Of a DNA stretch of 64,000 nucleotides, positions 1 to 64,000 are shown one piece after another. The position numbers and the translations under genes were made by a program. The stretch spans positions 30,024-94,023 of the forward strand of contig JBKHHD010000003.1 in assembly GCA_046539325.1 (NCBI GenBank), written 5' to 3'. The stretch comes from Candidatus Aenigmatarchaeota archaeon. Lineage in GTDB: Archaea > Aenigmatarchaeota > Aenigmatarchaeia > PWEA01. A model generated the notes under the pieces. The model had not been told where the DNA came from, ran no database searches, and was given only the letters and a program-made list of their open reading frames with translations. How positions within the stretch are numbered: position 1 is the stretch's first letter; each line of letters opens with the position of its first letter.

Positions 1-2
1 AG

Positions 3-1187
3 GAAAGAAATATAAAGGCGACCAAACACGATGTCAAGGCCGTTGAATACTTCATAAGAGGTAAAGCCGATGAGAAAAACCTCGAAAAGATAAATCCATA
101 CGTCCATATGGCCTTGACTTCCGAAGACGTAACTAACTCGGCTTACGCCCTAGCGATCAAAGAAGCTACAGAAGACGTAATTCTTCCAAAAATCAAAGAC
201 CTTGGCAGGGACCTGGCCGAAGCCACAGAGGAGTACAAGGATCTCGTTATGCCAGGCCATACACATGGACAGAAAGCAGTGCCCACAACACTCGGCAAGG
301 AGTTCGGGGTTTATTTAGGTAGACTCGGAAAAGCAGTTTCGGACCTGGAGAGGTCTAAGGAAAGGATAGAGGGAAAGCTTGGTGGAGCAACAGGAACCAT
401 GGCGGCCCACGACCTCTTGTCAAAGATATATGATTCGGACATCGACTGGATGGATTTCTCAGAGGACTTCGTCGAGTCCATGGATCTCGAACACGTCTCA
501 CCGACAACGCAGATAAAACCGAGGGACGATATCGAAAGACTGTTCCAGAGTATAGTCAGGGCAAACAATGCGATAATAGATCTCAACAGAGACTGCTGGA
601 TGTATATCTCCCGGGACTATCTGAGAGAAAAGACAAAGGAAGGTGAGGTAGGTTCCTCGACGATGCCGCAGAAGGTAAATCCTATAGACTTTGAAAACTC
701 TGAAGGAAACCTATCCAAGGCCAACTTCGACCTGGAGTTCCTCGGCAACTACCTCACAAAATCAAGGATGCAGCGGGATCTCTCGGACTCCACCGTTCTG
801 AGAAACATCGGACCTGCCTTTGGCCACGCTGCGATAGGCTACGAGAAAACTATGAAAGGATTGAACAAAATCACAGCCAACATAGAAGAAATGCAAAGGG
901 ACGTACGAGAAAGTCCTGAGATGCTGGGCGAAGCGCTTCAAATTGCCCTGAGAGCTGAGGAGGAAAATGATGCCTACGAATGGGTCAAAGACGAGATGAG
1001 AGGAGAAAGTCTCGAACTCTCGGACATAAGTAATATCGTCAATGGACTTGAAGAAAAGAGAGATATCAGCGAAGAGACTATAGAAATTCTCAAAGAAATG
1101 GAACCGTCTGACTACACAGGACTGGCCGAAGAATCAGCAGAAAAGGCCCTGGAAGAGAACAAGGAGATATTTGAATACAACCTCTGA
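3..1187 (+). CDS. purB: Adenylosuccinate lyase (5'-truncated by the window edge)
   Basis: Frame is open from position 3 (…ATKHDVKAVEYF…). Contains GHTHGQKAVPTT and the signature GSSTMPQKVNPIDFENSEGN. Confidence 0.95.
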   Translation, partial: ERNIKATKHDVKAVEYFIRGKADEKNLEKINPYVHMALTSEDVTNSAYALAIKEATEDVILPKIKDLGRDLAEATEEYKDLVMPGHTHGQKAVPTTLGKEFGVYLGRLGKAVSDLERSKERIEGKLGGATGTMAAHDLLSKIYDSDIDWMDFSEDFVESMDLEHVSPTTQIKPRDDIERLFQSIVRANNAIIDLNRDCWMYISRDYLREKTKEGEVGSSTMPQKVNPIDFENSEGNLSKANFDLEFLGNYLTKSRMQRDLSDSTVLRNIGPAFGHAAIGYEKTMKGLNKITANIEEMQRDVRESPEMLGEALQIALRAEEENDAYEWVKDEMRGESLELSDISNIVNGLEEKRDISEETIEILKEMEPSDYTGLAEESAEKALEENKEIFEYNL

Positions 1188-1248
1188 GCACAAAAACTTT
1201 CCTAACCAAAGTATTTTTATCGCTCTCTGGAAATGTTAAAGGGTTAAG

Positions 1249-1782
1249 ATGCTAATATTTTTGACCTCCAACGAAGACAAGTTCAGAGAAGTAGAGAATA
1301 TCCTGGATAGGGAGCTGGAACGCAGGGACGTGGAACTGGAGGAGATACAGGCAGTAGAGATAGAGGAAGTTATAAAACACAAGCTAAGACAGGCTTACGA
1401 GCTTCTCAATGAGCCTGTTCTGGTCGAGGACACAGGCCTTTTCATCCATGCCTGGAATCGGCTCCCGGGCGCACTTACCAAGTTCTTCCTAAAGAAACTC
1501 AGCAGCGAGAAAATCTGCGGGATGGTAGACGAGAACAGAAAAGCTTCAGCAGAGACCTACGTCGGGTACAAAGACGGAGAAGACACAAGGATATTCAAAG
1601 GAACGGTCAAAGGAAGGATAACCGAGGAGCCAAGGGGTGAAGGCTTTGGCTGGGACCCGATCTTCCAACCTGAAGGCTACGAAAGAACGTTCGGTGAAAT
1701 GCCGCAGGAGGAGAAGAACCAGATCTCGATGAGGAAGAAGGCTTTAGAAAAGTTGAATCAATATCTCTCTCCAAGAGGTTAA
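1249..1782 (+). CDS. rdgB: Non-canonical purine NTP pyrophosphatase (Ham1/RdgB family)
   Basis: TSNEDK, VEDTGL, LPG, GFGWDPIF and EKNQISMR motifs. Confidence 0.92.
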   Translation: MLIFLTSNEDKFREVENILDRELERRDVELEEIQAVEIEEVIKHKLRQAYELLNEPVLVEDTGLFIHAWNRLPGALTKFFLKKLSSEKICGMVDENRKASAETYVGYKDGEDTRIFKGTVKGRITEEPRGEGFGWDPIFQPEGYERTFGEMPQEEKNQISMRKKALEKLNQYLSPRG

Positions 1783-1822
1783 CTTCAATTAATTTAAAGA
1801 TTAGGATAAATATAATCCTATT

Positions 1823-2116
1823 ATGACAGAATACAAACTAAGGTTAGCTGTCTCCCTGGAAATACTGGAGAGGATTACTCCGTATAGAGATAGGGGTTTC
1901 TCAGGAAACATTCAAACAAAGGAAGAGTTTATGAAGAACTGCAGGATACCCGACCAAAGTGTTATTATAGACAATTTTAGGAGGCAAGCCGCTGCTTCCG
2001 ACAGTGAAAAAAAGAGTAAAAACTACCGAGAAATGATTGAGCAAGTCCAGGAAATAGACAACGAAGATTGGGTTGATGTAGTTTACTCTATAGCCAATGG
2101 TGACTACGAGCTATAA
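1823..2116 (+). CDS. Hypothetical protein (97 aa)
   Basis: ORF behind an AT-rich TATA-like element; no recognisable motif. Confidence 0.55.
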   Translation: MTEYKLRLAVSLEILERITPYRDRGFSGNIQTKEEFMKNCRIPDQSVIIDNFRRQAAASDSEKKSKNYREMIEQVQEIDNEDWVDVVYSIANGDYEL

Positions 2117-2195
2117 GAAGGGCAAAGCCTGATTTATGACATAGTATTTCTTATTTAAAATTTAAATAACACAGAACATTAGAATTGTTAGGCAT

Positions 2196-2319
2196 GGGAC
2201 GGTGGCTTAGCCTGGTTAGACGCCGGAAAGGAAATTTCCGTTTTTTGCCGCTTCCGGTGGGCAAAAGCGCCACGCTGATAACGTGGAAGTCGCCGGTTCG
2301 AATCCGGCCCGTCCCACCA
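2196..2319 (+). tRNA. tRNA-Ile(GAU) with a 46-nt non-canonical intron at 22/23 (2220-2265); CCA encoded
   Basis: Acceptor GGGACGG/CCGTCCC, anticodon arm CCACG-CTGATAA-CGTGG, T arm GCCGG-TTCGAAT-CCGGC. Removing 2220-2265 restores the D arm GCTTAGCCTGGTTAG|AGC. Confidence 0.92.
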
Positions 2320-2363
2320 TCCAAGCTTTTATAGAGTCGGGAGAAATGGAATAACAAACACAG

Positions 2364-2493
2364 GCCGGCGTGGCCTAGTGGTTAAGGCGCTGCGCTCATA
2401 AACAATAATTTATGAGCTTTGATCCGCTGACGCGGAGATGAAAAATTTTGCGGTGCAACGCAGAGAGCGAGGGTTCGACCCCCTCCGCCGGCA
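2364..2493 (+). tRNA. tRNA-Met(CAU), probably elongator, with a 57-nt intron at 37/38 (2401-2457)
   Basis: Acceptor GCCGGCG/CGCCGGC, anticodon stem CTGCG/CGCAG with loop CTCATA^A, T arm GAGGG-TTCGACC-CCCTC. Confidence 0.92.
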
Positions 2494-2528
2494 TCCCTTT
2501 TCAATCTTAGTCCGTTGATTTCTTCGTT

Positions 2529-3542
2529 CTAAAGTAAAAAGCCTGTGGTATACTCGGCGTTTCCGACGGAACTTCCAAGGTCGTCCAGAGTCAGTTTCCT
2601 GTCTTTTTTTCTGTCAACGAGCTCGAGCTGTGAGATCTTCGCCGGATACTCCCTGTACGTCAGTTTGTTGGGTATAAGTCCCGCAAGCTTCTTGCGGAAC
2701 TTCCACGAGGCCTTTGAGTAGGGCTCAACTGTGAAGTTCAACTCCTTCTGTCCATTTTCTCCTTCCGCAGATATATGGAAAGATGGGAGATCTCCTTCTT
2801 CGTCCATATTTATTGAAAACTCACTGAAACTATGTGTCTCGTCACCGTCGTAAAAGGCCAGCTCTTCCTTGAGAGTTTTCCCGAACAACCAGGACTTGTG
2901 GTAGTCGATGAATGCACCGTTCTCGAAGTGGAATATACCCCAGTACCAGCTCGGTGTTGGAGCTTTTATGTTCACCCGCTGGAAGTAGGCACTGCCCTCG
3001 GCAACCTCTCCGTCTACCTCGCTTTCGGGGCTGAGATATGTGGCCCTCAAAACCGACTGGCTCATACCAAAGGGATACTCTTTTGAGAGCTTCGAGCTGT
3101 TGGCAAAGCTATAGTTCTTCCTCGGCGTAGCCGTAAAACGAAATCCGTCTCCAATGGTTACTTCACAGCTTTCTTCATCAACTTGGAAAACTGTGGGCGT
3201 TTTGCCCTCCGTCTTCAGTGAAGAGGAATCCATCTTCATCTCCGACTTCTCCACAATGAAGTTATGGTGCATCTCTTCGCCATCAAAATACCAGGAAGCG
3301 ACCACACCCTTTGAATCCTCGTCCTCTCCAAACTCAAACGTCCTACCGTTGCAGGTTATAGGTTTTTTGTCCTTCCGGGACCAGAGAACTGCCATCTACC
3401 TTGGCTTCTCCACTTCAGAAGGATCGTCTATAAAGAAGAGCCAAAACAGCCAGAACCAGCCATTACTTCGAAGTTCGCTTCCAGCATCTTTGAAAACCTC
3501 CTCTTCCAGTTCAACCGACAGTTCTTTGCCCAGGAACTTCAA
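2529..3542 (-). pseudogene. Conserved-looking beta-rich hypothetical protein interrupted by an in-frame TAG at 3396-3398 (pseudogene, read-through or sequencing error)
   Basis: The frame of ORF 2529-3395 continues upstream as TTG-KFLGKEL…GWFWLFWLFFIDDPSEVEKPR-TAG-MAVLWS, with GTGAT (SD-like) before the TTG. Confidence 0.6.
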
Positions 3543-3653
3543 TTTATCACGACATTACAAGCGTAAGGGACATTTTAAACTTTACTGTAAACTATTGGAA
3601 TACAGTTCCGAACGATTGCTTAAAAGTTAAAAACTCTCGGCTCGTATCTTATA

Positions 3654-4184
3654 ATGGTGTTGAAAATGAACGTTTCTGAGGCAATCCTTACAAGAAGATC
3701 CGTACGATCCTACAAGGAAAAGGAGATTCCCGAGGAGCAGCTACAGAAGGTTATAGAGTCTGGAAGAATGGCACCTTCCGCCCGGAACAAACAGGACTGG
3801 AAATTCATCCTGGTTGAGGACGAAGATAAGAGAGAAGAGCTATGTGAAGCCGCCAGTGGCCAGAAGTTTGTCAAGGAAGCTCCCACGGTCATCGTGGGCG
3901 TAGCGACGGACCCCGAAGACGTTATGCAATGTAGAGTTCGAACGGGAACAGTGGACGTAACGATAGCAATGGACCACATCACTCTGAAGGCAGCGGAGGA
4001 AGGACTTGGAACCTGTTGGATTGGAGCTTTTGACCAGGAAGAGGTTAAAGAGATTCTGAACATACCTGAAGGCTGCAAGGTAATTGCCCTGATGCCCATA
4101 GGCTATCCGGATGAAGAGCTTGAAGTCATGTACAAGGAAAGGAAGAATCCAGAGGACATAACCTGCAGAGACACATACTACTGA
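3654..4184 (+). CDS. Nitroreductase family protein
   Basis: RRSVRSY, APSARNKQDW and GLGTCWIGAF motifs. Confidence 0.93.
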   Translation: MVLKMNVSEAILTRRSVRSYKEKEIPEEQLQKVIESGRMAPSARNKQDWKFILVEDEDKREELCEAASGQKFVKEAPTVIVGVATDPEDVMQCRVRTGTVDVTIAMDHITLKAAEEGLGTCWIGAFDQEEVKEILNIPEGCKVIALMPIGYPDEELEVMYKERKNPEDITCRDTYY

Positions 4185-4191
4185 ACTACCT

Positions 4192-4905
4192 TCAAACGGA
4201 AGAACAGGCCTCGCAGTTTTCTCTCTTATTTACTTGGATATATCGAATCTCGTTTTCCTTGAGGTTTGTCTTCAGAAGCCTTTGGTTTGCAGTCCCCTCA
4301 CTAGTCAAGTACTTTACGACCTCTGAAGCCTGAAAAGAAGCTATGAAGGAAACCGCGAAGTTCGAGACGCCTTCTTCACTACAGCTCTTCAGGACATTTG
4401 ACGAAGGCTTTTCAGGATAAAGGCAACGAAAACATGGGCCCTGATCAGGCAGAAAAGTCATTGATCTTCCCTCGTAACCAACTACGGAACCGTGTACAAG
4501 AGGTATACCCCTTTCCATGCAAAATCTATTCAACAGATACCTTGTTTCCATGTTGTCTAAACAGTCCACGACCACACCAACATCCTTCAGATATTCTTCT
4601 GTATCCGAACTGAAGTTTTCCGAGAACGCTCTAACTTCTGCTGAGCAGGACTCCTCGATCAGTTCCTTCATAACAACTGCCTTGTTTCTGCCTGTATCTT
4701 TCCTCCTGTAAAGCGTCCGATGGATGTTGGACTCCTCAACTACGTCGCCGTCGACAAGACGAAGATCAATGCCGGATCTGGCCAGGAGGTTCGCAACGTT
4801 CGATCCAAGTCCGCCACACCCAACCACTAGGGACAACGAATCCTCGAGCTTCTGCTGGTTCTCTTTCCCAAAGAGCTTGACCTGACGGTCATAAATCTCG
4901 GACAT
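4192..4905 (-). CDS. ThiF/MoeB/UbaA-family E1-like adenylyltransferase
   Basis: YDRQ, GCGGLG, DGDVVEESNIHR, DCLDN, CFRC and C-terminal CEAC zinc motifs. Confidence 0.9.
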   Translation of the reverse strand: MSEIYDRQVKLFGKENQQKLEDSLSLVVGCGGLGSNVANLLARSGIDLRLVDGDVVEESNIHRTLYRRKDTGRNKAVVMKELIEESCSAEVRAFSENFSSDTEEYLKDVGVVVDCLDNMETRYLLNRFCMERGIPLVHGSVVGYEGRSMTFLPDQGPCFRCLYPEKPSSNVLKSCSEEGVSNFAVSFIASFQASEVVKYLTSEGTANQRLLKTNLKENEIRYIQVNKRENCEACSSV

Positions 4906-4952
4906 AAGAAAGTCCTATAATTTCGAAGATTGAAATAAGTTGAGCAAGGATT

Positions 4953-5381
4953 CTATGGAAGTTCACAGTTTACTTCGTCTGCAATTTCGCCTGGTGAAAC
5001 CACGCCTGTATTGTAGTGCTGCCCGTTTATGTGTATCTCAGGTACAGCCGTTCTCTTCATTTCGTTGCTACATCTCTGCTGCTCCTGAGAACACTCGACA
5101 AAAATCTGGCCTATAAGGTCAAAACCACCTAAGCTCTCAGCTAGCTGCGTGCAGGCCGAACATGTGTGCGTTCCGTATATCGTGACGCCGCCCTCGTCCA
5201 GGCAGTCTATGAAGTCTCTGGCCTCTTCCTCTGAGACCTGGTTGCCTGCTATCATGTAACCGGTGTCTGTGTCCTCGCCCATTTCATCAGTTAGGTAGAA
5301 GCCAGTGATTATGAGAATAACCACAAGAACTGAAACTCCAAGGATAGTCTTACCGGTTATCGTTATATCATTATCTGACAT
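4953..5381 (-). CDS. Membrane-anchored thioredoxin-fold protein
   Basis: N-terminal TM helix, YGTHTCSAC (CxxC), VEC…C and AVPEIHING. Start reassigned to the ATG at 5381. Confidence 0.65.
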   Translation of the reverse strand: MSDNDITITGKTILGVSVLVVILIITGFYLTDEMGEDTDTGYMIAGNQVSEEEARDFIDCLDEGGVTIYGTHTCSACTQLAESLGGFDLIGQIFVECSQEQQRCSNEMKRTAVPEIHINGQHYNTGVVSPGEIADEVNCELP

Positions 5382-5475
5382 ACCATGTTTATTTTGAGAA
5401 AAATATTTAAGCTTTTTTTTGTCGCTGCCGAACAAAATAAAAAGGAATATAAGTACTAAGCTCCAACTATCATGC

Positions 5476-5976
5476 ATGAAAAAAACTCCGCTGATACTCT
5501 TCGGAGCAGGCGTAATACTTGCAGCTTTGCTTATGACAGTTTCATTCGAAACTAAAGGATTGGATCACGAAAAAACTATTAACAGAGCGCAAGAATACTC
5601 TGAAAGACAGGAGGTATGCACAGACCAACACAAGCAGTTGGTCTCGCCTGACGGAGAAGTAGAATACGAAGCTCCTGACGGCTGTGAAATATCCTTCCTA
5701 GAAGAAAGGGGTTGGAGGCCACCCGGCGAGAAAGCTCCTGAACAAAGGATAGTCACAACCTGCCTGGATGACGAAGAGTGTGGATGGGTTAGTACAAACT
5801 GCTGCTCGGAAAACATGGGAGCCAGCTGGGAGTGTGTGAACAAAGAAGAGACTGTGCTTGACTGTCCTGAAAAATCTGTATGTCCAGCAGTCATGAATCC
5901 AAAACCAGTGGAAGATTGTGTATGTGTGGATGGTTCCTGTGAAGCCACAGACGGAAACGAAGGAGTTATCAAATAG
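5476..5976 (+). CDS. Secreted/anchored cysteine-rich protein
   Basis: Signal peptide MKKTPLILFGAGVILAALL; C-terminal domain with about 10 Cys. Confidence 0.7.
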   Translation: MKKTPLILFGAGVILAALLMTVSFETKGLDHEKTINRAQEYSERQEVCTDQHKQLVSPDGEVEYEAPDGCEISFLEERGWRPPGEKAPEQRIVTTCLDDEECGWVSTNCCSENMGASWECVNKEETVLDCPEKSVCPAVMNPKPVEDCVCVDGSCEATDGNEGVIK

Positions 5977-5994
5977 TTATTTGGCTAAATTCAG

Positions 5995-7020
5995 CTAATC
6001 AACAAGTGAGGTTATGTCCTTACAAACTACAGCTACGTTTTTTACTTCGTCTGTATCAGTATTTTTTACTGGACTCAGGGTTCTGAGAAAGTGTCTTTCA
6101 GGCTCTTGCCAAGAATGCCTGTGCTTAACGGTTTCACCTGTTTCAAAAACCTTTTGTACCTTCTCCTTGAACTCCTCAACTTCGTCTTTCCCATGAAATT
6201 CTTCAAATTTACTGCCGATAATATTATTTTCATCAGCACCTAGTCTTTGGGTCATCTCATCATTGACAAGAATATACCTACAGTCTTCATCCACCATATA
6301 GATAGAGTCGTCGGATGCATTTATAAGGGAGGCTAATCTTTCTTTCGTTTTCTTTATCTCCTTTGTCCTCTCTTTCACAAGATCCCCCAGCCTTTGCCTA
6401 TACATCTCACATTCTCTTTCAGCCTCTTTTCTTTCGGTTATATCCTTAAATATTAGAGTAAACCCTGTCATACCGTTCTGGAAAGTCGTTGGAATCATAT
6501 CCACCTCCATATGACACTGTTTAGAATCATCCTCGAAGGAAATTTCTACGGTTCTTTCCTCGTCCCCAACCAAAGCCGACTGTAGTTCAGGTATAATACT
6601 TTCACCAGGGAAGCTAGGCATAGAATCATCTCCGGCTTCGTCCGTCCTGAAAGGAGGTATATCAATTTCCTTAACCTTCTTTCCGATTACTTCTTCATCC
6701 AGATCAAAGCTCTCAAAGAACTTGCTGTTGGCCTGCACAAGCTCCATAGAAGTGTTGAGAACAGCTATGCAGTCATCACTGTAGTTAAGAACAGCACTCA
6801 AAGGAACCCTTTCCGAAAGGCTGTAAACCTTTGCAGGTCCAATTTTTTCCCTTTCGGCTTCCCCTGAAATTGTAAGAATCTCCAGATACTTCGCCACAGA
6901 GTTTCTGTTGAGATCTACTTCCTCTGAAATATCCTGTATCGTCATTCCTCGTGGATTTTCCTCAAGTACCTGCTTCACTTCGTTCAGATTTTTATTCTTC
7001 TGTGGTGTTTTAGAATTCAT
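5995..7020 (-). CDS. Winged-HTH + PAS + coiled coil + PAS one-component regulator
   Basis: GMTIQDISEEVDLNRNSVAKYLEIL HTH, then two PAS domains each ending in KDIT. Confidence 0.85.
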   Translation of the reverse strand: MNSKTPQKNKNLNEVKQVLEENPRGMTIQDISEEVDLNRNSVAKYLEILTISGEAEREKIGPAKVYSLSERVPLSAVLNYSDDCIAVLNTSMELVQANSKFFESFDLDEEVIGKKVKEIDIPPFRTDEAGDDSMPSFPGESIIPELQSALVGDEERTVEISFEDDSKQCHMEVDMIPTTFQNGMTGFTLIFKDITERKEAERECEMYRQRLGDLVKERTKEIKKTKERLASLINASDDSIYMVDEDCRYILVNDEMTQRLGADENNIIGSKFEEFHGKDEVEEFKEKVQKVFETGETVKHRHSWQEPERHFLRTLSPVKNTDTDEVKNVAVVCKDITSLVD

Positions 7021-7059
7021 TATAGCTAGCCTACTTTCCCACTTTTTTATGCTTTACGG

Positions 7060-7087
7060 TTTTGCATATCACTACTGATTTGCAAAA
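7060..7087. promoter_or_regulatory. Palindromic operator-like site in the divergent promoter region
   Basis: TTTTGCATATCA-CTAC-TGATTTGCAAAA (11/12 match), just upstream of TTTAAGTA (TATA-like, 7096-7103). Confidence 0.55.
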
Positions 7088-7233
7088 ACACAAACTTTAA
7101 GTAATTGAAGATGTAATACTAAACTCCCTCGCAAACCAGATTCGGTTTGCATGGGTGGGGGTAAAAAGCAAACACCTAGTCCTCAGTGCCCTAACTACAC
7201 AACCTAAAACCTAGGAAAAAACAAATCGGTCAG

Positions 7234-7437
7234 ATGGAGGTGTGCCGAATTAAGTACGCACTTAAGGATCTTCAAAACCTCTCAGAAAAGCTTTCAGAAG
7301 ACCTCAGAATTGACAATAAAGGGGTCAACGAAATTCTAAGCATTATGATTTTCTTCAGAGAAGGAAACATTGACCTTGAAACCGCAATAAAGGACCTCGA
7401 TTCAATTTACGAAACCGAACTCATCTTCAGGGGGTGA
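7234..7437 (+). CDS. Small hypothetical protein
   Basis: 67-aa ORF; its stop overlaps the SD (GGGGTGA) of the next small ORF. Confidence 0.5.
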   Translation: MEVCRIKYALKDLQNLSEKLSEDLRIDNKGVNEILSIMIFFREGNIDLETAIKDLDSIYETELIFRG

Positions 7438-7441
7438 AAAT

Positions 7442-7579
7442 TTGATAAAGGATGATTCCTGTCCAAGATGTTCAAGGAAAGTTACTTCAAATGCTCTCGA
7501 GTGCCCGACCTGCGGACTGAAGTTAAGGATCATAGAAGAAGAAACAAGACTAAACGAAGGACGGATACAAAACTGGTAG
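7442..7579 (+). CDS. Small zinc-ribbon protein (45 aa; missing from the ORF track)
   Basis: TTG start after GGGGTGA; MIKDDSCPRCSRKVTSNALECPTCGLKLR… has two CPxC motifs. Confidence 0.7.
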   Translation: MIKDDSCPRCSRKVTSNALECPTCGLKLRIIEEETRLNEGRIQNW

Positions 7580-7610
7580 ATTGTATGGCCTGAAGTCCTG
7601 ACCTAGGTTG

Positions 7611-7636
7611 GTGTCTTCGGGCCGACACCTTTTTTG
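7611..7636 (+). terminator. Hairpin plus T-tract terminator
   Basis: (G)GTGTC-TTCGGGCC-GACAC(C) followed by TTTTTT. Confidence 0.5.
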
Positions 7637-7717
7637 ATATCTGTAACTATTTACTCTGGTTTAACAAATTGTTAAATTAATTTTAAGTTACTACAACGAA
7701 AGACTTATTTTGATACA

Positions 7718-8140
7718 ATGTCATTTGAAGTAGAAACCCACAAAGTTTTGTTCTCGACATCAGAAAAGGACGAAGTAAAAAATCTCACCAAAGAGATACA
7801 GAAGAAAGTAAAGGAGTCCGATGTAAATGACGGAATTTGTCTTTTGTTTGCTCCACATGCCACAGGAGTTCTAATTCTGAATGAAGACGAAGGAGGAATC
7901 AAGGACGACTACCTGAAAGGCCTATATGAACTAGCTCCCGAAGACAACAACTGGAATCATGATCGAATAGACAACAACGCCCATTCACATGTCAAGAGCG
8001 CTATCGTCGGGACAGACAGAGTTGTTCCGATTACAGAAGGAAGCCTTGACCTCGGTACCTGGCAGGACGTCTTTTTTGTAGAAACGGACGGTCCGAGAAG
8101 TGAAAGAAGAATTATACTGAAGTTGATGGGAAAGGCCTAA
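7718..8140 (+). CDS. yjbQ: YjbQ/UPF0047 family protein
   Basis: PHATG…LNEDE, HDRIDNNAHSH and LGTWQ…ETDGPR motifs. Confidence 0.9.
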   Translation: MSFEVETHKVLFSTSEKDEVKNLTKEIQKKVKESDVNDGICLLFAPHATGVLILNEDEGGIKDDYLKGLYELAPEDNNWNHDRIDNNAHSHVKSAIVGTDRVVPITEGSLDLGTWQDVFFVETDGPRSERRIILKLMGKA

Positions 8141-8146
8141 ACCAAT

Positions 8147-8581
8147 TCAGAGCTCTGATTTCTCGGAACGCTTCGGAGAATCTACAGGAGCAACTTCAAC
8201 TTCATCGGCTTCAGCCATACTTCCCTCTAGCTCCGTTCCTGTCAGATTAAGTGTTCGGGCATGTCCGGAAGTAAGGGAACTGTTCTCAAGTTCCAACGAC
8301 TCGACGACATCACCATGGACTGTAACTACAAAGCCATCGATATCGCTTCGGCCCGAATTTCTAACTGCAAGGGTATCGTTTTCTTTATCGGTGCTTATTA
8401 TTTCGATATCAGTAAAAATAGTTCCAACCGGATCTTCATTCTCTATCTCTCCACCCCAGTCCTCGGCGATATCCATAAAGAAAGTAGAAGCTATCGCTGC
8501 CACAGCTATGACGAATGCAATGAGTATTACAGCAGCTATAAGCGGAGAGATTCCCTTGGTCTCTTTACAGCTAACAATCAT
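8147..8581 (-). CDS. Archaeal type IV pilin-like protein
   Basis: Class III signal KG^ISPLIAAVILIAFVIAVAA. Confidence 0.85.
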   Translation of the reverse strand: MIVSCKETKGISPLIAAVILIAFVIAVAAIASTFFMDIAEDWGGEIENEDPVGTIFTDIEIISTDKENDTLAVRNSGRSDIDGFVVTVHGDVVESLELENSSLTSGHARTLNLTGTELEGSMAEADEVEVAPVDSPKRSEKSEL

Positions 8582-8754
8582 CGTTCAATACATCGGTTTC
8601 AATATAAAAAAGGTTTAAGCCCTCAAATAACCAAAACCTATTTAAGTGTTGGGACTCCTACTACCAGAGAGAAAAAAAGAAGGTTAACAAGGGAGGGTAT
8701 AAAAGATACTTTTTCTTGTCTTCACTCGATAACGAATTTAGGAGGTAATTTACA

Positions 8755-9882
8755 ATGGAAGACTTTAGAGATTTCAATCTATCAAACCAGATTTTAAAAT
8801 CTATACAGGACAAGGATTTCGACAGTCCTACACAAATACAAGAAAAGGCTATTCCGCCGATAATGGAAGGTAAAGATGTTATAGCTGGCTCCGCAACGGG
8901 GTCAGGGAAAACCCTTGCTTTCGCTGCCGGACTAGTGGAGAACGTGGATCCAAAGGAAGACGTAATACAGGGTCTTGTTCTCGCACCTACAAGAGAGCTA
9001 GCGAAACAGGTTAGCGACATGGTAGACGACTTCTCCAGACATCATGAATACGATATAGCGACTATACACGGAGGAGTTGCATACGATCCACAGTATAGAG
9101 CCCTAAGCAAAGCTGAGATAGTGGTGGCTACGCCAGGAAGACTCCTTGACCTTATAGGTAAGGGAAGGGTAGACCTTTCGAACGTGAACACGTTCGTTCT
9201 GGACGAAGCTGACAGGATGCTGGACATGGGGTTCATAGACGACGTTGAGGAGATAATGCAGGAAACACCAGAGGAAAAGCAGACTATCTTTACTTCCGCT
9301 ACCATCAAAGGCGAGATTTTGAAGCTAGCAGACAGGTACATGGATGATCCAGTGAAAACTTTCGCGGAAAGGAAGGTAGATCCAGAAAAACTTGAACAGG
9401 TCTACTACGATATTCCTGGCCATCTCAAGCTATCGCTTTTGGTTCATCTGTTAGACGAAGAGGAAACAGACCTTTCGATGGTCTTCTGTAATACAAGGAG
9501 AACTGTTGAGTTTGTGGAGAGGAACTTGAAGAAACAAGGGATAAAAGCACAGGCGATCCACGGCGGCTTCTCACAAAACCAGAGGGATAAAGCTATGGAG
9601 AAGTTCGAAGAAGGGGGCATCGATGTTCTAGTGTGCACGGACGTAGCCGCAAGAGGGTTGGACATAGACAACATTTCACACATCTACAACTTCGACATAC
9701 CAAACGACAGTAAGCAGTATATGCATAGAATTGGAAGGACGGCAAGAGCTGGCGAGGAAGGTAAAGCAATAAATCTTCTCGAGAAAGACCAGCACAAGGA
9801 CTTTCGAAGAGTGTTGAAGGACAACAGCGTTAACGTAAACAAGGCAGAAACACCTTACGTCGAAAAGGTAAATGTTGAGTAG
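8755..9882 (+). CDS. DEAD-box RNA helicase (core domains only)
   Basis: Q motif, ATGSGKT, PTRELA, TPGR, DEAD, SAT, ARGLD and HRIGRTAR; SD AGGAGG. Confidence 0.96.
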   Translation: MEDFRDFNLSNQILKSIQDKDFDSPTQIQEKAIPPIMEGKDVIAGSATGSGKTLAFAAGLVENVDPKEDVIQGLVLAPTRELAKQVSDMVDDFSRHHEYDIATIHGGVAYDPQYRALSKAEIVVATPGRLLDLIGKGRVDLSNVNTFVLDEADRMLDMGFIDDVEEIMQETPEEKQTIFTSATIKGEILKLADRYMDDPVKTFAERKVDPEKLEQVYYDIPGHLKLSLLVHLLDEEETDLSMVFCNTRRTVEFVERNLKKQGIKAQAIHGGFSQNQRDKAMEKFEEGGIDVLVCTDVAARGLDIDNISHIYNFDIPNDSKQYMHRIGRTARAGEEGKAINLLEKDQHKDFRRVLKDNSVNVNKAETPYVEKVNVE

Positions 9883-9890
9883 CTGATCAA

Positions 9891-10997
9891 TTAGTCCAGA
9901 AATTCCTTCAACTTTTCCAAACTTCTCATCTTTTCCTTTTTTCCTATATCCGCTTTCTCCAAAGCCTGTCTGAGGAACTCTATGGACTTATCGTACTCTT
10001 CTCTATCCACAGGCCTCGGGTAGCCGTCCTTGCCGCCGTGGGCATAGCTATACTTCGCGGGATCATCCCAGTCGTTCTCTGAGCCGTGTACCAGCTGCGC
10101 TATCAAGGCCAGGGCTCTGAGCGACTTCTTTCCTATGCCTTCCGTTTCAACCAGCTCCTCGTAACCTTTCGGCTGCTTCTGGTAGGCCTTTTCCAAGTTA
10201 TCCAAAGTCCTCTCGGTCACCTCAGAAATCTCTACTTCGTGGTGCGCAGGCATATCCAGTTTTCTCCTGCTCGCATCGGCGTAGTTGAACACAGACCTCT
10301 GATTTTTTGGCTTTAGATATCTCTCAAGGTGTCCTGGACCGTCGTTGACCAGATCCACGGAAACCTTTCTCGTCTCGTCGGAGAGGCCAGAGGTAAGGTT
10401 GAGGACCCTATCCTCTCTCTGCTGAGCTGAAATTCCCTCGTGTGGTTCCTCGACAAACTTTTCCACGTTGTCGGAAAGCCAGTGGTAGCGGCGCGCATAC
10501 TTGTTCCCAGGGTTCATACCCTGCTGTATCACTGTCCACTGTCCACTTTCGGCGAAGAGGAGGACATGGTGGTAGAGGTTGTGTGAGTCCTGTACACAGT
10601 TTGAATCGACCTTTGCTGAAAGCTTACTCGTATCGGCGAGCTTCTCCAGGGTAGAAAGGTTGCATATATCCGAACTAAGAATTTCTTCAGGTGCCTTTCT
10701 GGATGTCTTTCCCTTTCCACCGACCGCCTTAACACCGTGCTCCTCCTCGTCCAGAGCTTCCTTCAGAGCGCCTGTAAGCGTTGTAGTCAGACCTGAAGAA
10801 TGCCAGTCGAATCCAACCACACATCCCAAGGATTGGAACCAGTAGGGATCCGAAAGTCTACGGAGAAGTTCTTCCTGCGAGTACTCGTGTATTATGACCT
10901 CCGAGATCGCACCCGTTAGCTTCTCCATTCTTTTGAATAGCCAGCGAGGGGCCTTCCCGCCGTGCAGTGGAAGGTCCGCAGACCCAGTTTTCTCCAT
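9891..10997 (-). CDS. DUF763 family protein
   Basis: ADLPLHGGKAPRWLF, DWHSSGLTT and YAHGGKDGYP motifs. Confidence 0.9.
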   Translation of the reverse strand: MEKTGSADLPLHGGKAPRWLFKRMEKLTGAISEVIIHEYSQEELLRRLSDPYWFQSLGCVVGFDWHSSGLTTTLTGALKEALDEEEHGVKAVGGKGKTSRKAPEEILSSDICNLSTLEKLADTSKLSAKVDSNCVQDSHNLYHHVLLFAESGQWTVIQQGMNPGNKYARRYHWLSDNVEKFVEEPHEGISAQQREDRVLNLTSGLSDETRKVSVDLVNDGPGHLERYLKPKNQRSVFNYADASRRKLDMPAHHEVEISEVTERTLDNLEKAYQKQPKGYEELVETEGIGKKSLRALALIAQLVHGSENDWDDPAKYSYAHGGKDGYPRPVDREEYDKSIEFLRQALEKADIGKKEKMRSLEKLKEFLD

Positions 10998-11049
10998 AAT
11001 TACCTCCACGTTTAAGTTTACCTTTAACAAATATTAGCTTGGTGGTTAC

Positions 11050-11658
11050 CTGAACACAAAGGAATGTAAGAGGCAGATTGTACACTTCTCAGGAGCTCTC
11101 CTCGCAGCCGTTGCATTTTTCCTCAGTAAAGAGGTAACTGGAATCCTTGCTTTGTCCATAGCGACCTTTCTACTTTTTCTTTCATGGTGGATAAGGAACA
11201 AAGACAGAATAAGAGAAAAGCTCCCCCGAAGGCTTGAAGACTGGGAAAAAATAGAGGACGAAACCTACAGGTTCATAAACTCCTTTGAAAGGGATCAAGA
11301 TCTCGAGGAAAGGCCTTATACCGGAGCTATAATTTTCATGATCGCAGTTGGATTCACATTTCTAGTCTTTCCTGAGACGGCTGCAATACTTGCTGTCCTT
11401 ATACTCTCAATAAGCGACTCTGCTTCTACACTTGTAGGAATACACCTTGGCGAGTCAAATCTCCCGCACAACAGAGATAAGAGCTTTGAGGGCTCCTCTG
11501 CATTCTTTCTGACCGCTACTGTAATGGCGTTTTTGTTTACGTCGCCACTTAACTCCGTTCTGATAGCTCTAGGAGGCGCCTTTGCAGAGTCTCTGCCTCA
11601 CATCGACGACAATTTTTCCGTACCGATAACTGTAGCAGTTCTATTCATTCTTTTGTAG
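11050..11658 (+). CDS. Dolichol/phytol (polyprenol) kinase-like membrane protein, probable CTG start
   Basis: E-x-x-RQIVH N-terminal motif upstream of the tracked start; SDSASTLVG, KSFEGS and DDNFSVP motifs. Confidence 0.85.
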   Translation: MNTKECKRQIVHFSGALLAAVAFFLSKEVTGILALSIATFLLFLSWWIRNKDRIREKLPRRLEDWEKIEDETYRFINSFERDQDLEERPYTGAIIFMIAVGFTFLVFPETAAILAVLILSISDSASTLVGIHLGESNLPHNRDKSFEGSSAFFLTATVMAFLFTSPLNSVLIALGGAFAESLPHIDDNFSVPITVAVLFILL

Positions 11659-11679
11659 AAGTATTTTTTTTCTAAACTA

Positions 11680-12471
11680 CTACAAGATATCTTCAAGAAC
11701 AGCTTCTATCTTCTCGAAGTCTTGTAAGGTACACTGGTAAACTCTCTTATCAGGAAGGCTTCCCTCCAAATCCTTTATTTCTTCTTCGTCCAAGTCCAGG
11801 AAGTGCGCCGAATCCTCAAGTGAGTTCTTGACCAGCTTTCTCTTGTGGTGGAACGCGGCCTTAACTATCTTCCAGAAGTCAGTGCTCTTTTCCTCCACAT
11901 CCTTCTTCCTCAGTCTGACAACGGCGGAGTCAGTAACAGGTTCTGGATAGAACTTGTCGGAAGGTATGACCTTGACTAGTTCCGTGTCGCAGCGGTAGTT
12001 GACCTTCAACGACATACGCGAGTTATTCATAGTTCCGGGCTCGCCTGTAAGCCTTTCAGCGAACTCCTTCTGATAGATAAGAACTGCAAGGTCCCAGTCC
12101 AGGTTTAGAAGTTTGAAGGTCAGAGGCGTGGAGACGGAGTAGGGAAGGTTTGAAACAATCTTGTTGAACTCGAGATTCTTTAGATGTGTCGCCATGACGT
12201 CCCTCTGTAGTACAGTTATATTCTCTATTTCAAGATGCCTAAGAACCGCAGCCAGCTTACCGTCCTTCTCTATAGCTGTAACTGGACAGTTTTGGGCTAT
12301 ATACCTGGTAAGGTTGCCGATGCCGGCGCCTATCTCCAGAACTCTGTCCTCGTCCTTCAGATTTGCAAGTTCTACAACTTCCTTCTGCGTCTCTTCGTCC
12401 TCTATAAATATCTGATCCTGATGTTCCTTGGGCTTGAGGTTATACCTTCTGAGAACTTTTTTGACGTTCAT
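11680..12471 (-). CDS. rsmA: 16S rRNA dimethyladenosine transferase
   Basis: VLEIGAGIGNLT, VSNLPY, QKEFAERL and FYPEPVTDS motifs. Confidence 0.93.
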   Translation of the reverse strand: MNVKKVLRRYNLKPKEHQDQIFIEDEETQKEVVELANLKDEDRVLEIGAGIGNLTRYIAQNCPVTAIEKDGKLAAVLRHLEIENITVLQRDVMATHLKNLEFNKIVSNLPYSVSTPLTFKLLNLDWDLAVLIYQKEFAERLTGEPGTMNNSRMSLKVNYRCDTELVKVIPSDKFYPEPVTDSAVVRLRKKDVEEKSTDFWKIVKAAFHHKRKLVKNSLEDSAHFLDLDEEEIKDLEGSLPDKRVYQCTLQDFEKIEAVLEDIL

Positions 12472-12526
12472 AGTGACGCACCTTAAATATATTTATAACT
12501 TCCAAATTAAAATAGTTTGACTTATT

Positions 12527-12604
12527 GGGCTGGTGGTGTAGCCTGGACTAGCATCGGGGCTTTGGGAGCCTCAGACCCGAGTTCAAATCTCGGCCGGCCC
12601 ACCA
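12527..12604 (+). tRNA. tRNA-Pro(UGG), CCA encoded
   Basis: Acceptor GGGCTGG/CCGGCCC, anticodon arm GGGGC-TTTGGGA-GCCTC, T loop TTCAAAT. Confidence 0.95.
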
Positions 12605-12693
12605 TTACTCTTCTAAAACTTGCCTGCAGCGCATCGATCTCATACAGGCGAAACCTTTAAATAACCGTAGATATATTACCAACGCTGGTATCC

Positions 12694-15315
12694 ATGACAC
12701 AATATGTATACTCTTTTGACGAAGGCGGTGCTGACATGAAAAACCTCTTAGGTGGAAAAGGTTCTAATCTAGCTGAAATGACAACCATAGGCCTCAACGT
12801 GCCTCCAGGCTTTACGGTGACTACGGAAGCCTGTGTGAAGTATCTGGACGAAGGAGAGCTTACCAGAGAGATGGAGGAGCAGATGAAGGAGTACATGGAA
12901 GAGCTCGAAGAGGAAATGAGACAGGAGTTCGGCGATCCCGAAGATCCGCTTCTTGTTTCCGTAAGGTCAGGTGCTGCCGTCTCTATGCCTGGTATGATGG
13001 ATACCATTCTGAATCTTGGATTGAACGACAAAACCGTTAAAGGACTTATAGAAAAAACGGACGAGAGGTTTGCCTACGACAGCTACAGGCGCTTCGTGAA
13101 CATGTTTGGTGAGGTTGTGAGAGGAATACCTCACAGGAAGTTTGAGGAGAAGATGGACGAAGTTAAGGAGAAGAGAGGCGCAGACAAGGACGTAGACCTG
13201 GACGCGGAAGGAATGAAGGAAGTAGTAGAAAAGTACAAAGAACTTGTCGGCGATATACCTTCAGACCCATGGGAGCAGCTTCTTGAAGCTACAAAGGCCG
13301 TATTTGCTTCCTGGGACAACGATAGGGCCGTAAGATGGAGAAATATTCAAGGTCTCCCACACGATATGGGAACCGCAGTCAACGTCCAGACTATGGTCTA
13401 CGGAAACACAGGCAAGAACTCAGGAAGCGGTGTTGCATTTACAAGAAATCCATCAACAGGAGAAAACGAGATCTACGGTGAGTTCCTGAGAAACGCGCAG
13501 GGAGAGGACGTCGTAGCTGGAATTCGAACACCTCTGGACATTTCTGAGTTAAAAGACCTCTGGCCGGAAGTTTACGAGGAACTGGAAGAAGTCTGCAGAA
13601 TTCTCGAGGACAAGTACAAGGACATGCAGGACCTCGAGTTCACGATCGAAGACAAGGAGCTATACATCCTTCAAACAAGGACAGGTAAAAGAACACCTAA
13701 CGCCGCAGTGAAGATAGCTCACGACATGTGTGAAGAAGGAATAATCAGCAAGGAAGTTGCCTTGCTGAGAGTAGAAGGCGATCAGGTGGAAAAAATATTA
13801 CATAAAAGGATAGATCCCGAAGCAGACCTTGACGAGATGACCCAGGGCATCAACGCCTCACCGGGAGCGGCTTCAGGTAGGGTCGTATTCGACACGGACG
13901 AAGCAGAAAGAAGGGGCAACGACGGTGAGGACGTTGTTCTCGTCAGGCCTGAGACGACACCTGAAGACATTCACGGGCTTGCAGCTGCACAGGGAGTTCT
14001 CACGAGCAGAGGTGGGATGACAAGCCATGCAGCCGTTGTCGCAAGAGGAATGGGCAAACCCTGTGTCGCAGGTGCAGAAAAGATAGACATAAGCCTTGAA
14101 GACGAGTACTTTGAGGTCAACGGAAAGAGAATAGAAAAGGACGATACAATCACTATAGACGGAACAACAGGCGATGTTATCGAAGGCGAAGCTCCACTGA
14201 TAGAACCGGAGTTCACCGAGGAGTTCAAAAAACTGCTCAAATGGGCCGACGATATAAGAAAGATGGGTGTCAGAGCAAATGCAGACACACCCGAGGACAC
14301 GAAGCAAGCTGTGGAGTTCGGAGCAGAAGGTGTAGGCCTCTGCAGAACGGAGCACATGTTCTTCGAGCCCGAAAGGCTTGAGGTCATGCAGGAGCTGATA
14401 ATTTCTGATGACAAAGATGAAAGAAAGAAAGCTCTGGACAAACTCATGCCAATGCAGAAGGAGGACTTCAAGGGACTGTTCAAAGCCATAGGTGGCAGAC
14501 CGCTGATAATCAGACTTCTCGATCCACCGCTCCACGAGTTCGCTCCTACGGAAGAGGAAAGACAGAAAGAGCTCGCGGAAAAGCTCGACATGACCAAGGA
14601 AGAGATAGCAACTAAGGTCGAAAGACTGGACGAGGAAAATCCGATGCTTGGCCATAGAGGTTGCAGGCTCGGAATAACCTTCCCCGAGATCTACAGAATG
14701 CAGGTTCGCGCGATTCTCGAGGCAGCTTCTGAAGTCAAGAACGAAGGTCAAAAGGTCAAACCCAAGATAATGGTTCCGCTTGTAGGAAACGTAAAAGAGC
14801 TGGAGAACGTCAAGGAAGAAGTAGTCGAGGAAGTAGAGGAAGAGGTCTTCGGAGACAAGGAAGAAGTAGACTACGAAGTAGGAACTATGATAGAGATTCC
14901 GAGGGCAGCCGTTACCGCTGACGAAATAGCAGAGGAAGCGGAGTTCTTCTCCTTCGGAACAAACGACCTTACACAGATGGGCCTTGGCTTCAGCAGAGAC
15001 GACGCAGGAACCTTCATACCGAACTACATCGACAAGGGAATTCTCGACGAGGATCCGTTCCAGGTGCTTGATCAAGATGGCATCGGACAGCTAGTCGAGA
15101 TGGCTACAGAGAAGGGAAGAAATACTAAGAAAGACCTTTCCGTGGGAATCTGTGGTGAGCACGGTGGAGAGCCTTCATCTGTCAAGTTCTGTTACAAGGC
15201 AGGATTGGACTACGTGAGCTGCTCTCCCTACAGGGTACCGGTGGCGAGGATAGCAGCAGCACAGGTAGTGATAGATGAAGAAATGGAAGTAGACGAAGGT
15301 GTCGAAGGGTATTAA
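12694..15315 (+). CDS. ppdK: Pyruvate, phosphate dikinase
   Basis: LLGGKG, SVRSGA…SMPGMMDT, GGMTSHAAVVARG, GLCRTEHM, FSFGTNDLTQ and GICGEHGG motifs. Confidence 0.98.
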   Translation: MTQYVYSFDEGGADMKNLLGGKGSNLAEMTTIGLNVPPGFTVTTEACVKYLDEGELTREMEEQMKEYMEELEEEMRQEFGDPEDPLLVSVRSGAAVSMPGMMDTILNLGLNDKTVKGLIEKTDERFAYDSYRRFVNMFGEVVRGIPHRKFEEKMDEVKEKRGADKDVDLDAEGMKEVVEKYKELVGDIPSDPWEQLLEATKAVFASWDNDRAVRWRNIQGLPHDMGTAVNVQTMVYGNTGKNSGSGVAFTRNPSTGENEIYGEFLRNAQGEDVVAGIRTPLDISELKDLWPEVYEELEEVCRILEDKYKDMQDLEFTIEDKELYILQTRTGKRTPNAAVKIAHDMCEEGIISKEVALLRVEGDQVEKILHKRIDPEADLDEMTQGINASPGAASGRVVFDTDEAERRGNDGEDVVLVRPETTPEDIHGLAAAQGVLTSRGGMTSHAAVVARGMGKPCVAGAEKIDISLEDEYFEVNGKRIEKDDTITIDGTTGDVIEGEAPLIEPEFTEEFKKLLKWADDIRKMGVRANADTPEDTKQAVEFGAEGVGLCRTEHMFFEPERLEVMQELIISDDKDERKKALDKLMPMQKEDFKGLFKAIGGRPLIIRLLDPPLHEFAPTEEERQKELAEKLDMTKEEIATKVERLDEENPMLGHRGCRLGITFPEIYRMQVRAILEAASEVKNEGQKVKPKIMVPLVGNVKELENVKEEVVEEVEEEVFGDKEEVDYEVGTMIEIPRAAVTADEIAEEAEFFSFGTNDLTQMGLGFSRDDAGTFIPNYIDKGILDEDPFQVLDQDGIGQLVEMATEKGRNTKKDLSVGICGEHGGEPSSVKFCYKAGLDYVSCSPYRVPVARIAAAQVVIDEEMEVDEGVEGY

Positions 15316-15389
15316 ACTCCCTATCCTCTTTATTTTTATTCTCCTCCTCCTTTATTCTTAAATAGTTTCAGTCGTAAGTATTGAGGACA

Positions 15390-18059
15390 ATGAAGGCCAA
15401 GATTTTGGTTCCTGCAATACTGGTTTTGTTCTTCCTATTACCGGAAGTCGCCGAGGTATGGGTCGACTACATATGGTTTGAATCCATTGGATATCTCTCA
15501 GTATTCACTAAGATTCTTACGACAAGGCTCGCTCTAGCAGCCGCCGGCTTGGTTTTTACCTCGCTATTCATATGGCTAAACCTCAAGGCTGCAGGCAAAA
15601 ATATAGATATAGAAGAGCTTCGCCTTAAGGCCAGGTTAAGAGGTTTTGAAGTCTTTGGAGTCTCATCAATCCTCGTAGGAATTATCGCAGGTGTTGTATG
15701 TTCAGGGTCTTACATGACAGTTCTGAAGTTCCTCAACTCCACGGACTTTGGACAAACCGAAGCAGTCTTTGGGAAAGATATATCATTTTACTTCTTCGAA
15801 CTTCCCTTCTGGAACCTGACAGTGGGATACTTCCTTGGAATAATAGCTGTAACGATAGCGATCGTTGCCGCTTTCTACTACCTCACAATACAGAAGAAAA
15901 TGGAAGCTGAAGAGAGCTTCGATGATATTCTCGAGGCAGCAAAGAGACACCTGTATCCGTTAGGTGGTACATTCTTCCTCCTGCTGGGTATAAGAATATA
16001 CTTGGCCAGATACTCCATACTTTTCTCGGATATCGGAGCAGTCTTCGGTGCAGGCTACATGGACATCAACCTCCTCCTTCCTTTGATAATCGTAACCTCT
16101 GTTGTCTGCGCAGCCGTAGGAGTAACGCTCTTCGCAAACCTCAAGCTCGACAAAGCAAAGTATCCAGCCTACGGAGTAGTGGTCCTCATAGCTCTCCTGA
16201 TCCTCGGAGGAGTTGGATCCGCACTTGTTCAGTCCTACTACGTTGAGCCAAACGAGTTCAACCTCGAAAGGGAGTATCTCGAAAGGAACATAGAACATAC
16301 AAGGTCAGCCTATGGGCTACATGATATGGAGCATATTGACTTCGATGCGACCTACAACCTCACGGCTGATGACCTCGAGGAAAAGGATCAAACGATGGAC
16401 AACATAAGGCTGTGGGACTACCGAGTTCTCAAGGACACTTACTCAAGTACACAGGAGCTGAGAACTTACTACGAGTTCCAGGATGTCGACGTGGACAGGT
16501 ACAGGCTAAACGGCGACAGGAAGCAGGTCATGCTCTCTGTAAGGGAGCTGAACGCCGACAAGCTATCTGAAGGTGCCCAGTCCTGGGTCAACCGACACCT
16601 CGTATACACACACGGCACGGGCGGAGTCATGTCGCCTGTGAGAGATGTAAAGAACGGGCATCCGGAACTGTGGCTCAAAGACATACCAACACAGGTTACA
16701 GATGAAGCGCCTTCACCTGAAGACATAGACCTGGAGAATCCTGACATATACTTCGGTGAAGGCACGGACAACTTCGCGGTAGTTGACACAGCCGTGGAGG
16801 AGTTCGACTATCCGACTGGCGAGGAAAACGCCTTCACCACGTACGAAGGCACCGCAGGCATAGACATGAGCTTTATAGACAGGCTTGCCTTCGCCGTAAA
16901 CCTAGGAGACTTCCGTTTTCTGGTCTCCGACGCACTCGAGCCCCAGTCAAAGATCCTGATAAGGAGAAACATAGACAGGAGGATTAGAGAAGTCGCTCCC
17001 TTCCTACAGTACGACCGTGATCCATATCCTGTCGTACACAAAGGCAGAATTTTCTGGATCTACGATTCCTATACGACTTCGGACAGGTATCCGTACTCCG
17101 AACCCGTAAACGGTATAAACTACATACGTAACTCGGTGAAGGCCACGATAGATAGCTACAACGGTGAGGTCAACTACTACGTAGTCGAGGACGATCCCCT
17201 TGCAAAGACGTACAGCAAGATATTTCCCGATCTGTTCAAACAAAAGGAGGAGATGGACGAGAACCTGAAGGAACATATAAGGTATCCCGAGGGCCTCTTT
17301 AGTATCCAAGCTGAGATACTAACGACGTACCATATGACCAATCCACGTGTATTCTACAACCGAGAGGACCAGTGGCAGATTCCGAAAGAGAGTTATAGGG
17401 GAAGGCAACAGGAAATGGAACCGTACTACGTAACCCTAGAGCTTCCTGAAAGAAACGAGACGCAGTTCACGCTGATGCTTCCGTTCACACCGGAAAACAG
17501 ACCCAACATGGTCGCTTGGCTAGGGGCGAAGAGCGATGAACCCAACTACGGCGAAACACTTCTTTACCGTTTCTCCAAGGAGGAGCTCATCTACGGTCCA
17601 AGTCAGATAGAGTCAAGAATAGATCAGAACTCTGAGATCTCCGAGAGACTCACGCTTTGGGACCAGAGAGGAAGTGAAGTGATAAGAGGAAATCTTCTAG
17701 TGATTCCTATCAAAGACTCTGTGCTGTATATAGAGCCTGTATTCCTTGAGGGTGACGAGGAAGCCATACCTGAGCTAAGGAGGGTTATAGTGGCCTACGA
17801 GGACCAGATAAGTATGCAGCCTACACTTGAACAGGCTCTGGTGGACATATTTGGAGAGTTCGAGGATATAGAGGTCCCGGAGGAAGTTCCAGAAGACATG
17901 GATGAAGCTCCGGAAGAACCTGTTATAGACACAGAACTCCTTGAAGAAGCTAGGCAACACTACCAAGAAGCTCAGCGCTATCTAAGAGAAGGAAACCTCT
18001 CTGGTTATCAGGAACAGATAGAGAAGTTAGGAGAGATTCTAGAAAAAATGGAACAGTGA
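15390..18059 (+). CDS. UPF0182 family membrane protein
   Basis: Multi-TM N-terminus; NIRLWD, DVDVDRY, HLVYTHG, NYIRNSVKA and VIRGNLLVIP motifs. Confidence 0.92.
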   Translation: MKAKILVPAILVLFFLLPEVAEVWVDYIWFESIGYLSVFTKILTTRLALAAAGLVFTSLFIWLNLKAAGKNIDIEELRLKARLRGFEVFGVSSILVGIIAGVVCSGSYMTVLKFLNSTDFGQTEAVFGKDISFYFFELPFWNLTVGYFLGIIAVTIAIVAAFYYLTIQKKMEAEESFDDILEAAKRHLYPLGGTFFLLLGIRIYLARYSILFSDIGAVFGAGYMDINLLLPLIIVTSVVCAAVGVTLFANLKLDKAKYPAYGVVVLIALLILGGVGSALVQSYYVEPNEFNLEREYLERNIEHTRSAYGLHDMEHIDFDATYNLTADDLEEKDQTMDNIRLWDYRVLKDTYSSTQELRTYYEFQDVDVDRYRLNGDRKQVMLSVRELNADKLSEGAQSWVNRHLVYTHGTGGVMSPVRDVKNGHPELWLKDIPTQVTDEAPSPEDIDLENPDIYFGEGTDNFAVVDTAVEEFDYPTGEENAFTTYEGTAGIDMSFIDRLAFAVNLGDFRFLVSDALEPQSKILIRRNIDRRIREVAPFLQYDRDPYPVVHKGRIFWIYDSYTTSDRYPYSEPVNGINYIRNSVKATIDSYNGEVNYYVVEDDPLAKTYSKIFPDLFKQKEEMDENLKEHIRYPEGLFSIQAEILTTYHMTNPRVFYNREDQWQIPKESYRGRQQEMEPYYVTLELPERNETQFTLMLPFTPENRPNMVAWLGAKSDEPNYGETLLYRFSKEELIYGPSQIESRIDQNSEISERLTLWDQRGSEVIRGNLLVIPIKDSVLYIEPVFLEGDEEAIPELRRVIVAYEDQISMQPTLEQALVDIFGEFEDIEVPEEVPEDMDEAPEEPVIDTELLEEARQHYQEAQRYLREGNLSGYQEQIEKLGEILEKMEQ

Positions 18060-18184
18060 AAGTTTATAAGTATAAAAATAAAAGTTAACGCTTAGTGATT
18101 TAGATGGTAGGTGGATACGTTCCACTACACGAATAAAAGCTTCATAAACTTCTCCAGTCTAAAATATAACAAAGAGGTGTCTAA

Positions 18185-19621
18185 ATGTCAGAAGAACTTG
18201 GAATAACTACTCCGAAGGAAGAAGACATGGGCGAGTGGTACAGGGAAGTTATAACCAAATCAGGTATGGCTGACTACACTTCCGTTAGCGGATGCATAGT
18301 CTTCAAGCCACTTTCCTACAGAATCTGGGACAAGATTCGTGAAGAGGTTGACAGAAGATTTGAGGATATCGGCATAGAAAACGCTTATTTTCCCCTTTTT
18401 ATCCCCGAAAAACTCTTGGAGAAGGAAGCCGAGCACTTTGAAGGCTTTAGTCCAGAGGTCGCATGGGTAACCAGAGCTGGAAGTTCAGAGCTGGACGAAA
18501 ATCTGGCTGTAAGGCCGACCTCTGAAGCGATTATGTACGATTCATATAAGGACTGGATAAGGTCGTGGAGAGATCTGCCTTTGCGCTTGAATCAGTGGAA
18601 CAACGTCGTAAGGTGGGAATTTAAACATGCAACGCCTTTCCTCCGGACACGTGAGTTTCTATGGAACGAAGGGCACAACGTTTACAGAACGGAGGAGCAA
18701 GCTCTCGAGGATCGCGACAAGGTGCTGGACGCATATCAGGAGGTATGTGAAGAATACATGGCTATACCATGCATAAGAGGGAGGAAGAGCAACAGAGAGA
18801 AGTTCGACGGTGCAATAGACACCTACTCACTGGAACACCTACTTCCTGATGGACAGGCTATACAGGGACCTGACTACCACTACGACGGTACAAACTTCTC
18901 AGAAGCCTTTGATATAACCTATACGGACGAAGAAGGTGAAAAGAAGTACGTACACCAGACAACCTACGCTATAACCACACGAGAACTGGGCGTAATGGTC
19001 CTAATACACTCCGATGACCGTGGCCTTGTTATACCTCCAAGGTTGGCGGCTACGAAAACAGTTATAGTACCTATATACCACGACGAAGAGGAGAAAAAAG
19101 AGGTGCTTGAAATGACCGAGGAGATAGAAGACAAAATGGAGGACTGCAAGGTGGACGACAGGGACCACAAGACTCCTGGCTGGAAGTTCAACGAGTGGGA
19201 GGTTAAGGGTATACCTTTGAGGATAGAGATCGGGAGCAACGAGGTCGAGGAAGGCAAGGTTACTATAGTTAGACGGGATACAGGAGAAAAGGTAAGCGCA
19301 AATATCGAAGATATCGAAGAAACTGTCGAGGAGGAGCTGGGGGAGATGCAAGAAAGGCTTTACAAGAAAGCTAAGGATTACATGGAGGAAAATATAAGAG
19401 AAACGGAAAGCTACGGGGAGTTGAAGGAAATAATCGAAGAGAAGGGAGGGTTTGTAAAGGCTCCCTGGTGTGGTGAGGAACTATGTGAGGAAATAGTCAA
19501 AGACGAAACCACGGCGAAGATAACAAATATACCGTTCAGGTACGACAAACCCAAAGGAAAGAAGTGTGTGCGCTGTGATGAGGAAGCGGAACACTGGGTG
19601 CATTTTGCAAAATCAAGGTGA
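18185..19621 (+). CDS. proS: Proline--tRNA ligase (archaeal/eukaryotic type)
   Basis: RPTSE, QWNNVVRWE, FLRTREFLW, TPGWKFNEWE and a C-terminal Zn domain. Confidence 0.97.
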   Translation: MSEELGITTPKEEDMGEWYREVITKSGMADYTSVSGCIVFKPLSYRIWDKIREEVDRRFEDIGIENAYFPLFIPEKLLEKEAEHFEGFSPEVAWVTRAGSSELDENLAVRPTSEAIMYDSYKDWIRSWRDLPLRLNQWNNVVRWEFKHATPFLRTREFLWNEGHNVYRTEEQALEDRDKVLDAYQEVCEEYMAIPCIRGRKSNREKFDGAIDTYSLEHLLPDGQAIQGPDYHYDGTNFSEAFDITYTDEEGEKKYVHQTTYAITTRELGVMVLIHSDDRGLVIPPRLAATKTVIVPIYHDEEEKKEVLEMTEEIEDKMEDCKVDDRDHKTPGWKFNEWEVKGIPLRIEIGSNEVEEGKVTIVRRDTGEKVSANIEDIEETVEEELGEMQERLYKKAKDYMEENIRETESYGELKEIIEEKGGFVKAPWCGEELCEEIVKDETTAKITNIPFRYDKPKGKKCVRCDEEAEHWVHFAKSR

Positions 19622-19737
19622 AGGAAAAACTTTAAATACTTTTATTATAAAAGGAAGTATGATTCTTGAGAATTGTATTCTCAAGTTTGAAAACGTTGGG
19701 TTTTCAAATCTTCTGAGTTATCTCAGGGGGTTCTAAC

Positions 19738-20388
19738 ATGCAAGGTATGAAACAAAACGGCGAAGAGGAAGTTAAGACAGGCACAACGACCGTTGGTGTG
19801 AAGTACAAGGATGGCTTAGTCTTAGCTACTGAAAAAAGAGCTTCTATGGGTTATCAGGTTTCCAGTAAAAACGCCAAGAAAGTTTACGAAGTCGACGGTG
19901 GAATAGGAATAACCACTGCCGGTTCAGTTGGCGATATACAGACAGTCGTCCGCTACATGAAGGCGGAGACGAACCTCTTCAAGTACCGTAAGGATAGAAA
20001 GATGTCACCAAGGTCTGTAGCAAGCCTTATGGCAAACATACTCCAGGGCTCGAAGATGGTCCCGTACATGGGTCTTTTCATACTAGGTGGCTACAACCAC
20101 GAAGAAGACCAGCCGGAGGTTTACCAGCTTGATCCTGCCGGTGGAGTTTTAGGCGGTGATCCATACTACGCTACTGGCTCAGGATCACAGGTTGCTTACG
20201 GCCTCTTAGAAGACCTCTACGAAGAGGGAATGGACAAGGACACAGCTGTCAGTATTTCCCTGAGGTCGATAAAGAGTGCTTCGAACAGAGATATAGCTTC
20301 AGGCAACGGATTTTCAGTCATGGTAATAGACAAGGAAGGGTGTGAAGTTCTGAATGACGAAGAAGTAGACGAGTACCTCAAAGAATGA
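19738..20388 (+). CDS. psmB: Proteasome beta subunit
   Basis: Propeptide ending KTG^TTT; AGSVGD, ATGSGS and RDIASG motifs. Confidence 0.96.
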   Translation: MQGMKQNGEEEVKTGTTTVGVKYKDGLVLATEKRASMGYQVSSKNAKKVYEVDGGIGITTAGSVGDIQTVVRYMKAETNLFKYRKDRKMSPRSVASLMANILQGSKMVPYMGLFILGGYNHEEDQPEVYQLDPAGGVLGGDPYYATGSGSQVAYGLLEDLYEEGMDKDTAVSISLRSIKSASNRDIASGNGFSVMVIDKEGCEVLNDEEVDEYLKE

Positions 20389-20428
20389 TCGACTTTGTTT
20401 GACTTTAGAATTTCTGTAGGTGTTTTAT

Positions 20429-22309
20429 GTGGAAATTATAGATAAAGTAAAAGACGGGCTTCCAAGCGATGCGATGATTTCGGAGGTCTGCTTCGAAGGA
20501 AGTGACATAGTCCTCTACACGAAGAACAAGGAGATGTTCAAGAGCAACGGAGATTTCATAAAAAAGCTCGTCAGTAAACTGAAGAAGAGGATAGAGCTCA
20601 GACCAGACCCTTCTATAAGAAAAAATATAGAGAGCGCGAAGGAGACTATAGAGGAGAAGGTTCCCGAAGAAGCAGGCATAGAAGAGATAACCTTCCAGCC
20701 TGGCTTCGGAAAGGTAATAATAGAGGCACATAAGCCTGGTCTAGTTATAGGTAAAGGTGGAAGCACCCTTGAAGAAATAAAGAAGGAAACTGTATGGAAG
20801 CCGCAGGTTAAGATCGCGCCAGCAATTTCTTCGGACGTAGTGGACACTGTAAGAAAGGTTCTTTATCAAGAGTCGGAATGGCGCAAGGACTTCTTAAACG
20901 ACATAGGTGAAAGGATACATTCAAAGGAAGTGGAGGAAGTGGAATGGGCAAGGATAACAGGACTGGGCGGTTGCAGGGAAGTGGGAAGAAGCTCTTTCGT
21001 GCTCCAGACCCCTGACTCGAGAATACTAATAGACTGTGGGATAAAGCCTGGAAACAAACACGAGTATCCGTACCTTCAGGTTCCTGAAGGCGATATAAGT
21101 TCTCTTGACGCCGTAGTGGTTTCACATCCACATCTCGATCATATAGGTTTTGTCCCCTACCTCTACGAGTACGGCTACGAAGGACCGCTTTACCTGACAG
21201 CCGCAACTAGAGATCTCATGGTCCTCCTATGCTTGGATTACCTGGACGTTGCGAAAAGGGAAGGAAACGAAGTCCCGTACTCATCGAAGTCCGTGGAAAA
21301 GGCGGTTAAACATTCAATAGCTCTTGACTATGGACAGGTAAGTGATATAACTCCTGACGTAGGTCTAACCTTACAGAACGCTGGACATATATTAGGTTCT
21401 GCTCTGGCACACTTCCACATAGGTGAAGGGGACCACAACCTAGTTTACAGTGGTGACCTGAACTTCGGCGAATCAAAGCTCTTCGACAAGGCTTCAACAG
21501 ACTTTCAGAGAGTAGAAACGCTTATCACCGAGTCGACCTACGGTGAAAACGATGCGATACAACCCTCAAGAAAGGACGCGGAGAAGCATCTACTTGAATA
21601 TGTAAATAAAACTATAGAGCGCGGCGGTAAGGTACTTATACCTTCCTTTGCTGTAGGAAGAGCTCAGGAGATAATGTGTATACTCGACGAAGAAGCAAGG
21701 AAAAACGGTCTGGACGTACCAGTCTATCTTGAAGGAATGATGTGGGACGCCACTGCTATACACACCACGTATCCAGAAGATCTAAACGATAAGCTTCAGC
21801 ACCAAATATTCCACAAGGACCACAATCCACTAACCTCTGACATATTCCACAGAGTAGCTTCGAATGAAGAAAGGGAGGAAGTAATAAACTCTCCTGATCC
21901 TGCGATAGTTCTTTCCACGTCAGGTATGCTTACAGGTGGACCAGTAATGGAGTACCTCAAAGAGTTTGCACCGGAAGAAGACAATATGCTAATATTTGTA
22001 GGTTACCAGGCAGAAGGAACTATGGGAAGAAGAATACAGAAGGGCTGGGACGAGATACCTGTACAAAGAGAGGGTAAGAGAAAGGTTGTGGAACTGAATC
22101 TGGAAGTAGGAACTGTGGATGGTCTTTCCGGGCATTCGGACAGAAACCAGACTATAAACTTCATAAATGCTCTCAATAGTAAGCCTAACAAAATCCTCAC
22201 GGTTCATGGTGATGAAAACAGCTGCATACAGATGGCTAGAACACTCCACAATATATTCAACAGGGAAACGATACCTCCAAAGAACCTTGAGACTATAAGG
22301 CTGAAGTAG
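20429..22309 (+). CDS. Beta-CASP ribonuclease aCPSF1 (FttA)
   Basis: Two KH domains (KPGLVIGKGG), HPHLDH, AGHILG, ESTYG and SGHSD; conserved position after psmB. Confidence 0.95.
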   Translation: MEIIDKVKDGLPSDAMISEVCFEGSDIVLYTKNKEMFKSNGDFIKKLVSKLKKRIELRPDPSIRKNIESAKETIEEKVPEEAGIEEITFQPGFGKVIIEAHKPGLVIGKGGSTLEEIKKETVWKPQVKIAPAISSDVVDTVRKVLYQESEWRKDFLNDIGERIHSKEVEEVEWARITGLGGCREVGRSSFVLQTPDSRILIDCGIKPGNKHEYPYLQVPEGDISSLDAVVVSHPHLDHIGFVPYLYEYGYEGPLYLTAATRDLMVLLCLDYLDVAKREGNEVPYSSKSVEKAVKHSIALDYGQVSDITPDVGLTLQNAGHILGSALAHFHIGEGDHNLVYSGDLNFGESKLFDKASTDFQRVETLITESTYGENDAIQPSRKDAEKHLLEYVNKTIERGGKVLIPSFAVGRAQEIMCILDEEARKNGLDVPVYLEGMMWDATAIHTTYPEDLNDKLQHQIFHKDHNPLTSDIFHRVASNEEREEVINSPDPAIVLSTSGMLTGGPVMEYLKEFAPEEDNMLIFVGYQAEGTMGRRIQKGWDEIPVQREGKRKVVELNLEVGTVDGLSGHSDRNQTINFINALNSKPNKILTVHGDENSCIQMARTLHNIFNRETIPPKNLETIRLK

Positions 22310-22354
22310 CAGGAAGTTCTTCTATTTTTTAATCTCAAAAACAATATATTTCCT

Positions 22355-23179
22355 ATGGCTGATTGTAGCTACTGTGGAAAGGAAGCAGATATACCATTTA
22401 AATGTAAGTTCTGTAGTGACACCTTTTGCTCAGAACATAGGCTGCCTGAAAACCATGAATGTGTGGGGCTTGACAAGTACAAGGAAAAGGCGCGGAGTGA
22501 TGAGAAAGTAGTTTACGAACCCTTCCAGGCGACATGGGAAAAGAAGTCCTCAGGACTTTCCTCTACCTTTCTAAAAAGCATCACCCAAAGCTACTCGATG
22601 CTAATAATCTCCATATGCTTCGTAGTTTTCCTTTTGCAAGCTGCGATACCAGGGTTTACGGAGTATCTATGGCTTTCGCCACAGCTAGGCGAAATTCTCA
22701 GTAGACCCTGGACATTTATAACTTCAATATTTCTACATGGCAACGGGTGGCATCTTTTCGTAAATATGCTCGTCCTCTTTTTCTTTGGAGGTGAGCTTGA
22801 GAGAAGGGTAGGAAGCAGGAAGTTTTTGGAGATATTTTTAGTAACTGGAATTGCAGGAAATCTAGGCTTCACACTGTTCTCCTACGCCACTGGAGAATTC
22901 ATCCCAGCAGTCGGAGCCTCGGGAGCGATATTCGGTGTTTTCGCGACTCTTGCTATAATAGCGCCGGAAATAAGAGTACTGATATGGTTCGTATTTCCCC
23001 TTAAGATACGTCAAGCGCTTGTAATATTTGCCCTATGGGACTTATTCCTACTTCCAAGAGGTGGACCTATAGCAAATTCAGCTCATTTAGCAGGACTGGC
23101 CATAGGACTAATCTATGGTTATAGATTAAAAAATAAACAAACTGGCACAGCATTTAAGAAAATAACGAGGAGGTTGTAA
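22355..23179 (+). CDS. AN1 zinc finger-rhomboid intramembrane protease
   Basis: CSYCG…CKFC…FCSEHRLPENHEC, then HLFVNM, GASG and AHLAG. Confidence 0.93.
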   Translation: MADCSYCGKEADIPFKCKFCSDTFCSEHRLPENHECVGLDKYKEKARSDEKVVYEPFQATWEKKSSGLSSTFLKSITQSYSMLIISICFVVFLLQAAIPGFTEYLWLSPQLGEILSRPWTFITSIFLHGNGWHLFVNMLVLFFFGGELERRVGSRKFLEIFLVTGIAGNLGFTLFSYATGEFIPAVGASGAIFGVFATLAIIAPEIRVLIWFVFPLKIRQALVIFALWDLFLLPRGGPIANSAHLAGLAIGLIYGYRLKNKQTGTAFKKITRRL

Positions 23180-23189
23180 GGGAGCTTTT

Positions 23190-23552
23190 TTACTCTTCTT
23201 CTCCACGAACTACTTCAGCGTAAGAGGGAGCCACAACAATGTAGTTCTCGTCGACTCCTGCAATATCTCCGTCTACAGCAGTACAAGTCTTCCTTATCCT
23301 TTCGATAGCTCTCTTCAGATCTGACATGTCCTTGTCCTTGATCTTTCTTATCTTGACGAAGACTATCCTTCCTTCCCTGACTGATTTCTGTACATCCTCC
23401 GCATCCTTGTACTCCTCAAGCTCTATTACTTCTATAGGGACAGCCCTTACCTCTCCTTCGCTGACTTCCTCTGAAAGCTCGAGAAGGTCTCTATCCTCAA
23501 TTTCTTCTTCCTTCTTTCCTAAAATGTCTTTCAAAGCCAAATTTCTCACCAT
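23190..23552 (-). CDS. sepF: Cell division protein SepF
   Basis: VREGRIVFV…LKRAIERIRK…GDIAGV…VVAP pattern. Confidence 0.85.
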   Translation of the reverse strand: MVRNLALKDILGKKEEEIEDRDLLELSEEVSEGEVRAVPIEVIELEEYKDAEDVQKSVREGRIVFVKIRKIKDKDMSDLKRAIERIRKTCTAVDGDIAGVDENYIVVAPSYAEVVRGEEE

Positions 23553-23591
23553 TTTAATTTTTTAAATCAACTTATATAAAACTTCACAGAT

Positions 23592-23846
23592 TTACTCTCT
23601 ACTAGCCGATTCTAACATCGAAACTATATTCCAGACCTGTGTTCTGGTGTACATCGGAATGTTCGCGTCGTTCGCAACATCGTCCAGCTTGGAAGTACAT
23701 GAGTTTATCCTAACGGAAAGCTCTTCATCGTCGTCCTTCAAAATTTCTATACATTCCTTACACTCTTGCTGAATATTTCTAGGTACGGAGCTGTCTTCAG
23801 AAACTTGCTCCAACATATCTACTGCAGGCTCTAAACTTTCTTCCAT
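23592..23846 (-). CDS. UPF0147 family protein
   Basis: DSSVPRNI and DANIPMYTRTQVW motifs. Confidence 0.9.
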   Translation of the reverse strand: MEESLEPAVDMLEQVSEDSSVPRNIQQECKECIEILKDDDEELSVRINSCTSKLDDVANDANIPMYTRTQVWNIVSMLESASRE

Positions 23847-23927
23847 TTTAACCACCAACATCTGTCTGGACATATAGGACCTTGGACTATCAATTTATGA
23901 AAATTTAAATATAAAAAGCTTTTCGTG

Positions 23928-24878
23928 TCACAGCTCCTTTGCTTTGGCGTCAAAAACCTCTTCAAATCTTTCCAAAAAGGCTTCCTTGACCTCACGCAAA
24001 TCCGTGTTAGTTCCGTTTCCTGATGCAGCTGCATCGTGTCCTCCGGCAGACCCTTGTAGTTCCTCTTCCAATTCGGAAAAAACGTCTTCGCCCAGGTGAA
24101 CTTTATCTGTAAGACCTCTTCTGCACCTCCCACTGACCCTCATCTCCTCACCTCTTTTCGAAAATACGACAGAAACGTCTGATCCTAGTTTCAAAAAGGA
24201 ACGTGCAGAAGCAGCCTCAAAGGACCCAACCTCCGAAAAGGAGACAAGCTTTCCACCAATGTCGTAGTTATCCAATCTTGAAGCGGCCTTCAGCCTTGCT
24301 ATCCTCTCAGAACGATCAACGGGCGTGCTTAAGGTCGAGAGTATGTCTGAGTAACTTTTCCCAGATTTTGGAAGGAGTTCGGAAATATAACGGAACTGTT
24401 TCTCGTCAGCAAACCTGAGGTGTGAAGTATCCGCAACCATACCACAGATCATCGCCTCCGAAGCCTTCTTGTTCGGCTCATCCTCGAAAAGCTCGTAAAC
24501 TAGCTCAGCAGTAGACCTCGCCTTTGAATCAGTATATTTAAAATCAGCGAATTCGTAAAGATCGCCTGGACTATGGTGGTCAATAAGCATTATTGTACCT
24601 TCAAAGCTTCTGATGTCTGCTGAACCAAGCTGATCCGTAGAGGGACAGTCAACTATCAACAAAGTTTTGAAATTCTCAAGGTCAGGATTCTTCAAAAACT
24701 CATAACCTCCAGCCAGCTCCTTCGCACCTTTTGATACAGTATCCGGAACACCTAAGGCAACATCACCTACCAAAAACTCGTAAAGTGCTATACCAGAAGC
24801 CACTGCGTCAATATCTGCATTATGGTGAGCTAAAATTAAGATATCTTCAGAACCTTTCAACTTTTCTTCAAACTTCAT
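23928..24878 (-). CDS. DHH family phosphoesterase
   Basis: HHNADIDA, IDHH, DTSHL and GGHDAAA motifs. Confidence 0.92.
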   Translation of the reverse strand: MKFEEKLKGSEDILILAHHNADIDAVASGIALYEFLVGDVALGVPDTVSKGAKELAGGYEFLKNPDLENFKTLLIVDCPSTDQLGSADIRSFEGTIMLIDHHSPGDLYEFADFKYTDSKARSTAELVYELFEDEPNKKASEAMICGMVADTSHLRFADEKQFRYISELLPKSGKSYSDILSTLSTPVDRSERIARLKAASRLDNYDIGGKLVSFSEVGSFEAASARSFLKLGSDVSVVFSKRGEEMRVSGRCRRGLTDKVHLGEDVFSELEEELQGSAGGHDAAASGNGTNTDLREVKEAFLERFEEVFDAKAKEL

Positions 24879-24920
24879 GAAACCACCCAATTTATAGAAA
24901 AATAGATACTAGGGGGATTT

Positions 24921-25295
24921 TTATCCTGCTTCTTCTGGACTTCCTCCAGTCATAAGACCTCTTAGTTCCTTCTGCTTCTCCTGAGCCTCCTTCTCTATGT
25001 CCTTCTCCTTCTTCTCAAGAGACTCTATCTTGACTTCCAGTGACTCCTGTTTCTCTTCAAGTTCCTCTAGGAAGTCCTCTCTGTCGGTCTTTATCACAGC
25101 TGGTCCGGCTACCTTGAAAACCTCTTCCTCGTCACTCGCTTCCTTTAGAGCCTGGACTGCTTGATCGATCTGTGACTTCTGAGCCTTCATCTCTGTCTTT
25201 TGCTGCTCCATTTGCTGAAGCTGCTGTTGCTGCTGCTGTAGCTCACCGATCATCTGCTGTGCCTCTGGTGGCATATTCTGTGGATTTTGTGGCAT
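24921..25295 (-). CDS. pfdB: Prefoldin beta subunit
   Basis: Coiled coil-hairpin (VFKVAGPAVIK)-coiled coil; conserved operon position. Confidence 0.9.
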   Translation of the reverse strand: MPQNPQNMPPEAQQMIGELQQQQQQLQQMEQQKTEMKAQKSQIDQAVQALKEASDEEEVFKVAGPAVIKTDREDFLEELEEKQESLEVKIESLEKKEKDIEKEAQEKQKELRGLMTGGSPEEAG

Positions 25296-25522
25296 TAGTT
25301 TTCACCTCCTATCATTGATTTTTGTGCTGTCTTTACAAGTCTTAGTATAGTGTTTACACCTGCCCTGAGATTTGAAATGTTTCCAACATCCACACAAACC
25401 CCTAGACAGCTATCATTAACTTCCATGCTGACATCAAGCGAACTTGATTCATCGTCCTCGACTTCAATAGCTTTCTTAACAAGCTCAGGCGACTTTATAT
25501 CAAGTTCAAGTTCAGCTCTCAT
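25295..25522 (-). CDS. pcc1: KEOPS complex subunit Pcc1
   Basis: LRAGVNTILRL motif; lies between rpoP and pfdB. Confidence 0.85.
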   Translation of the reverse strand: MRAELELDIKSPELVKKAIEVEDDESSSLDVSMEVNDSCLGVCVDVGNISNLRAGVNTILRLVKTAQKSMIGGEN

Positions 25523-25523
25523 T

Positions 25524-25661
25524 CTATCTGGCTTTGATCTCCTTTACACCAGCAGCCCTCTTCTTCTTTAAAATTCTATACCCGCAGAAAGGGCATCTAA
25601 TTCTTCTCCTCAAGTCGTCCTTCTCTATATCCTCTTCACATTTCAAACATTTGTATGTCAT
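25524..25661 (-). CDS. rpoP: RNA polymerase subunit P (Rpo12); missing from the ORF track
   Basis: MTYKCLKCEEDIEKDDLRRRIRCPFCGYRILKKKRAAGVKEIKAR. Confidence 0.93.
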   Translation of the reverse strand: MTYKCLKCEEDIEKDDLRRRIRCPFCGYRILKKKRAAGVKEIKAR

Positions 25662-25918
25662 TATTCTTCACCTGATTTCTCCAGAACCTTTTCGACCATA
25701 CTTTTGCCCTTTGTCTTAGGTCTCCATGCACCGCCTGCTATCTTGTTACCGCACTTCTTGCATTTCCATATACCCTTGGCCTCTCTTTTCAAGGCTTCCG
25801 ATCCACACTCAGGACACTCGTGTTTATCCTTTTGATCCTTCTCTATCTCAGATACCTTGCTCCTTATCCTCTTACCGTACCTTGCTCCGTATCTCTTTCC
25901 ACTGTCGTTATCGGCCAT
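25661..25918 (-). CDS. rpl37ae: 50S ribosomal protein L37ae
   Basis: RYGARYG, CPECG, GIWKCKKCG and AGGAW motifs; true start at 25918. Confidence 0.95.
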   Translation of the reverse strand: MADNDSGKRYGARYGKRIRSKVSEIEKDQKDKHECPECGSEALKREAKGIWKCKKCGNKIAGGAWRPKTKGKSMVEKVLEKSGEE

Positions 25919-25925
25919 ACTACCA

Positions 25926-26696
25926 CTAGATAAGCTTTCTAAGGTCTGAAGACTTTTCCTTTGCCAGCTCGAAAATCTCAAGCAGCTCTTCCTTCTGGAA
26001 GCCTCCATTGCCTCTCTTCTGAAGCGAGCAAAGTTCTTCTTTGGTCCAAGTAACTGTAACCATACCGTCAACCACCTTTTCCTCGACTAGGCCTGGGTCA
26101 ACAATGTAGTTGTCATCTACCTTGCCTATAGTACAGGCAATCGGAGTTTTAAGAACTTCAAAGTCCTCCTCCTCATCACGAAGCACTTCACCGTCATCGT
26201 AACCTGGCATCTTGGCTTCCTTAAGAGCCTTTATAGCTCCAAGAGCAGAGGCATCCATTAGGTTTCCATTGTGGTCAAGGACATGTATGTCAACCATGAC
26301 CTTCCAGACCTTCTCGCCTTCCTCGATACATAGCTCTTCAAGAGGAATTGCTTCACATTCCCTCAAACCTCTGTCTATAACTCTTGCGAGCTCGGTCGCG
26401 TCTTTTCCTGGCGGTCCTGACTCAAAGTCAGGCGAAGCCATAGGCCCAAGCTCTGCGTTAACCATCAACATTCCTTCATCAGGAGTGTCTGGGAACGGCT
26501 CACCTAAGCCAAACTTGACGCCAACTATAACCTTCGTGTCTCCAAGAACAACTTTTGCACTTCCTTCGGCTTTTTTGGCTACTCCTGTCTCTATTTCTAT
26601 GTCTCTGAACTCTTCCAGATCTCTATCATCGGTCCTTTCACCGCTTTTTATACTGTCTAAAGCAGCCTCTTCTTCAATTTCAGTTATCTCCATCAT
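25926..26696 (-). CDS. rrp42: Exosome subunit Rrp42
   Basis: AEGSA, PFPDTPDEG, FESGPP and ELARVIDRGLR motifs. Confidence 0.96.
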   Translation of the reverse strand: MMEITEIEEEAALDSIKSGERTDDRDLEEFRDIEIETGVAKKAEGSAKVVLGDTKVIVGVKFGLGEPFPDTPDEGMLMVNAELGPMASPDFESGPPGKDATELARVIDRGLRECEAIPLEELCIEEGEKVWKVMVDIHVLDHNGNLMDASALGAIKALKEAKMPGYDDGEVLRDEEEDFEVLKTPIACTIGKVDDNYIVDPGLVEEKVVDGMVTVTWTKEELCSLQKRGNGGFQKEELLEIFELAKEKSSDLRKLI

Positions 26697-27409
26697 TTTT
26701 TATCCCCAAATGTTTCCATTAAAGCTTCTCTTTGTTTTTCAGCAACTTTTTTACAACCACCTATTGCTAGGTCAAGCATCTCGTCCATCTCATCTACGTT
26801 AGTCATTCCGTCCATCTGCAATAGAGTTATCTCGCCTGTATCCGTGTTCATCGCTATCGGCAGATCAACCTGCCCGTCCTTGTCTTCCTCGCCTTTCAGA
26901 TCAAGTACAGGCGTGTCCTCAATCTTGCCTGATGCACAGGCAGAAATCAGGCCCTTCATGGGTATTCCTGCATCGGCAAGGGCTATAGCTCCTGCATTCA
27001 GAGCAACACATCTCGTTCCTGCATCAGCAGAAATGACCTCCATGTAGACATCGATAGTAGCTGTCGGGAACTCCTCCAAAAATACTATGGAAGAAAGTGC
27101 TCCTTCAGCAACCTTTCCAATTTCTTTACCCCTTCTCGAAGGACCTGGCCTTTTCCTGTCGTCTACAGAAAAAGGAGCCAGATTGTATCTACATTGAATA
27201 ATTCCTCTTTGTGGCTTTTGCTTGTGTTTTGGATGCAGCTCCCTTGGACCAAAGACGGAAGCAATTACTTCTGTGCCTCCCATTCGGAAGTATCCTGAGC
27301 CGTCGGCTCTTTTTAAAATTCCTGCCTCGGCTTCCATGTCCCTGAGCTCATCCTTAGCTCTACCGTCGATCCTTTTACCATCTTTCAAAAGCTCTTTATT
27401 TTCGCTCAT
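26693..27409 (-). CDS. rrp41: Exosome exonuclease Rrp41
   Basis: RIDGR, GPRELHPKH, PGPSRR and ADAGTR motifs. Confidence 0.96.
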   Translation of the reverse strand: MSENKELLKDGKRIDGRAKDELRDMEAEAGILKRADGSGYFRMGGTEVIASVFGPRELHPKHKQKPQRGIIQCRYNLAPFSVDDRKRPGPSRRGKEIGKVAEGALSSIVFLEEFPTATIDVYMEVISADAGTRCVALNAGAIALADAGIPMKGLISACASGKIEDTPVLDLKGEEDKDGQVDLPIAMNTDTGEITLLQMDGMTNVDEMDEMLDLAIGGCKKVAEKQREALMETFGDKK

Positions 27410-27413
27410 ATTA

Positions 27414-28088
27414 TCACCTTTTTTTCAGTATTTTTTCTACTTTGTCCGTTAGACCTCTTTCATGGCCTCTTTTATCCACCGTTCTAACTGCCTCAGCAGC
27501 AAGATCTTCGTCGCCGCCGTTGACCCAAACAATTCCGTTCTGGCCGATGATTATTCTTGAGTCAGTTTTGTCCTTTATCATCTCCACCATCGATCCACCT
27601 TTGCCTATAAGCCTTGGAACCTTGCTTGGACTTATCCTTATAAGCCTTCCTCCTGTAAGCTTCTTGCATATTCTGTCCTGCATCGAAAGCTTGACGTCCT
27701 TCTCGCTGGTTACCTTTATAACTTCCGTGTAGATCATGTCACCGATATCGTAGACATCGGAAAGCTCCGTTTCATCAAGGTCTATGAACTCGTCGGAACC
27801 TTCTGCCAGAGACAGATAACCGTCGTATGGCGAATCAAGCTCAACCCACCAGTGGCTTGGTCCAATACCTGTAATCCTTCCAATTACATTGTCACCTTCC
27901 TGTGGGATGTAACCTCCACTCAGAGGTATTACTCTCATCCTATTTTTCTTTGTCCTTGCAACTCCGAGGACCTTAGATTTTACCTTTTCGTTTTCTTTGT
28001 AAGTACCTCTTCCCGAAAGCACATCACCTTCAGCTATTACGTCTCCGGGAAGTACGTTCGATTTATCTTCAACTAGTTTTTGTCCCAT
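27414..28088 (-). CDS. rrp4: Exosome RNA-binding protein Rrp4
   Basis: S1 + KH domains (KVPRLIGKGGSM, IGQNGIVW). Confidence 0.95.
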   Translation of the reverse strand: MGQKLVEDKSNVLPGDVIAEGDVLSGRGTYKENEKVKSKVLGVARTKKNRMRVIPLSGGYIPQEGDNVIGRITGIGPSHWWVELDSPYDGYLSLAEGSDEFIDLDETELSDVYDIGDMIYTEVIKVTSEKDVKLSMQDRICKKLTGGRLIRISPSKVPRLIGKGGSMVEMIKDKTDSRIIIGQNGIVWVNGGDEDLAAEAVRTVDKRGHERGLTDKVEKILKKR

Positions 28089-28101
28089 TTAATTCACCTC
28101 A

Positions 28102-28800
28102 TCAATCATCTATTATTTTAGTTTCAACTTCACCTTTTGTTACTGAATTCGCCTTCTTATAAAACTTGTCCTGTAAACCTGCAGGCATTTTTACTACAGC
28201 CCTCCACGAACCGTCGTTCCCCCAGTCCTCTTTTTCTATCTCCCCTATATCTCTCAGTTTTCCAGAGGCCTCGCCAGCATGGTCAGCTGGAACGCGAATC
28301 GCTATCTTGACCTCCTCCACGGATATAGGCAGTATAGCCTTTATTTCGTCCAGCGCCTCCTTAACCTGCTCCTCAACACTCCTCATCTCATCGACGTGTA
28401 TCCCTGCTTCGTCCATCGCGTTCTTTATCCTCTTTGGAGGATGTGGCTTACCCGTCTGTGGATTAACTGCGCGCCGGGCTATGGTCGACGCGATTTCCTT
28501 CCTCATCTCCTCCCGCATCTCTCTTCTCTGTTCAGTTGTAATCTGAACTTCCCCATTCCTTATAATCTCGTAAACTATCTCCTTTATATCGTTGGTTCCG
28601 AATACCTTGTTGAGCTCGTCGTCACCGACCCTCTTGCCCTTTTCCGCGTCTTCAAAAACTTCGTCCGCGGCTATCAGATCGTCTAGATCCACATTCTCGC
28701 CGTCCTTGACTTCAAGCGCGTTGTCAGGATCGACGAGCACCTCAAAATGCTCTCCATGTGAGTCAAGACGAGCTATCACCGCATCGTCAACAGATATCAT
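28102..28800 (-). CDS. Ribosome maturation protein SBDS/Sdo1
   Basis: GEHFEVLVDP, QITTEQRR and NPQTGKPHPPKRI motifs. Confidence 0.96.
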   Translation of the reverse strand: MISVDDAVIARLDSHGEHFEVLVDPDNALEVKDGENVDLDDLIAADEVFEDAEKGKRVGDDELNKVFGTNDIKEIVYEIIRNGEVQITTEQRREMREEMRKEIASTIARRAVNPQTGKPHPPKRIKNAMDEAGIHVDEMRSVEEQVKEALDEIKAILPISVEEVKIAIRVPADHAGEASGKLRDIGEIEKEDWGNDGSWRAVVKMPAGLQDKFYKKANSVTKGEVETKIIDD

Positions 28801-28804
28801 CGGA

Positions 28805-29512
28805 TCACAGGAGCCCTTCGCACTCCTCCTGATCTGAGTATCGGAAACCGTCTTCCTCTGTAACTACTGCCATCTTGACAGTGTTCTTGTTCATGTTGGT
28901 CTTACCCTCTGAAAGTACTTCAACAGCAAGCTCCTTCGCTTCATCCTCTGAAAGCCCTTCTTCCCACTTTTCCTCAAGAAGCTCTTCGCCGCCTTGTCTT
29001 CCTTTGCCAATGACCTGTGCGTTCCATCCGTAGATGTCGCCACCCACGTCTGTTTCGAAGATCATAGGCTCGCCTTTGTAGACGCCACCAACCAAGAAAG
29101 AAACTCCCATCGGCCTCAGACCTCCGTACTGTGTATGCTGCTGCTTGAAGTCGCCTATCTCTTCAGCCAAAGATCTCACATCTATCTTCTCCTGATATGA
29201 AATTCTGTACACCTGTGCCTGTTGCCTTGCGTTGTTCACAAGAACTCTTGTGTCGCCGACCAAACCAGCTGATACAGCACCTACATGCTCGTCCAACTGG
29301 TGTACCTTCCTGCTACCTCTATCATCGGAAAGCTTGTCACAAGGCCTTAGACCAGCTAGCACAACGCCGTCTTCGAACTTCAAGGCTGTGCATGTAGCGG
29401 CTCTCTTTATGGCTTCTCTTGCGTACTCTACCTGAAAAAGACGTCCGTCAGGTGAGAAGGTAACGATAGCTCTATCGTAACCCATTTTCCCTTGTTTTTG
29501 CATCATTCCCAT
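28805..29512 (-). CDS. psmA: Proteasome alpha subunit
   Basis: GYDRAIVTFSPDGRLFQVEYAREA and TQYGGLRP motifs. Confidence 0.96.
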   Translation of the reverse strand: MGMMQKQGKMGYDRAIVTFSPDGRLFQVEYAREAIKRAATCTALKFEDGVVLAGLRPCDKLSDDRGSRKVHQLDEHVGAVSAGLVGDTRVLVNNARQQAQVYRISYQEKIDVRSLAEEIGDFKQQHTQYGGLRPMGVSFLVGGVYKGEPMIFETDVGGDIYGWNAQVIGKGRQGGEELLEEKWEEGLSEDEAKELAVEVLSEGKTNMNKNTVKMAVVTEEDGFRYSDQEECEGLL

Positions 29513-29647
29513 GATTGTTCACCAATTTACCTATTATTGAAATGGCTAGAATTGCCACATCTCTCTTTTTTCCAAATACTTATTACACCCAACCTTTAAA
29601 AGTTTTTACACGATAAGAAACCGATCCCAAACAGCTATAACTAAATA

Positions 29648-30304
29648 CTAGCTCTTCTTTTTCTGGTAAAAATCACAGATTTTGCTGAGCAAGCACTCGC
29701 CACACAAGGGTTTTCTTGCTTTACAGATCTCCCTACCGTGTTTTATCAGATTTATGTGAAACTCCTGCTTCCTTTCTCCTGGAATCTTCTCCTCAAGAAT
29801 TTCGTGTGCCTTTTCCCTTGTACTTTTCTCAGGAATCAGTCCAAGGCGCTTAGTAACGCGAAAAACATGTGTATCAACCGGAAACGCTTCCTTTCCGAAG
29901 GTAAAGTTTAGGATAACAGCAGCGCTCTTTGGACCTATGCCAGGAAGCTCTCTCAACCACTGCTTCGCCTCCTCTACATCCATTTCATCCAGAAAGTCGA
30001 GAGTGAGCTCTCCGCGCTCCTCCTTTATCCTTTCAAGGCACTCTTTCATCCTCTTCCCTTTTGTGTTATGAAGGCCAGCCACGGAGATAACCTCTGAAAC
30101 CTCTTCGACCTCTGCTTCCATTATATCTTCAGGGTCATTGAACTTCTCAGTAAGCTTCCTGTAAGCTCTGTCTCTGTTCACGTCGTTGGTGTTCTGCGAC
30201 AGAATTACCTGTATCAAAGACTGTATAGGATCTCCTCTACCTGAAACTTGCGGAACGCCGTATTCCTCTCTCAAAAGGTTCATTACTTTGTTAAGCTTCG
30301 CCAT
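29648..30304 (-). CDS. nth: Endonuclease III (HhH-GPD, 4Fe-4S)
   Basis: ILSQNTND, LPGIGPKSA, PVDTHV and C-x6-C-x2-C-x5-C motifs. Confidence 0.92.
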   Translation of the reverse strand: MAKLNKVMNLLREEYGVPQVSGRGDPIQSLIQVILSQNTNDVNRDRAYRKLTEKFNDPEDIMEAEVEEVSEVISVAGLHNTKGKRMKECLERIKEERGELTLDFLDEMDVEEAKQWLRELPGIGPKSAAVILNFTFGKEAFPVDTHVFRVTKRLGLIPEKSTREKAHEILEEKIPGERKQEFHINLIKHGREICKARKPLCGECLLSKICDFYQKKKS

Positions 30305-30395
30305 GTTACCAAAGTTCCATTCTACAAATTTAAACTTCAACCCAGTTGCCAAGTAAACTTTTTAACTCCAGATAAAAAGAAGTCTAATGTCGAAG

Positions 30396-30480
30396 GCGGG
30401 GGTACCCAAGTGGCCGAAGGGGCAGCGTTGAGGGCGCTGTGCACGTAGGTGCTTCGTCGGTTCGAATCCGGCCCCCCGCA
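30396..30480 (+). tRNA. tRNA-Leu(GAG)
   Basis: Acceptor GCGGGGG/CCCCCGC, anticodon arm CAGCG-TTGAGGG-CGCTG, long variable arm GCAC-GTAG-GTGC. Confidence 0.95.
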
Positions 30481-30524
30481 TCAGTAACCTCTTCTAAAAC
30501 TGTAAAATAAAAGAGAATGAAGAA

Positions 30525-30668
30525 TGGTCCCCCGACCGTGATTTGAACACGGGGCCTGTCGGTATCGGCAGAGGCGCTAATCCAAGGCACCAAATCAAAA
30601 TACCGAAGAGTTATCATCTCCGGTGCCCGTCTACAGCCGACCGCTCTGCCAGCCTGAGCTATCGGGGG
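30525..30668 (-). tRNA. tRNA-Tyr(GUA) with a 67-nt intron at 37/38 (30564-30630); CCA encoded
   Basis: C1-G72 acceptor CCCCCGA/TCGGGGG, anticodon stem GTCGG/CCGAC with loop CTGTAG^A, T arm CCGTG-TTCAAAT-CACGG. Confidence 0.93.
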
Positions 30669-30748
30669 ACTGGACTTAGTTTTGTGGAATACCTTTATTT
30701 AACTTTTGGTGCCGGAAGGCTTTTATTCCTCTGTGGGAAAATAAAGGC

Positions 30749-31183
30749 ATGGAGAAAAGGTTTGAGATCATAGAGGATGAGGCAACTGCAGATATAGCCT
30801 ACAGAGCTTATGGAGAGACTCTGGAAGAGATGTACGAGAGCGCGGCCCTCGGTCTCTTCGACATAATAACCGACATCGAGGACGTAAATACACTACAAAC
30901 AGACCTGATAACAGTTTCAGCCGAGGACCGAGAAGCTCTGTTGCTGGACTTCCTAAATGAGCTCCTGTACAGATGGGACGTGGACAAGGTCCTGTTTTCG
31001 AAATTCTCCTGTGATCTTCAAACAAAGGACGGGAGTTTGGAACTCTCCGCGAACTGCGAAGGGGAGAAGTTCGACGCCGAAAGACATGAAAACAGAGTCG
31101 AGGTCAAGGCAGTCACCTACTTCGGGATGGAGATCCAAGAAGAAGAGGGAGTTTGGACCGGAAAGATAACCATCGACGTCTGA
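30749..31183 (+). CDS. Archease
   Basis: TADIAYRAYGETLEE, LLDFLNELL and EVKAVTY motifs; C-terminal IDV. Confidence 0.93.
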   Translation: MEKRFEIIEDEATADIAYRAYGETLEEMYESAALGLFDIITDIEDVNTLQTDLITVSAEDREALLLDFLNELLYRWDVDKVLFSKFSCDLQTKDGSLELSANCEGEKFDAERHENRVEVKAVTYFGMEIQEEEGVWTGKITIDV

Positions 31184-31236
31184 CTGTCGGAAGAATTTAA
31201 ATATCCCCATTCAACTAATAGTACGGGGTGGCTTAA

Positions 31237-31719
31237 TTGAAGACCTACATGACTATCTACTTTAACTCGGACGGAAAGAGACCTTCTGATGTAGTCAAAA
31301 AGCTCGAGGACCTTGGTTTCGAGCTCAACAGAGGAGACTACGATTTCATATATGACTGGGATGAAGAGACCTCTCTGGACCACATAATGAGCCTCGGTGA
31401 CAACATAAAGGAACTTCTGAAAGGAGACAAGGTTCTCTTCGAAATAAAGACAAGTGAAGGCGAAGAGGAGGAAGAAGAGGGGGAGATGAGGACCTATATG
31501 AAGCTTGTCTTCAGCGCCGAAGAAGGAAAATCTCCTACCGATACAGACGACATCATTGCTGACCTTGTCGATATAGGCTTCGAGCCCATAAAGGGAAGTT
31601 ACGATTACGTTTACAGATGGCCAGAATCCGTAGACGTCGACGCAATACTTGAAGTAGCTGACAGGGTTTACGATTCTCTCAGGGGCTGCGGCGTGTACTT
31701 CAAGCTGAAGACCGTGTAG
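31237..31719 (+). CDS. Hypothetical protein made of two tandem homologous ~75-aa domains
   Basis: MKTYM…GFE…GDYDFIYDW repeats as MRTYM…GFE…GSYDYVYRW, joined by a GEEEEEEGE linker. Confidence 0.75.
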   Translation: MKTYMTIYFNSDGKRPSDVVKKLEDLGFELNRGDYDFIYDWDEETSLDHIMSLGDNIKELLKGDKVLFEIKTSEGEEEEEEGEMRTYMKLVFSAEEGKSPTDTDDIIADLVDIGFEPIKGSYDYVYRWPESVDVDAILEVADRVYDSLRGCGVYFKLKTV

Positions 31720-31735
31720 TTCTGAAGGTGAAAGT

Positions 31736-33169
31736 ATGGTAGATCTAAATAAGATAAACAAAAACACATGGGAAATTCCCAAGGAAGATGGAATGAACGT
31801 CCCTGGAAGAGTATACGCTTCCGAGGAACTTCTTCAGCAGATAAAGGAGGATAAAACTCTCGAGCAGATAAAGAACGTTGCCCATCTTCCTGGTATTTAC
31901 AATTACTCTATAGCAATGCCTGACGCCCATCAGGGCTACGGATTCCCTATAGGAGGTGTAGCGGCCTTGGACGTGGGAGAAGGCGGAATAAGTCCTGGGG
32001 GTGTCGGCTACGATATCAACTGCGGCATTCGCCTGGTAAAAACTCCGCTGAAGGTTGATGATGTAAGAAATAGGCTCAAGGAACTCATAAACGTACTTTT
32101 CCAAAGAGTTCCTTCGGGCGTCGGAAAGAGTTCTACAATTTCTCTTGACAAGAACGACCTCGAAGACGTTATAGAAAACGGTGCAAAATGGGCCGTTGAA
32201 AACGGATACGGCATTAAAGAAGACCTGAAAAATCTGGAAGAGAACGGGAGGATGAAAGAAGCTGATGCCTCCGAGGTCTCGGATAAGGCTATGAACCGTG
32301 GAAAGGAACAGGTAGGATGTCTTGGCGCAGGAAACCATTTTCTTGAGGTGGAGAAGGTAGGAAATATAGATAATGAAAAAGTTGCGAAGGAGTTTGGCAT
32401 GGAAGAAGATCAGGTGTGTGTCATGATCCACACCGGTTCAAGAGGTTTCGGCCACCAGGTCTGCACAGATTATCTTCGCGAAACCGAAAAGAAGTACAAG
32501 AACGTAGTTCGTAATCTCCCCGACAAAGAGCTTGTATACGCTCCAGGGGGTTCAAGGATGGCGGAGAGGTACTTCAAGGCGATGAGCTGTGCCGTGAACT
32601 TCGCCTTCGCAAACAGACAGGTAATAATGCATCAGGTAAGGAAAGCCTTCCAGGAAGTCTTCGAACTGGATTACGAGGATCTGGAGCTTGTGTACGGCGT
32701 CTGCCACAACGTCGCCAAAAAGGAAGAGCATGAAGTAAACGGAGAAAGTAAAGAAGTATACGTACATAGAAAGGGCGCGACCCGTGCCTTCCCACCAGGT
32801 CACAAAAAGGTGCCGGAAAACTACAGGAACGTAGGACAACCCGTTCTCATCCCCGGGAATATGGGTGAAGGAAGCTATCTGCTCCGAGGAACTGAAAAAT
32901 CTATGGACCTGTCCTTTGGAACTGCACCACACGGCTCAGGAAGGATCATGTCCCGAACAAAGGCAAAGGGAGAGTTCTGGGGCGAAACCGTGGCCAAAGA
33001 TCTGAAGAAGAAAAAGGACATACTAGTCAAGGCGGCATCAATGCCTGTCGTCGCCGAGGAAGCTCCAGGAGCATACAAGAACCTCAAGGAGGTCGTAGAA
33101 GCTTCACATGATTTAGGCGTGGCAGAGAAGGTTTTGAAACTGGATCCTATGGGTGTCATAAAGGGCTGA
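31736..33169 (+). CDS. rtcB: tRNA-splicing ligase RtcB
   Basis: MPDAHQGYGFPIGG, GYDINCG, GNHFLE, HTGSRG, HRKGAT, HGSGR and EEAPGAYK motifs. Confidence 0.97.
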   Translation: MVDLNKINKNTWEIPKEDGMNVPGRVYASEELLQQIKEDKTLEQIKNVAHLPGIYNYSIAMPDAHQGYGFPIGGVAALDVGEGGISPGGVGYDINCGIRLVKTPLKVDDVRNRLKELINVLFQRVPSGVGKSSTISLDKNDLEDVIENGAKWAVENGYGIKEDLKNLEENGRMKEADASEVSDKAMNRGKEQVGCLGAGNHFLEVEKVGNIDNEKVAKEFGMEEDQVCVMIHTGSRGFGHQVCTDYLRETEKKYKNVVRNLPDKELVYAPGGSRMAERYFKAMSCAVNFAFANRQVIMHQVRKAFQEVFELDYEDLELVYGVCHNVAKKEEHEVNGESKEVYVHRKGATRAFPPGHKKVPENYRNVGQPVLIPGNMGEGSYLLRGTEKSMDLSFGTAPHGSGRIMSRTKAKGEFWGETVAKDLKKKKDILVKAASMPVVAEEAPGAYKNLKEVVEASHDLGVAEKVLKLDPMGVIKG

Positions 33170-33225
33170 ACACAAAAGGTTTTAAAGTTCTAACCTACTA
33201 ATCTTTATAATAGTTTCAGATAAAT

Positions 33226-33900
33226 ATGAGCATAGAAAGAATCGAGACAGGTATTTCTGGCCTCGATGAACTTCTGAAGGGTGGGATACCAGAGAAAAAT
33301 ATCGTTCTAGTCAGTGGTGAATCAGGAGCCGGTAAAACTACTTTCTGTTCACAGTTTTTATGGAAAGGTCTTCAAGAAGGAGAAAACTGTATGTTCATAT
33401 CCTTTGAAGAACCACCCTCACAGATAAAGGAGGAGGCAAAGCTATTTGGCTGGGATTTCGAAAGTTATAGTAATCAAATTACTCTCAAAAGCAAGGACCC
33501 ATTTGACGAAGGAAGTGAAGACCTCTTCTGGTTCAGAGACGAGCTGCAGAGAAAGGAAATTGACAGGCTCGCAATAGACTCCACATCCATACTTTCTCTA
33601 TACCACGAAGACCCCTACGAGGTAAGAAAAGCCATATACGAAATAATCAAGGTTATAAAGGAAACAGGTACTACAGCTGTCCTGACTGCCGAATCACCGA
33701 CCGGTGAAAAAAGTCTTACAAGGCACGATGTAGTTCAATACGCTGTAGACGGCGTTATAGCCCTTTATTTCGAAGGAATAGGTGAGAAAGGTTATAGATC
33801 CCTTCAGGTCAGAAAGATGAGAAAGAGCGATATTTCAACCGAGACAGTCTCTTTTGAAATAACAGACCAAGGCATCGAACTCGGACAGTCAATAGTCTGA
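33226..33900 (+). CDS. KaiC/RAD55-family ATPase
   Basis: TGISGLD, GESGAGKT, SFEE, IDS, DGVI and RKMR motifs. Confidence 0.9.
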   Translation: MSIERIETGISGLDELLKGGIPEKNIVLVSGESGAGKTTFCSQFLWKGLQEGENCMFISFEEPPSQIKEEAKLFGWDFESYSNQITLKSKDPFDEGSEDLFWFRDELQRKEIDRLAIDSTSILSLYHEDPYEVRKAIYEIIKVIKETGTTAVLTAESPTGEKSLTRHDVVQYAVDGVIALYFEGIGEKGYRSLQVRKMRKSDISTETVSFEITDQGIELGQSIV

Positions 33901-33908
33901 AGTTAAAC

Positions 33909-34628
33909 CTACCTATCCTCTGTGATTAATAGCCCTTCATTTGTTATTTCTATAGGAAATATCTCTATAGCGTGATCGGTTCTGCGCATCTTCCTTATTT
34001 CAAGTGTTCTGTTGTACCTGTCAGAAATAGGTGTAAACTCCAGCTTTATCACGCTATCTACGAGGTACTCGACTATTCCCCCACCGGTCAACCCCTCGGA
34101 AGTTTCCGGTATAGTACCGACCAGAAGTGCAGTAACTTCCATTTCTTTGAGCTTCTTTATGAGCGATGATATAACAACCCTGGCCATATACTCGTCCTTT
34201 ACGAACATCTCTATGAGAGAGACGGAATCTATAACAACTCTCTGAGCATCTACCTCCTTTATATTTTTCTCGAGATTTTCCATGAAGTCGGAGATATAGC
34301 CCCGAACAAGTCTGTTGAGGTTGTCTATATCGACTGTCGGAAAAACAGGTTTTACGGAATCTATGCGCAAAAGGCCTTGATCTCCTGAGTAATCCATGAG
34401 ATTCCAATCGAACATCTCCTTTACGTCTTCAACTACATCTTCTTCGTTCTCCTCGGTAGTAATATAAACTCCAGCCTCGCCGTTCTGGATGCCAGCATAT
34501 ATAAAGGAAGCTGAGAAGGCCGTCTTACCTGTTCCTGTCTTTCCTGTAACAAGGTTTACTGATCCCTCAAAAAAACCTCCTCCAACCTTTTCGTCAAGAT
34601 TTTCAACGCCAGTATCTAGTCTCTTCAT
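33909..34628 (-). CDS. KaiC/RAD55-family ATPase
   Basis: TGVENLD, GKTGTGKT, TTEE, VIDS and IRKMRRT motifs. Confidence 0.9.
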   Translation of the reverse strand: MKRLDTGVENLDEKVGGGFFEGSVNLVTGKTGTGKTAFSASFIYAGIQNGEAGVYITTEENEEDVVEDVKEMFDWNLMDYSGDQGLLRIDSVKPVFPTVDIDNLNRLVRGYISDFMENLEKNIKEVDAQRVVIDSVSLIEMFVKDEYMARVVISSLIKKLKEMEVTALLVGTIPETSEGLTGGGIVEYLVDSVIKLEFTPISDRYNRTLEIRKMRRTDHAIEIFPIEITNEGLLITEDR

Positions 34629-34746
34629 CTTACCTTGATAATTAAGTTCCCTTACTTTTATCTCTTTCCTTAGAACAAGGCTCAAAATATTGCTTTAGGA
34701 CCGTAATACTTTTTAAAGGTGGCATGTCAATTGTTGAATTGATACC

Positions 34747-35193
34747 ATGTTCGGAAAGAAGAAAGGACAGGCCGCAATGGAGTACCTGATGACCTACGGC
34801 TGGGCTATCCTAGCTGTAGTAATCGTAGGCGGTGTCCTCTACTACTATGGAGTTTTCGAACCTGATCTACCAAATCAGGGATGTCCGAACGAACCAGTTG
34901 CAGTAGAATCAAACGCATGGGAAGTAGACACAGGTGAACCTGCAAGCTTGAGATTATCACCGAGAAACGTTGCCGATGAAGATATTGTGATAACTCAAGC
35001 AGAAGTTGATGGTTCAGAATGGGAAGGTGAGGTTGCATTGAGCAGGAATGAGCAGTCCGAGGATGCTATAGAGATCACAGATGTAGGCAACATAAGTTCA
35101 GGTGATCAAGTAGATTTCGACGTTACATTCACCTACAATGGAACAACGATGGGCAACCGGGACTCAGCATGCAACCTCGTCGGTCAAGCCTAG
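34747..35193 (+). CDS. Type IV pilin (candidate major pilin)
   Basis: Class III signal KKG^QAAMEYLMTYGWAILAVVIV; own TATA box; divergent from a KaiC gene. Confidence 0.88.
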   Translation: MFGKKKGQAAMEYLMTYGWAILAVVIVGGVLYYYGVFEPDLPNQGCPNEPVAVESNAWEVDTGEPASLRLSPRNVADEDIVITQAEVDGSEWEGEVALSRNEQSEDAIEITDVGNISSGDQVDFDVTFTYNGTTMGNRDSACNLVGQA

Positions 35194-35326
35194 AGGACAT
35201 CTACTAAGATGAACTAACTCCACACGGCCGATAGTTACTCCGGCCTGTAAAACCCCCACCATTTACAGAGGAGCAATCCTCCTTTTTTCTTATTTATTTT
35301 TCTTCTCATCTTCTCTTTACCATGCT

Positions 35327-36313
35327 TCAAAGACCTACGAACCCTCCGAAGACCCTTGTTACGAGAATATTAGCCACGAAAAAGACCGCAAGACCTGCAG
35401 CCAGCATAAAGGGCGAGTACTTCAGTCCACTGGTTGAATTACCTTCCTGTATCATCCCTATTATCATCCCACCGAAGAAAGTAGTCACGGATATAGCACC
35501 TATAGAGAAAAACTTAAGTGTCGAAGGGTCTATATCAGGTCCCTCCATCGATAACATAGCACCGCCCATGTCACCGAGCCCCTCGGTAGCAACCATTTCC
35601 TCGACCCAGAGACTTGAAGTGACCTCTATAAAGTAAACGGATAGAGCGAAAAGCAGCGGAGCACCTATGACCGATGCAAAGACTATAAACATGGAATACA
35701 TGGTTACGTTGGCCTTAACCTTTTTCTTCATGTTCTGTGCGGTCCTTATGTCTCCTGCTGTCTCGTCGAGAAGTGTAGCCATTTCTCCACCAGACCTTAT
35801 CCCCTCAGTCATCAATTTGACGGCTCTATCAAGAAGCTCGGAATCGATGCGGTCAGACATCTCTTTAAGCGATTTGGAAAGCGGCTTTCCACCCATTACT
35901 TTCGAGGAAACTCTGTGAATTTCATCCTGAAGCGGACCAAATTCCGGTCTCGCCGAAAGCCATATCGCTCTTTCAGTAGTCATTCCTGCCCTTATGTTGG
36001 CAGCCATCAGCTGCAGGGCATCAGGCAGGATTTCATCGACCTCGCTGGCCCGTCTGTTTGAAACCATACTGAAGTATCCGAAGGGCAAGAAATGTAAAAC
36101 AACGATTACGGACAAAAATGAACCCAGAGCGTAGAGAAGGTCGAGGGTAACCACGAAAACAGAAATGGAGGTTCCTGCTGCAAGTGTGAGACTGAAGAGA
36201 AGGAGAAATCCAAGGAAACGGTTGACAGGAGTCCCGTGGTATCCAGCATACTTGGAGAGCTCTTTGAACTTCTCCTTCCAAGGTAGCTTTCTTCCCAACA
36301 TCTCATAGATCAT
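35327..36313 (-). CDS. Type IV pilus/T2SS F-family membrane platform protein (TadC-like)
   Basis: LPDALQLMAANIRAGM, EFGPLQDEI and RSGGEMATLL motifs; several TM helices. Confidence 0.92.
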   Translation of the reverse strand: MIYEMLGRKLPWKEKFKELSKYAGYHGTPVNRFLGFLLLFSLTLAAGTSISVFVVTLDLLYALGSFLSVIVVLHFLPFGYFSMVSNRRASEVDEILPDALQLMAANIRAGMTTERAIWLSARPEFGPLQDEIHRVSSKVMGGKPLSKSLKEMSDRIDSELLDRAVKLMTEGIRSGGEMATLLDETAGDIRTAQNMKKKVKANVTMYSMFIVFASVIGAPLLFALSVYFIEVTSSLWVEEMVATEGLGDMGGAMLSMEGPDIDPSTLKFFSIGAISVTTFFGGMIIGMIQEGNSTSGLKYSPFMLAAGLAVFFVANILVTRVFGGFVGL

Positions 36314-36321
36314 TCAATCAC

Positions 36322-37209
36322 CTAAAAACTGACCGAAGGTCTTTTACTTTTAACGAAACCCATGAAGAAGAACTGGAACATTGCCAGTCCAAAAATTATC
36401 AAGGGAAAAATCATTCCGGGGATATTCATTCCCGTTAGACTCGTCAGTATTATCAAAAAGGTTATGCCTATAGAAGGCAGTATAACAGCGATAATCATGT
36501 AGAACATGGTCCATGGATTCAATTCCTCTCCGTAGCGGTTTATCTTGTTGATCTGCCTATCAGCGAAGTTATCGGTTATCGCTTCCAGGGCCTTGGACAC
36601 ATCACTACCGCCCTGAAGAGCGTTGACGACCTGCCAGAGAGCTCTACGGAAGTAGAGTGAAGGGCTTCGTTTAGCTGCCTCGTTCAGGACGTCCTCTTGA
36701 TCCCTTCCTGAGTTGACCTCTTCAACTATCTTCCTGAACTCCTCGCTTACGGTTCCGTAACCATTAGAGACGCCAACCATAGCATCAAACAAAGGAACTC
36801 CGGCTCTGACCTCTATCAGGAGATGTCTCAGAGCAAACAGCAGGTTCTTCTCAAGATCCTTCACCCTTCTTTTTGCAATAAGTGCCGGAAAGAAGTTCAC
36901 GTACCAGAAGGGAACGAAAAAGAAGATCACGAAGAGCAGAGGTGGAAGTATACCTATGGATCCTGTGGCCACTAAGGATATAAACGCGACCAGACCTCCC
37001 ATCATAAACGCATAGAAGAGACCGGTGAAAACTGCAAGGCTTACATGTAGAACAGGATCGATGTCCATCTCTGCTTGGTATAGGCTTTTCTTTAGATGTG
37101 GAACCGAAGGAGCGAGTTTCTCGCCAATGAACCTGAGCTTTCTCGAGGCCGAAAGGGCCTTCTCCATGGGAAAAGGAACTATAGGAATGGATCTATGTTC
37201 CTCAGTCAC
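36322..37209 (-). CDS. Type IV pilus/T2SS F-family membrane platform protein (TadB-like)
   Basis: LLFALRHL…AGVPLFDAM…YGTVSEEF motif; TM helices. Confidence 0.9.
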   Translation of the reverse strand: MTEEHRSIPIVPFPMEKALSASRKLRFIGEKLAPSVPHLKKSLYQAEMDIDPVLHVSLAVFTGLFYAFMMGGLVAFISLVATGSIGILPPLLFVIFFFVPFWYVNFFPALIAKRRVKDLEKNLLFALRHLLIEVRAGVPLFDAMVGVSNGYGTVSEEFRKIVEEVNSGRDQEDVLNEAAKRSPSLYFRRALWQVVNALQGGSDVSKALEAITDNFADRQINKINRYGEELNPWTMFYMIIAVILPSIGITFLIILTSLTGMNIPGMIFPLIIFGLAMFQFFFMGFVKSKRPSVSF

Positions 37210-38776
37210 GTAACCCCCTTTTCTTCATCTCCTTTATAACGTCTTCTGTGAGAAGTTTATCGGGACCTGCGTTGTCTCTTACAAGGTCAAGTACCTTTCC
37301 CTTGTTATTGTAATACTCTGCAACTATCTTTCCCACGGAATTCGTAGTCTTTAGGTCGTTCTCAAGAAACCACTCTAAAACCTTCTCCTTCTCCCTGAGG
37401 TTTTCCTGTATTTCCTTCTCAGACATAGATGTATGGTCCTTTATTTCACCTATGAGCCTCTCAGACTCCCTTACCTTTTCGAATGTATCGGTATCAGGTT
37501 TCCATCTATACAAGGTTCTAACGTTAAGATCGACGCCCTCGCCTTTCCTCTTGCTCTTTGGGACTAGTTCGGCAAGCTCTCTTGTCCTCCTTATCCCCGT
37601 TCTTCTGTCCCTGTACTGTACACACGTCAGGTGCAGGGATTCGAGCATAGTCTTAGGTATATTTATCGGTGGATTGGCCATCCTCCTCTTAACCTCCTGA
37701 GCTGTGTTTGCATGGAGCGTGGCGTAAACCGAATGTCCCGTGAGCATAGCTTCGAAAAGCACCTCCGCCTGTTTCTTTTCCCTTATCTCACCGACCATTA
37801 TCCTGTCGGGTCTCATTCTCAGAGAATTGACCATGAGATCAAGCATACTGACCTCTCCCTTCCCTTCAGGATTTGCTTCCCTGGTCGTCATAGGAACCCA
37901 GTGAAGGTACTGAGGCAGATTTAGCTCTCTTGTGTCCTCAATAGTTACTATTCTCTGGTTAGGAGGTATAAAAGGCGTCAGTGTATTAAGGAGCGCCGTC
38001 TTTCCTGAAGCTGTTCCACCCGCTATCAACATGTTCATCTCGTACTGTATCGACAGCCACATCAGAGCAGCGAGCTCCTTGGACAGGGTCCCAAGCTCGG
38101 GATCTATGAAATGTGTTACAGTCCAAGGATTCCTGGCAAACTTTCTTATAGTAATGGTATTTCCCTGTGTGGAGATGGGAAACAGTGTTGCATTAACCCT
38201 GTCCCCACTGGGAAGATGTGCATCGAGGAGCGGCTGGAGATTGGTGATCTGCTTTCCAACCCGTCTACCTATGACTGAGGAGTAGTTGTATATCTTCCCC
38301 TCGGAGCCAATGCTTATATCGGTCTTCAGCCAGCCGAACTCCTTGTGGTAAACCCAGACAGGTTCATCCGATGAGTTTACCACGAGCTCCTCGAGATCAT
38401 CGTCCCTTAGAAGTATCTCAAGCCTTCCGAGACCGTACATTTCGTGGGTTAGCCGTCCGGCCAGTACCTCTATTCTCTCCTCGCTGAGCTTCGGGAAGAA
38501 GTTTCCCACGACCTCCTTCGAAGTCTCAAGGAACTCGTTCTTTATCTTCTCCATGGACTTTGGATCAAGTATCTCCCTTTCCTCTATATCAAGACTTCTG
38601 GTAATTTCCTCCTTGACATCGTCCAGAACAGTTTTCGTCGCTTCTTCAAACTCAGGATAGTCAACAAAGTATCTCGGAACGTGATCTTCCGATCTCTCAA
38701 GAACTGTTATATCGGTTTCAACTTTGTCTGCCTCAACTGTATATTCAGCCTTTATATCTTCTGGAATATCAATCAC
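37202..38776 (-). CDS. Type IV pilus assembly ATPase (VirB11/CpaF-like)
   Basis: GGTASGKT, IEDTREL, LRMRPDRIMVGEIR and TGHSVYATLHA motifs. Confidence 0.96.
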   Translation of the reverse strand: MIDIPEDIKAEYTVEADKVETDITVLERSEDHVPRYFVDYPEFEEATKTVLDDVKEEITRSLDIEEREILDPKSMEKIKNEFLETSKEVVGNFFPKLSEERIEVLAGRLTHEMYGLGRLEILLRDDDLEELVVNSSDEPVWVYHKEFGWLKTDISIGSEGKIYNYSSVIGRRVGKQITNLQPLLDAHLPSGDRVNATLFPISTQGNTITIRKFARNPWTVTHFIDPELGTLSKELAALMWLSIQYEMNMLIAGGTASGKTALLNTLTPFIPPNQRIVTIEDTRELNLPQYLHWVPMTTREANPEGKGEVSMLDLMVNSLRMRPDRIMVGEIREKKQAEVLFEAMLTGHSVYATLHANTAQEVKRRMANPPINIPKTMLESLHLTCVQYRDRRTGIRRTRELAELVPKSKRKGEGVDLNVRTLYRWKPDTDTFEKVRESERLIGEIKDHTSMSEKEIQENLREKEKVLEWFLENDLKTTNSVGKIVAEYYNNKGKVLDLVRDNAGPDKLLTEDVIKEMKKRGLRD

Positions 38777-39116
38777 CGTCTCCGTGTTTCATACCTTCAT
38801 GGATGTTAAGGCCATGTTCCGTGTCAAAACTTTTTCCGCACTCATCACAGACGTGCTCTCCTTTTTTACCCTCCTTGACCTTTTCCTTTGCCTTGTCTTT
38901 ACCCGACTTCTCCAGTATTTCAACCTTCATTCCGGTTATACTGTAATCTATCTCCACGACACCATGCTCTTCAAGAGCCTTCAGCCACTCTTCGACCACT
39001 TCCTCGGGATACCCAAACATCTCCGAAAGCTCCTTGAGGTCGGAACTGTTCTCCTCATGAAGGTAGTCTACTATCTCGTCTATACCGGTTTCGATTATCT
39101 TCATATCAACTACCAC
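38769..39116 (-). CDS. wHTH-like protein with a C-terminal C2H2 zinc finger
   Basis: IETGIDEIV…LSEMFGYPEEVVEEWLKALEEHG, then CDECGKSFDTEHGLNIHEGMKH. Confidence 0.75.
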   Translation of the reverse strand: MVVDMKIIETGIDEIVDYLHEENSSDLKELSEMFGYPEEVVEEWLKALEEHGVVEIDYSITGMKVEILEKSGKDKAKEKVKEGKKGEHVCDECGKSFDTEHGLNIHEGMKHGDGD

Positions 39117-40335
39117 AGCCGTAGGTTACAGTGCTATTAAGACCAAGTTCCGCGACGTTTTCCGCGCTGACCTTGAAGGACTCAGACATTCCTTTCACAT
39201 TACATTGTTCTACTTTCTCGTCCTTAAAATAAATGTGTGCCAGGTTCGGTCTGTCATCAACCTCAACACCATAGCTCTCTAACTCTCCTTTTTTCAAGAA
39301 CACACCTATTCCGTGATTAGATTTCCCGCTCAAGTTATACTCAAGACGTTGCAGGAAGTCAGGTCCTTCTCTCGGAAAGTAACAGCTCTTGTCCCAGGCC
39401 CTGTATATTTTATCCATGCTCCACACCTCACCTTCCTCACCCTCTACCACCACTCGAGTTCCATTGGTAATTTCACCGACCTCTACATCAGTAACGTACG
39501 GAACGATGACCTCGTCGTCTGCCAGACTCCCCTCTACGACAACGCCTGCGAAGTCGTTAGCGGAACTGTCGTCCGTGAGGTTTTGAATTACCAACACTTT
39601 ATCATCCTTATTCTCAACAGTCTCTATATCCTCCTCATTCTGGACGACCGCGGCCTCGCCGTACCCCCAGGAGTTGTTTCCAGACCCCTCGGCCAATTTC
39701 TCTCCTGAAGGATCGAATCCGCATCTCTCTACAGGCAGAGAAAATCTTCCTCCTGTACCTACAGTGACCACTGGATCCTCAAAGCCTTCCACGGATACGA
39801 AGTTCTTTCTATAGCGATCTTTTTTCAGGTCGAAAAGTCCGTTCTCATCCTCAAGTTCCATGGAGTAGTTTACATTAAAGGAAAGGTCAAAGGGATCTGG
39901 AACATCCACATCTGGCTCTTCCCTCGACAGTTCCAAGATGTAGCCTCTTTTCTTTGATATCTCTTCGACTTCATCAAACCACTCATCAATCCCCGTGCTG
40001 TCCATAAGTACTGCCGGTTCACCGTTTATGGCTCCGTTCACGAAGAGTTCCTTGAGAACTTTTTGAGAAGAGTTCAGACCTTCGCCGGTTTCAACGGTAT
40101 GGTTTATGGCTGAAACCACTGCCCTCTCACCAGTTATCTCCGAAGCCCGTCCGAGATCATCCTCCAAAGAATGGTAATAGTAATAGGCACTTTTCAGCCT
40201 CACCTGCTCTCCTATCCCGCCTCCATAACCACTCATAGCACCGCCAAACGTTATCGAAAGGGCCACAAGAGGAAGGGCCATAAGTACAGTTATCAACGAG
40301 AAGAACTGTCCGGAATCCTTTACAAAAAGATTCAT
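39106..40335 (-). CDS. Large pilin-like/pilus accessory protein
   Basis: Class III-like signal SG^QFFSLITVLMAL; extracellular domain with N-x-S/T sequons. Confidence 0.7.
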   Translation of the reverse strand: MNLFVKDSGQFFSLITVLMALPLVALSITFGGAMSGYGGGIGEQVRLKSAYYYYHSLEDDLGRASEITGERAVVSAINHTVETGEGLNSSQKVLKELFVNGAINGEPAVLMDSTGIDEWFDEVEEISKKRGYILELSREEPDVDVPDPFDLSFNVNYSMELEDENGLFDLKKDRYRKNFVSVEGFEDPVVTVGTGGRFSLPVERCGFDPSGEKLAEGSGNNSWGYGEAAVVQNEEDIETVENKDDKVLVIQNLTDDSSANDFAGVVVEGSLADDEVIVPYVTDVEVGEITNGTRVVVEGEEGEVWSMDKIYRAWDKSCYFPREGPDFLQRLEYNLSGKSNHGIGVFLKKGELESYGVEVDDRPNLAHIYFKDEKVEQCNVKGMSESFKVSAENVAELGLNSTVTYGCGS

Positions 40336-40382
40336 CAAAACACCTTTGCCATACATTTTTCCAATAAAAGCCTTTTCATCTC

Positions 40383-43007
40383 TTACCACATCTTCAACGT
40401 AAAGATTCCAGGACCCCAGAAGTAACGAATTCCTCCTGTCTTCGTATCACTTATCTCCAAATTCTCCTCTGATATCCTCATATCTACCTTGCCGTCGTCG
40501 TTCACATCCAGTTTATCAAGAAGCCTCTCAACCATATCGTCCATCGCGTCTCTTTCAGGGTCCCAAACATCGGAGCTATTGCCTACGCTCAAGTTGTAAC
40601 TTTCGCCCGTGGCTAACTCGACGGTTACGTTCCCTCCTTCGTACTTGGGAAATGAATCTCCATAGCCCACAGACCCGTTAACAGCCACAGTATATATCAC
40701 CCTACTGTCCGGTGAACCTCCGGCGAAATTACCCGCAGAGCTCGAAGTGTCGAGGTAAACTGTATTGTTGCCCTGACCTATCTTTTCAGCTGGCAAATTC
40801 ACAGTGTACGGATCGCCTGTTTTCTCGTAGTTTTCACTATACTTTGACAGATCGTAGACGTTATCATCTAACATGTCGTTTGAGATGTTAACCAAAGAGG
40901 TCCAGAACTCCGAGGAATAGGAAGTGACTTTTGCTTCAAGAGGCCTTGAAGCATTTCCTACCCAAAATTTCCCTTCCTTTGGCGATTCGACCTCACCGCC
41001 AAAGTTATCGGAACGCAGATCAATAGGGATCTCGCCATACTGGAGGCCCGAAGGCGCATCCGTATAGTTGAACTCCAAATAAGAATCAGGATAAAGGGTG
41101 ATATTCTCAGTGTCCTCTTCCCTAACGATAAGTTCCTGTTCTTCATAACTGGCCTCCAACATGTCCTGTGTAACGTTCCTGAACTTTTCTCTCAACTCTC
41201 CGAGCTCCGAATAATAATATTTGCCTTCGGAGCAGTTAGCCATCGACTGCAACGTTTCATTATCGACTTCATCCTTGGGACCAAAACCTACGGTGTATAC
41301 ATCTATGCCATAGTTTTGATAAGCATCACAGGCCGCTTGTATAGCATCCTCTTTTGCACTCCCCGTTCCCTGCTCCTCGCACTCCACGTTTGCTTCCCCG
41401 TCACTCATAACCACCATAGATCTATACCTGCTTTCGTTGGACTGGTTTACTAACCTTCCAGTGGCATCGTTTACACCGCAGCAAATACAAGTGCTTCCAT
41501 CATCAACCCAGTCATCCACAGTATCGCGGAGAGACGAATTATTTCTGGACAAATTGTGTGTGTCGGTTTCATCCACAACATCGTTGTAACCCGTTACACC
41601 AGCTCTGTTTTCGGAGACATTCAAGACGATATCAATGAAGTCCTTTGTCGAGTTCTTGGCGACCGTTAGCCTCTCCGAGGAATAATCAAGCCAGGTTCCA
41701 TCACAAGATTCACATCCGCTCTGTGTTCCACAATCCTCCGACCACCAACAGCAAAACGTATCGTAATCAAAGCAACTGTCGGAACAGTCATAGTTATCAG
41801 AGTCAGCAGGAACATCACAGGTCCCCATACTTCCTGAGATATCCACGACGGAAAACATATCAGCCTCCCTTCTCTTTAGCTCGGTCACGTTCGACAGTCC
41901 TAACCTCAGAGGGACGGTCCTTCGACTTATATCTGAATAGTTAATTCTAGAAGACTTGAAACGGGAGGAAATCTCTTCATCAGTAACTTCGACCTCCTCT
42001 TTCTGACCGTCGGTGGAACCCTCGTAAACTGTGACGTTACCCAGTATCATAGATATATTGTAATCGCTTCTGTAGTTTAACTGGGCAGACATATTCTGAA
42101 TCTCCCCGGGCGAATAAAAAGAGCCGTAGAGATTTATAACTCCATATATTCCGGGGAATTCCAGCCTCATCGTTCCTTCTTCACCTTTACTGTACCCAAC
42201 TTCACTGACGTTGTACCTGACATGGAAAAAACCACCAGACAGGGAGGAGTTTCCACCTGTAAAATTAAAATCAATTTTGTTTTCACCAGGCTTCAGGTTG
42301 TCCCAGTACTGTTTCTCAATCTTCCACCTGTCGGCTCTGAGTTCCCCGCTTTTAGGGAAGTAGTCACCTGAAAAATTACCGTTTATAAAAAGGCTGAAGT
42401 TTCCTCCTGCATCCAGTTCCATGGTAACGTTTTCGACATCCTTCATGTTCTCCAGCGTTATATTTCTAGTTATATTTCCATCGCCGACGTAACCCCCGAA
42501 AAAAATATGTGAATTCTGAAGTAGTGAATCTGATTCGCTCAGTTGACCTCTTGTAATATATCCCTCAGGCTCCTCTCCCACAGCATATCCCGAAGCAACT
42601 CTACTCGCTACTGAAACGGTATCATCCTCGTCGCAGCCGCTTTCTATACTTTCGTCGCCAAACTTCATCTCCCAACACGTACCGTCCTTATCGCCCACCA
42701 CTGTCTCCAGAATATCCTCTGCTGCAGTCTTGTTATCCGAAACCCAGTAAGAACCTACCAACTCGAGGAGAGAACTGTCCTCATTACTTTCGTCAACGTA
42801 CTCGTCAACTGCGGATATCTCTCCTGCATCTGTGTTTGAAAGAAACGACATAATATCCTCAGCTTCCGCGTGCTTACCTCTGTACTCTAGTTCCGGGACA
42901 ACGCTGTAATATACTCCAATGCCACCTACTATGGTGATGATAACCGTCAAGGCCAGAATAGCATCAAGGCTAAAGAAGACTCCTTTCCTCGGCTTAACAA
43001 CTACCAC
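40383..43007 (-). CDS. vWA-domain pilus-associated adhesin with pilin-like N-terminus
   Basis: RKG^VFFSLDAILAL signal; MIDAS DISGS…ST…VVMSDG; VYTVGFG; Cys-rich insert. Confidence 0.85.
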   Translation of the reverse strand: MVVVKPRKGVFFSLDAILALTVIITIVGGIGVYYSVVPELEYRGKHAEAEDIMSFLSNTDAGEISAVDEYVDESNEDSSLLELVGSYWVSDNKTAAEDILETVVGDKDGTCWEMKFGDESIESGCDEDDTVSVASRVASGYAVGEEPEGYITRGQLSESDSLLQNSHIFFGGYVGDGNITRNITLENMKDVENVTMELDAGGNFSLFINGNFSGDYFPKSGELRADRWKIEKQYWDNLKPGENKIDFNFTGGNSSLSGGFFHVRYNVSEVGYSKGEEGTMRLEFPGIYGVINLYGSFYSPGEIQNMSAQLNYRSDYNISMILGNVTVYEGSTDGQKEEVEVTDEEISSRFKSSRINYSDISRRTVPLRLGLSNVTELKRREADMFSVVDISGSMGTCDVPADSDNYDCSDSCFDYDTFCCWWSEDCGTQSGCESCDGTWLDYSSERLTVAKNSTKDFIDIVLNVSENRAGVTGYNDVVDETDTHNLSRNNSSLRDTVDDWVDDGSTCICCGVNDATGRLVNQSNESRYRSMVVMSDGEANVECEEQGTGSAKEDAIQAACDAYQNYGIDVYTVGFGPKDEVDNETLQSMANCSEGKYYYSELGELREKFRNVTQDMLEASYEEQELIVREEDTENITLYPDSYLEFNYTDAPSGLQYGEIPIDLRSDNFGGEVESPKEGKFWVGNASRPLEAKVTSYSSEFWTSLVNISNDMLDDNVYDLSKYSENYEKTGDPYTVNLPAEKIGQGNNTVYLDTSSSAGNFAGGSPDSRVIYTVAVNGSVGYGDSFPKYEGGNVTVELATGESYNLSVGNSSDVWDPERDAMDDMVERLLDKLDVNDDGKVDMRISEENLEISDTKTGGIRYFWGPGIFTLKMW

Positions 43008-43516
43008 ACTACCAACCTCATTGAAGCCTTACCTTGAATTTCATCTATAGAGACCTCTCTTTCAACGGTATACACATTCCGAGTGTCCTCCCAGCTCTTT
43101 TTTCCCCTCTCAAAGACAGTCCCGTTGCTATCCAGCACGTTTCCGTCTCCATCCTCCAGAGAGAGGTAGTAGTCACGATCATAGAAACCCAGAAGTTCCT
43201 CTGCCGTATCGTTATCCATTTCAAAGTACTCGGCCAGCTTCGTCACGTCCAACTCGTTGGGAGTACCTGTAGAAAATCCGAGTACCTCCACATTGGTACT
43301 GTTCCAGTCTTCCGGATAACCTTCAAACAGTAAAAGTGTGTCAGTTCTGGACGCCAGAGATTCGTGGAAAACCATCCTTTGTTCCTCCTTTATATCTTCC
43401 AAAATCCTTGAATTGTAAACCTGAAGTGTTGTCATTACGAAAAGGACTACAATTACACCGACCAAAAAATCAGCTGAAAATATCTGTCCAAGTTTTCTCC
43501 TTTTCAATTTATCCAC
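43001..43516 (-). CDS. Minor pilin-like protein
   Basis: KLG^QIFSADFLVGVIVV signal; GYPEDW motif. Confidence 0.75.
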   Translation of the reverse strand: MDKLKRRKLGQIFSADFLVGVIVVLFVMTTLQVYNSRILEDIKEEQRMVFHESLASRTDTLLLFEGYPEDWNSTNVEVLGFSTGTPNELDVTKLAEYFEMDNDTAEELLGFYDRDYYLSLEDGDGNVLDSNGTVFERGKKSWEDTRNVYTVEREVSIDEIQGKASMRLVVW

Positions 43517-43922
43517 CGTTCAATACTATTGTACCCCCGGAATTTTCCATAGTATTCTTTCCGGGCTTGGGTTCTCCCTCAGGCTTCGAGGCTATAACCT
43601 GTCTGTTTTTTACCCCTTCGGACCATTTAACAGTGAGGACCTTTCCGTGGCTCGAGTCCCTTACTTCTAAACTGTAGTCCTGTCCTGAAATTTCACCTGG
43701 AAGGGTAAAGTTCCTCGTATATCCATCACCAAATCGCACGGCAGTATTCACCTCCTTTTCAAGAACCGTTACAAGTCTCTCTGCCTCGATCGCTACAGAC
43801 CTCTTCCTTATTTTCATAGTTTGGTTGAAGACCACAGGGCCAAAGGCTACGAACATGAAAAGCAGTATCCCAAAGTAGGCCATGAATTCCATGGAAACCT
43901 GCCCTTTGTCAGAATGTAACAT
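43509..43922 (-). CDS. Minor pilin (class III signal peptide)
   Basis: KG^QVSMEFMAYFGILL signal; GDGYTRNFTLP. Confidence 0.8.
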   Translation of the reverse strand: MLHSDKGQVSMEFMAYFGILLFMFVAFGPVVFNQTMKIRKRSVAIEAERLVTVLEKEVNTAVRFGDGYTRNFTLPGEISGQDYSLEVRDSSHGKVLTVKWSEGVKNRQVIASKPEGEPKPGKNTMENSGGTIVLNGG

Positions 43923-44325
43923 TTACGAAGCCCTCCTCTTCCATCTTCAGAGTAATTTTATAGGAACCAGGCTTCACAGGAAGATCACCAGTAAGGTTCG
44001 CCGAGGTCTCTGCGGAGTAATCAGTGGGTCCAGAAGCAGACTCTACCCTTACAACAAAGTGGTTTTGTGTTACGTTTGTACGTGAAGTGCCGGAAGGTAG
44101 ATGGAGACTTTTTGTAATCCTTGCAGGATAGCCCTGGGCCTGTACCATGTCTGCCGAATCGGCGAGACTTTGAAGTGAGTCACGCAGTGCAGCCTTCCCC
44201 ATGTCTTCCCTCGACCTTGCAGTCTGAGAATAGACAAGCGAAACAAGGGGAATGAGTATAAGCATGGCTATAATCATTATCATGAGGTACTCGGTGGAGG
44301 CCTGGCCTTCAGTGCTCAAAAACAT
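43909..44325 (-). CDS. Minor pilin (class III signal peptide)
   Basis: G^QASTEYLMIMIIAMLILIP signal; QGYPAR…LP. Confidence 0.8.
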   Translation of the reverse strand: MFLSTEGQASTEYLMIMIIAMLILIPLVSLVYSQTARSREDMGKAALRDSLQSLADSADMVQAQGYPARITKSLHLPSGTSRTNVTQNHFVVRVESASGPTDYSAETSANLTGDLPVKPGSYKITLKMEEEGFVNVTF

Positions 44326-44391
44326 AGCAAACGCTTACCAACAAATAAACTACGTCATTGGTGTATAAATAACTCAGCCAAGCAGTTTACC

Positions 44392-44931
44392 TTACTGATT
44401 CTTCAGGTATTCATCCACAACCGAAGGATCCATGCCATTTCCCTTCAAAGACCTCTTGAGTTCATCAGGTTTGAAGCCCCTGTTGAGATTCTTCGATAAC
44501 CACGCCTCCATCTCTTTGGATATTTTTCCGCCGCCCCTAAAGGGTCGGTCTTGAGAAGATCCCTGGTCTTGGGTTCCTATCTCCTCAAATCCTCTCTTCA
44601 CATCTCTAAACCTGGATCTGGTCTCCGTCTTTCTCTCCTTAGCCTCTCCTTGAGAAGAAGTCCTTGACTCTCCTTTTCGTTTTCCTGACGTTCCTGTCTT
44701 GAAGTCTTTGGGTAACATAGACCCTGAGTCCTCTCCTGAGCTCCGCAAACGTTCATTTCTCCTCTGACTTCTTGTCCTCTCAATCTCGGCCTCAAGATTA
44801 TCGATCCTGTTCTGTAGCTCTAGTAGATTACTCCCCGTCCAAATTTCCTTCAACTCTTCAATTTCCTCCTCAAAGTTATCAACTTCCGTGTCCTGGCTCC
44901 TGATCTTCTGAAGAATCTCCTTGAAGTTCAT
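44392..44931 (-). CDS. Hypothetical coiled-coil protein with a small C-terminal helical domain
   Basis: Coiled coil, low-complexity linker, then WLSKNLNRGFKPDELKRSLKGNG. Confidence 0.65.
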   Translation of the reverse strand: MNFKEILQKIRSQDTEVDNFEEEIEELKEIWTGSNLLELQNRIDNLEAEIERTRSQRRNERLRSSGEDSGSMLPKDFKTGTSGKRKGESRTSSQGEAKERKTETRSRFRDVKRGFEEIGTQDQGSSQDRPFRGGGKISKEMEAWLSKNLNRGFKPDELKRSLKGNGMDPSVVDEYLKNQ

Positions 44932-45962
44932 TTTTTACCACTCATAATTTTAAGTAGTTCTATAATCATTTCCTGTCGCTCTTTGAGCCTCTGGCTTTTC
45001 TCGGTAAGTTCCTCAGAAACCTCCTTCGACTCCTTGTAGGCAGAAAGAACATCACTTAGTTCCTCCTTGTCTACATCTGAAATAAGTTCTTCAAAGAGAT
45101 CACTGATATCGTAAAGTTTGTCCTCGAGCTCCGACTTAATATCGGTTATCTCCTCCTCAAGCTCTTCCTTTGTTTTATCGAGGTCATCCTTAGAAACCAT
45201 ATCATCCGTCTTCACATCTACCCTGTCTACAGTTTTCATAAGTTCCGTGATTGTCTCCTTGTTGCTGTCTATCTTATCCTGGTATTCCTCAAACTGGTTT
45301 AGCTTCTCTGAAAGCTCGGAAAACATGTTCTCCATTCTAGATGCCTTCCTATCCACATAGTCTTTGTTGTCCTCGATCTCATCCAGCTTTTCTTCTATGC
45401 TTTCGGAAAGGTCCAATATGTTCTCCACATCCTTTATGGCACTGAGCTTTTCGTCGACCTCCCTCACTCTATCCTTGATATTCTCGAACTTATCCTCGAA
45501 CTCCTCGACCCTGGCCTGGTTCTTAGTTATCTTCTCCTCCTTCTTCTCCAGCTTCTTTTCGAACTCGCCAGGCTCTATCTCCTCAAACGCGTCCCGTATC
45601 TTCTCGAACTCCTTCTCAAGCTCGTCGAAGGTGTCTTCCCTATCTATTAGGCTCGACCTGAGTTCGCCTATCTCACTAGAAAGCTCACGTATCTGCTCCT
45701 CTGTGCCTTCCCTTTCCTCCTGAAGCATCTCTATTCTAGCTTCCAGCTTGTCTATGCGCATGGTTAGCTTTTCGACGCCACTGGCCTCATCCGGTATTTC
45801 CTCTCCCTCCACATCGCTCACCTCGTCGAGATCCTCCATGCCGCCTTCTTGCTCCTCAAGTTCATCGAACTCGTCCTTCGATATAACGTTCTCCTCTTCG
45901 CCTACGTCCTCTTCAGTGAGCTCGCCCATCTTTTTCTCATCGTCTTCAGCCATCAAATTCAC
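44928..45962 (-). CDS. Long cytoplasmic coiled-coil protein
   Basis: Acidic N-terminus followed by about 280 aa of heptad-rich sequence; overlaps the next gene. Confidence 0.75.
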   Translation of the reverse strand: MNLMAEDDEKKMGELTEEDVGEEENVISKDEFDELEEQEGGMEDLDEVSDVEGEEIPDEASGVEKLTMRIDKLEARIEMLQEEREGTEEQIRELSSEIGELRSSLIDREDTFDELEKEFEKIRDAFEEIEPGEFEKKLEKKEEKITKNQARVEEFEDKFENIKDRVREVDEKLSAIKDVENILDLSESIEEKLDEIEDNKDYVDRKASRMENMFSELSEKLNQFEEYQDKIDSNKETITELMKTVDRVDVKTDDMVSKDDLDKTKEELEEEITDIKSELEDKLYDISDLFEELISDVDKEELSDVLSAYKESKEVSEELTEKSQRLKERQEMIIELLKIMSGKK

Positions 45963-45963
45963 C

Positions 45964-48900
45964 TCACTTTATTTTTTCCTCTAGGGAGTCTATATAAATT
46001 TCAGTCATTCTGAAGTTACCTGATTTGAGCTTGTTTTTGGCCATCCTCAAGGAAGTTCTGAGGTCAAACACATCCTTTCCTTTGTCTTCCATCGAATCGA
46101 TCTTCTCTTCGATCTCCTTGAGCTTCTCGGAATAGTCCTCGTACTTCTCCAGTTTCTCTTCTTCAAGCTTGTGTGGATTATGCCAGGTCGGCCGGAACCT
46201 GACGAACCAGGGATCACCGTCGTTGTACTGCGGGTTCTGCATCATACATACGCCTATACCCTGCCTGGTTATCCTCTTGGCGTACTTCTCGCCGTACTTG
46301 TCCTTTGCCTTCTGTATATCCTGCGTGGCCTTAGTATTAAACTGTACATCTGTAAGAACATTACCCTCTATAGCCTCCTTGAAGTCTGACAGTACTTGTG
46401 AACACATGATTATACCTATGCCCCATTTTCTGAACTCACGGCACGCCCTCTCCAACGCCTCGTAACCTCCTTTACCTCCGTACTTCTCCAGAAGTCTATG
46501 AACTTCGTCGAAGACCACTACAAGCTTCAGGTCCTCGCTCTCCTCCCAGTTGACGTCGAACATCGAGTCTATTATATTCCTCACGGCCTGGTCGAACTCG
46601 CTCGTTGTCAGGTCGTGCAACGTGAACACGGTTATTTCGCCCTCGTTCATAAGCTCCTTGAAGTCTATTTCCCTCTCCGGATCGTCCATCTTGTGGATCA
46701 TACCAGGATAGCTCTTCCTCCTCTTCTTGTCCATGCCCAGCTTGTTGTAATACTTCAGAAGATCCTCGTCCTCGCAGGAGTTCACAAAGCCCGTCCACTG
46801 TGCAGTCGGGTCGAACACTACGACAGGAACATCGCTGTCCAGGGCCTCTTCTGCAAAGACAGAAGCCCCAACCGACTTTCCGGCTCCTGTTGCACCTGCG
46901 ACGAGAACATGTGTCTTCAGATCATCAGGATTGTAGTAGGCCTTCTTGTTCTTACCTGCAAGTTTGCCTATCCAAAATGAGTCCTCGCTCTTCTGTGGGA
47001 TCGCAGAGTAGTCAACGGGGAAGAGATACCTCTGTTGCTCCTCCTTCTCTTCCTTCCAGACCTTGTATTTCTCCCTGAGTCTGAAAACGCCTATCAGTAT
47101 GACTATAACTGCTATAGGAACGCCCAGGAAGATTATAATCTGGCCTGCAGTCGTGGCCCAGAAAGGTTGCGTGACCTGGAATGTTGCCATATCTTTCACA
47201 GCTTTTCCGTTGAACTCAGCCCATACGTACAGCCTGTAGGTTCCTGCATCCATGTCTTCCGACGTCTTTATTTCTTTGAGATCGCTGTAGGTTTCCTCGA
47301 AGGTAACAAAGTTCTTGTGTTCGAATGAAGTCTTGTTATCCTGATCACGGGCTACGTATGTAAGGTTTACCTCAAATCTATCATTTGCATCCTGGCCTTT
47401 TAACTCTATCCTCGCCGTGAGGTTGTCACCGCTCTCTATTCGGCTCTCAATGAGCTCTAAATCCATCGAAAGCTCTTCCTCACCTGGCTCGAGGACCTCA
47501 AGCTGAACAGGACGTGTTCTCTCTCTACCACGTGACCTTAAGACCAGGGCGTCAGAATAGGTGTCGGGCTGTACGTCCTCCGGCACTTCAAGATCAACGG
47601 AAACAGTCTTCGATCCTGTAGGACCGAGCTCCACGGTCCCGCTCTCGAAGGTATACCATTCGTCGAGGTCACCGAACATAGAAAGATTTACCTCTATCTC
47701 TTCCTCAAGGTTGTTGGTCAACATTATCCAGCGGTCCTTGGATTCACCCGGGAACACCTTCTCGTCCTCTATGTTCGTCTCGAAGTCGAAGGGGAACGGC
47801 TCCTCCTCTTCCGGAGGTTCGACTCCACCACTGCTCTCACTGTCATCTGTACTGTCTTCTGTGGGTGTATAACCGGTACAGTCTATGAGTTCACCATCCG
47901 ACAAACAGGCCTCTGCCAGTATATACCCACTTCCATTTTGCGTCTCAAAAGTCAGAGTCCTCTCGCTAGTATCCGGTTTCGCCTCTATCATATCTTCTCC
48001 AGTGAGACTAGTATTACAGGTCCTGCTTCCGTAGCTCCAGTCACTGCACTCCAAGACACGGAGGTTCCCGGTCCTGTAGACGCTTCCGAGGGACTTGTCT
48101 GAATAGTCCAGGGTTACCTCCTTTGATGTGAATTCCATCGTACTATTTTCCTCGACAACAAGTCCAAAGAGTGGCTCTCTGAATTCTCCGGGAAGTATGC
48201 GTATTGCATCACAATGGTCACAGCTGGAGTTGGGGAAGTAGTCAAGACGGAAGGGTTTGCCCAGAGAATCGGCGTCGCCCTGCTGAAGAAGCGACTGGTT
48301 CGTATCAAATTTATTATACTGGACCTCCTGATCAAAGAGCTCGGCTCTCAGGTCATACTTTCTCCTGTGGATCTCCTTCTCTACATCCGTTACCTCACTC
48401 CAACTATGGACAACTATATCCTTCCTTCCAGGTCTATACCACGTAAGGTTTACAGGCATACTCTTTCCTGAAGGATCTGAAGTATCTATGGAAACGTTCA
48501 TCGGCTCGTAGACGCTGAACCAACCCGTCGTAGAGTTAACCTGACCACCATAACTGTTCCAGTAATCACTGTCATCGCTTGGTATATCGATGTTCTCAGA
48601 GCCTTCAGCATCCTCGATATCTCCTGTATCGTTAGTCGAGAGGGTTATATCGTAATCAGATACAGGGAACGAGCCATTCACCCCTCCGTAGTCAAATGCC
48701 CAGATATCTCCGCTTTTTGTTCCATCGATTCTTGTGGTATCACCTGTCTCGTTCACGGTTATATTCATCCACACATTATCGACTCCTGTGTTATCAAATA
48801 CATCTGTCTCAATTTCGACCTGTCCTTCCTCCTCAACCACCTCCTTCATGACAGGATCAACCTTGACTTCAGAGAAGGAAGGTGGTTTTATATCGTAGTA

Positions 48901-58536: not shown

Positions 58537-61500
58537 TCAAAGTTTTTTACCAGCTTTCTTCCTGAGCTCCTCAATCCTTCTCTTATACTCGTCCTTCTTT
58601 CTGTAAACTCTGGGTGAAGTAATCAATAGTATAATAATTAGGAGGGCGATCACATGCCATGGCTCCACAATCAAAAGTGCTTCTTCGCCACTGACCCAGA
58701 AGGTCGTTGTATCAGTTTCAATTACCTGTGTACCTTTTTTCATTTTCATTTCGACTGTATAGTTGCCCGAAGGAAGTCCTGAGAGGTCGAATGATATACT
58801 TTTCTCCAACGAATCGCTATCCATAAGCAAGACATCTGAAAAAACTTCATCCTTTTTCGGATAAGGACCGAAAACGTTCACTTCGATGTTGCTTCCCCTG
58901 TGGCCTTCTTCACCCACAGCAAGTACTGAGATATTGGCAACTCCAGCTTGCGTATAGTTCATTGCATCGCTACTAGCAACAAGTATTGGAGGGAGTTCAT
59001 GGTAAACGAGGCTCATATCCTTGGTATCGTCTCTAAGAAAGTCCATGGGACCAACCTTTAGCTGCCCGTCCTCTTCCCTGTAGTCGAATTCCTCACCATC
59101 CACTTCGACGCTTTCAATCTGATCCTCAGTTATACTATACGAAAAGTAAACGTCGCGATATCTCTCTGGAGCGGGGTTACGGAACCTGTTCTCTAAGAGG
59201 AAAGTAACTTGTGTCTCATTGGAGCCAAGAATCTCCATACCTTCCTCCTCTACGACAACAGGTGGAGTATAGGCTTCGAGGGTCAGGATCTTTCTCCCCA
59301 TGGGCTCCATATCTACTTCGAAGTTAACAAACTCCCTTCCTCTTCGCTCACGGATATCCAACTCCTCACCCTCGTAACTACAGGAGAAAGCTTCCCTGGG
59401 CAGATCTACCTCTATGCTTTTGGAAACGGGCTCGTTGTTTGGATTGTTTACGGTAACCTCTCTTGTCCACCGAACGGGTTTATCTATGATAGCTTCGTCC
59501 TGTTCCCAGTCATCACGCCTGACGTTTATATCCTCAAGCTCCCAGCCGACCCTTACAGGAGTCACAGCATCGTCGCTTATGAATCTGTCTTCATAGTCGT
59601 CATAGCCAGAGAGACGTGTTATTACTTCATTTGTACCGTATTCAAGGCCTGCGTTGTAGCTGATATTTATAACATCATCGTTCCTTAGAACGAAACCATG
59701 CTCCTCGTCAATCAACATATCGACTTCATAGATATGATGCGTTTCTCCCGCGACCTCCGTCGTGCCCTTGTCCACAATTTCGTAGTCACCGGAATCAATC
59801 TCATGCCAGTCACCTCTCTTGAGATGAATATCAACAGAAGGCTCTTCAATACTCGTTCCGTTTGGCAACATGAATTCAAAGCCTACTTCCCTCAAACCTG
59901 CATCTCCTGTATCTATTATCCTGTCCGATCTCCTGACCTCAACGAGGTTTCCTGAAAGCACGGACGACGTGGACTCTATCGGATCGATCTCTATCCTCTC
60001 GGCAGGTGAAGGTGCAGGCTGTTCTGGTTCTGGCTCGGGTTCAGGTTCGGGTTCAGGTTCGGGTTCAACACCTGATATTTGCTTGGAACGAACCTCAGTA
60101 TCTACATCAGGCGTACCTGATTTCGTTATCAGAGTAGAGTTACTGTAAAATTCGTAAGTCATGTCCTCCTCGAAACTTTTTGATTCAGTGACATACTCCA
60201 GTATAAGATCTTCGTTCGGGTCAAAGGAATCTACCGTACTTTCCGTAACATTTACCTGAGCTCTGACAAAACCTTTGTCAGAATCTGTTGAGTTCACAAC
60301 GGTGATGTTAGCATCGTCTGTGAGATCTATGTTATCTGATCCTTCATACAACAGCCTGATATCATCTCTGGACACAGACCACTCAGTGAGATTACCTTCT
60401 TGAGAGGAATTTGGTATACTTGAAAATATTTCCACTTCTTCTATTCCTACTTCTTCGTGGCCTAGGTTCCTTACAGGCTCCCTGACCTTCATTTCTCTGT
60501 CCTCAAGATCATTTTTTAAAACCGAAAGGCTTTTCGTCAGGTCTCCCCTTACCTGATAAAGCGCGGGGAAATCAATACTTGATTCCAAAAAGCCTTGATA
60601 AAGGGAATCACCCCAGATTAGCCCCCAGTCAAAGAACGTATAATACTCCTCCTTTTCATCAGAGTCCGACTCGTACTTGTCTGTGTAGACGGACTCACCC
60701 AGATCTATCATTTTACTTTCTTCAAATTCAGAACTCAGTAGTGGATGATCCTGCCCTGTTCTGTACAACTCCCATCCATCAACATAATACCTGAGGCTAT
60801 CTGCCTTGTTTACAATAAAGCCCCTCACAATCCAAGAATCTTTAGATGTTTCGGAGAGATGTATTCCCTTTCTCACGTTCCCTTTAGCACTTCTCTCATG
60901 GAAGTTTATTCCTGTATATGTATCTCCCTGTTTGTCGGAAGCCCTGTACTCGCCCTGATCCATGTAGAGCGGTGAATATTCAGGGAAGTTCACTCCAGGC
61001 TTGGTTTCACCTCGGAACCGGATAGTTACATTTCTACCAGAAGAACTATTCAAACCTCCTGACCAAACGATTCTCTCAAACTGTCCGTTGCCCTGGACGT
61101 CACGTCTCTTACATTCACCAAAAGTGCAGTTGGGCTCTAGAAAATTAAAGGAATCCTCATCAGACGGCCCGGTATCCGTGGGAGCAACGAACAAAAGTTC
61201 AGCGGAATTCATGTCCTGGTTTGCCTGAAGGCTAACATTGAAGCCAAAGAGATTCTCAGAGGAATGTATTTCCTTTCCTCCATCCAGGTTCACGTATTCA
61301 ACAGTGGTGTTTATTCTCGGATAGGACCCGATGTCGGTCAGATTTATATCGTAGTTCCGATCCTTGTCCGATTCTGTTGTGTTAAGGTAAACCTTCGTAG
61401 GTTCATTTTCTGGTGAAGCAAGCGACGGTCTGTAAGTCTGGTTAGACTCAAGGTTTGTTCCCTGTGTACTATCTAAACGCAAAGAAACTTCCTGAAGAAC

Positions 61501-61737
61501 GTCTTTGGTAAGGACCTCCACTGATCCCTCAGCTTCTTCCTTGACCAATGTACCATTCGGAAACCACCGCGAGTTTATTTCTTCAATGATAAAGGTTCTC
61601 GGTGGGTAAACCTCAGCGGCGGTAGCTGTCTCTGAGGCAATGGGCAAGGAAACAGCAACTAAGAATAAACATATCAGTAAGCCAGTCGTTATTTCGCTCT
61701 CCATGTCCTCTCGTTCCATATTTACCTCTACCACCAA
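58537..61737 (-). CDS. Secreted, C-terminally anchored surface protein (1066 aa), paralog of 55189-58488
   Basis: Colinear shared motifs with the neighbouring gene; (EP)n linker; C-terminal TM. Confidence 0.85.
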   Translation of the reverse strand: MVVEVNMEREDMESEITTGLLICLFLVAVSLPIASETATAAEVYPPRTFIIEEINSRWFPNGTLVKEEAEGSVEVLTKDVLQEVSLRLDSTQGTNLESNQTYRPSLASPENEPTKVYLNTTESDKDRNYDINLTDIGSYPRINTTVEYVNLDGGKEIHSSENLFGFNVSLQANQDMNSAELLFVAPTDTGPSDEDSFNFLEPNCTFGECKRRDVQGNGQFERIVWSGGLNSSSGRNVTIRFRGETKPGVNFPEYSPLYMDQGEYRASDKQGDTYTGINFHERSAKGNVRKGIHLSETSKDSWIVRGFIVNKADSLRYYVDGWELYRTGQDHPLLSSEFEESKMIDLGESVYTDKYESDSDEKEEYYTFFDWGLIWGDSLYQGFLESSIDFPALYQVRGDLTKSLSVLKNDLEDREMKVREPVRNLGHEEVGIEEVEIFSSIPNSSQEGNLTEWSVSRDDIRLLYEGSDNIDLTDDANITVVNSTDSDKGFVRAQVNVTESTVDSFDPNEDLILEYVTESKSFEEDMTYEFYSNSTLITKSGTPDVDTEVRSKQISGVEPEPEPEPEPEPEPEQPAPSPAERIEIDPIESTSSVLSGNLVEVRRSDRIIDTGDAGLREVGFEFMLPNGTSIEEPSVDIHLKRGDWHEIDSGDYEIVDKGTTEVAGETHHIYEVDMLIDEEHGFVLRNDDVINISYNAGLEYGTNEVITRLSGYDDYEDRFISDDAVTPVRVGWELEDINVRRDDWEQDEAIIDKPVRWTREVTVNNPNNEPVSKSIEVDLPREAFSCSYEGEELDIRERRGREFVNFEVDMEPMGRKILTLEAYTPPVVVEEEGMEILGSNETQVTFLLENRFRNPAPERYRDVYFSYSITEDQIESVEVDGEEFDYREEDGQLKVGPMDFLRDDTKDMSLVYHELPPILVASSDAMNYTQAGVANISVLAVGEEGHRGSNIEVNVFGPYPKKDEVFSDVLLMDSDSLEKSISFDLSGLPSGNYTVEMKMKKGTQVIETDTTTFWVSGEEALLIVEPWHVIALLIIILLITSPRVYRKKDEYKRRIEELRKKAGKKL
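60022..60066 (-). repeat. Hexanucleotide tandem repeat encoding a (Glu-Pro)n linker
   Basis: GAACCC/GAACCT/GAGCCA units encoding EPEPEPEPEPEPEPE. Confidence 0.85.
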
Positions 61738-63998
61738 ATAAAAGTTTCTTCCTTTCCCCTATTATAATATATGTCTAGAATTGCTTTCATTTCATCTTTG
61801 ATATTACCGTCTTCATCTTCAACTGTTAGCTTTAAACTGGTTTCGCCATCGATCAACCTCTTCAGCTTCTCTGGCGGCAGGATGCAACGAGGTTTATCAG
61901 GGCCTGTATCACATATCCTTTCATCGTCCTCGTAAACTGTAAACTCCGAGATATTTCCTCCGGTTGCCCTAGTTTCGAGCAGAAGGTTGGCGCTCTGGGC
62001 CTCATAACCCCTAAGCTCTCTCGGTTCGAAGTCAAGTTCTACGGCTTCACCCTCATTTATCTCCCCGACAGGCAAGGTTTCATTATAGGAAACCGAAGTT
62101 AAAGCCGGTCCTGTCCTCGTGAAAAAGCCTGTTGCCCCATCCCCCGCCGCAAGGAACCCGCTGAAGAAAACAAAGCCCACTAGAACTAAAACAGCCATCG
62201 CCTCTCTCTGGTCAGAGTTCCTGTGCTCGACTTTTCTGTCCTCTTCGATCTTTTCGAAGAAAGACTCCTTACCTGTCTTGTTGCTTTCGTGGTAACTGTA
62301 GTTCCCAGAGCCTGTCATGGTTCTTCTGACCATAAACGCCGTTAAGAGAACAATTCCTAATATCAGGAGTATGATGTAGAGCCATCTGAACTCCATCTCC
62401 TCTTCGATCTCAACTCTGAAAGTATCTGTGGCTATAGCCTCCCTTCCCGTGTAGGTGACGAAGGACTCAAAGACGTACATTCCTTCCTCCAGGTCTTCTG
62501 GCAACATAAGCTCGAGCTCCTCCTCCGTTCTATCCTCGACCGCAAATGTCTCTGACTTCTGTGTTAGTATCTCACCATCTTCATCCCTTACGGAGTACGT
62601 GTTCACGACGTCGACCTTTGCCATCCTACCGCCTATGTTCTCCATCCTGAGTACGCCTCCTATCGACTCGCCCGGACTTACGGAATGTTCGGTAAGACTG
62701 AGAGATGTATCAAAGGCCGGGATGTTCGCCGACTCGTGCATCTCCGTCCTTATATGTGCATCATGGATCGGGTCGAATCCGGAGAGTACTGTTGGGAGCT
62801 TCCACTGCCCGCCGCCTATCAGGGAGACGTTGTACCTGATGTTTATCGTGTCGTTTTCGTACAGGTTTCCGTCCCAGTTGCTGAAGCTGTCAAGGGTCAT
62901 GTTGTAGTGGTACAGTCTTGCATCATCACCATCCTGCAGGGATACTGGTATGTCTTCCTCCAATACGTAGTCAGTTCCGTTGACGAGTTCCGTTTGGGTT
63001 CCATCCGTCGAGTTCATATATCTGACCGTAAGGTTATCAAGCTCCTCGGCAGCGTTAGGAAGGTAGTCAGCAATCATCAACTCGGAGCTGACTCCTCCGA
63101 GAGATGTCATATTAACCTCAACGCTCGCTACCTGTGGATTCTCGGTATCCGGAATCCAGACGTCCTTGTTGCCTCTGAGAACTACATTGTAGACGTCCAC
63201 AGTGCTGTTTATACTGTCCTCCTTGGTGTTATCTATCGTGTCGGTCACAGTTCCGTTCGTATCGACCAGCCTTTCCTCTCCTGCATCCATCTCAGAGCTG
63301 GTCATTGTGTAGTTGAGCTTCAGGCTGTCGTTTTCCTGCAGGTAGTCCGCCTCCTTCTGGCCCAGATCCGTCAGCGTAACGTTTATCACAGTGTTGTCGT
63401 CGCCGTGCTCCGTGACCTCTATCACTGCGTCGTCGGTGACCTCCTTCTCCTTGTACGGGCTGTACCCATGCTTCGTAACTGTTATATTCTTCTCCACCGG
63501 AGCCTCGAAGTCGTGTGGAACCTCGTCCAGTATCTCCACGTCCGTGATGTTGTTCTGGCTCTGATCGACGTCCATAGTAGTCGTAACATCAATATCCGTG
63601 GCCTCGTCAACTACCACGGAGTCAGGTCTCATGTCCTTCGAAAGGCTTATGTCAACTGTTGAAACCGTGAAAACCACGGAGTCGTTGACACCGACGTTGC
63701 CCGCAGAGTCGTTGCAGTAAACCTCAAGGCCGTATGTTCCATCAGACCCGAACTCTATGATATCGTTCCACGTCGTCTCCTCCGACCCGGAGAAGGTCTC
63801 GTTGCCCGATGTCTGATCCTCATCGGGATCCGTGTTCCACCAGCACGACTCCGCCGGCTCCGAAACGCTCACGTTCAGGTCGACGTCCTTCGATCCGTAG
63901 GTCCTGTTCTCCGGGCTCTCGACATTAACCTGTGGTGCTCCTGTGTCCACGTGTATCGTCCTGTTCTCCGTGGTGTTCACGTTCCCGGCCTCGTCCCG
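61728..63998 (-). CDS. Large surface protein with Ig-like (DxAGN) and DUF11-like modules and two TM helices; 5' end lies beyond the window
   Basis: Frame is open to the window edge (…RDEAGNVNTTENRT…); YCNDSAGNVG, ILDEVPHDF, IADYLPN; two hydrophobic segments near the C-terminus. Confidence 0.85.
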   Translation of the reverse strand, partial: RDEAGNVNTTENRTIHVDTGAPQVNVESPENRTYGSKDVDLNVSVSEPAESCWWNTDPDEDQTSGNETFSGSEETTWNDIIEFGSDGTYGLEVYCNDSAGNVGVNDSVVFTVSTVDISLSKDMRPDSVVVDEATDIDVTTTMDVDQSQNNITDVEILDEVPHDFEAPVEKNITVTKHGYSPYKEKEVTDDAVIEVTEHGDDNTVINVTLTDLGQKEADYLQENDSLKLNYTMTSSEMDAGEERLVDTNGTVTDTIDNTKEDSINSTVDVYNVVLRGNKDVWIPDTENPQVASVEVNMTSLGGVSSELMIADYLPNAAEELDNLTVRYMNSTDGTQTELVNGTDYVLEEDIPVSLQDGDDARLYHYNMTLDSFSNWDGNLYENDTINIRYNVSLIGGGQWKLPTVLSGFDPIHDAHIRTEMHESANIPAFDTSLSLTEHSVSPGESIGGVLRMENIGGRMAKVDVVNTYSVRDEDGEILTQKSETFAVEDRTEEELELMLPEDLEEGMYVFESFVTYTGREAIATDTFRVEIEEEMEFRWLYIILLILGIVLLTAFMVRRTMTGSGNYSYHESNKTGKESFFEKIEEDRKVEHRNSDQREAMAVLVLVGFVFFSGFLAAGDGATGFFTRTGPALTSVSYNETLPVGEINEGEAVELDFEPRELRGYEAQSANLLLETRATGGNISEFTVYEDDERICDTGPDKPRCILPPEKLKRLIDGETSLKLTVEDEDGNIKDEMKAILDIYYNRGKEETFIWW

Positions 63999-64000
63999 TG

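Follow-up and report, generated by a model that had tools for sequence, protein, structure and literature searches.

The intron of an elongator tRNA-Met gene in the window, a stretch of 64,000 nucleotides from a Candidatus Aenigmatarchaeota archaeon, probably acts as a C'/D'-type guide that is built on a single K-turn, directs the formation of Cm34 on its own precursor and is then spliced out. The core of this reading, in which the gene's own C34 lies at the D'+5 position of an intron-borne single-guide module, had been put forward in a preliminary description of this DNA, and it is supported by an unchanged guide-to-box spacing in all 65 of 65 relatives, by covariation within the K-turn, by genes for L7Ae, Nop5 and fibrillarin, and by five sister introns in the same genome.

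The archaeal assembly comprises 715 kb on 10 contigs and is 91% complete. The gene spans positions 2364–2493 of the window on the plus strand and matches the Rfam tRNA family (RF00005) with 57.6 bits and a 59-nt insert 3' of CUCAU. It was recognized by aragorn -i as tRNA-Met(cat) with one anticodon-loop intron of 57 nt, i(38,57), located at 37/38 and covering 2401–2457, the exact junction being ambiguous by one base due to A-runs at both intron ends. Run without its intron option, ARAGORN missed the gene. Two CAT tRNAs were found in the genome, namely this one, with G1:C72, and an initiator-like one with A1:U72 and a GGG/CCC anticodon stem. An identity as tRNA-Ile2(CAU) was rejected, since the genome encodes a tRNA-Ile(UAU) with two introns (contig C6:4489–4646, minus strand) and the TiaS family gave no match in the 91%-complete assembly; all four archaeal control genomes match. 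AUA would thus be read without a CAU-type tRNA-Ile2, and we infer, at this completeness, that the gene at 2364–2493 is the elongator tRNA-Met. As a separate observation, the tRNA-Ile(UAU) and the missing TiaS match suggest AUA decoding without agmatidine, similar to a report for some other DPANN archaea. Just upstream of tRNA-Met, the tRNA-Ile(GAU) at 2196–2319 of the window is interrupted in its D-loop region, where relatives have an uninterrupted 75-nt gene.

The target strand GCTCATAAA (2394–2402, plus strand) comprises G31, the anticodon loop C32–A37 and the first two intron bases, with C34 located at 2397. The antisense guide TTTATGAGC (2409–2417, plus strand) is its exact reverse complement, in agreement with the preliminary description, resulting in a helix of 9 bp with a 6-nt loop between the strands. 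The partner of C2397 is G2414, located five bases upstream of T2419, where the box TTGA starts, while T2418 is an unpaired spacer; the D+5 relationship proposed earlier for C34 therefore holds on this sequence. Both the guide helix and the hairpin TCCGC-TGAC-GCGGA at 2423–2436 are part of the minimum-free-energy fold (z = −4.0 and −3.4). The duplex of 9 bp is below the usual 10–12 bp of box C/D guides. A perfect 9-bp hairpin by itself is not rare, as six with loops of 3–10 nt occur in the window versus 0–4 in 20 shuffles, and the case consequently rests on context and conservation. What lies above chance is that the guide hairpin is kept at a fixed distance from a covarying K-turn.

The element adjoining the guide at 2419–2443 of the plus strand is, by its sequence, a canonical K-turn. 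The D'-like box TTGA (2419–2422) forms the non-bulged strand, the C-stem hairpin (2423–2436) lies flush with it, and the three bases G2437-A2438-U2439 (2437–2439) form the bulge GAU. They are followed at 2440–2443 by the C'-side GA, with the tandem sheared pairs G2440·A2422 and A2441·G2421 and the two Watson–Crick pairs A2442-U2420 and A2443-U2419. The TTGA box, the hairpin and a C-like box GAGATGA (2435–2441) had all been located correctly in the preliminary description. For the latter the coordinates stand, whereas the register, which used the first GA, was rejected because it leaves no bulge and misfits relatives with AAUGA, UGUGA or GGUGA. Shifting this register by 3 nt, such that the sheared pairs use G2440 and A2441, renders the element an ordinary K-turn with the bulge G2437-A2438-U2439 and thereby removes the earlier caveat that the 3-nt bulge was missing. 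A second caveat, that both boxes deviate from consensus, proved justified, with TTGA standing against CUGA and AUGAAAA (the bulged strand reads AUGA-AAA) against RUGAUGA. The K-turn corresponds to the internal C'/D' motif of an archaeal box C/D sRNA, for which D'-then-C' is the normal order, so that the layout requires neither a circular intron nor a permutation. The earlier notion of a minimal single-guide sRNA in D-then-C order is thus retained as a single intron-borne guide module, in line with the constant spacing and the covarying K-turn, but without the circle as an explanation of the order.

To describe conservation among tRNA-Met relatives, we used both similarity and pattern searches. 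BLAST with the gene yielded matches in 22 of 61 genomes (its own and 60 relatives), and the intron-bearing tRNA-Met genes of two genera and then of six further families all follow the arrangement ATGAG(C)-N-NNGA, hairpin or short loop, NNN-GA. A survey of 201 genomes of the same class used the pattern CGCYNCGCTCATA, which represents tRNA positions 25–37 only and constrains nothing 3' of them; it reaches only tRNA-Met genes with a matching anticodon stem and returned 102 sites in 90 of the 201 genomes. Sorting these sites led to the removal of 33 with neither D-arm nor 3' exon, of three dropped by eye for lack of a D-arm or T-arm, having passed the 3'-exon test by chance (L059, L071, L086), and of one cut by a contig end (L009). 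With these 36 non-tRNA sites and one truncated site removed, 65 complete, non-identical tRNA-Met genes remained, including the gene at 2364–2493. As the surveyed genomes are related, the counts obtained from them are not independent and none of them represents a probability.

All 65 genes contain an intron, ranging from 25 to 207 nt. In every one of them GAG lies opposite C34-U33-C32, and 2 nt separate it from a 4-nt box, the letters of which were left unconstrained; counted upstream from that box, the G facing C34 is the fifth base (65/65). The box itself reads NNGA in 63 of the 65 introns (TTGA 40, ATGA 8, CTGA 5, AAGA 3, TGGA 2 and five singletons), the variants outside this form being CTTA and TCAA. 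Aligning the introns of relatives for box conservation, the check proposed with the preliminary description, thus turned out in its favor for both box and spacing. Contiguous guide pairing extends over 4–10 bp, with 9 bp in the gene at 2364–2493; the Met guide cannot covary, as its target in the anticodon loop is invariant. Between the 5' splice site and the guide lie anywhere from 2 to 137 nt, whereas the spacing to the box is constant; the guide thus keeps its place with respect to the K-turn rather than to the splice sites. One family (L008, L010–L012, L015, L108–L116) contains, besides the guide intron, a second tRNA-Met intron in the T-loop, and the C stem of its K-turn is only 2 bp long with a GAAA cap. 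Among the matches listed for a scan of the collection with GCTCATAN{1,31}TGAGCNNTGA, at least four of at least 121 loci are archaeal tRNA-Met introns, from MAGs titled Aenigmatarchaeota, Woesearchaeota (two) and Nanoarchaeota; the other listed loci are chance matches, mostly bacterial, and the scan says little on distribution.

A first automatic K-turn caller labelled 62 of the 65 introns as K-turn or K-loop. This caller was permissive, making some call in 74% of shuffled tails and reaching an equal or better score in 22%, and it was therefore rejected as single-sequence support and replaced by a test that does not select on the pairs it scores. A hairpin of at least 4 bp directly 3' of the box is present in 36 of the 65 introns. 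In 24 of these 36, GA follows exactly 3 nt past the hairpin end, while other offsets account for 1–4 cases each, except for offset 0, whose 10 cases arise because the same sequences contain GAUGA and its first GA is counted there. The 24 introns with GA at the 3-nt offset comprise 18 distinct stem sequences, and positions 4b-4n are paired in 21 of them, a value reached by 17 of 5000 permutations. Box and partner change together, with TTGA found with AA, TA or CA, ATGA with TT, AAGA with TT, AGGA with CU, TCGA with GA, and CTGA with UG or AG. This covariation supports the K-turn structure predicted for the intron. The 12 hairpin cases that fail are either K-loop types, for which the hairpin finder picked a spurious stem, or have long inserted stems (L096, L098, L099) or a one-base offset (L088, L089). 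Relatives with a K-loop of 6–12 nt in place of the hairpin include consensus CUGA / UGAUGA forms (L045, L054).

The same genome contains five more tRNA introns with a one-K-turn module, those of Trp, Leu-CAA, Leu-UAA, Thr and Tyr, aimed at position 34 or 39 of their own tRNA. The introns of tRNA-Trp (C1:116084–116240, minus strand), tRNA-Leu(CAA) (C2 near 24736, minus strand) and tRNA-Leu(UAA) (C2:90820–90962, plus strand) share the order guide-NN-TTGA-hairpin-GAU-GA, with the fifth base opposite C34, C34 and U34, respectively; the GA of the K-turn and the splicing-helix strand UGAG overlap in Leu(CAA). In the tRNA-Thr(UGU) intron (C4:60220–60372, minus strand; L238), the guide GCUGAUUU faces A38–C43 with its fifth base opposite U39. 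This module is kept in the genus, box and partner covarying from TTGA:AA to TCGA:GA, and a relative from another family has C39 in place of the target U39, together with G in place of A in the guide of its Thr intron. The tRNA-Tyr(GUA) intron (window 30525–30668, minus strand; K-turn at about 30586–30627) has the C-then-D order, reading GCACCGGA-GAU-GA-UA, a 12-nt guide stretch, and then UUGA-UUUGGUGC. Its guide UCGGUAU pairs with AUA-C39-C40-G41-A42 of its own tRNA, such that the fifth base upstream of UUGA faces C39. Five relatives of the genus keep the Tyr module, with TTGA:TA exchanged for ATGA:TT and changes in the stem, and it was not found in three tRNA-Tyr introns of another family. 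Pyrococcus is described to possess four C/D sRNAs whose targets are position 34 in tRNA-Leu(CAA), Leu(UAA), Met and Trp (PMC7994747). The position-34 targets of the introns in this genome are these same four tRNAs.

Complementarity to the anticodon loop could also be a splice-site helix only, or a chance match with accidental boxes. Pairing between anticodon and intron is common in tRNA introns generally, which counts against a guide, an archaeal intron at 37/38 is normally base-paired with a portion of the anticodon loop, and shuffled windows contain about two perfect 9-bp hairpins each. The canonical splicing helix pairs C32–A35 with intron bases −6 to −3, located 3–6 nt before the 3' splice site. 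At this place many relatives (L019, L024, L079, L080 and others) carry, besides the guide, a separate TGAG that forms 4/4 pairs. Furthermore, the distance of the guide is fixed to the K-turn and to neither splice site, 63 of 65 boxes read NNGA, and the K-turn pairs covary. The comparative data hence already contradict a mere splicing helix or chance, which we regard as highly implausible, and the finding named beforehand as one that would overturn the proposal, complementarity serving the splice-site helix alone, did not emerge.

For the gene at 2364–2493 the splicing conformation is poorly defined, as fold modelling did not find a clean canonical bulge-helix-bulge (BHB) motif, in which two 3-nt bulges with the splice sites flank a 4-bp helix. 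The sole candidate for the strand facing C32–A35 is GGUG (G2452–G2455), with C-G, U·U, C-G and A·G as the resulting pairs, two of the four being Watson–Crick; the bulges UAA and CAA are at the right places, and GGUG is likewise found at the end of the tRNA-Trp intron of this genome. When the cloverleaf was imposed as a constraint, guide helix and hairpin persisted in the most stable fold, at −49.9 kcal/mol compared to −38.5 kcal/mol for the BHB-like splicing conformer, which is about 11 worse in the model. Since the guide fold and the splicing fold are mutually exclusive, refolding must precede splicing. In the favoured fold, the 5' splice site is hidden within the guide helix, which, together with the weak BHB-like fold, implies that some factor must control the refolding.

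Such a buried splice site and a much weaker BHB-like fold would also be expected if the K-turn and the anticodon pairing were a folding or processing device, with fibrillarin not acting on C34. L7Ae bound to the intron might then order maturation, shield the anticodon loop or gate splicing. L7Ae is described to bind K-turns in several non-guide RNAs, e.g. RNase P RNA, and the Met intron has only one K-turn. This explanation leaves open why position 34 or 39 always lies opposite the fifth base, in six introns of the genome as well as in 65/65 Met relatives, and why the position-34 tRNAs are the same four as the C/D targets described for Pyrococcus, and we consider it unlikely.

If the Met intron is instead a guide for Cm34, the 9-nt antisense (2409–2417) would pair in the unspliced precursor with G31–A37 and the first two intron bases, and the adjoining K-turn (2419–2443) would bind L7Ae, leading to the recruitment of Nop5 and fibrillarin. 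C34, opposite the fifth nucleotide upstream of the box, would be 2'-O-methylated, and the RNA would then refold, enabling the splicing endonuclease to remove the intron. L7Ae binding, the methylation itself, its action in cis and its timing before splicing are what we infer in this scheme. The genome encodes the corresponding proteins, with fibrillarin, Nop5 and L7Ae matching at 273, 202 and 107 bits, respectively.

It is conceivable that the active guide is the excised intron, linear or circular, working in trans on another precursor or on mature tRNA-Met, given that the tRNA-Trp intron guide is reported to act in trans (PMC7994747, PMC4090602) and that archaea contain tRNA introns as well as C/D RNAs in circular form (PMC7994747). 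Two of the nine guide pairs, however, use intron bases 2401–2402, which are absent from the mature tRNA, the D'-then-C' order requires no circle, and folding strongly favours the intramolecular helix. Taken together, we judge action in trans to be quite unlikely and retain methylation in cis on the precursor as the preferred reading. Points against any guide function are that the intron has a single K-turn and single-site RNPs are reported to be non-specific (Hardin and Batey 2006), in addition to the short duplex, the non-consensus boxes and the poor BHB fold.

The Met intron and exons showed no second box pair forming a terminal C/D motif, and the intron contains neither a guide to position 39 nor a second K-turn. 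A possible second arm, UGCGGUGC (2449–2456, plus strand), is complementary to tRNA positions ~24–31 (2387–2394) in the minimum-free-energy fold. An arm of 7 nt is present in 17 of 62 relatives, and for the gene at 2364–2493 10% of shuffles perform equally well; this weak candidate is not significant alone and was rejected as a supported element. An Rfam scan of 2100–2600 with E ≤ 10 returned only sR12, with 13.4 bits versus a cut-off of 38. The antisense lies directly upstream of a D'-like box with the target opposite its fifth nucleotide, and the missing terminal C/D motif of a full archaeal box C/D sRNA makes the intron a C/D-guide-like design rather than a canonical member.

Known systems share individual traits with this design. 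In archaea, the Cm34 of elongator tRNA-Met is reported to be a product of box C/D RNPs (PMC6601510). The closest counterpart of the arrangement is the euryarchaeal pre-tRNA-Trp guide (Pyrococcus sR50; Haloferax volcanii), which likewise resides in the anticodon-loop intron of its own target and addresses the wobble C34 on the precursor (PMC7994747, PMC4090602). The published Trp intron guides Cm34 and Um39 (PMC7994747), representing a box C/D RNA that selects two sites, in contrast to the single K-turn and single guide of the Met intron, which is complementary at 34 and lacks the second guide for 39. The tRNA-Trp intron of the present genome has the same one-K-turn module as its Met intron. 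A 2014 review referred to the tRNA-Trp intron guide as a 'unique example' (PMC4090602).

The preliminary description had suspected that a Met-intron guide might already be reported from DPANN archaea, and a C/D-like RNA from a tRNA-Met intron has indeed been published. In Nanoarchaeum equitans, the 66-nt intron of elongator tRNA-Met gives rise to a stable RNA proposed to be a C/D box sRNA (Randau 2012, Genome Biol 13:R63, PMC3491384), matching our case in the tRNA, the intron position and its origin from a DPANN archaeon. Compared by description only, that RNA combines a variant of box C with a consensus box D and a GC hairpin, and the portions of the text at hand name no target, C34 self-targeting or one-K-turn layout (PMC3491384). 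For a self-targeting one-K-turn guide in a tRNA-Met intron, we found no description in the literature outside subscription journals and supplements.

Haloarchaeal sR-tMet (Joardar et al. 2011; RF02163) also directs Cm34 formation in elongator tRNA-Met, acting on the precursor that still contains the intron (via PMC6601510). It is a free-standing, trans-acting RNA of ~75 nt, whereas the Met-intron guide lies within its own target. No homologue of sR-tMet reached the threshold anywhere in the genome, the best RF02163 match, located elsewhere, scoring 17.3 bits versus a cut-off of 50. The C'/D' motif of sR-tMet is reportedly also unusual.

With regard to the single K-turn, the Met intron resembles engineered single-site ('hemi' or half-mer) RNPs, which combine one K-turn with one guide and of which a half-mer crystal structure is cited in PMC6239191. 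A single-site box C/D RNP was found to be active but without site specificity (Hardin and Batey 2006). These half-mer RNPs are synthetic, act in trans and have lost specificity, whereas the Met-intron design is natural, conserved and tethered to its substrate.

Extending the argument to all six introns, we tentatively propose, as a possibility falling somewhat short of probable, that in this DPANN class the guides for the anticodon arm have been relocated to the introns of the very tRNAs they target, forming a one-K-turn family directed at position 34 in Met, Trp, Leu-CAA and Leu-UAA and at position 39 in Thr and Tyr. The tether in cis would permit site-specific methylation with a single K-turn, where in-vitro work points to two being needed, and the mutually exclusive guide and splicing folds would constitute a methylate-then-splice checkpoint, explaining the retention of introns in small genomes. 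If true, a natural box C/D-type enzyme would work with one K-turn when its guide is tethered to the substrate, which is relevant to the way in which the two-motif architecture determines site specificity. It would also provide a reason for the persistence of tRNA introns in genome-reduced archaea, the intron being a modification guide, and the tRNA-Trp case would no longer be 'unique' but one of at least six tRNAs within a single genome of 0.7 Mb. The intron modules are missed by tRNA finders and Rfam thresholds, and a model of the module would improve tRNA gene annotation and modification prediction in DPANN archaea.

Two crude regex searches for canonical two-K-turn C/D sRNAs gave no match in the genome (shuffles 0–2), a weak result that may reflect degenerate boxes. 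A generic K-turn regex gave 48 matches over the genome versus 30–38 in shuffles and is thus dominated by noise. On the plus strand of contig C2 at 57246, downstream of the 16S end and within the rRNA operon spacer or the 23S flank, lies a K-turn-like element reading UUGA-UCCC GAGA GGGA-GAU-GA-UA.

What the first reader, a model, noticed from the sequence alone, without database searches (positions are those of the whole stretch)
30559..30630. tRNA-Tyr intron carries the same variant C/D boxes, with a guide pointing at C39 across the 3' splice junction
Seen on the minus strand: stem GGCACC, box GAGATGA (30620-30614), spacer TAACTCT, guide TCGGTAT, T, box TTGA (30598-30595), then the closing strand GGTGCC. 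The guide is complementary to AT^ACCGA, which spans the intron/3'-exon junction, and D+5 falls on C39 (30562). The strings CGGAGATGA and TTTGAT occur in both this intron and the tRNA-Met intron 28 kb away, in permuted order, which argues against chance. Established: the tRNA-Trp intron guide targets positions 34 and 39. Inference: this lineage uses self-targeting single-guide intron sRNAs in several tRNAs, and this one would act only on unspliced pre-tRNA.
Basis: partly seen in the sequence, partly recalled or inferred. Interest (0 to 1): 0.75.

Follow-up and report, generated by a model that had tools for sequence, protein, structure and literature searches.

The report
Self-targeting methylation guide in tRNA-Tyr intron
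The intron of this small archaeon's tyrosine tRNA gene carries a conserved kink-turn RNA motif whose loop pairs with the intron's own 3' splice junction, as if to direct a ribose methylation of nucleotide C39 before the intron is cut out; until now this was described mainly for tryptophan tRNA.

Summary
The box C register is off by 3 nt. The conserved kink-turn is a 10-bp stem (30628-30619 / 30594-30585), bulge GAU, box C AUGAUAA (30617-30611), a 12-nt spacer and box D UUGA (30598-30595).

I collected 36 distinct tRNA-Tyr introns with this module from five families of the same class. All keep N-R/Y-U-GA and xxGA. All keep guide base 5 opposite C39. The guide base opposite the last intron nucleotide covaries: A-U in 6, C-G in 14, U-A in 16, none unpaired. 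A sixth family holds the same guide next to a K-loop in the opposite box order.

In this genome the Trp, Met, Leu(UAA), Leu(CAA) and Gln introns carry UUGA-hairpin-GAUGA modules aimed at position 34. Fibrillarin, Nop5 and L7Ae genes are present.

Best reading (about 0.6): a single-kink-turn ("half-mer") C/D guide that directs Cm39 on the unspliced pre-tRNA-Tyr. Neither methylation nor protein binding is shown. It is a new variant of the known tRNA-Trp intron guide.

The parts
30525..30668 (-). tRNA-Tyr(GUA) gene with encoded CCA; the only tRNA-Tyr called in the 715-kb genome
   Evidence: aragorn -i, (G000:C3 c[60548,60691]); sequence
30564..30630 (-). 67-nt intron at the canonical 37/38 position. 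The same mature sequence results if both cuts slide 1-2 nt to the 3' side.
   Evidence: Relaxed bulge-helix-bulge: C32-G(-3) in 36/36 introns; own central helix pairs at 3 of 4 positions; own inner helix 3 bp
30619..30628 (-). 5' strand of the kink-turn canonical stem (GGGCACCGGA)
   Evidence: RNAfold 10-bp stem. Stem pairs covary in orthologs; the closing pair is C-G 22, U-A 5, G-C 4, A-U 3, U-G 2 of 36
30616..30618 (-). 3-nt kink-turn bulge GAU
   Evidence: The bulge is N-R-U in 35/36 introns and UAU in 1
30611..30617 (-). box C in the conserved register (AUGAUAA). G30615-A30614 are the sheared G.A partners of box D.
   Evidence: U-G-A invariant in 36/36. Pair 6-1' is A-U here and U-A in relatives
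30599..30610 (-). 12-nt spacer between box C and box D. It contains the guide N1-N8 (30599-30606), and N5 = G30603.
   Evidence: Spacer is 12 nt in 22/36 introns. Own guide run is 8 bp; duplex -10.4 kcal/mol
30595..30598 (-). box D variant UUGA
   Evidence: Box D across orthologs: AUGA 24, UUGA 5, ACGA 4, UGGA 2, GUGA 1. GA is invariant in 36/36
30585..30594 (-). 3' strand of the kink-turn canonical stem (UUUGGUGCCU)
30559..30566 (-). Target of the guide: the last three intron nucleotides (G-A-U, 30566-30564) plus A38-A42. C39 = 30562 lies opposite N5.
30564..30584 (-). Intron tail. Its last 6-10 nt supply the 3' strands of the splicing helices. CUCUGCCG is also complementary to D-arm UGGCAGAG.
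   Evidence: The role of the D-arm complementarity is not explained.

Best explanation
The tRNA-Tyr intron is a minimal, single-kink-turn box C/D guide RNA that acts on its own precursor.

Inferred mechanism: the hairpin 30628-30585 folds into a kink-turn. This has a canonical stem, a GAU bulge, tandem G.A pairs between box C AUGAUAA and box D UUGA, and then U.U and A-U pairs. The kink-turn would be bound by L7Ae, then by Nop5 and fibrillarin, all of which the genome encodes. The 12-nt loop closed by the two boxes pairs through N1/N2-N8 with GAU|ACCGA, that is, the last intron nucleotides plus positions 38-42. This displaces the 3' strand of the anticodon stem and the 3' splice bulge. By the D+5 rule fibrillarin would then 2'-O-methylate C39. 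When the duplex is released, the anticodon stem and the relaxed bulge-helix-bulge motif re-form and the intron is excised. Methylation therefore has to come before splicing.

Shown here: the anatomy, its conservation, the covariation of the stem and of the junction-spanning pair, and the presence of the protein genes.

Inferred only: protein binding, methylation, the order of events, and whether the RNA acts in cis or on a second precursor molecule.
For: Anatomy at the stated coordinates.

36 distinct orthologous introns come from 5 families and 15 genera of the class. All have N-N-U-GA and xxGA flanking a covarying stem.

N5 is G opposite C39 in 36/36 introns. N2-N7 pair in 35/36. N3 and the last intron nucleotide form A-U 6, C-G 14, U-A 16, with none unpaired. 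On alignment A1, 80.7% of cells pair, against 32-50% when the partner is slid by 1-3 columns; one pair changes on both sides in 10 of 19 sequences.

Shuffled 12-mers reach a run of 6 or more in register in 341 of 48,000 trials.

All length variation (12 to 48 nt) lies on the box C side of the guide. The distance from guide to box D is fixed.

In 6 introns of a sixth family (genus g94) the same guide sits before D'-(3-4 nt)-C', a K-loop with the box order reversed. The fifth guide base still faces C39, and pairs 5-2' and 6-1' covary.

Among the 53 BLAST-derived tRNA-Tyr loci, 24 have kink-turn plus guide. The 26 with a plain hairpin intron have in-register runs of 0-3.

Fibrillarin and Nop5 (adjacent genes) and L7Ae are present in this genome. 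Fibrillarin is found in 98 of 98 high-quality genomes of the class.

Precedent: the tRNA-Trp intron guides Cm34 and Um39 (or Cm39) (passages read).

Five more intron tRNAs in this genome carry one kink-turn with N5 opposite position 34.
Against: There are no data on modification, on protein binding or on RNA; no RNA run holds the locus.

The 67-nt intron has no second (C'/D') motif. In vitro, a single-site archaeal C/D RNP was active but chose its site non-specifically, and both motifs were needed for specificity (Hardin and Batey 2006, abstract read).

Both ends of the 12-nt guide are tied to one kink-turn. A 7-8 bp duplex has to form inside a closed loop, and I could not model this.

The conserved core of the duplex is only 6-7 bp. 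In the window's own sequence two other 8-nt G.U-rich complementarities to the spacer exist within 280 nt.

The boxes depart from the recalled consensus RUGAUGA/CUGA at positions 5-7 and 1'-2'. In family f20 the 6-1' position is A.A.

A loose kink-turn pattern occurs at chance frequency genome-wide.

No canonical double-guide sRNA was found in the genome by a strict regex, so the lineage's normal box usage could not be calibrated.

12 of the 36 introns were found with a pattern that required TGA, GGT and GA, so they cannot count as independent support for those letters.
Confidence: 0.6

Rival explanations
1. An L7Ae-binding kink-turn with a loop-to-junction pseudoknot that works only structurally, as a folding or splicing checkpoint. 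It would hide the 3' splice bulge and anticodon-stem strand until the precursor is otherwise mature, or chaperone the fold, with no methyl transfer.
For: The guide pairing and the bulge-helix-bulge motif use the same nucleotides and so exclude each other. The covariation proves pairing, not catalysis. A single closed-loop kink-turn is an atypical platform for fibrillarin (abstract). The intron tail has further conserved complementarity to the D arm, which hints at alternative precursor folds.
Against: A purely structural pseudoknot does not need the box D GA at exactly five nucleotides from the C39 partner. That spacing is kept in 36/36 introns despite 12-48 nt spacers, and also in the reversed K-loop arrangement of family f31. 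Five other introns of the genome place N5 exactly on position 34, a known C/D-guided site in other archaea.
Confidence: 0.22
2. The excised, possibly circularised, intron is a stable trans-acting sRNA whose real target is another RNA such as rRNA. In that case the match to the tRNA's own junction would be secondary.
For: Archaeal tRNA introns and C/D sRNAs can be stable and circular, and the tRNA-Trp intron RNP acts in trans (passages read).
Against: The only conserved part of the spacer is N2-N7/8, which matches the junction. One of its partners is an intron nucleotide that covaries with the guide. A search of the whole genome for sites complementary to 9-12 nt of the spacer gave scattered hits in GA-rich sequence that looks coding, at about the number expected by chance. 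None of these hits was checked against rRNA coordinates, and none uses the conserved core alone.
Confidence: 0.06
3. Chance resemblance, or a decaying remnant of a C/D sRNA that once inserted into the intron hairpin, with no present function.
For: Loose kink-turn patterns are as common as in shuffled sequence. Related lineages carry a homologous intron with a plain hairpin at the same place, so the module is dispensable for splicing.
Against: The module is kept in at least 6 families. The stem shows compensatory changes, the kink-turn core is invariant, and the guide pair shows three Watson-Crick states.
Confidence: 0.04

Closest known systems
Intron-encoded box C/D guide of archaeal pre-tRNA-Trp (Haloferax, Pyrococcus and other Euryarchaeota)
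   Same: It sits in the 37/38 intron and is complementary to its own precursor. [quoted passage not shown] The pairing competes with the splicing fold. It depends on L7Ae, Nop5 and fibrillarin (passages read).
   Different: The host here is tRNA-Tyr. There is one guide instead of two (no position-34 guide). There is one kink-turn instead of C/D plus C'/D'. The guide is a 12-nt loop closed by boxes C and D. The boxes are variants (RUGA-NNN / NYGA). The duplex is shorter, with a 6-8 bp core, and includes two covarying or conserved intron nucleotides.
Putative C/D sRNA in the 66-nt intron of Nanoarchaeum equitans elongator tRNA-Met (Randau 2012, PMC3491384; passages read)
   Same: A small-genome archaeon, a long stable tRNA intron with box C and box D elements and a GC hairpin. 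The tRNA-Met intron in this window has a comparable build.
   Different: That paper names no target and shows no conservation in the passages I read. It concerns tRNA-Met, not Tyr.
Synthetic half-mer / hemi C/D RNPs used in structural and enzymological work (Hardin and Batey 2006, abstract; Xue et al. 2010 as cited in PMC6239191)
   Same: One kink-turn plus one guide. Such RNPs assemble and are catalytically active in vitro.
   Different: Those are artificial, have a free guide end, and lose site specificity. Here the half-mer would be natural, conserved and closed at both ends.
Archaeal C'/D' K-loop motif
   Same: The family f31 version of the tRNA-Tyr guide has D'-(3-4 nt)-C' with tandem G.A and covarying 5-2' and 6-1' pairs.
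   Different: It stands alone, without a terminal C/D motif.

Membership tests
Kink-turn (K-turn) RNA motif | Canonical stem, 3-nt bulge, tandem sheared G.A/A.G, then a non-canonical stem (definition recalled) | tested here: met
   By sequence only. A covarying stem abuts a 3-nt bulge and GA on one strand and GA on the other in 36/36 introns. The closing pair is always a standard pair, with 5 pair types.
Archaeal box C/D methylation-guide sRNA | Box C RUGAUGA and box D CUGA (consensus recalled) | tested here: inconclusive
   RUGA of box C is kept in 35/36 and GA of box D in 36/36. Positions 5-7 of box C and 1'-2' of box D vary: box D is AUGA 24, UUGA 5, ACGA 4, UGGA 2, GUGA 1. The own boxes are AUGAUAA / UUGA.
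Archaeal box C/D methylation-guide sRNA | Guide immediately upstream of box D or D', with the target nucleotide opposite the fifth guide base | tested here: met
   N5 is G opposite C39 in 36/36, plus 6/6 K-loop variants. Runs are 6-10 bp, and N3 covaries with its partner.
Archaeal box C/D methylation-guide sRNA | About 12 nt between box C (or C') and box D' (or D) | tested here: met
   Spacer is 12 nt in 22/36, 13-15 in 9, 20 in 1, and 43-48 with an inserted hairpin in 4.
Archaeal box C/D methylation-guide sRNA | Bipartite architecture: a second C'/D' motif and usually a second guide | tested here: not met
   The own 67-nt intron has no second GA/GA motif. By this criterion it is not a canonical member, though it may work like one.
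Archaeal box C/D methylation-guide sRNA | Assembly with L7Ae, Nop5 and fibrillarin, and SAM-dependent 2'-O-methylation of the target | not testable with these tools
   The genes are present. No binding or modification data exist.
Intron-encoded pre-tRNA-Trp C/D guide | Two guides in the tRNA-Trp 37/38 intron, aimed at C34 and U39 | tested here: not met
   The host is tRNA-Tyr and there is a single guide, to C39. The intron position and position 39 as target are shared.
Archaeal bulge-helix-bulge splicing motif | Two 3-nt bulges separated by a 4-bp helix, flanked by helices (definition in PMC4090602) | tested here: inconclusive
   C32-G(-3) pairs in 36/36. The own central helix has 3 of 4 pairs and the own inner helix only 3 bp, overlapping the base of the kink-turn stem. 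The motif is well formed in family f20. The endonuclease is one 389-aa ORF with two catalytic-type domains.

The most novel reading that the evidence does not exclude
Across a whole class of small-genome archaea, tRNA introns serve as the cell's tRNA methylation guides. Natural single-kink-turn (half-mer) C/D RNPs would assemble on the unspliced precursor. They would write Cm39 in tRNA-Tyr and Nm34 in tRNA-Trp, Met, Leu(UAA), Leu(CAA) and Gln, and only then allow splicing. This would explain why these reduced genomes keep long introns. It would also show that one kink-turn with a guide anchored at both ends is enough for site-specific methylation in vivo, contrary to what reduced RNPs showed in vitro.
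Probability: 0.4. Interest if true: 0.8.

Novelty: new variant of a known kind. Interest (0 to 1): 0.68.

Why it matters
Two reviews describe tRNA-Trp as the example of a tRNA intron that guides modification of its own tRNA: a 2014 review calls it a 'unique example' and a 2024 review gives it as the case (passages read). One paper proposes a second case, tRNA-Met of N. equitans. My six library searches found nothing on tRNA-Tyr, Leu or Gln intron guides or on natural half-mer C/D RNAs. The library lacks most subscription journals and I could not open supplements, so this is not proof of absence.

If the reading holds, it does four things. It extends intron-encoded guides to several tRNAs. It gives a selective reason for intron retention in reduced archaeal genomes. 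It offers a natural minimal C/D RNP for testing how the methylation site is measured. It also predicts an order of events, methylation before splicing, that can be tested with one precursor RNA and three recombinant proteins.

Tried and rejected
Rfam, at gathering score over the whole window and at E-value up to 10 on 30380-30800, names nothing in the intron.

A loose kink-turn scan of the genome is at chance level: type C...D gave 27 hits against 23-33 in shuffles, and type D'...C' gave 195 against 217-247. I dropped it as evidence.

A strict regex for canonical double-guide C/D sRNAs found 0 in the genome, against 0-2 in shuffles. The lineage's normal boxes therefore could not be calibrated.

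I also searched the genome for trans targets of the spacer. The hits were scattered in GA-rich sequence that looks coding, at about the number expected by chance.

Public runs: no RNA holder is listed for the locus, so I laid no reads.

I ran the search for related loci with the fibrillarin protein to get a lineage name.

The 'phylum' scope of the genome search returned the same 371 genomes as 'class', so nothing outside the class was examined.

The pattern search matched in 98 of 371 genomes, but most matches are chance hits (the reversed-pattern control also hits). I picked the kink-turn introns from its list by eye and then fetched them.

I tested the intron tail as a possible second guide. 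The distance from its complementarity to the nearest GA differs between families, so I rejected it as a guide. Its conserved complementarity to the D arm stays unexplained.

The tRNA-Trp intron of this genome has a 6-bp match to its own 3' junction, but no box D in register. I therefore claim no position-39 guide for Trp.

In one search the label 'kink-turn + guide' was assigned from my own list, read by eye and then tabulated; it was not assigned by a blind classifier. Loci L035 and L036 carry the f20-type module but were dropped from the counts because a second intron in the T arm defeated my parser. L139 duplicated L138.

Supplementary files were not requested. Supplements of the N. equitans and Pyrobaculum sRNA papers might list further intron guides.

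Full report
WHAT IS THERE.

On the minus strand, window 30668-30525 is a tRNA-Tyr(GUA) gene with encoded CCA. It carries a 67-nt intron after G37, at 30630-30564 (sequence; aragorn with introns allowed). It is the only tRNA-Tyr among the 30 tRNA genes called in the 715-kb, 10-contig genome. Default ARAGORN and Rfam at gathering score miss it because of the intron. The gene lies in an intergenic stretch, convergent with tRNA-Leu(GAG) at 30396-30480. An A/T-rich TTAAATAA at 30702-30695, about 27-34 nt upstream of the tRNA 5' end, looks like an archaeal promoter box. This is an inference and was not tested.

CHECK OF THE OBSERVATION.

The guide UCGGUAU (30606-30600) is complementary to AU|ACCGA (30565-30559). 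The fifth base upstream of UUGA (30598-30595) is G30603, and it faces C39 = 30562.

The 9-mer shared with the tRNA-Met intron occurs 4 times in the window against 0.72 expected. The other two copies sit in sequence that looks coding, so the shared string is weak evidence on its own.

RNAfold extends the stem to 10 bp, 30628-30619 with 30594-30585. The stem then abuts a GAU bulge (30618-30616) followed by G30615-A30614 on one strand, and A30595-G30596 of UUGA on the other. This is the layout of a kink-turn (definition recalled). Next come U30613.U30597 and A30612-U30598. In this register box C is AUGAUAA (30617-30611), and the spacer to box D is exactly 12 nt (30610-30599).

The U-G-A of my register is invariant in 36 of 36 orthologs.

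COMPARATIVE EVIDENCE.

A BLAST search with the gene hit 22 of 61 relatives, then 118 of 371 genomes of the class. From the loci returned, and from 40 further stretches, I parsed 53 tRNA-Tyr loci:
- 24 carry the kink-turn with guide.
- 26 carry a homologous 37/38 intron with a plain hairpin at the same place. Their in-register complementarity runs are 0-3.
- 1 (L043) has a 9-bp run without a terminal-stem kink-turn.
- 2 have no intron.

A pattern search and 13 further stretches added 12 more. These were found by a pattern that fixed TGA, GGT and GA, so they are not independent for those letters. The set is then 36 distinct introns: f1 (the window's own genus) 6, f5 1, f17 17, f20 11, f30 1.

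In this set:
- The bulge is N-R-U in 35 and UAU in 1.
- GA follows the bulge in all 36.
- Box D is AUGA 24, UUGA 5, ACGA 4, UGGA 2, GUGA 1.
- The pair that closes the stem at the bulge is C-G 22, U-A 5, G-C 4, A-U 3, U-G 2.
- The 6-1' pair switches between A-U and U-A in f1 and f17, and is A.A in f20.
- The spacer is 12 nt in 22, 13-15 in 9, 20 in 1, and 43-48 (with an inserted hairpin) in 4.

All of the length variation lies between box C and the guide. The guide never moves relative to box D.

THE GUIDE.

Taking N1 as the base just upstream of box D, the pairs are:
- N4 U-A38, N5 G-C39 and N6 G-C40 are invariant.
- N7 pairs with G41 as C (31) or U (5).
- N2 pairs with intron nucleotide -2 in 35 of 36.
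- N3 pairs with the last intron nucleotide as A-U (6, f1), C-G (14: f20, f5 and genus g166 of f17) or U-A (16: the rest of f17, and f30). None is unpaired.

The N3 partner lies in the intron, so tRNA function does not constrain it. This makes it a real two-sided covariation, with at least three changes on the tree.

The tool count on 19 aligned short introns gives 80.7% of cells paired, against 32-50% when the 3' partner is slid by 1-3 columns. It gives C-G 9, U-A 7, A-U 3 at that pair. Shuffled spacers reach an in-register run of 6 or more in 0.7% of 48,000 trials. Predicted duplex energies are -7.4 to -12.4 kcal/mol at 37 C.

A SECOND ARCHITECTURE WITH THE SAME AIM.

In genus g94 of family f31, six distinct tRNA-Tyr introns hold the same guide (CGGUUU plus one base). 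Its fifth base again faces C39. There the guide is followed by D' (GCGA, AUGA or AGGA), 3-4 nt, and C' (GUGAGCU, AUGAUUA, AUGAUUG or AUGACUG). This is a K-loop with the box order reversed relative to the window. Its 5-2' pair is G-C, U.U or C-G, and its 6-1' pair is C-G or U-A.

Two different ways of placing a GA/GA motif at the same distance from the same guide are hard to explain unless that distance matters. This is what the D+5 rule of C/D guides requires.

THE REST OF THE GENOME.

The module UUGA-hairpin-GAUGA occurs 38 times, against 11-22 in ten shuffles. Copies lie in the introns of tRNA-Trp, tRNA-Met (the one in this window), tRNA-Leu(UAA), tRNA-Leu(CAA) and a tRNA-Gln(UUG) that aragorn had missed. 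In each of these five, the 12 nt upstream of UUGA pair over 8-9 bp with the tRNA's own anticodon loop, and N5 faces position 34.

Position 34 of tRNA-Leu(CAA), Leu(UAA), Met and Trp is the site aimed at by C/D sRNAs in Pyrococcus (passage in PMC7994747). None of these introns has room for a second box pair.

The genome encodes fibrillarin and Nop5 side by side, and L7Ae. Fibrillarin was found in 356 of 371 genomes of the class and in 98 of 98 high-quality ones. The four guide-bearing genomes without a hit are 64-84% complete. This test could have refuted the reading but did not. It also does not discriminate between readings.

SPLICING.

I take the cut to fall after the second nucleotide of each 3-nt bulge; this is recalled, and it fits family f20. 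With that rule, f20 introns form a good helix-bulge-helix-bulge-helix motif. It consists of the anticodon stem, bulge AG|A, a central helix C32-G, U33-A, G34.A, U35-A, bulge AG|A, and an inner helix CGAGC/GCUCG.

In the window's genus the central helix has 3 of 4 pairs. The inner helix has 3 bp and overlaps the base of the kink-turn stem. In most f17 introns the inner helix is poor.

The genome's splicing endonuclease is one 389-aa ORF with two catalytic-type domains. I did not determine its class.

The guide duplex uses nucleotides 38-42 and the 3' bulge, so the guide-bound fold and the splicing fold exclude each other. Two of the guide's partners are intron nucleotides, so the full duplex exists only before splicing.

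MECHANISM AND ITS WEAK POINTS.

Best reading (0.6): a natural half-mer C/D guide that directs Cm39 on the precursor. Neither binding nor methylation is shown.

The strongest objection comes from work on reduced RNPs. A single-site archaeal C/D complex was active but not site-specific, and both motifs were needed for specificity (abstract of PMC1635284). Here both ends of the guide are anchored to the same kink-turn. That might replace the missing second motif as a ruler, or it might hinder duplex formation. I could not model either.

Other weak points:
- The conserved duplex core is short, at 6-7 bp.
- In the single window sequence, other G.U-rich 8-nt matches to the spacer exist.

The main rival (0.22) is a structural, L7Ae-bound pseudoknot that gates splicing without methyl transfer. 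It explains the covariation. It does not explain the fixed five-nucleotide distance across two architectures.

COMPARISON WITH WHAT IS KNOWN, AND NOVELTY.

The closest known system is the tRNA-Trp intron guide for Cm34 and Um39 (or Cm39). Reviews of 2014 and 2024 present it as the example of its kind; the 2014 review calls it a 'unique example'. A putative C/D sRNA in the tRNA-Met intron of N. equitans is the one other case I found.

The present element shares with tRNA-Trp the intron position, the self-targeting, position 39 and the machinery it would need. It differs in four ways: the host tRNA, a single guide and a single kink-turn, the closed 12-nt guide loop, and the variant boxes. It fails the bipartite criterion of canonical C/D sRNAs. 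I therefore file it as a new variant that probably works like one, not as a standard member.

My six library searches found no description of it. The two primary tRNA-Trp papers were not held, and supplements were not opened.

VERDICT.

The function remains inferred. Interest 0.68.

Noticed in passing
window 2364-2493 (+), intron about 2401-2456: The tRNA-Met(CAU) intron holds guide 2407-2418, D' UUGA 2419-2422, hairpin 2423-2436 and C' AUGAAAA 2438-2444. The guide pairs over 9 bp with the anticodon loop, and N5 (G2414) faces C34 (2397).
   Followed up: partly
G000 outside the window: C1 c116188 (Trp), C2 90890 (Leu UAA), C2 c24738 (Leu CAA), C8 39535 (Gln UUG): Each intron has one UUGA-hairpin-GAUGA kink-turn. 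The 12 nt upstream pair over 8-9 bp with the tRNA's own anticodon loop, and N5 faces position 34. The tRNA-Gln was not called by aragorn and seems to have further introns.
   Followed up: partly
L136-L142 (family f31, genus g94): These tRNA-Tyr introns have the same C39 guide, followed by a K-loop (D', 3-4 nt, C') instead of the terminal-stem kink-turn.
   Followed up: yes
window 30564-30584 (-) and the equivalent tails in L002-L134: The intron tail is complementary to the D arm of the 5' exon. In the window's genus CUCUGCCG matches UGGCAGAG (8 bp). In most f17 and f20 introns (G/A)UCGCUC matches GAGCGAU at positions 22-28. It is not in register with any GA box, and its purpose is unknown.
   Followed up: partly
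G000:C4 c60220-60372: aragorn calls this tRNA 'Arg', but its anticodon is unclear (GUU or UAG reading). It has a UUGA-CGCG..GCGCG-GAUGA kink-turn directly abutting the 5' strand of the anticodon stem, and a long insert in the D arm.
   Followed up: no
G000:C2 57244 (+) and C1 c116586: Kink-turn-like modules lie outside tRNA genes: UUGA-UCCC-GAGA-GGGA-GAUGA, and CCGA-9 bp hairpin-GAUGA about 350 nt upstream of tRNA-Trp. They may be free sRNAs or other L7Ae sites.
   Followed up: no
window 2200-2320 (+): Rfam gives a partial tRNA hit at 2250-2308 just upstream of tRNA-Met. The sequence reads like a tRNA(GAU, Ile) with an insert in its 5' half.
   Followed up: no
L008, L010, L013, L014, L032, L034-L036, L047, L056, L062, L063 and others: Many tRNA-Tyr genes of the class carry a second, long intron in the T arm. 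Some (L124, L125, L128-L131) also have inserts in the D arm.
   Followed up: no
G000:C6:26737-27564 (+): The tRNA-splicing endonuclease is a single 389-aa ORF with two PF01974 domains. This is of interest because the bulge-helix-bulge motifs here are relaxed.
   Followed up: no
G000, whole genome: A strict regex found no canonical double-guide C/D sRNA (0 hits), although fibrillarin, Nop5 and L7Ae are present. The lineage's rRNA guides, if any, must look different.
   Followed up: no
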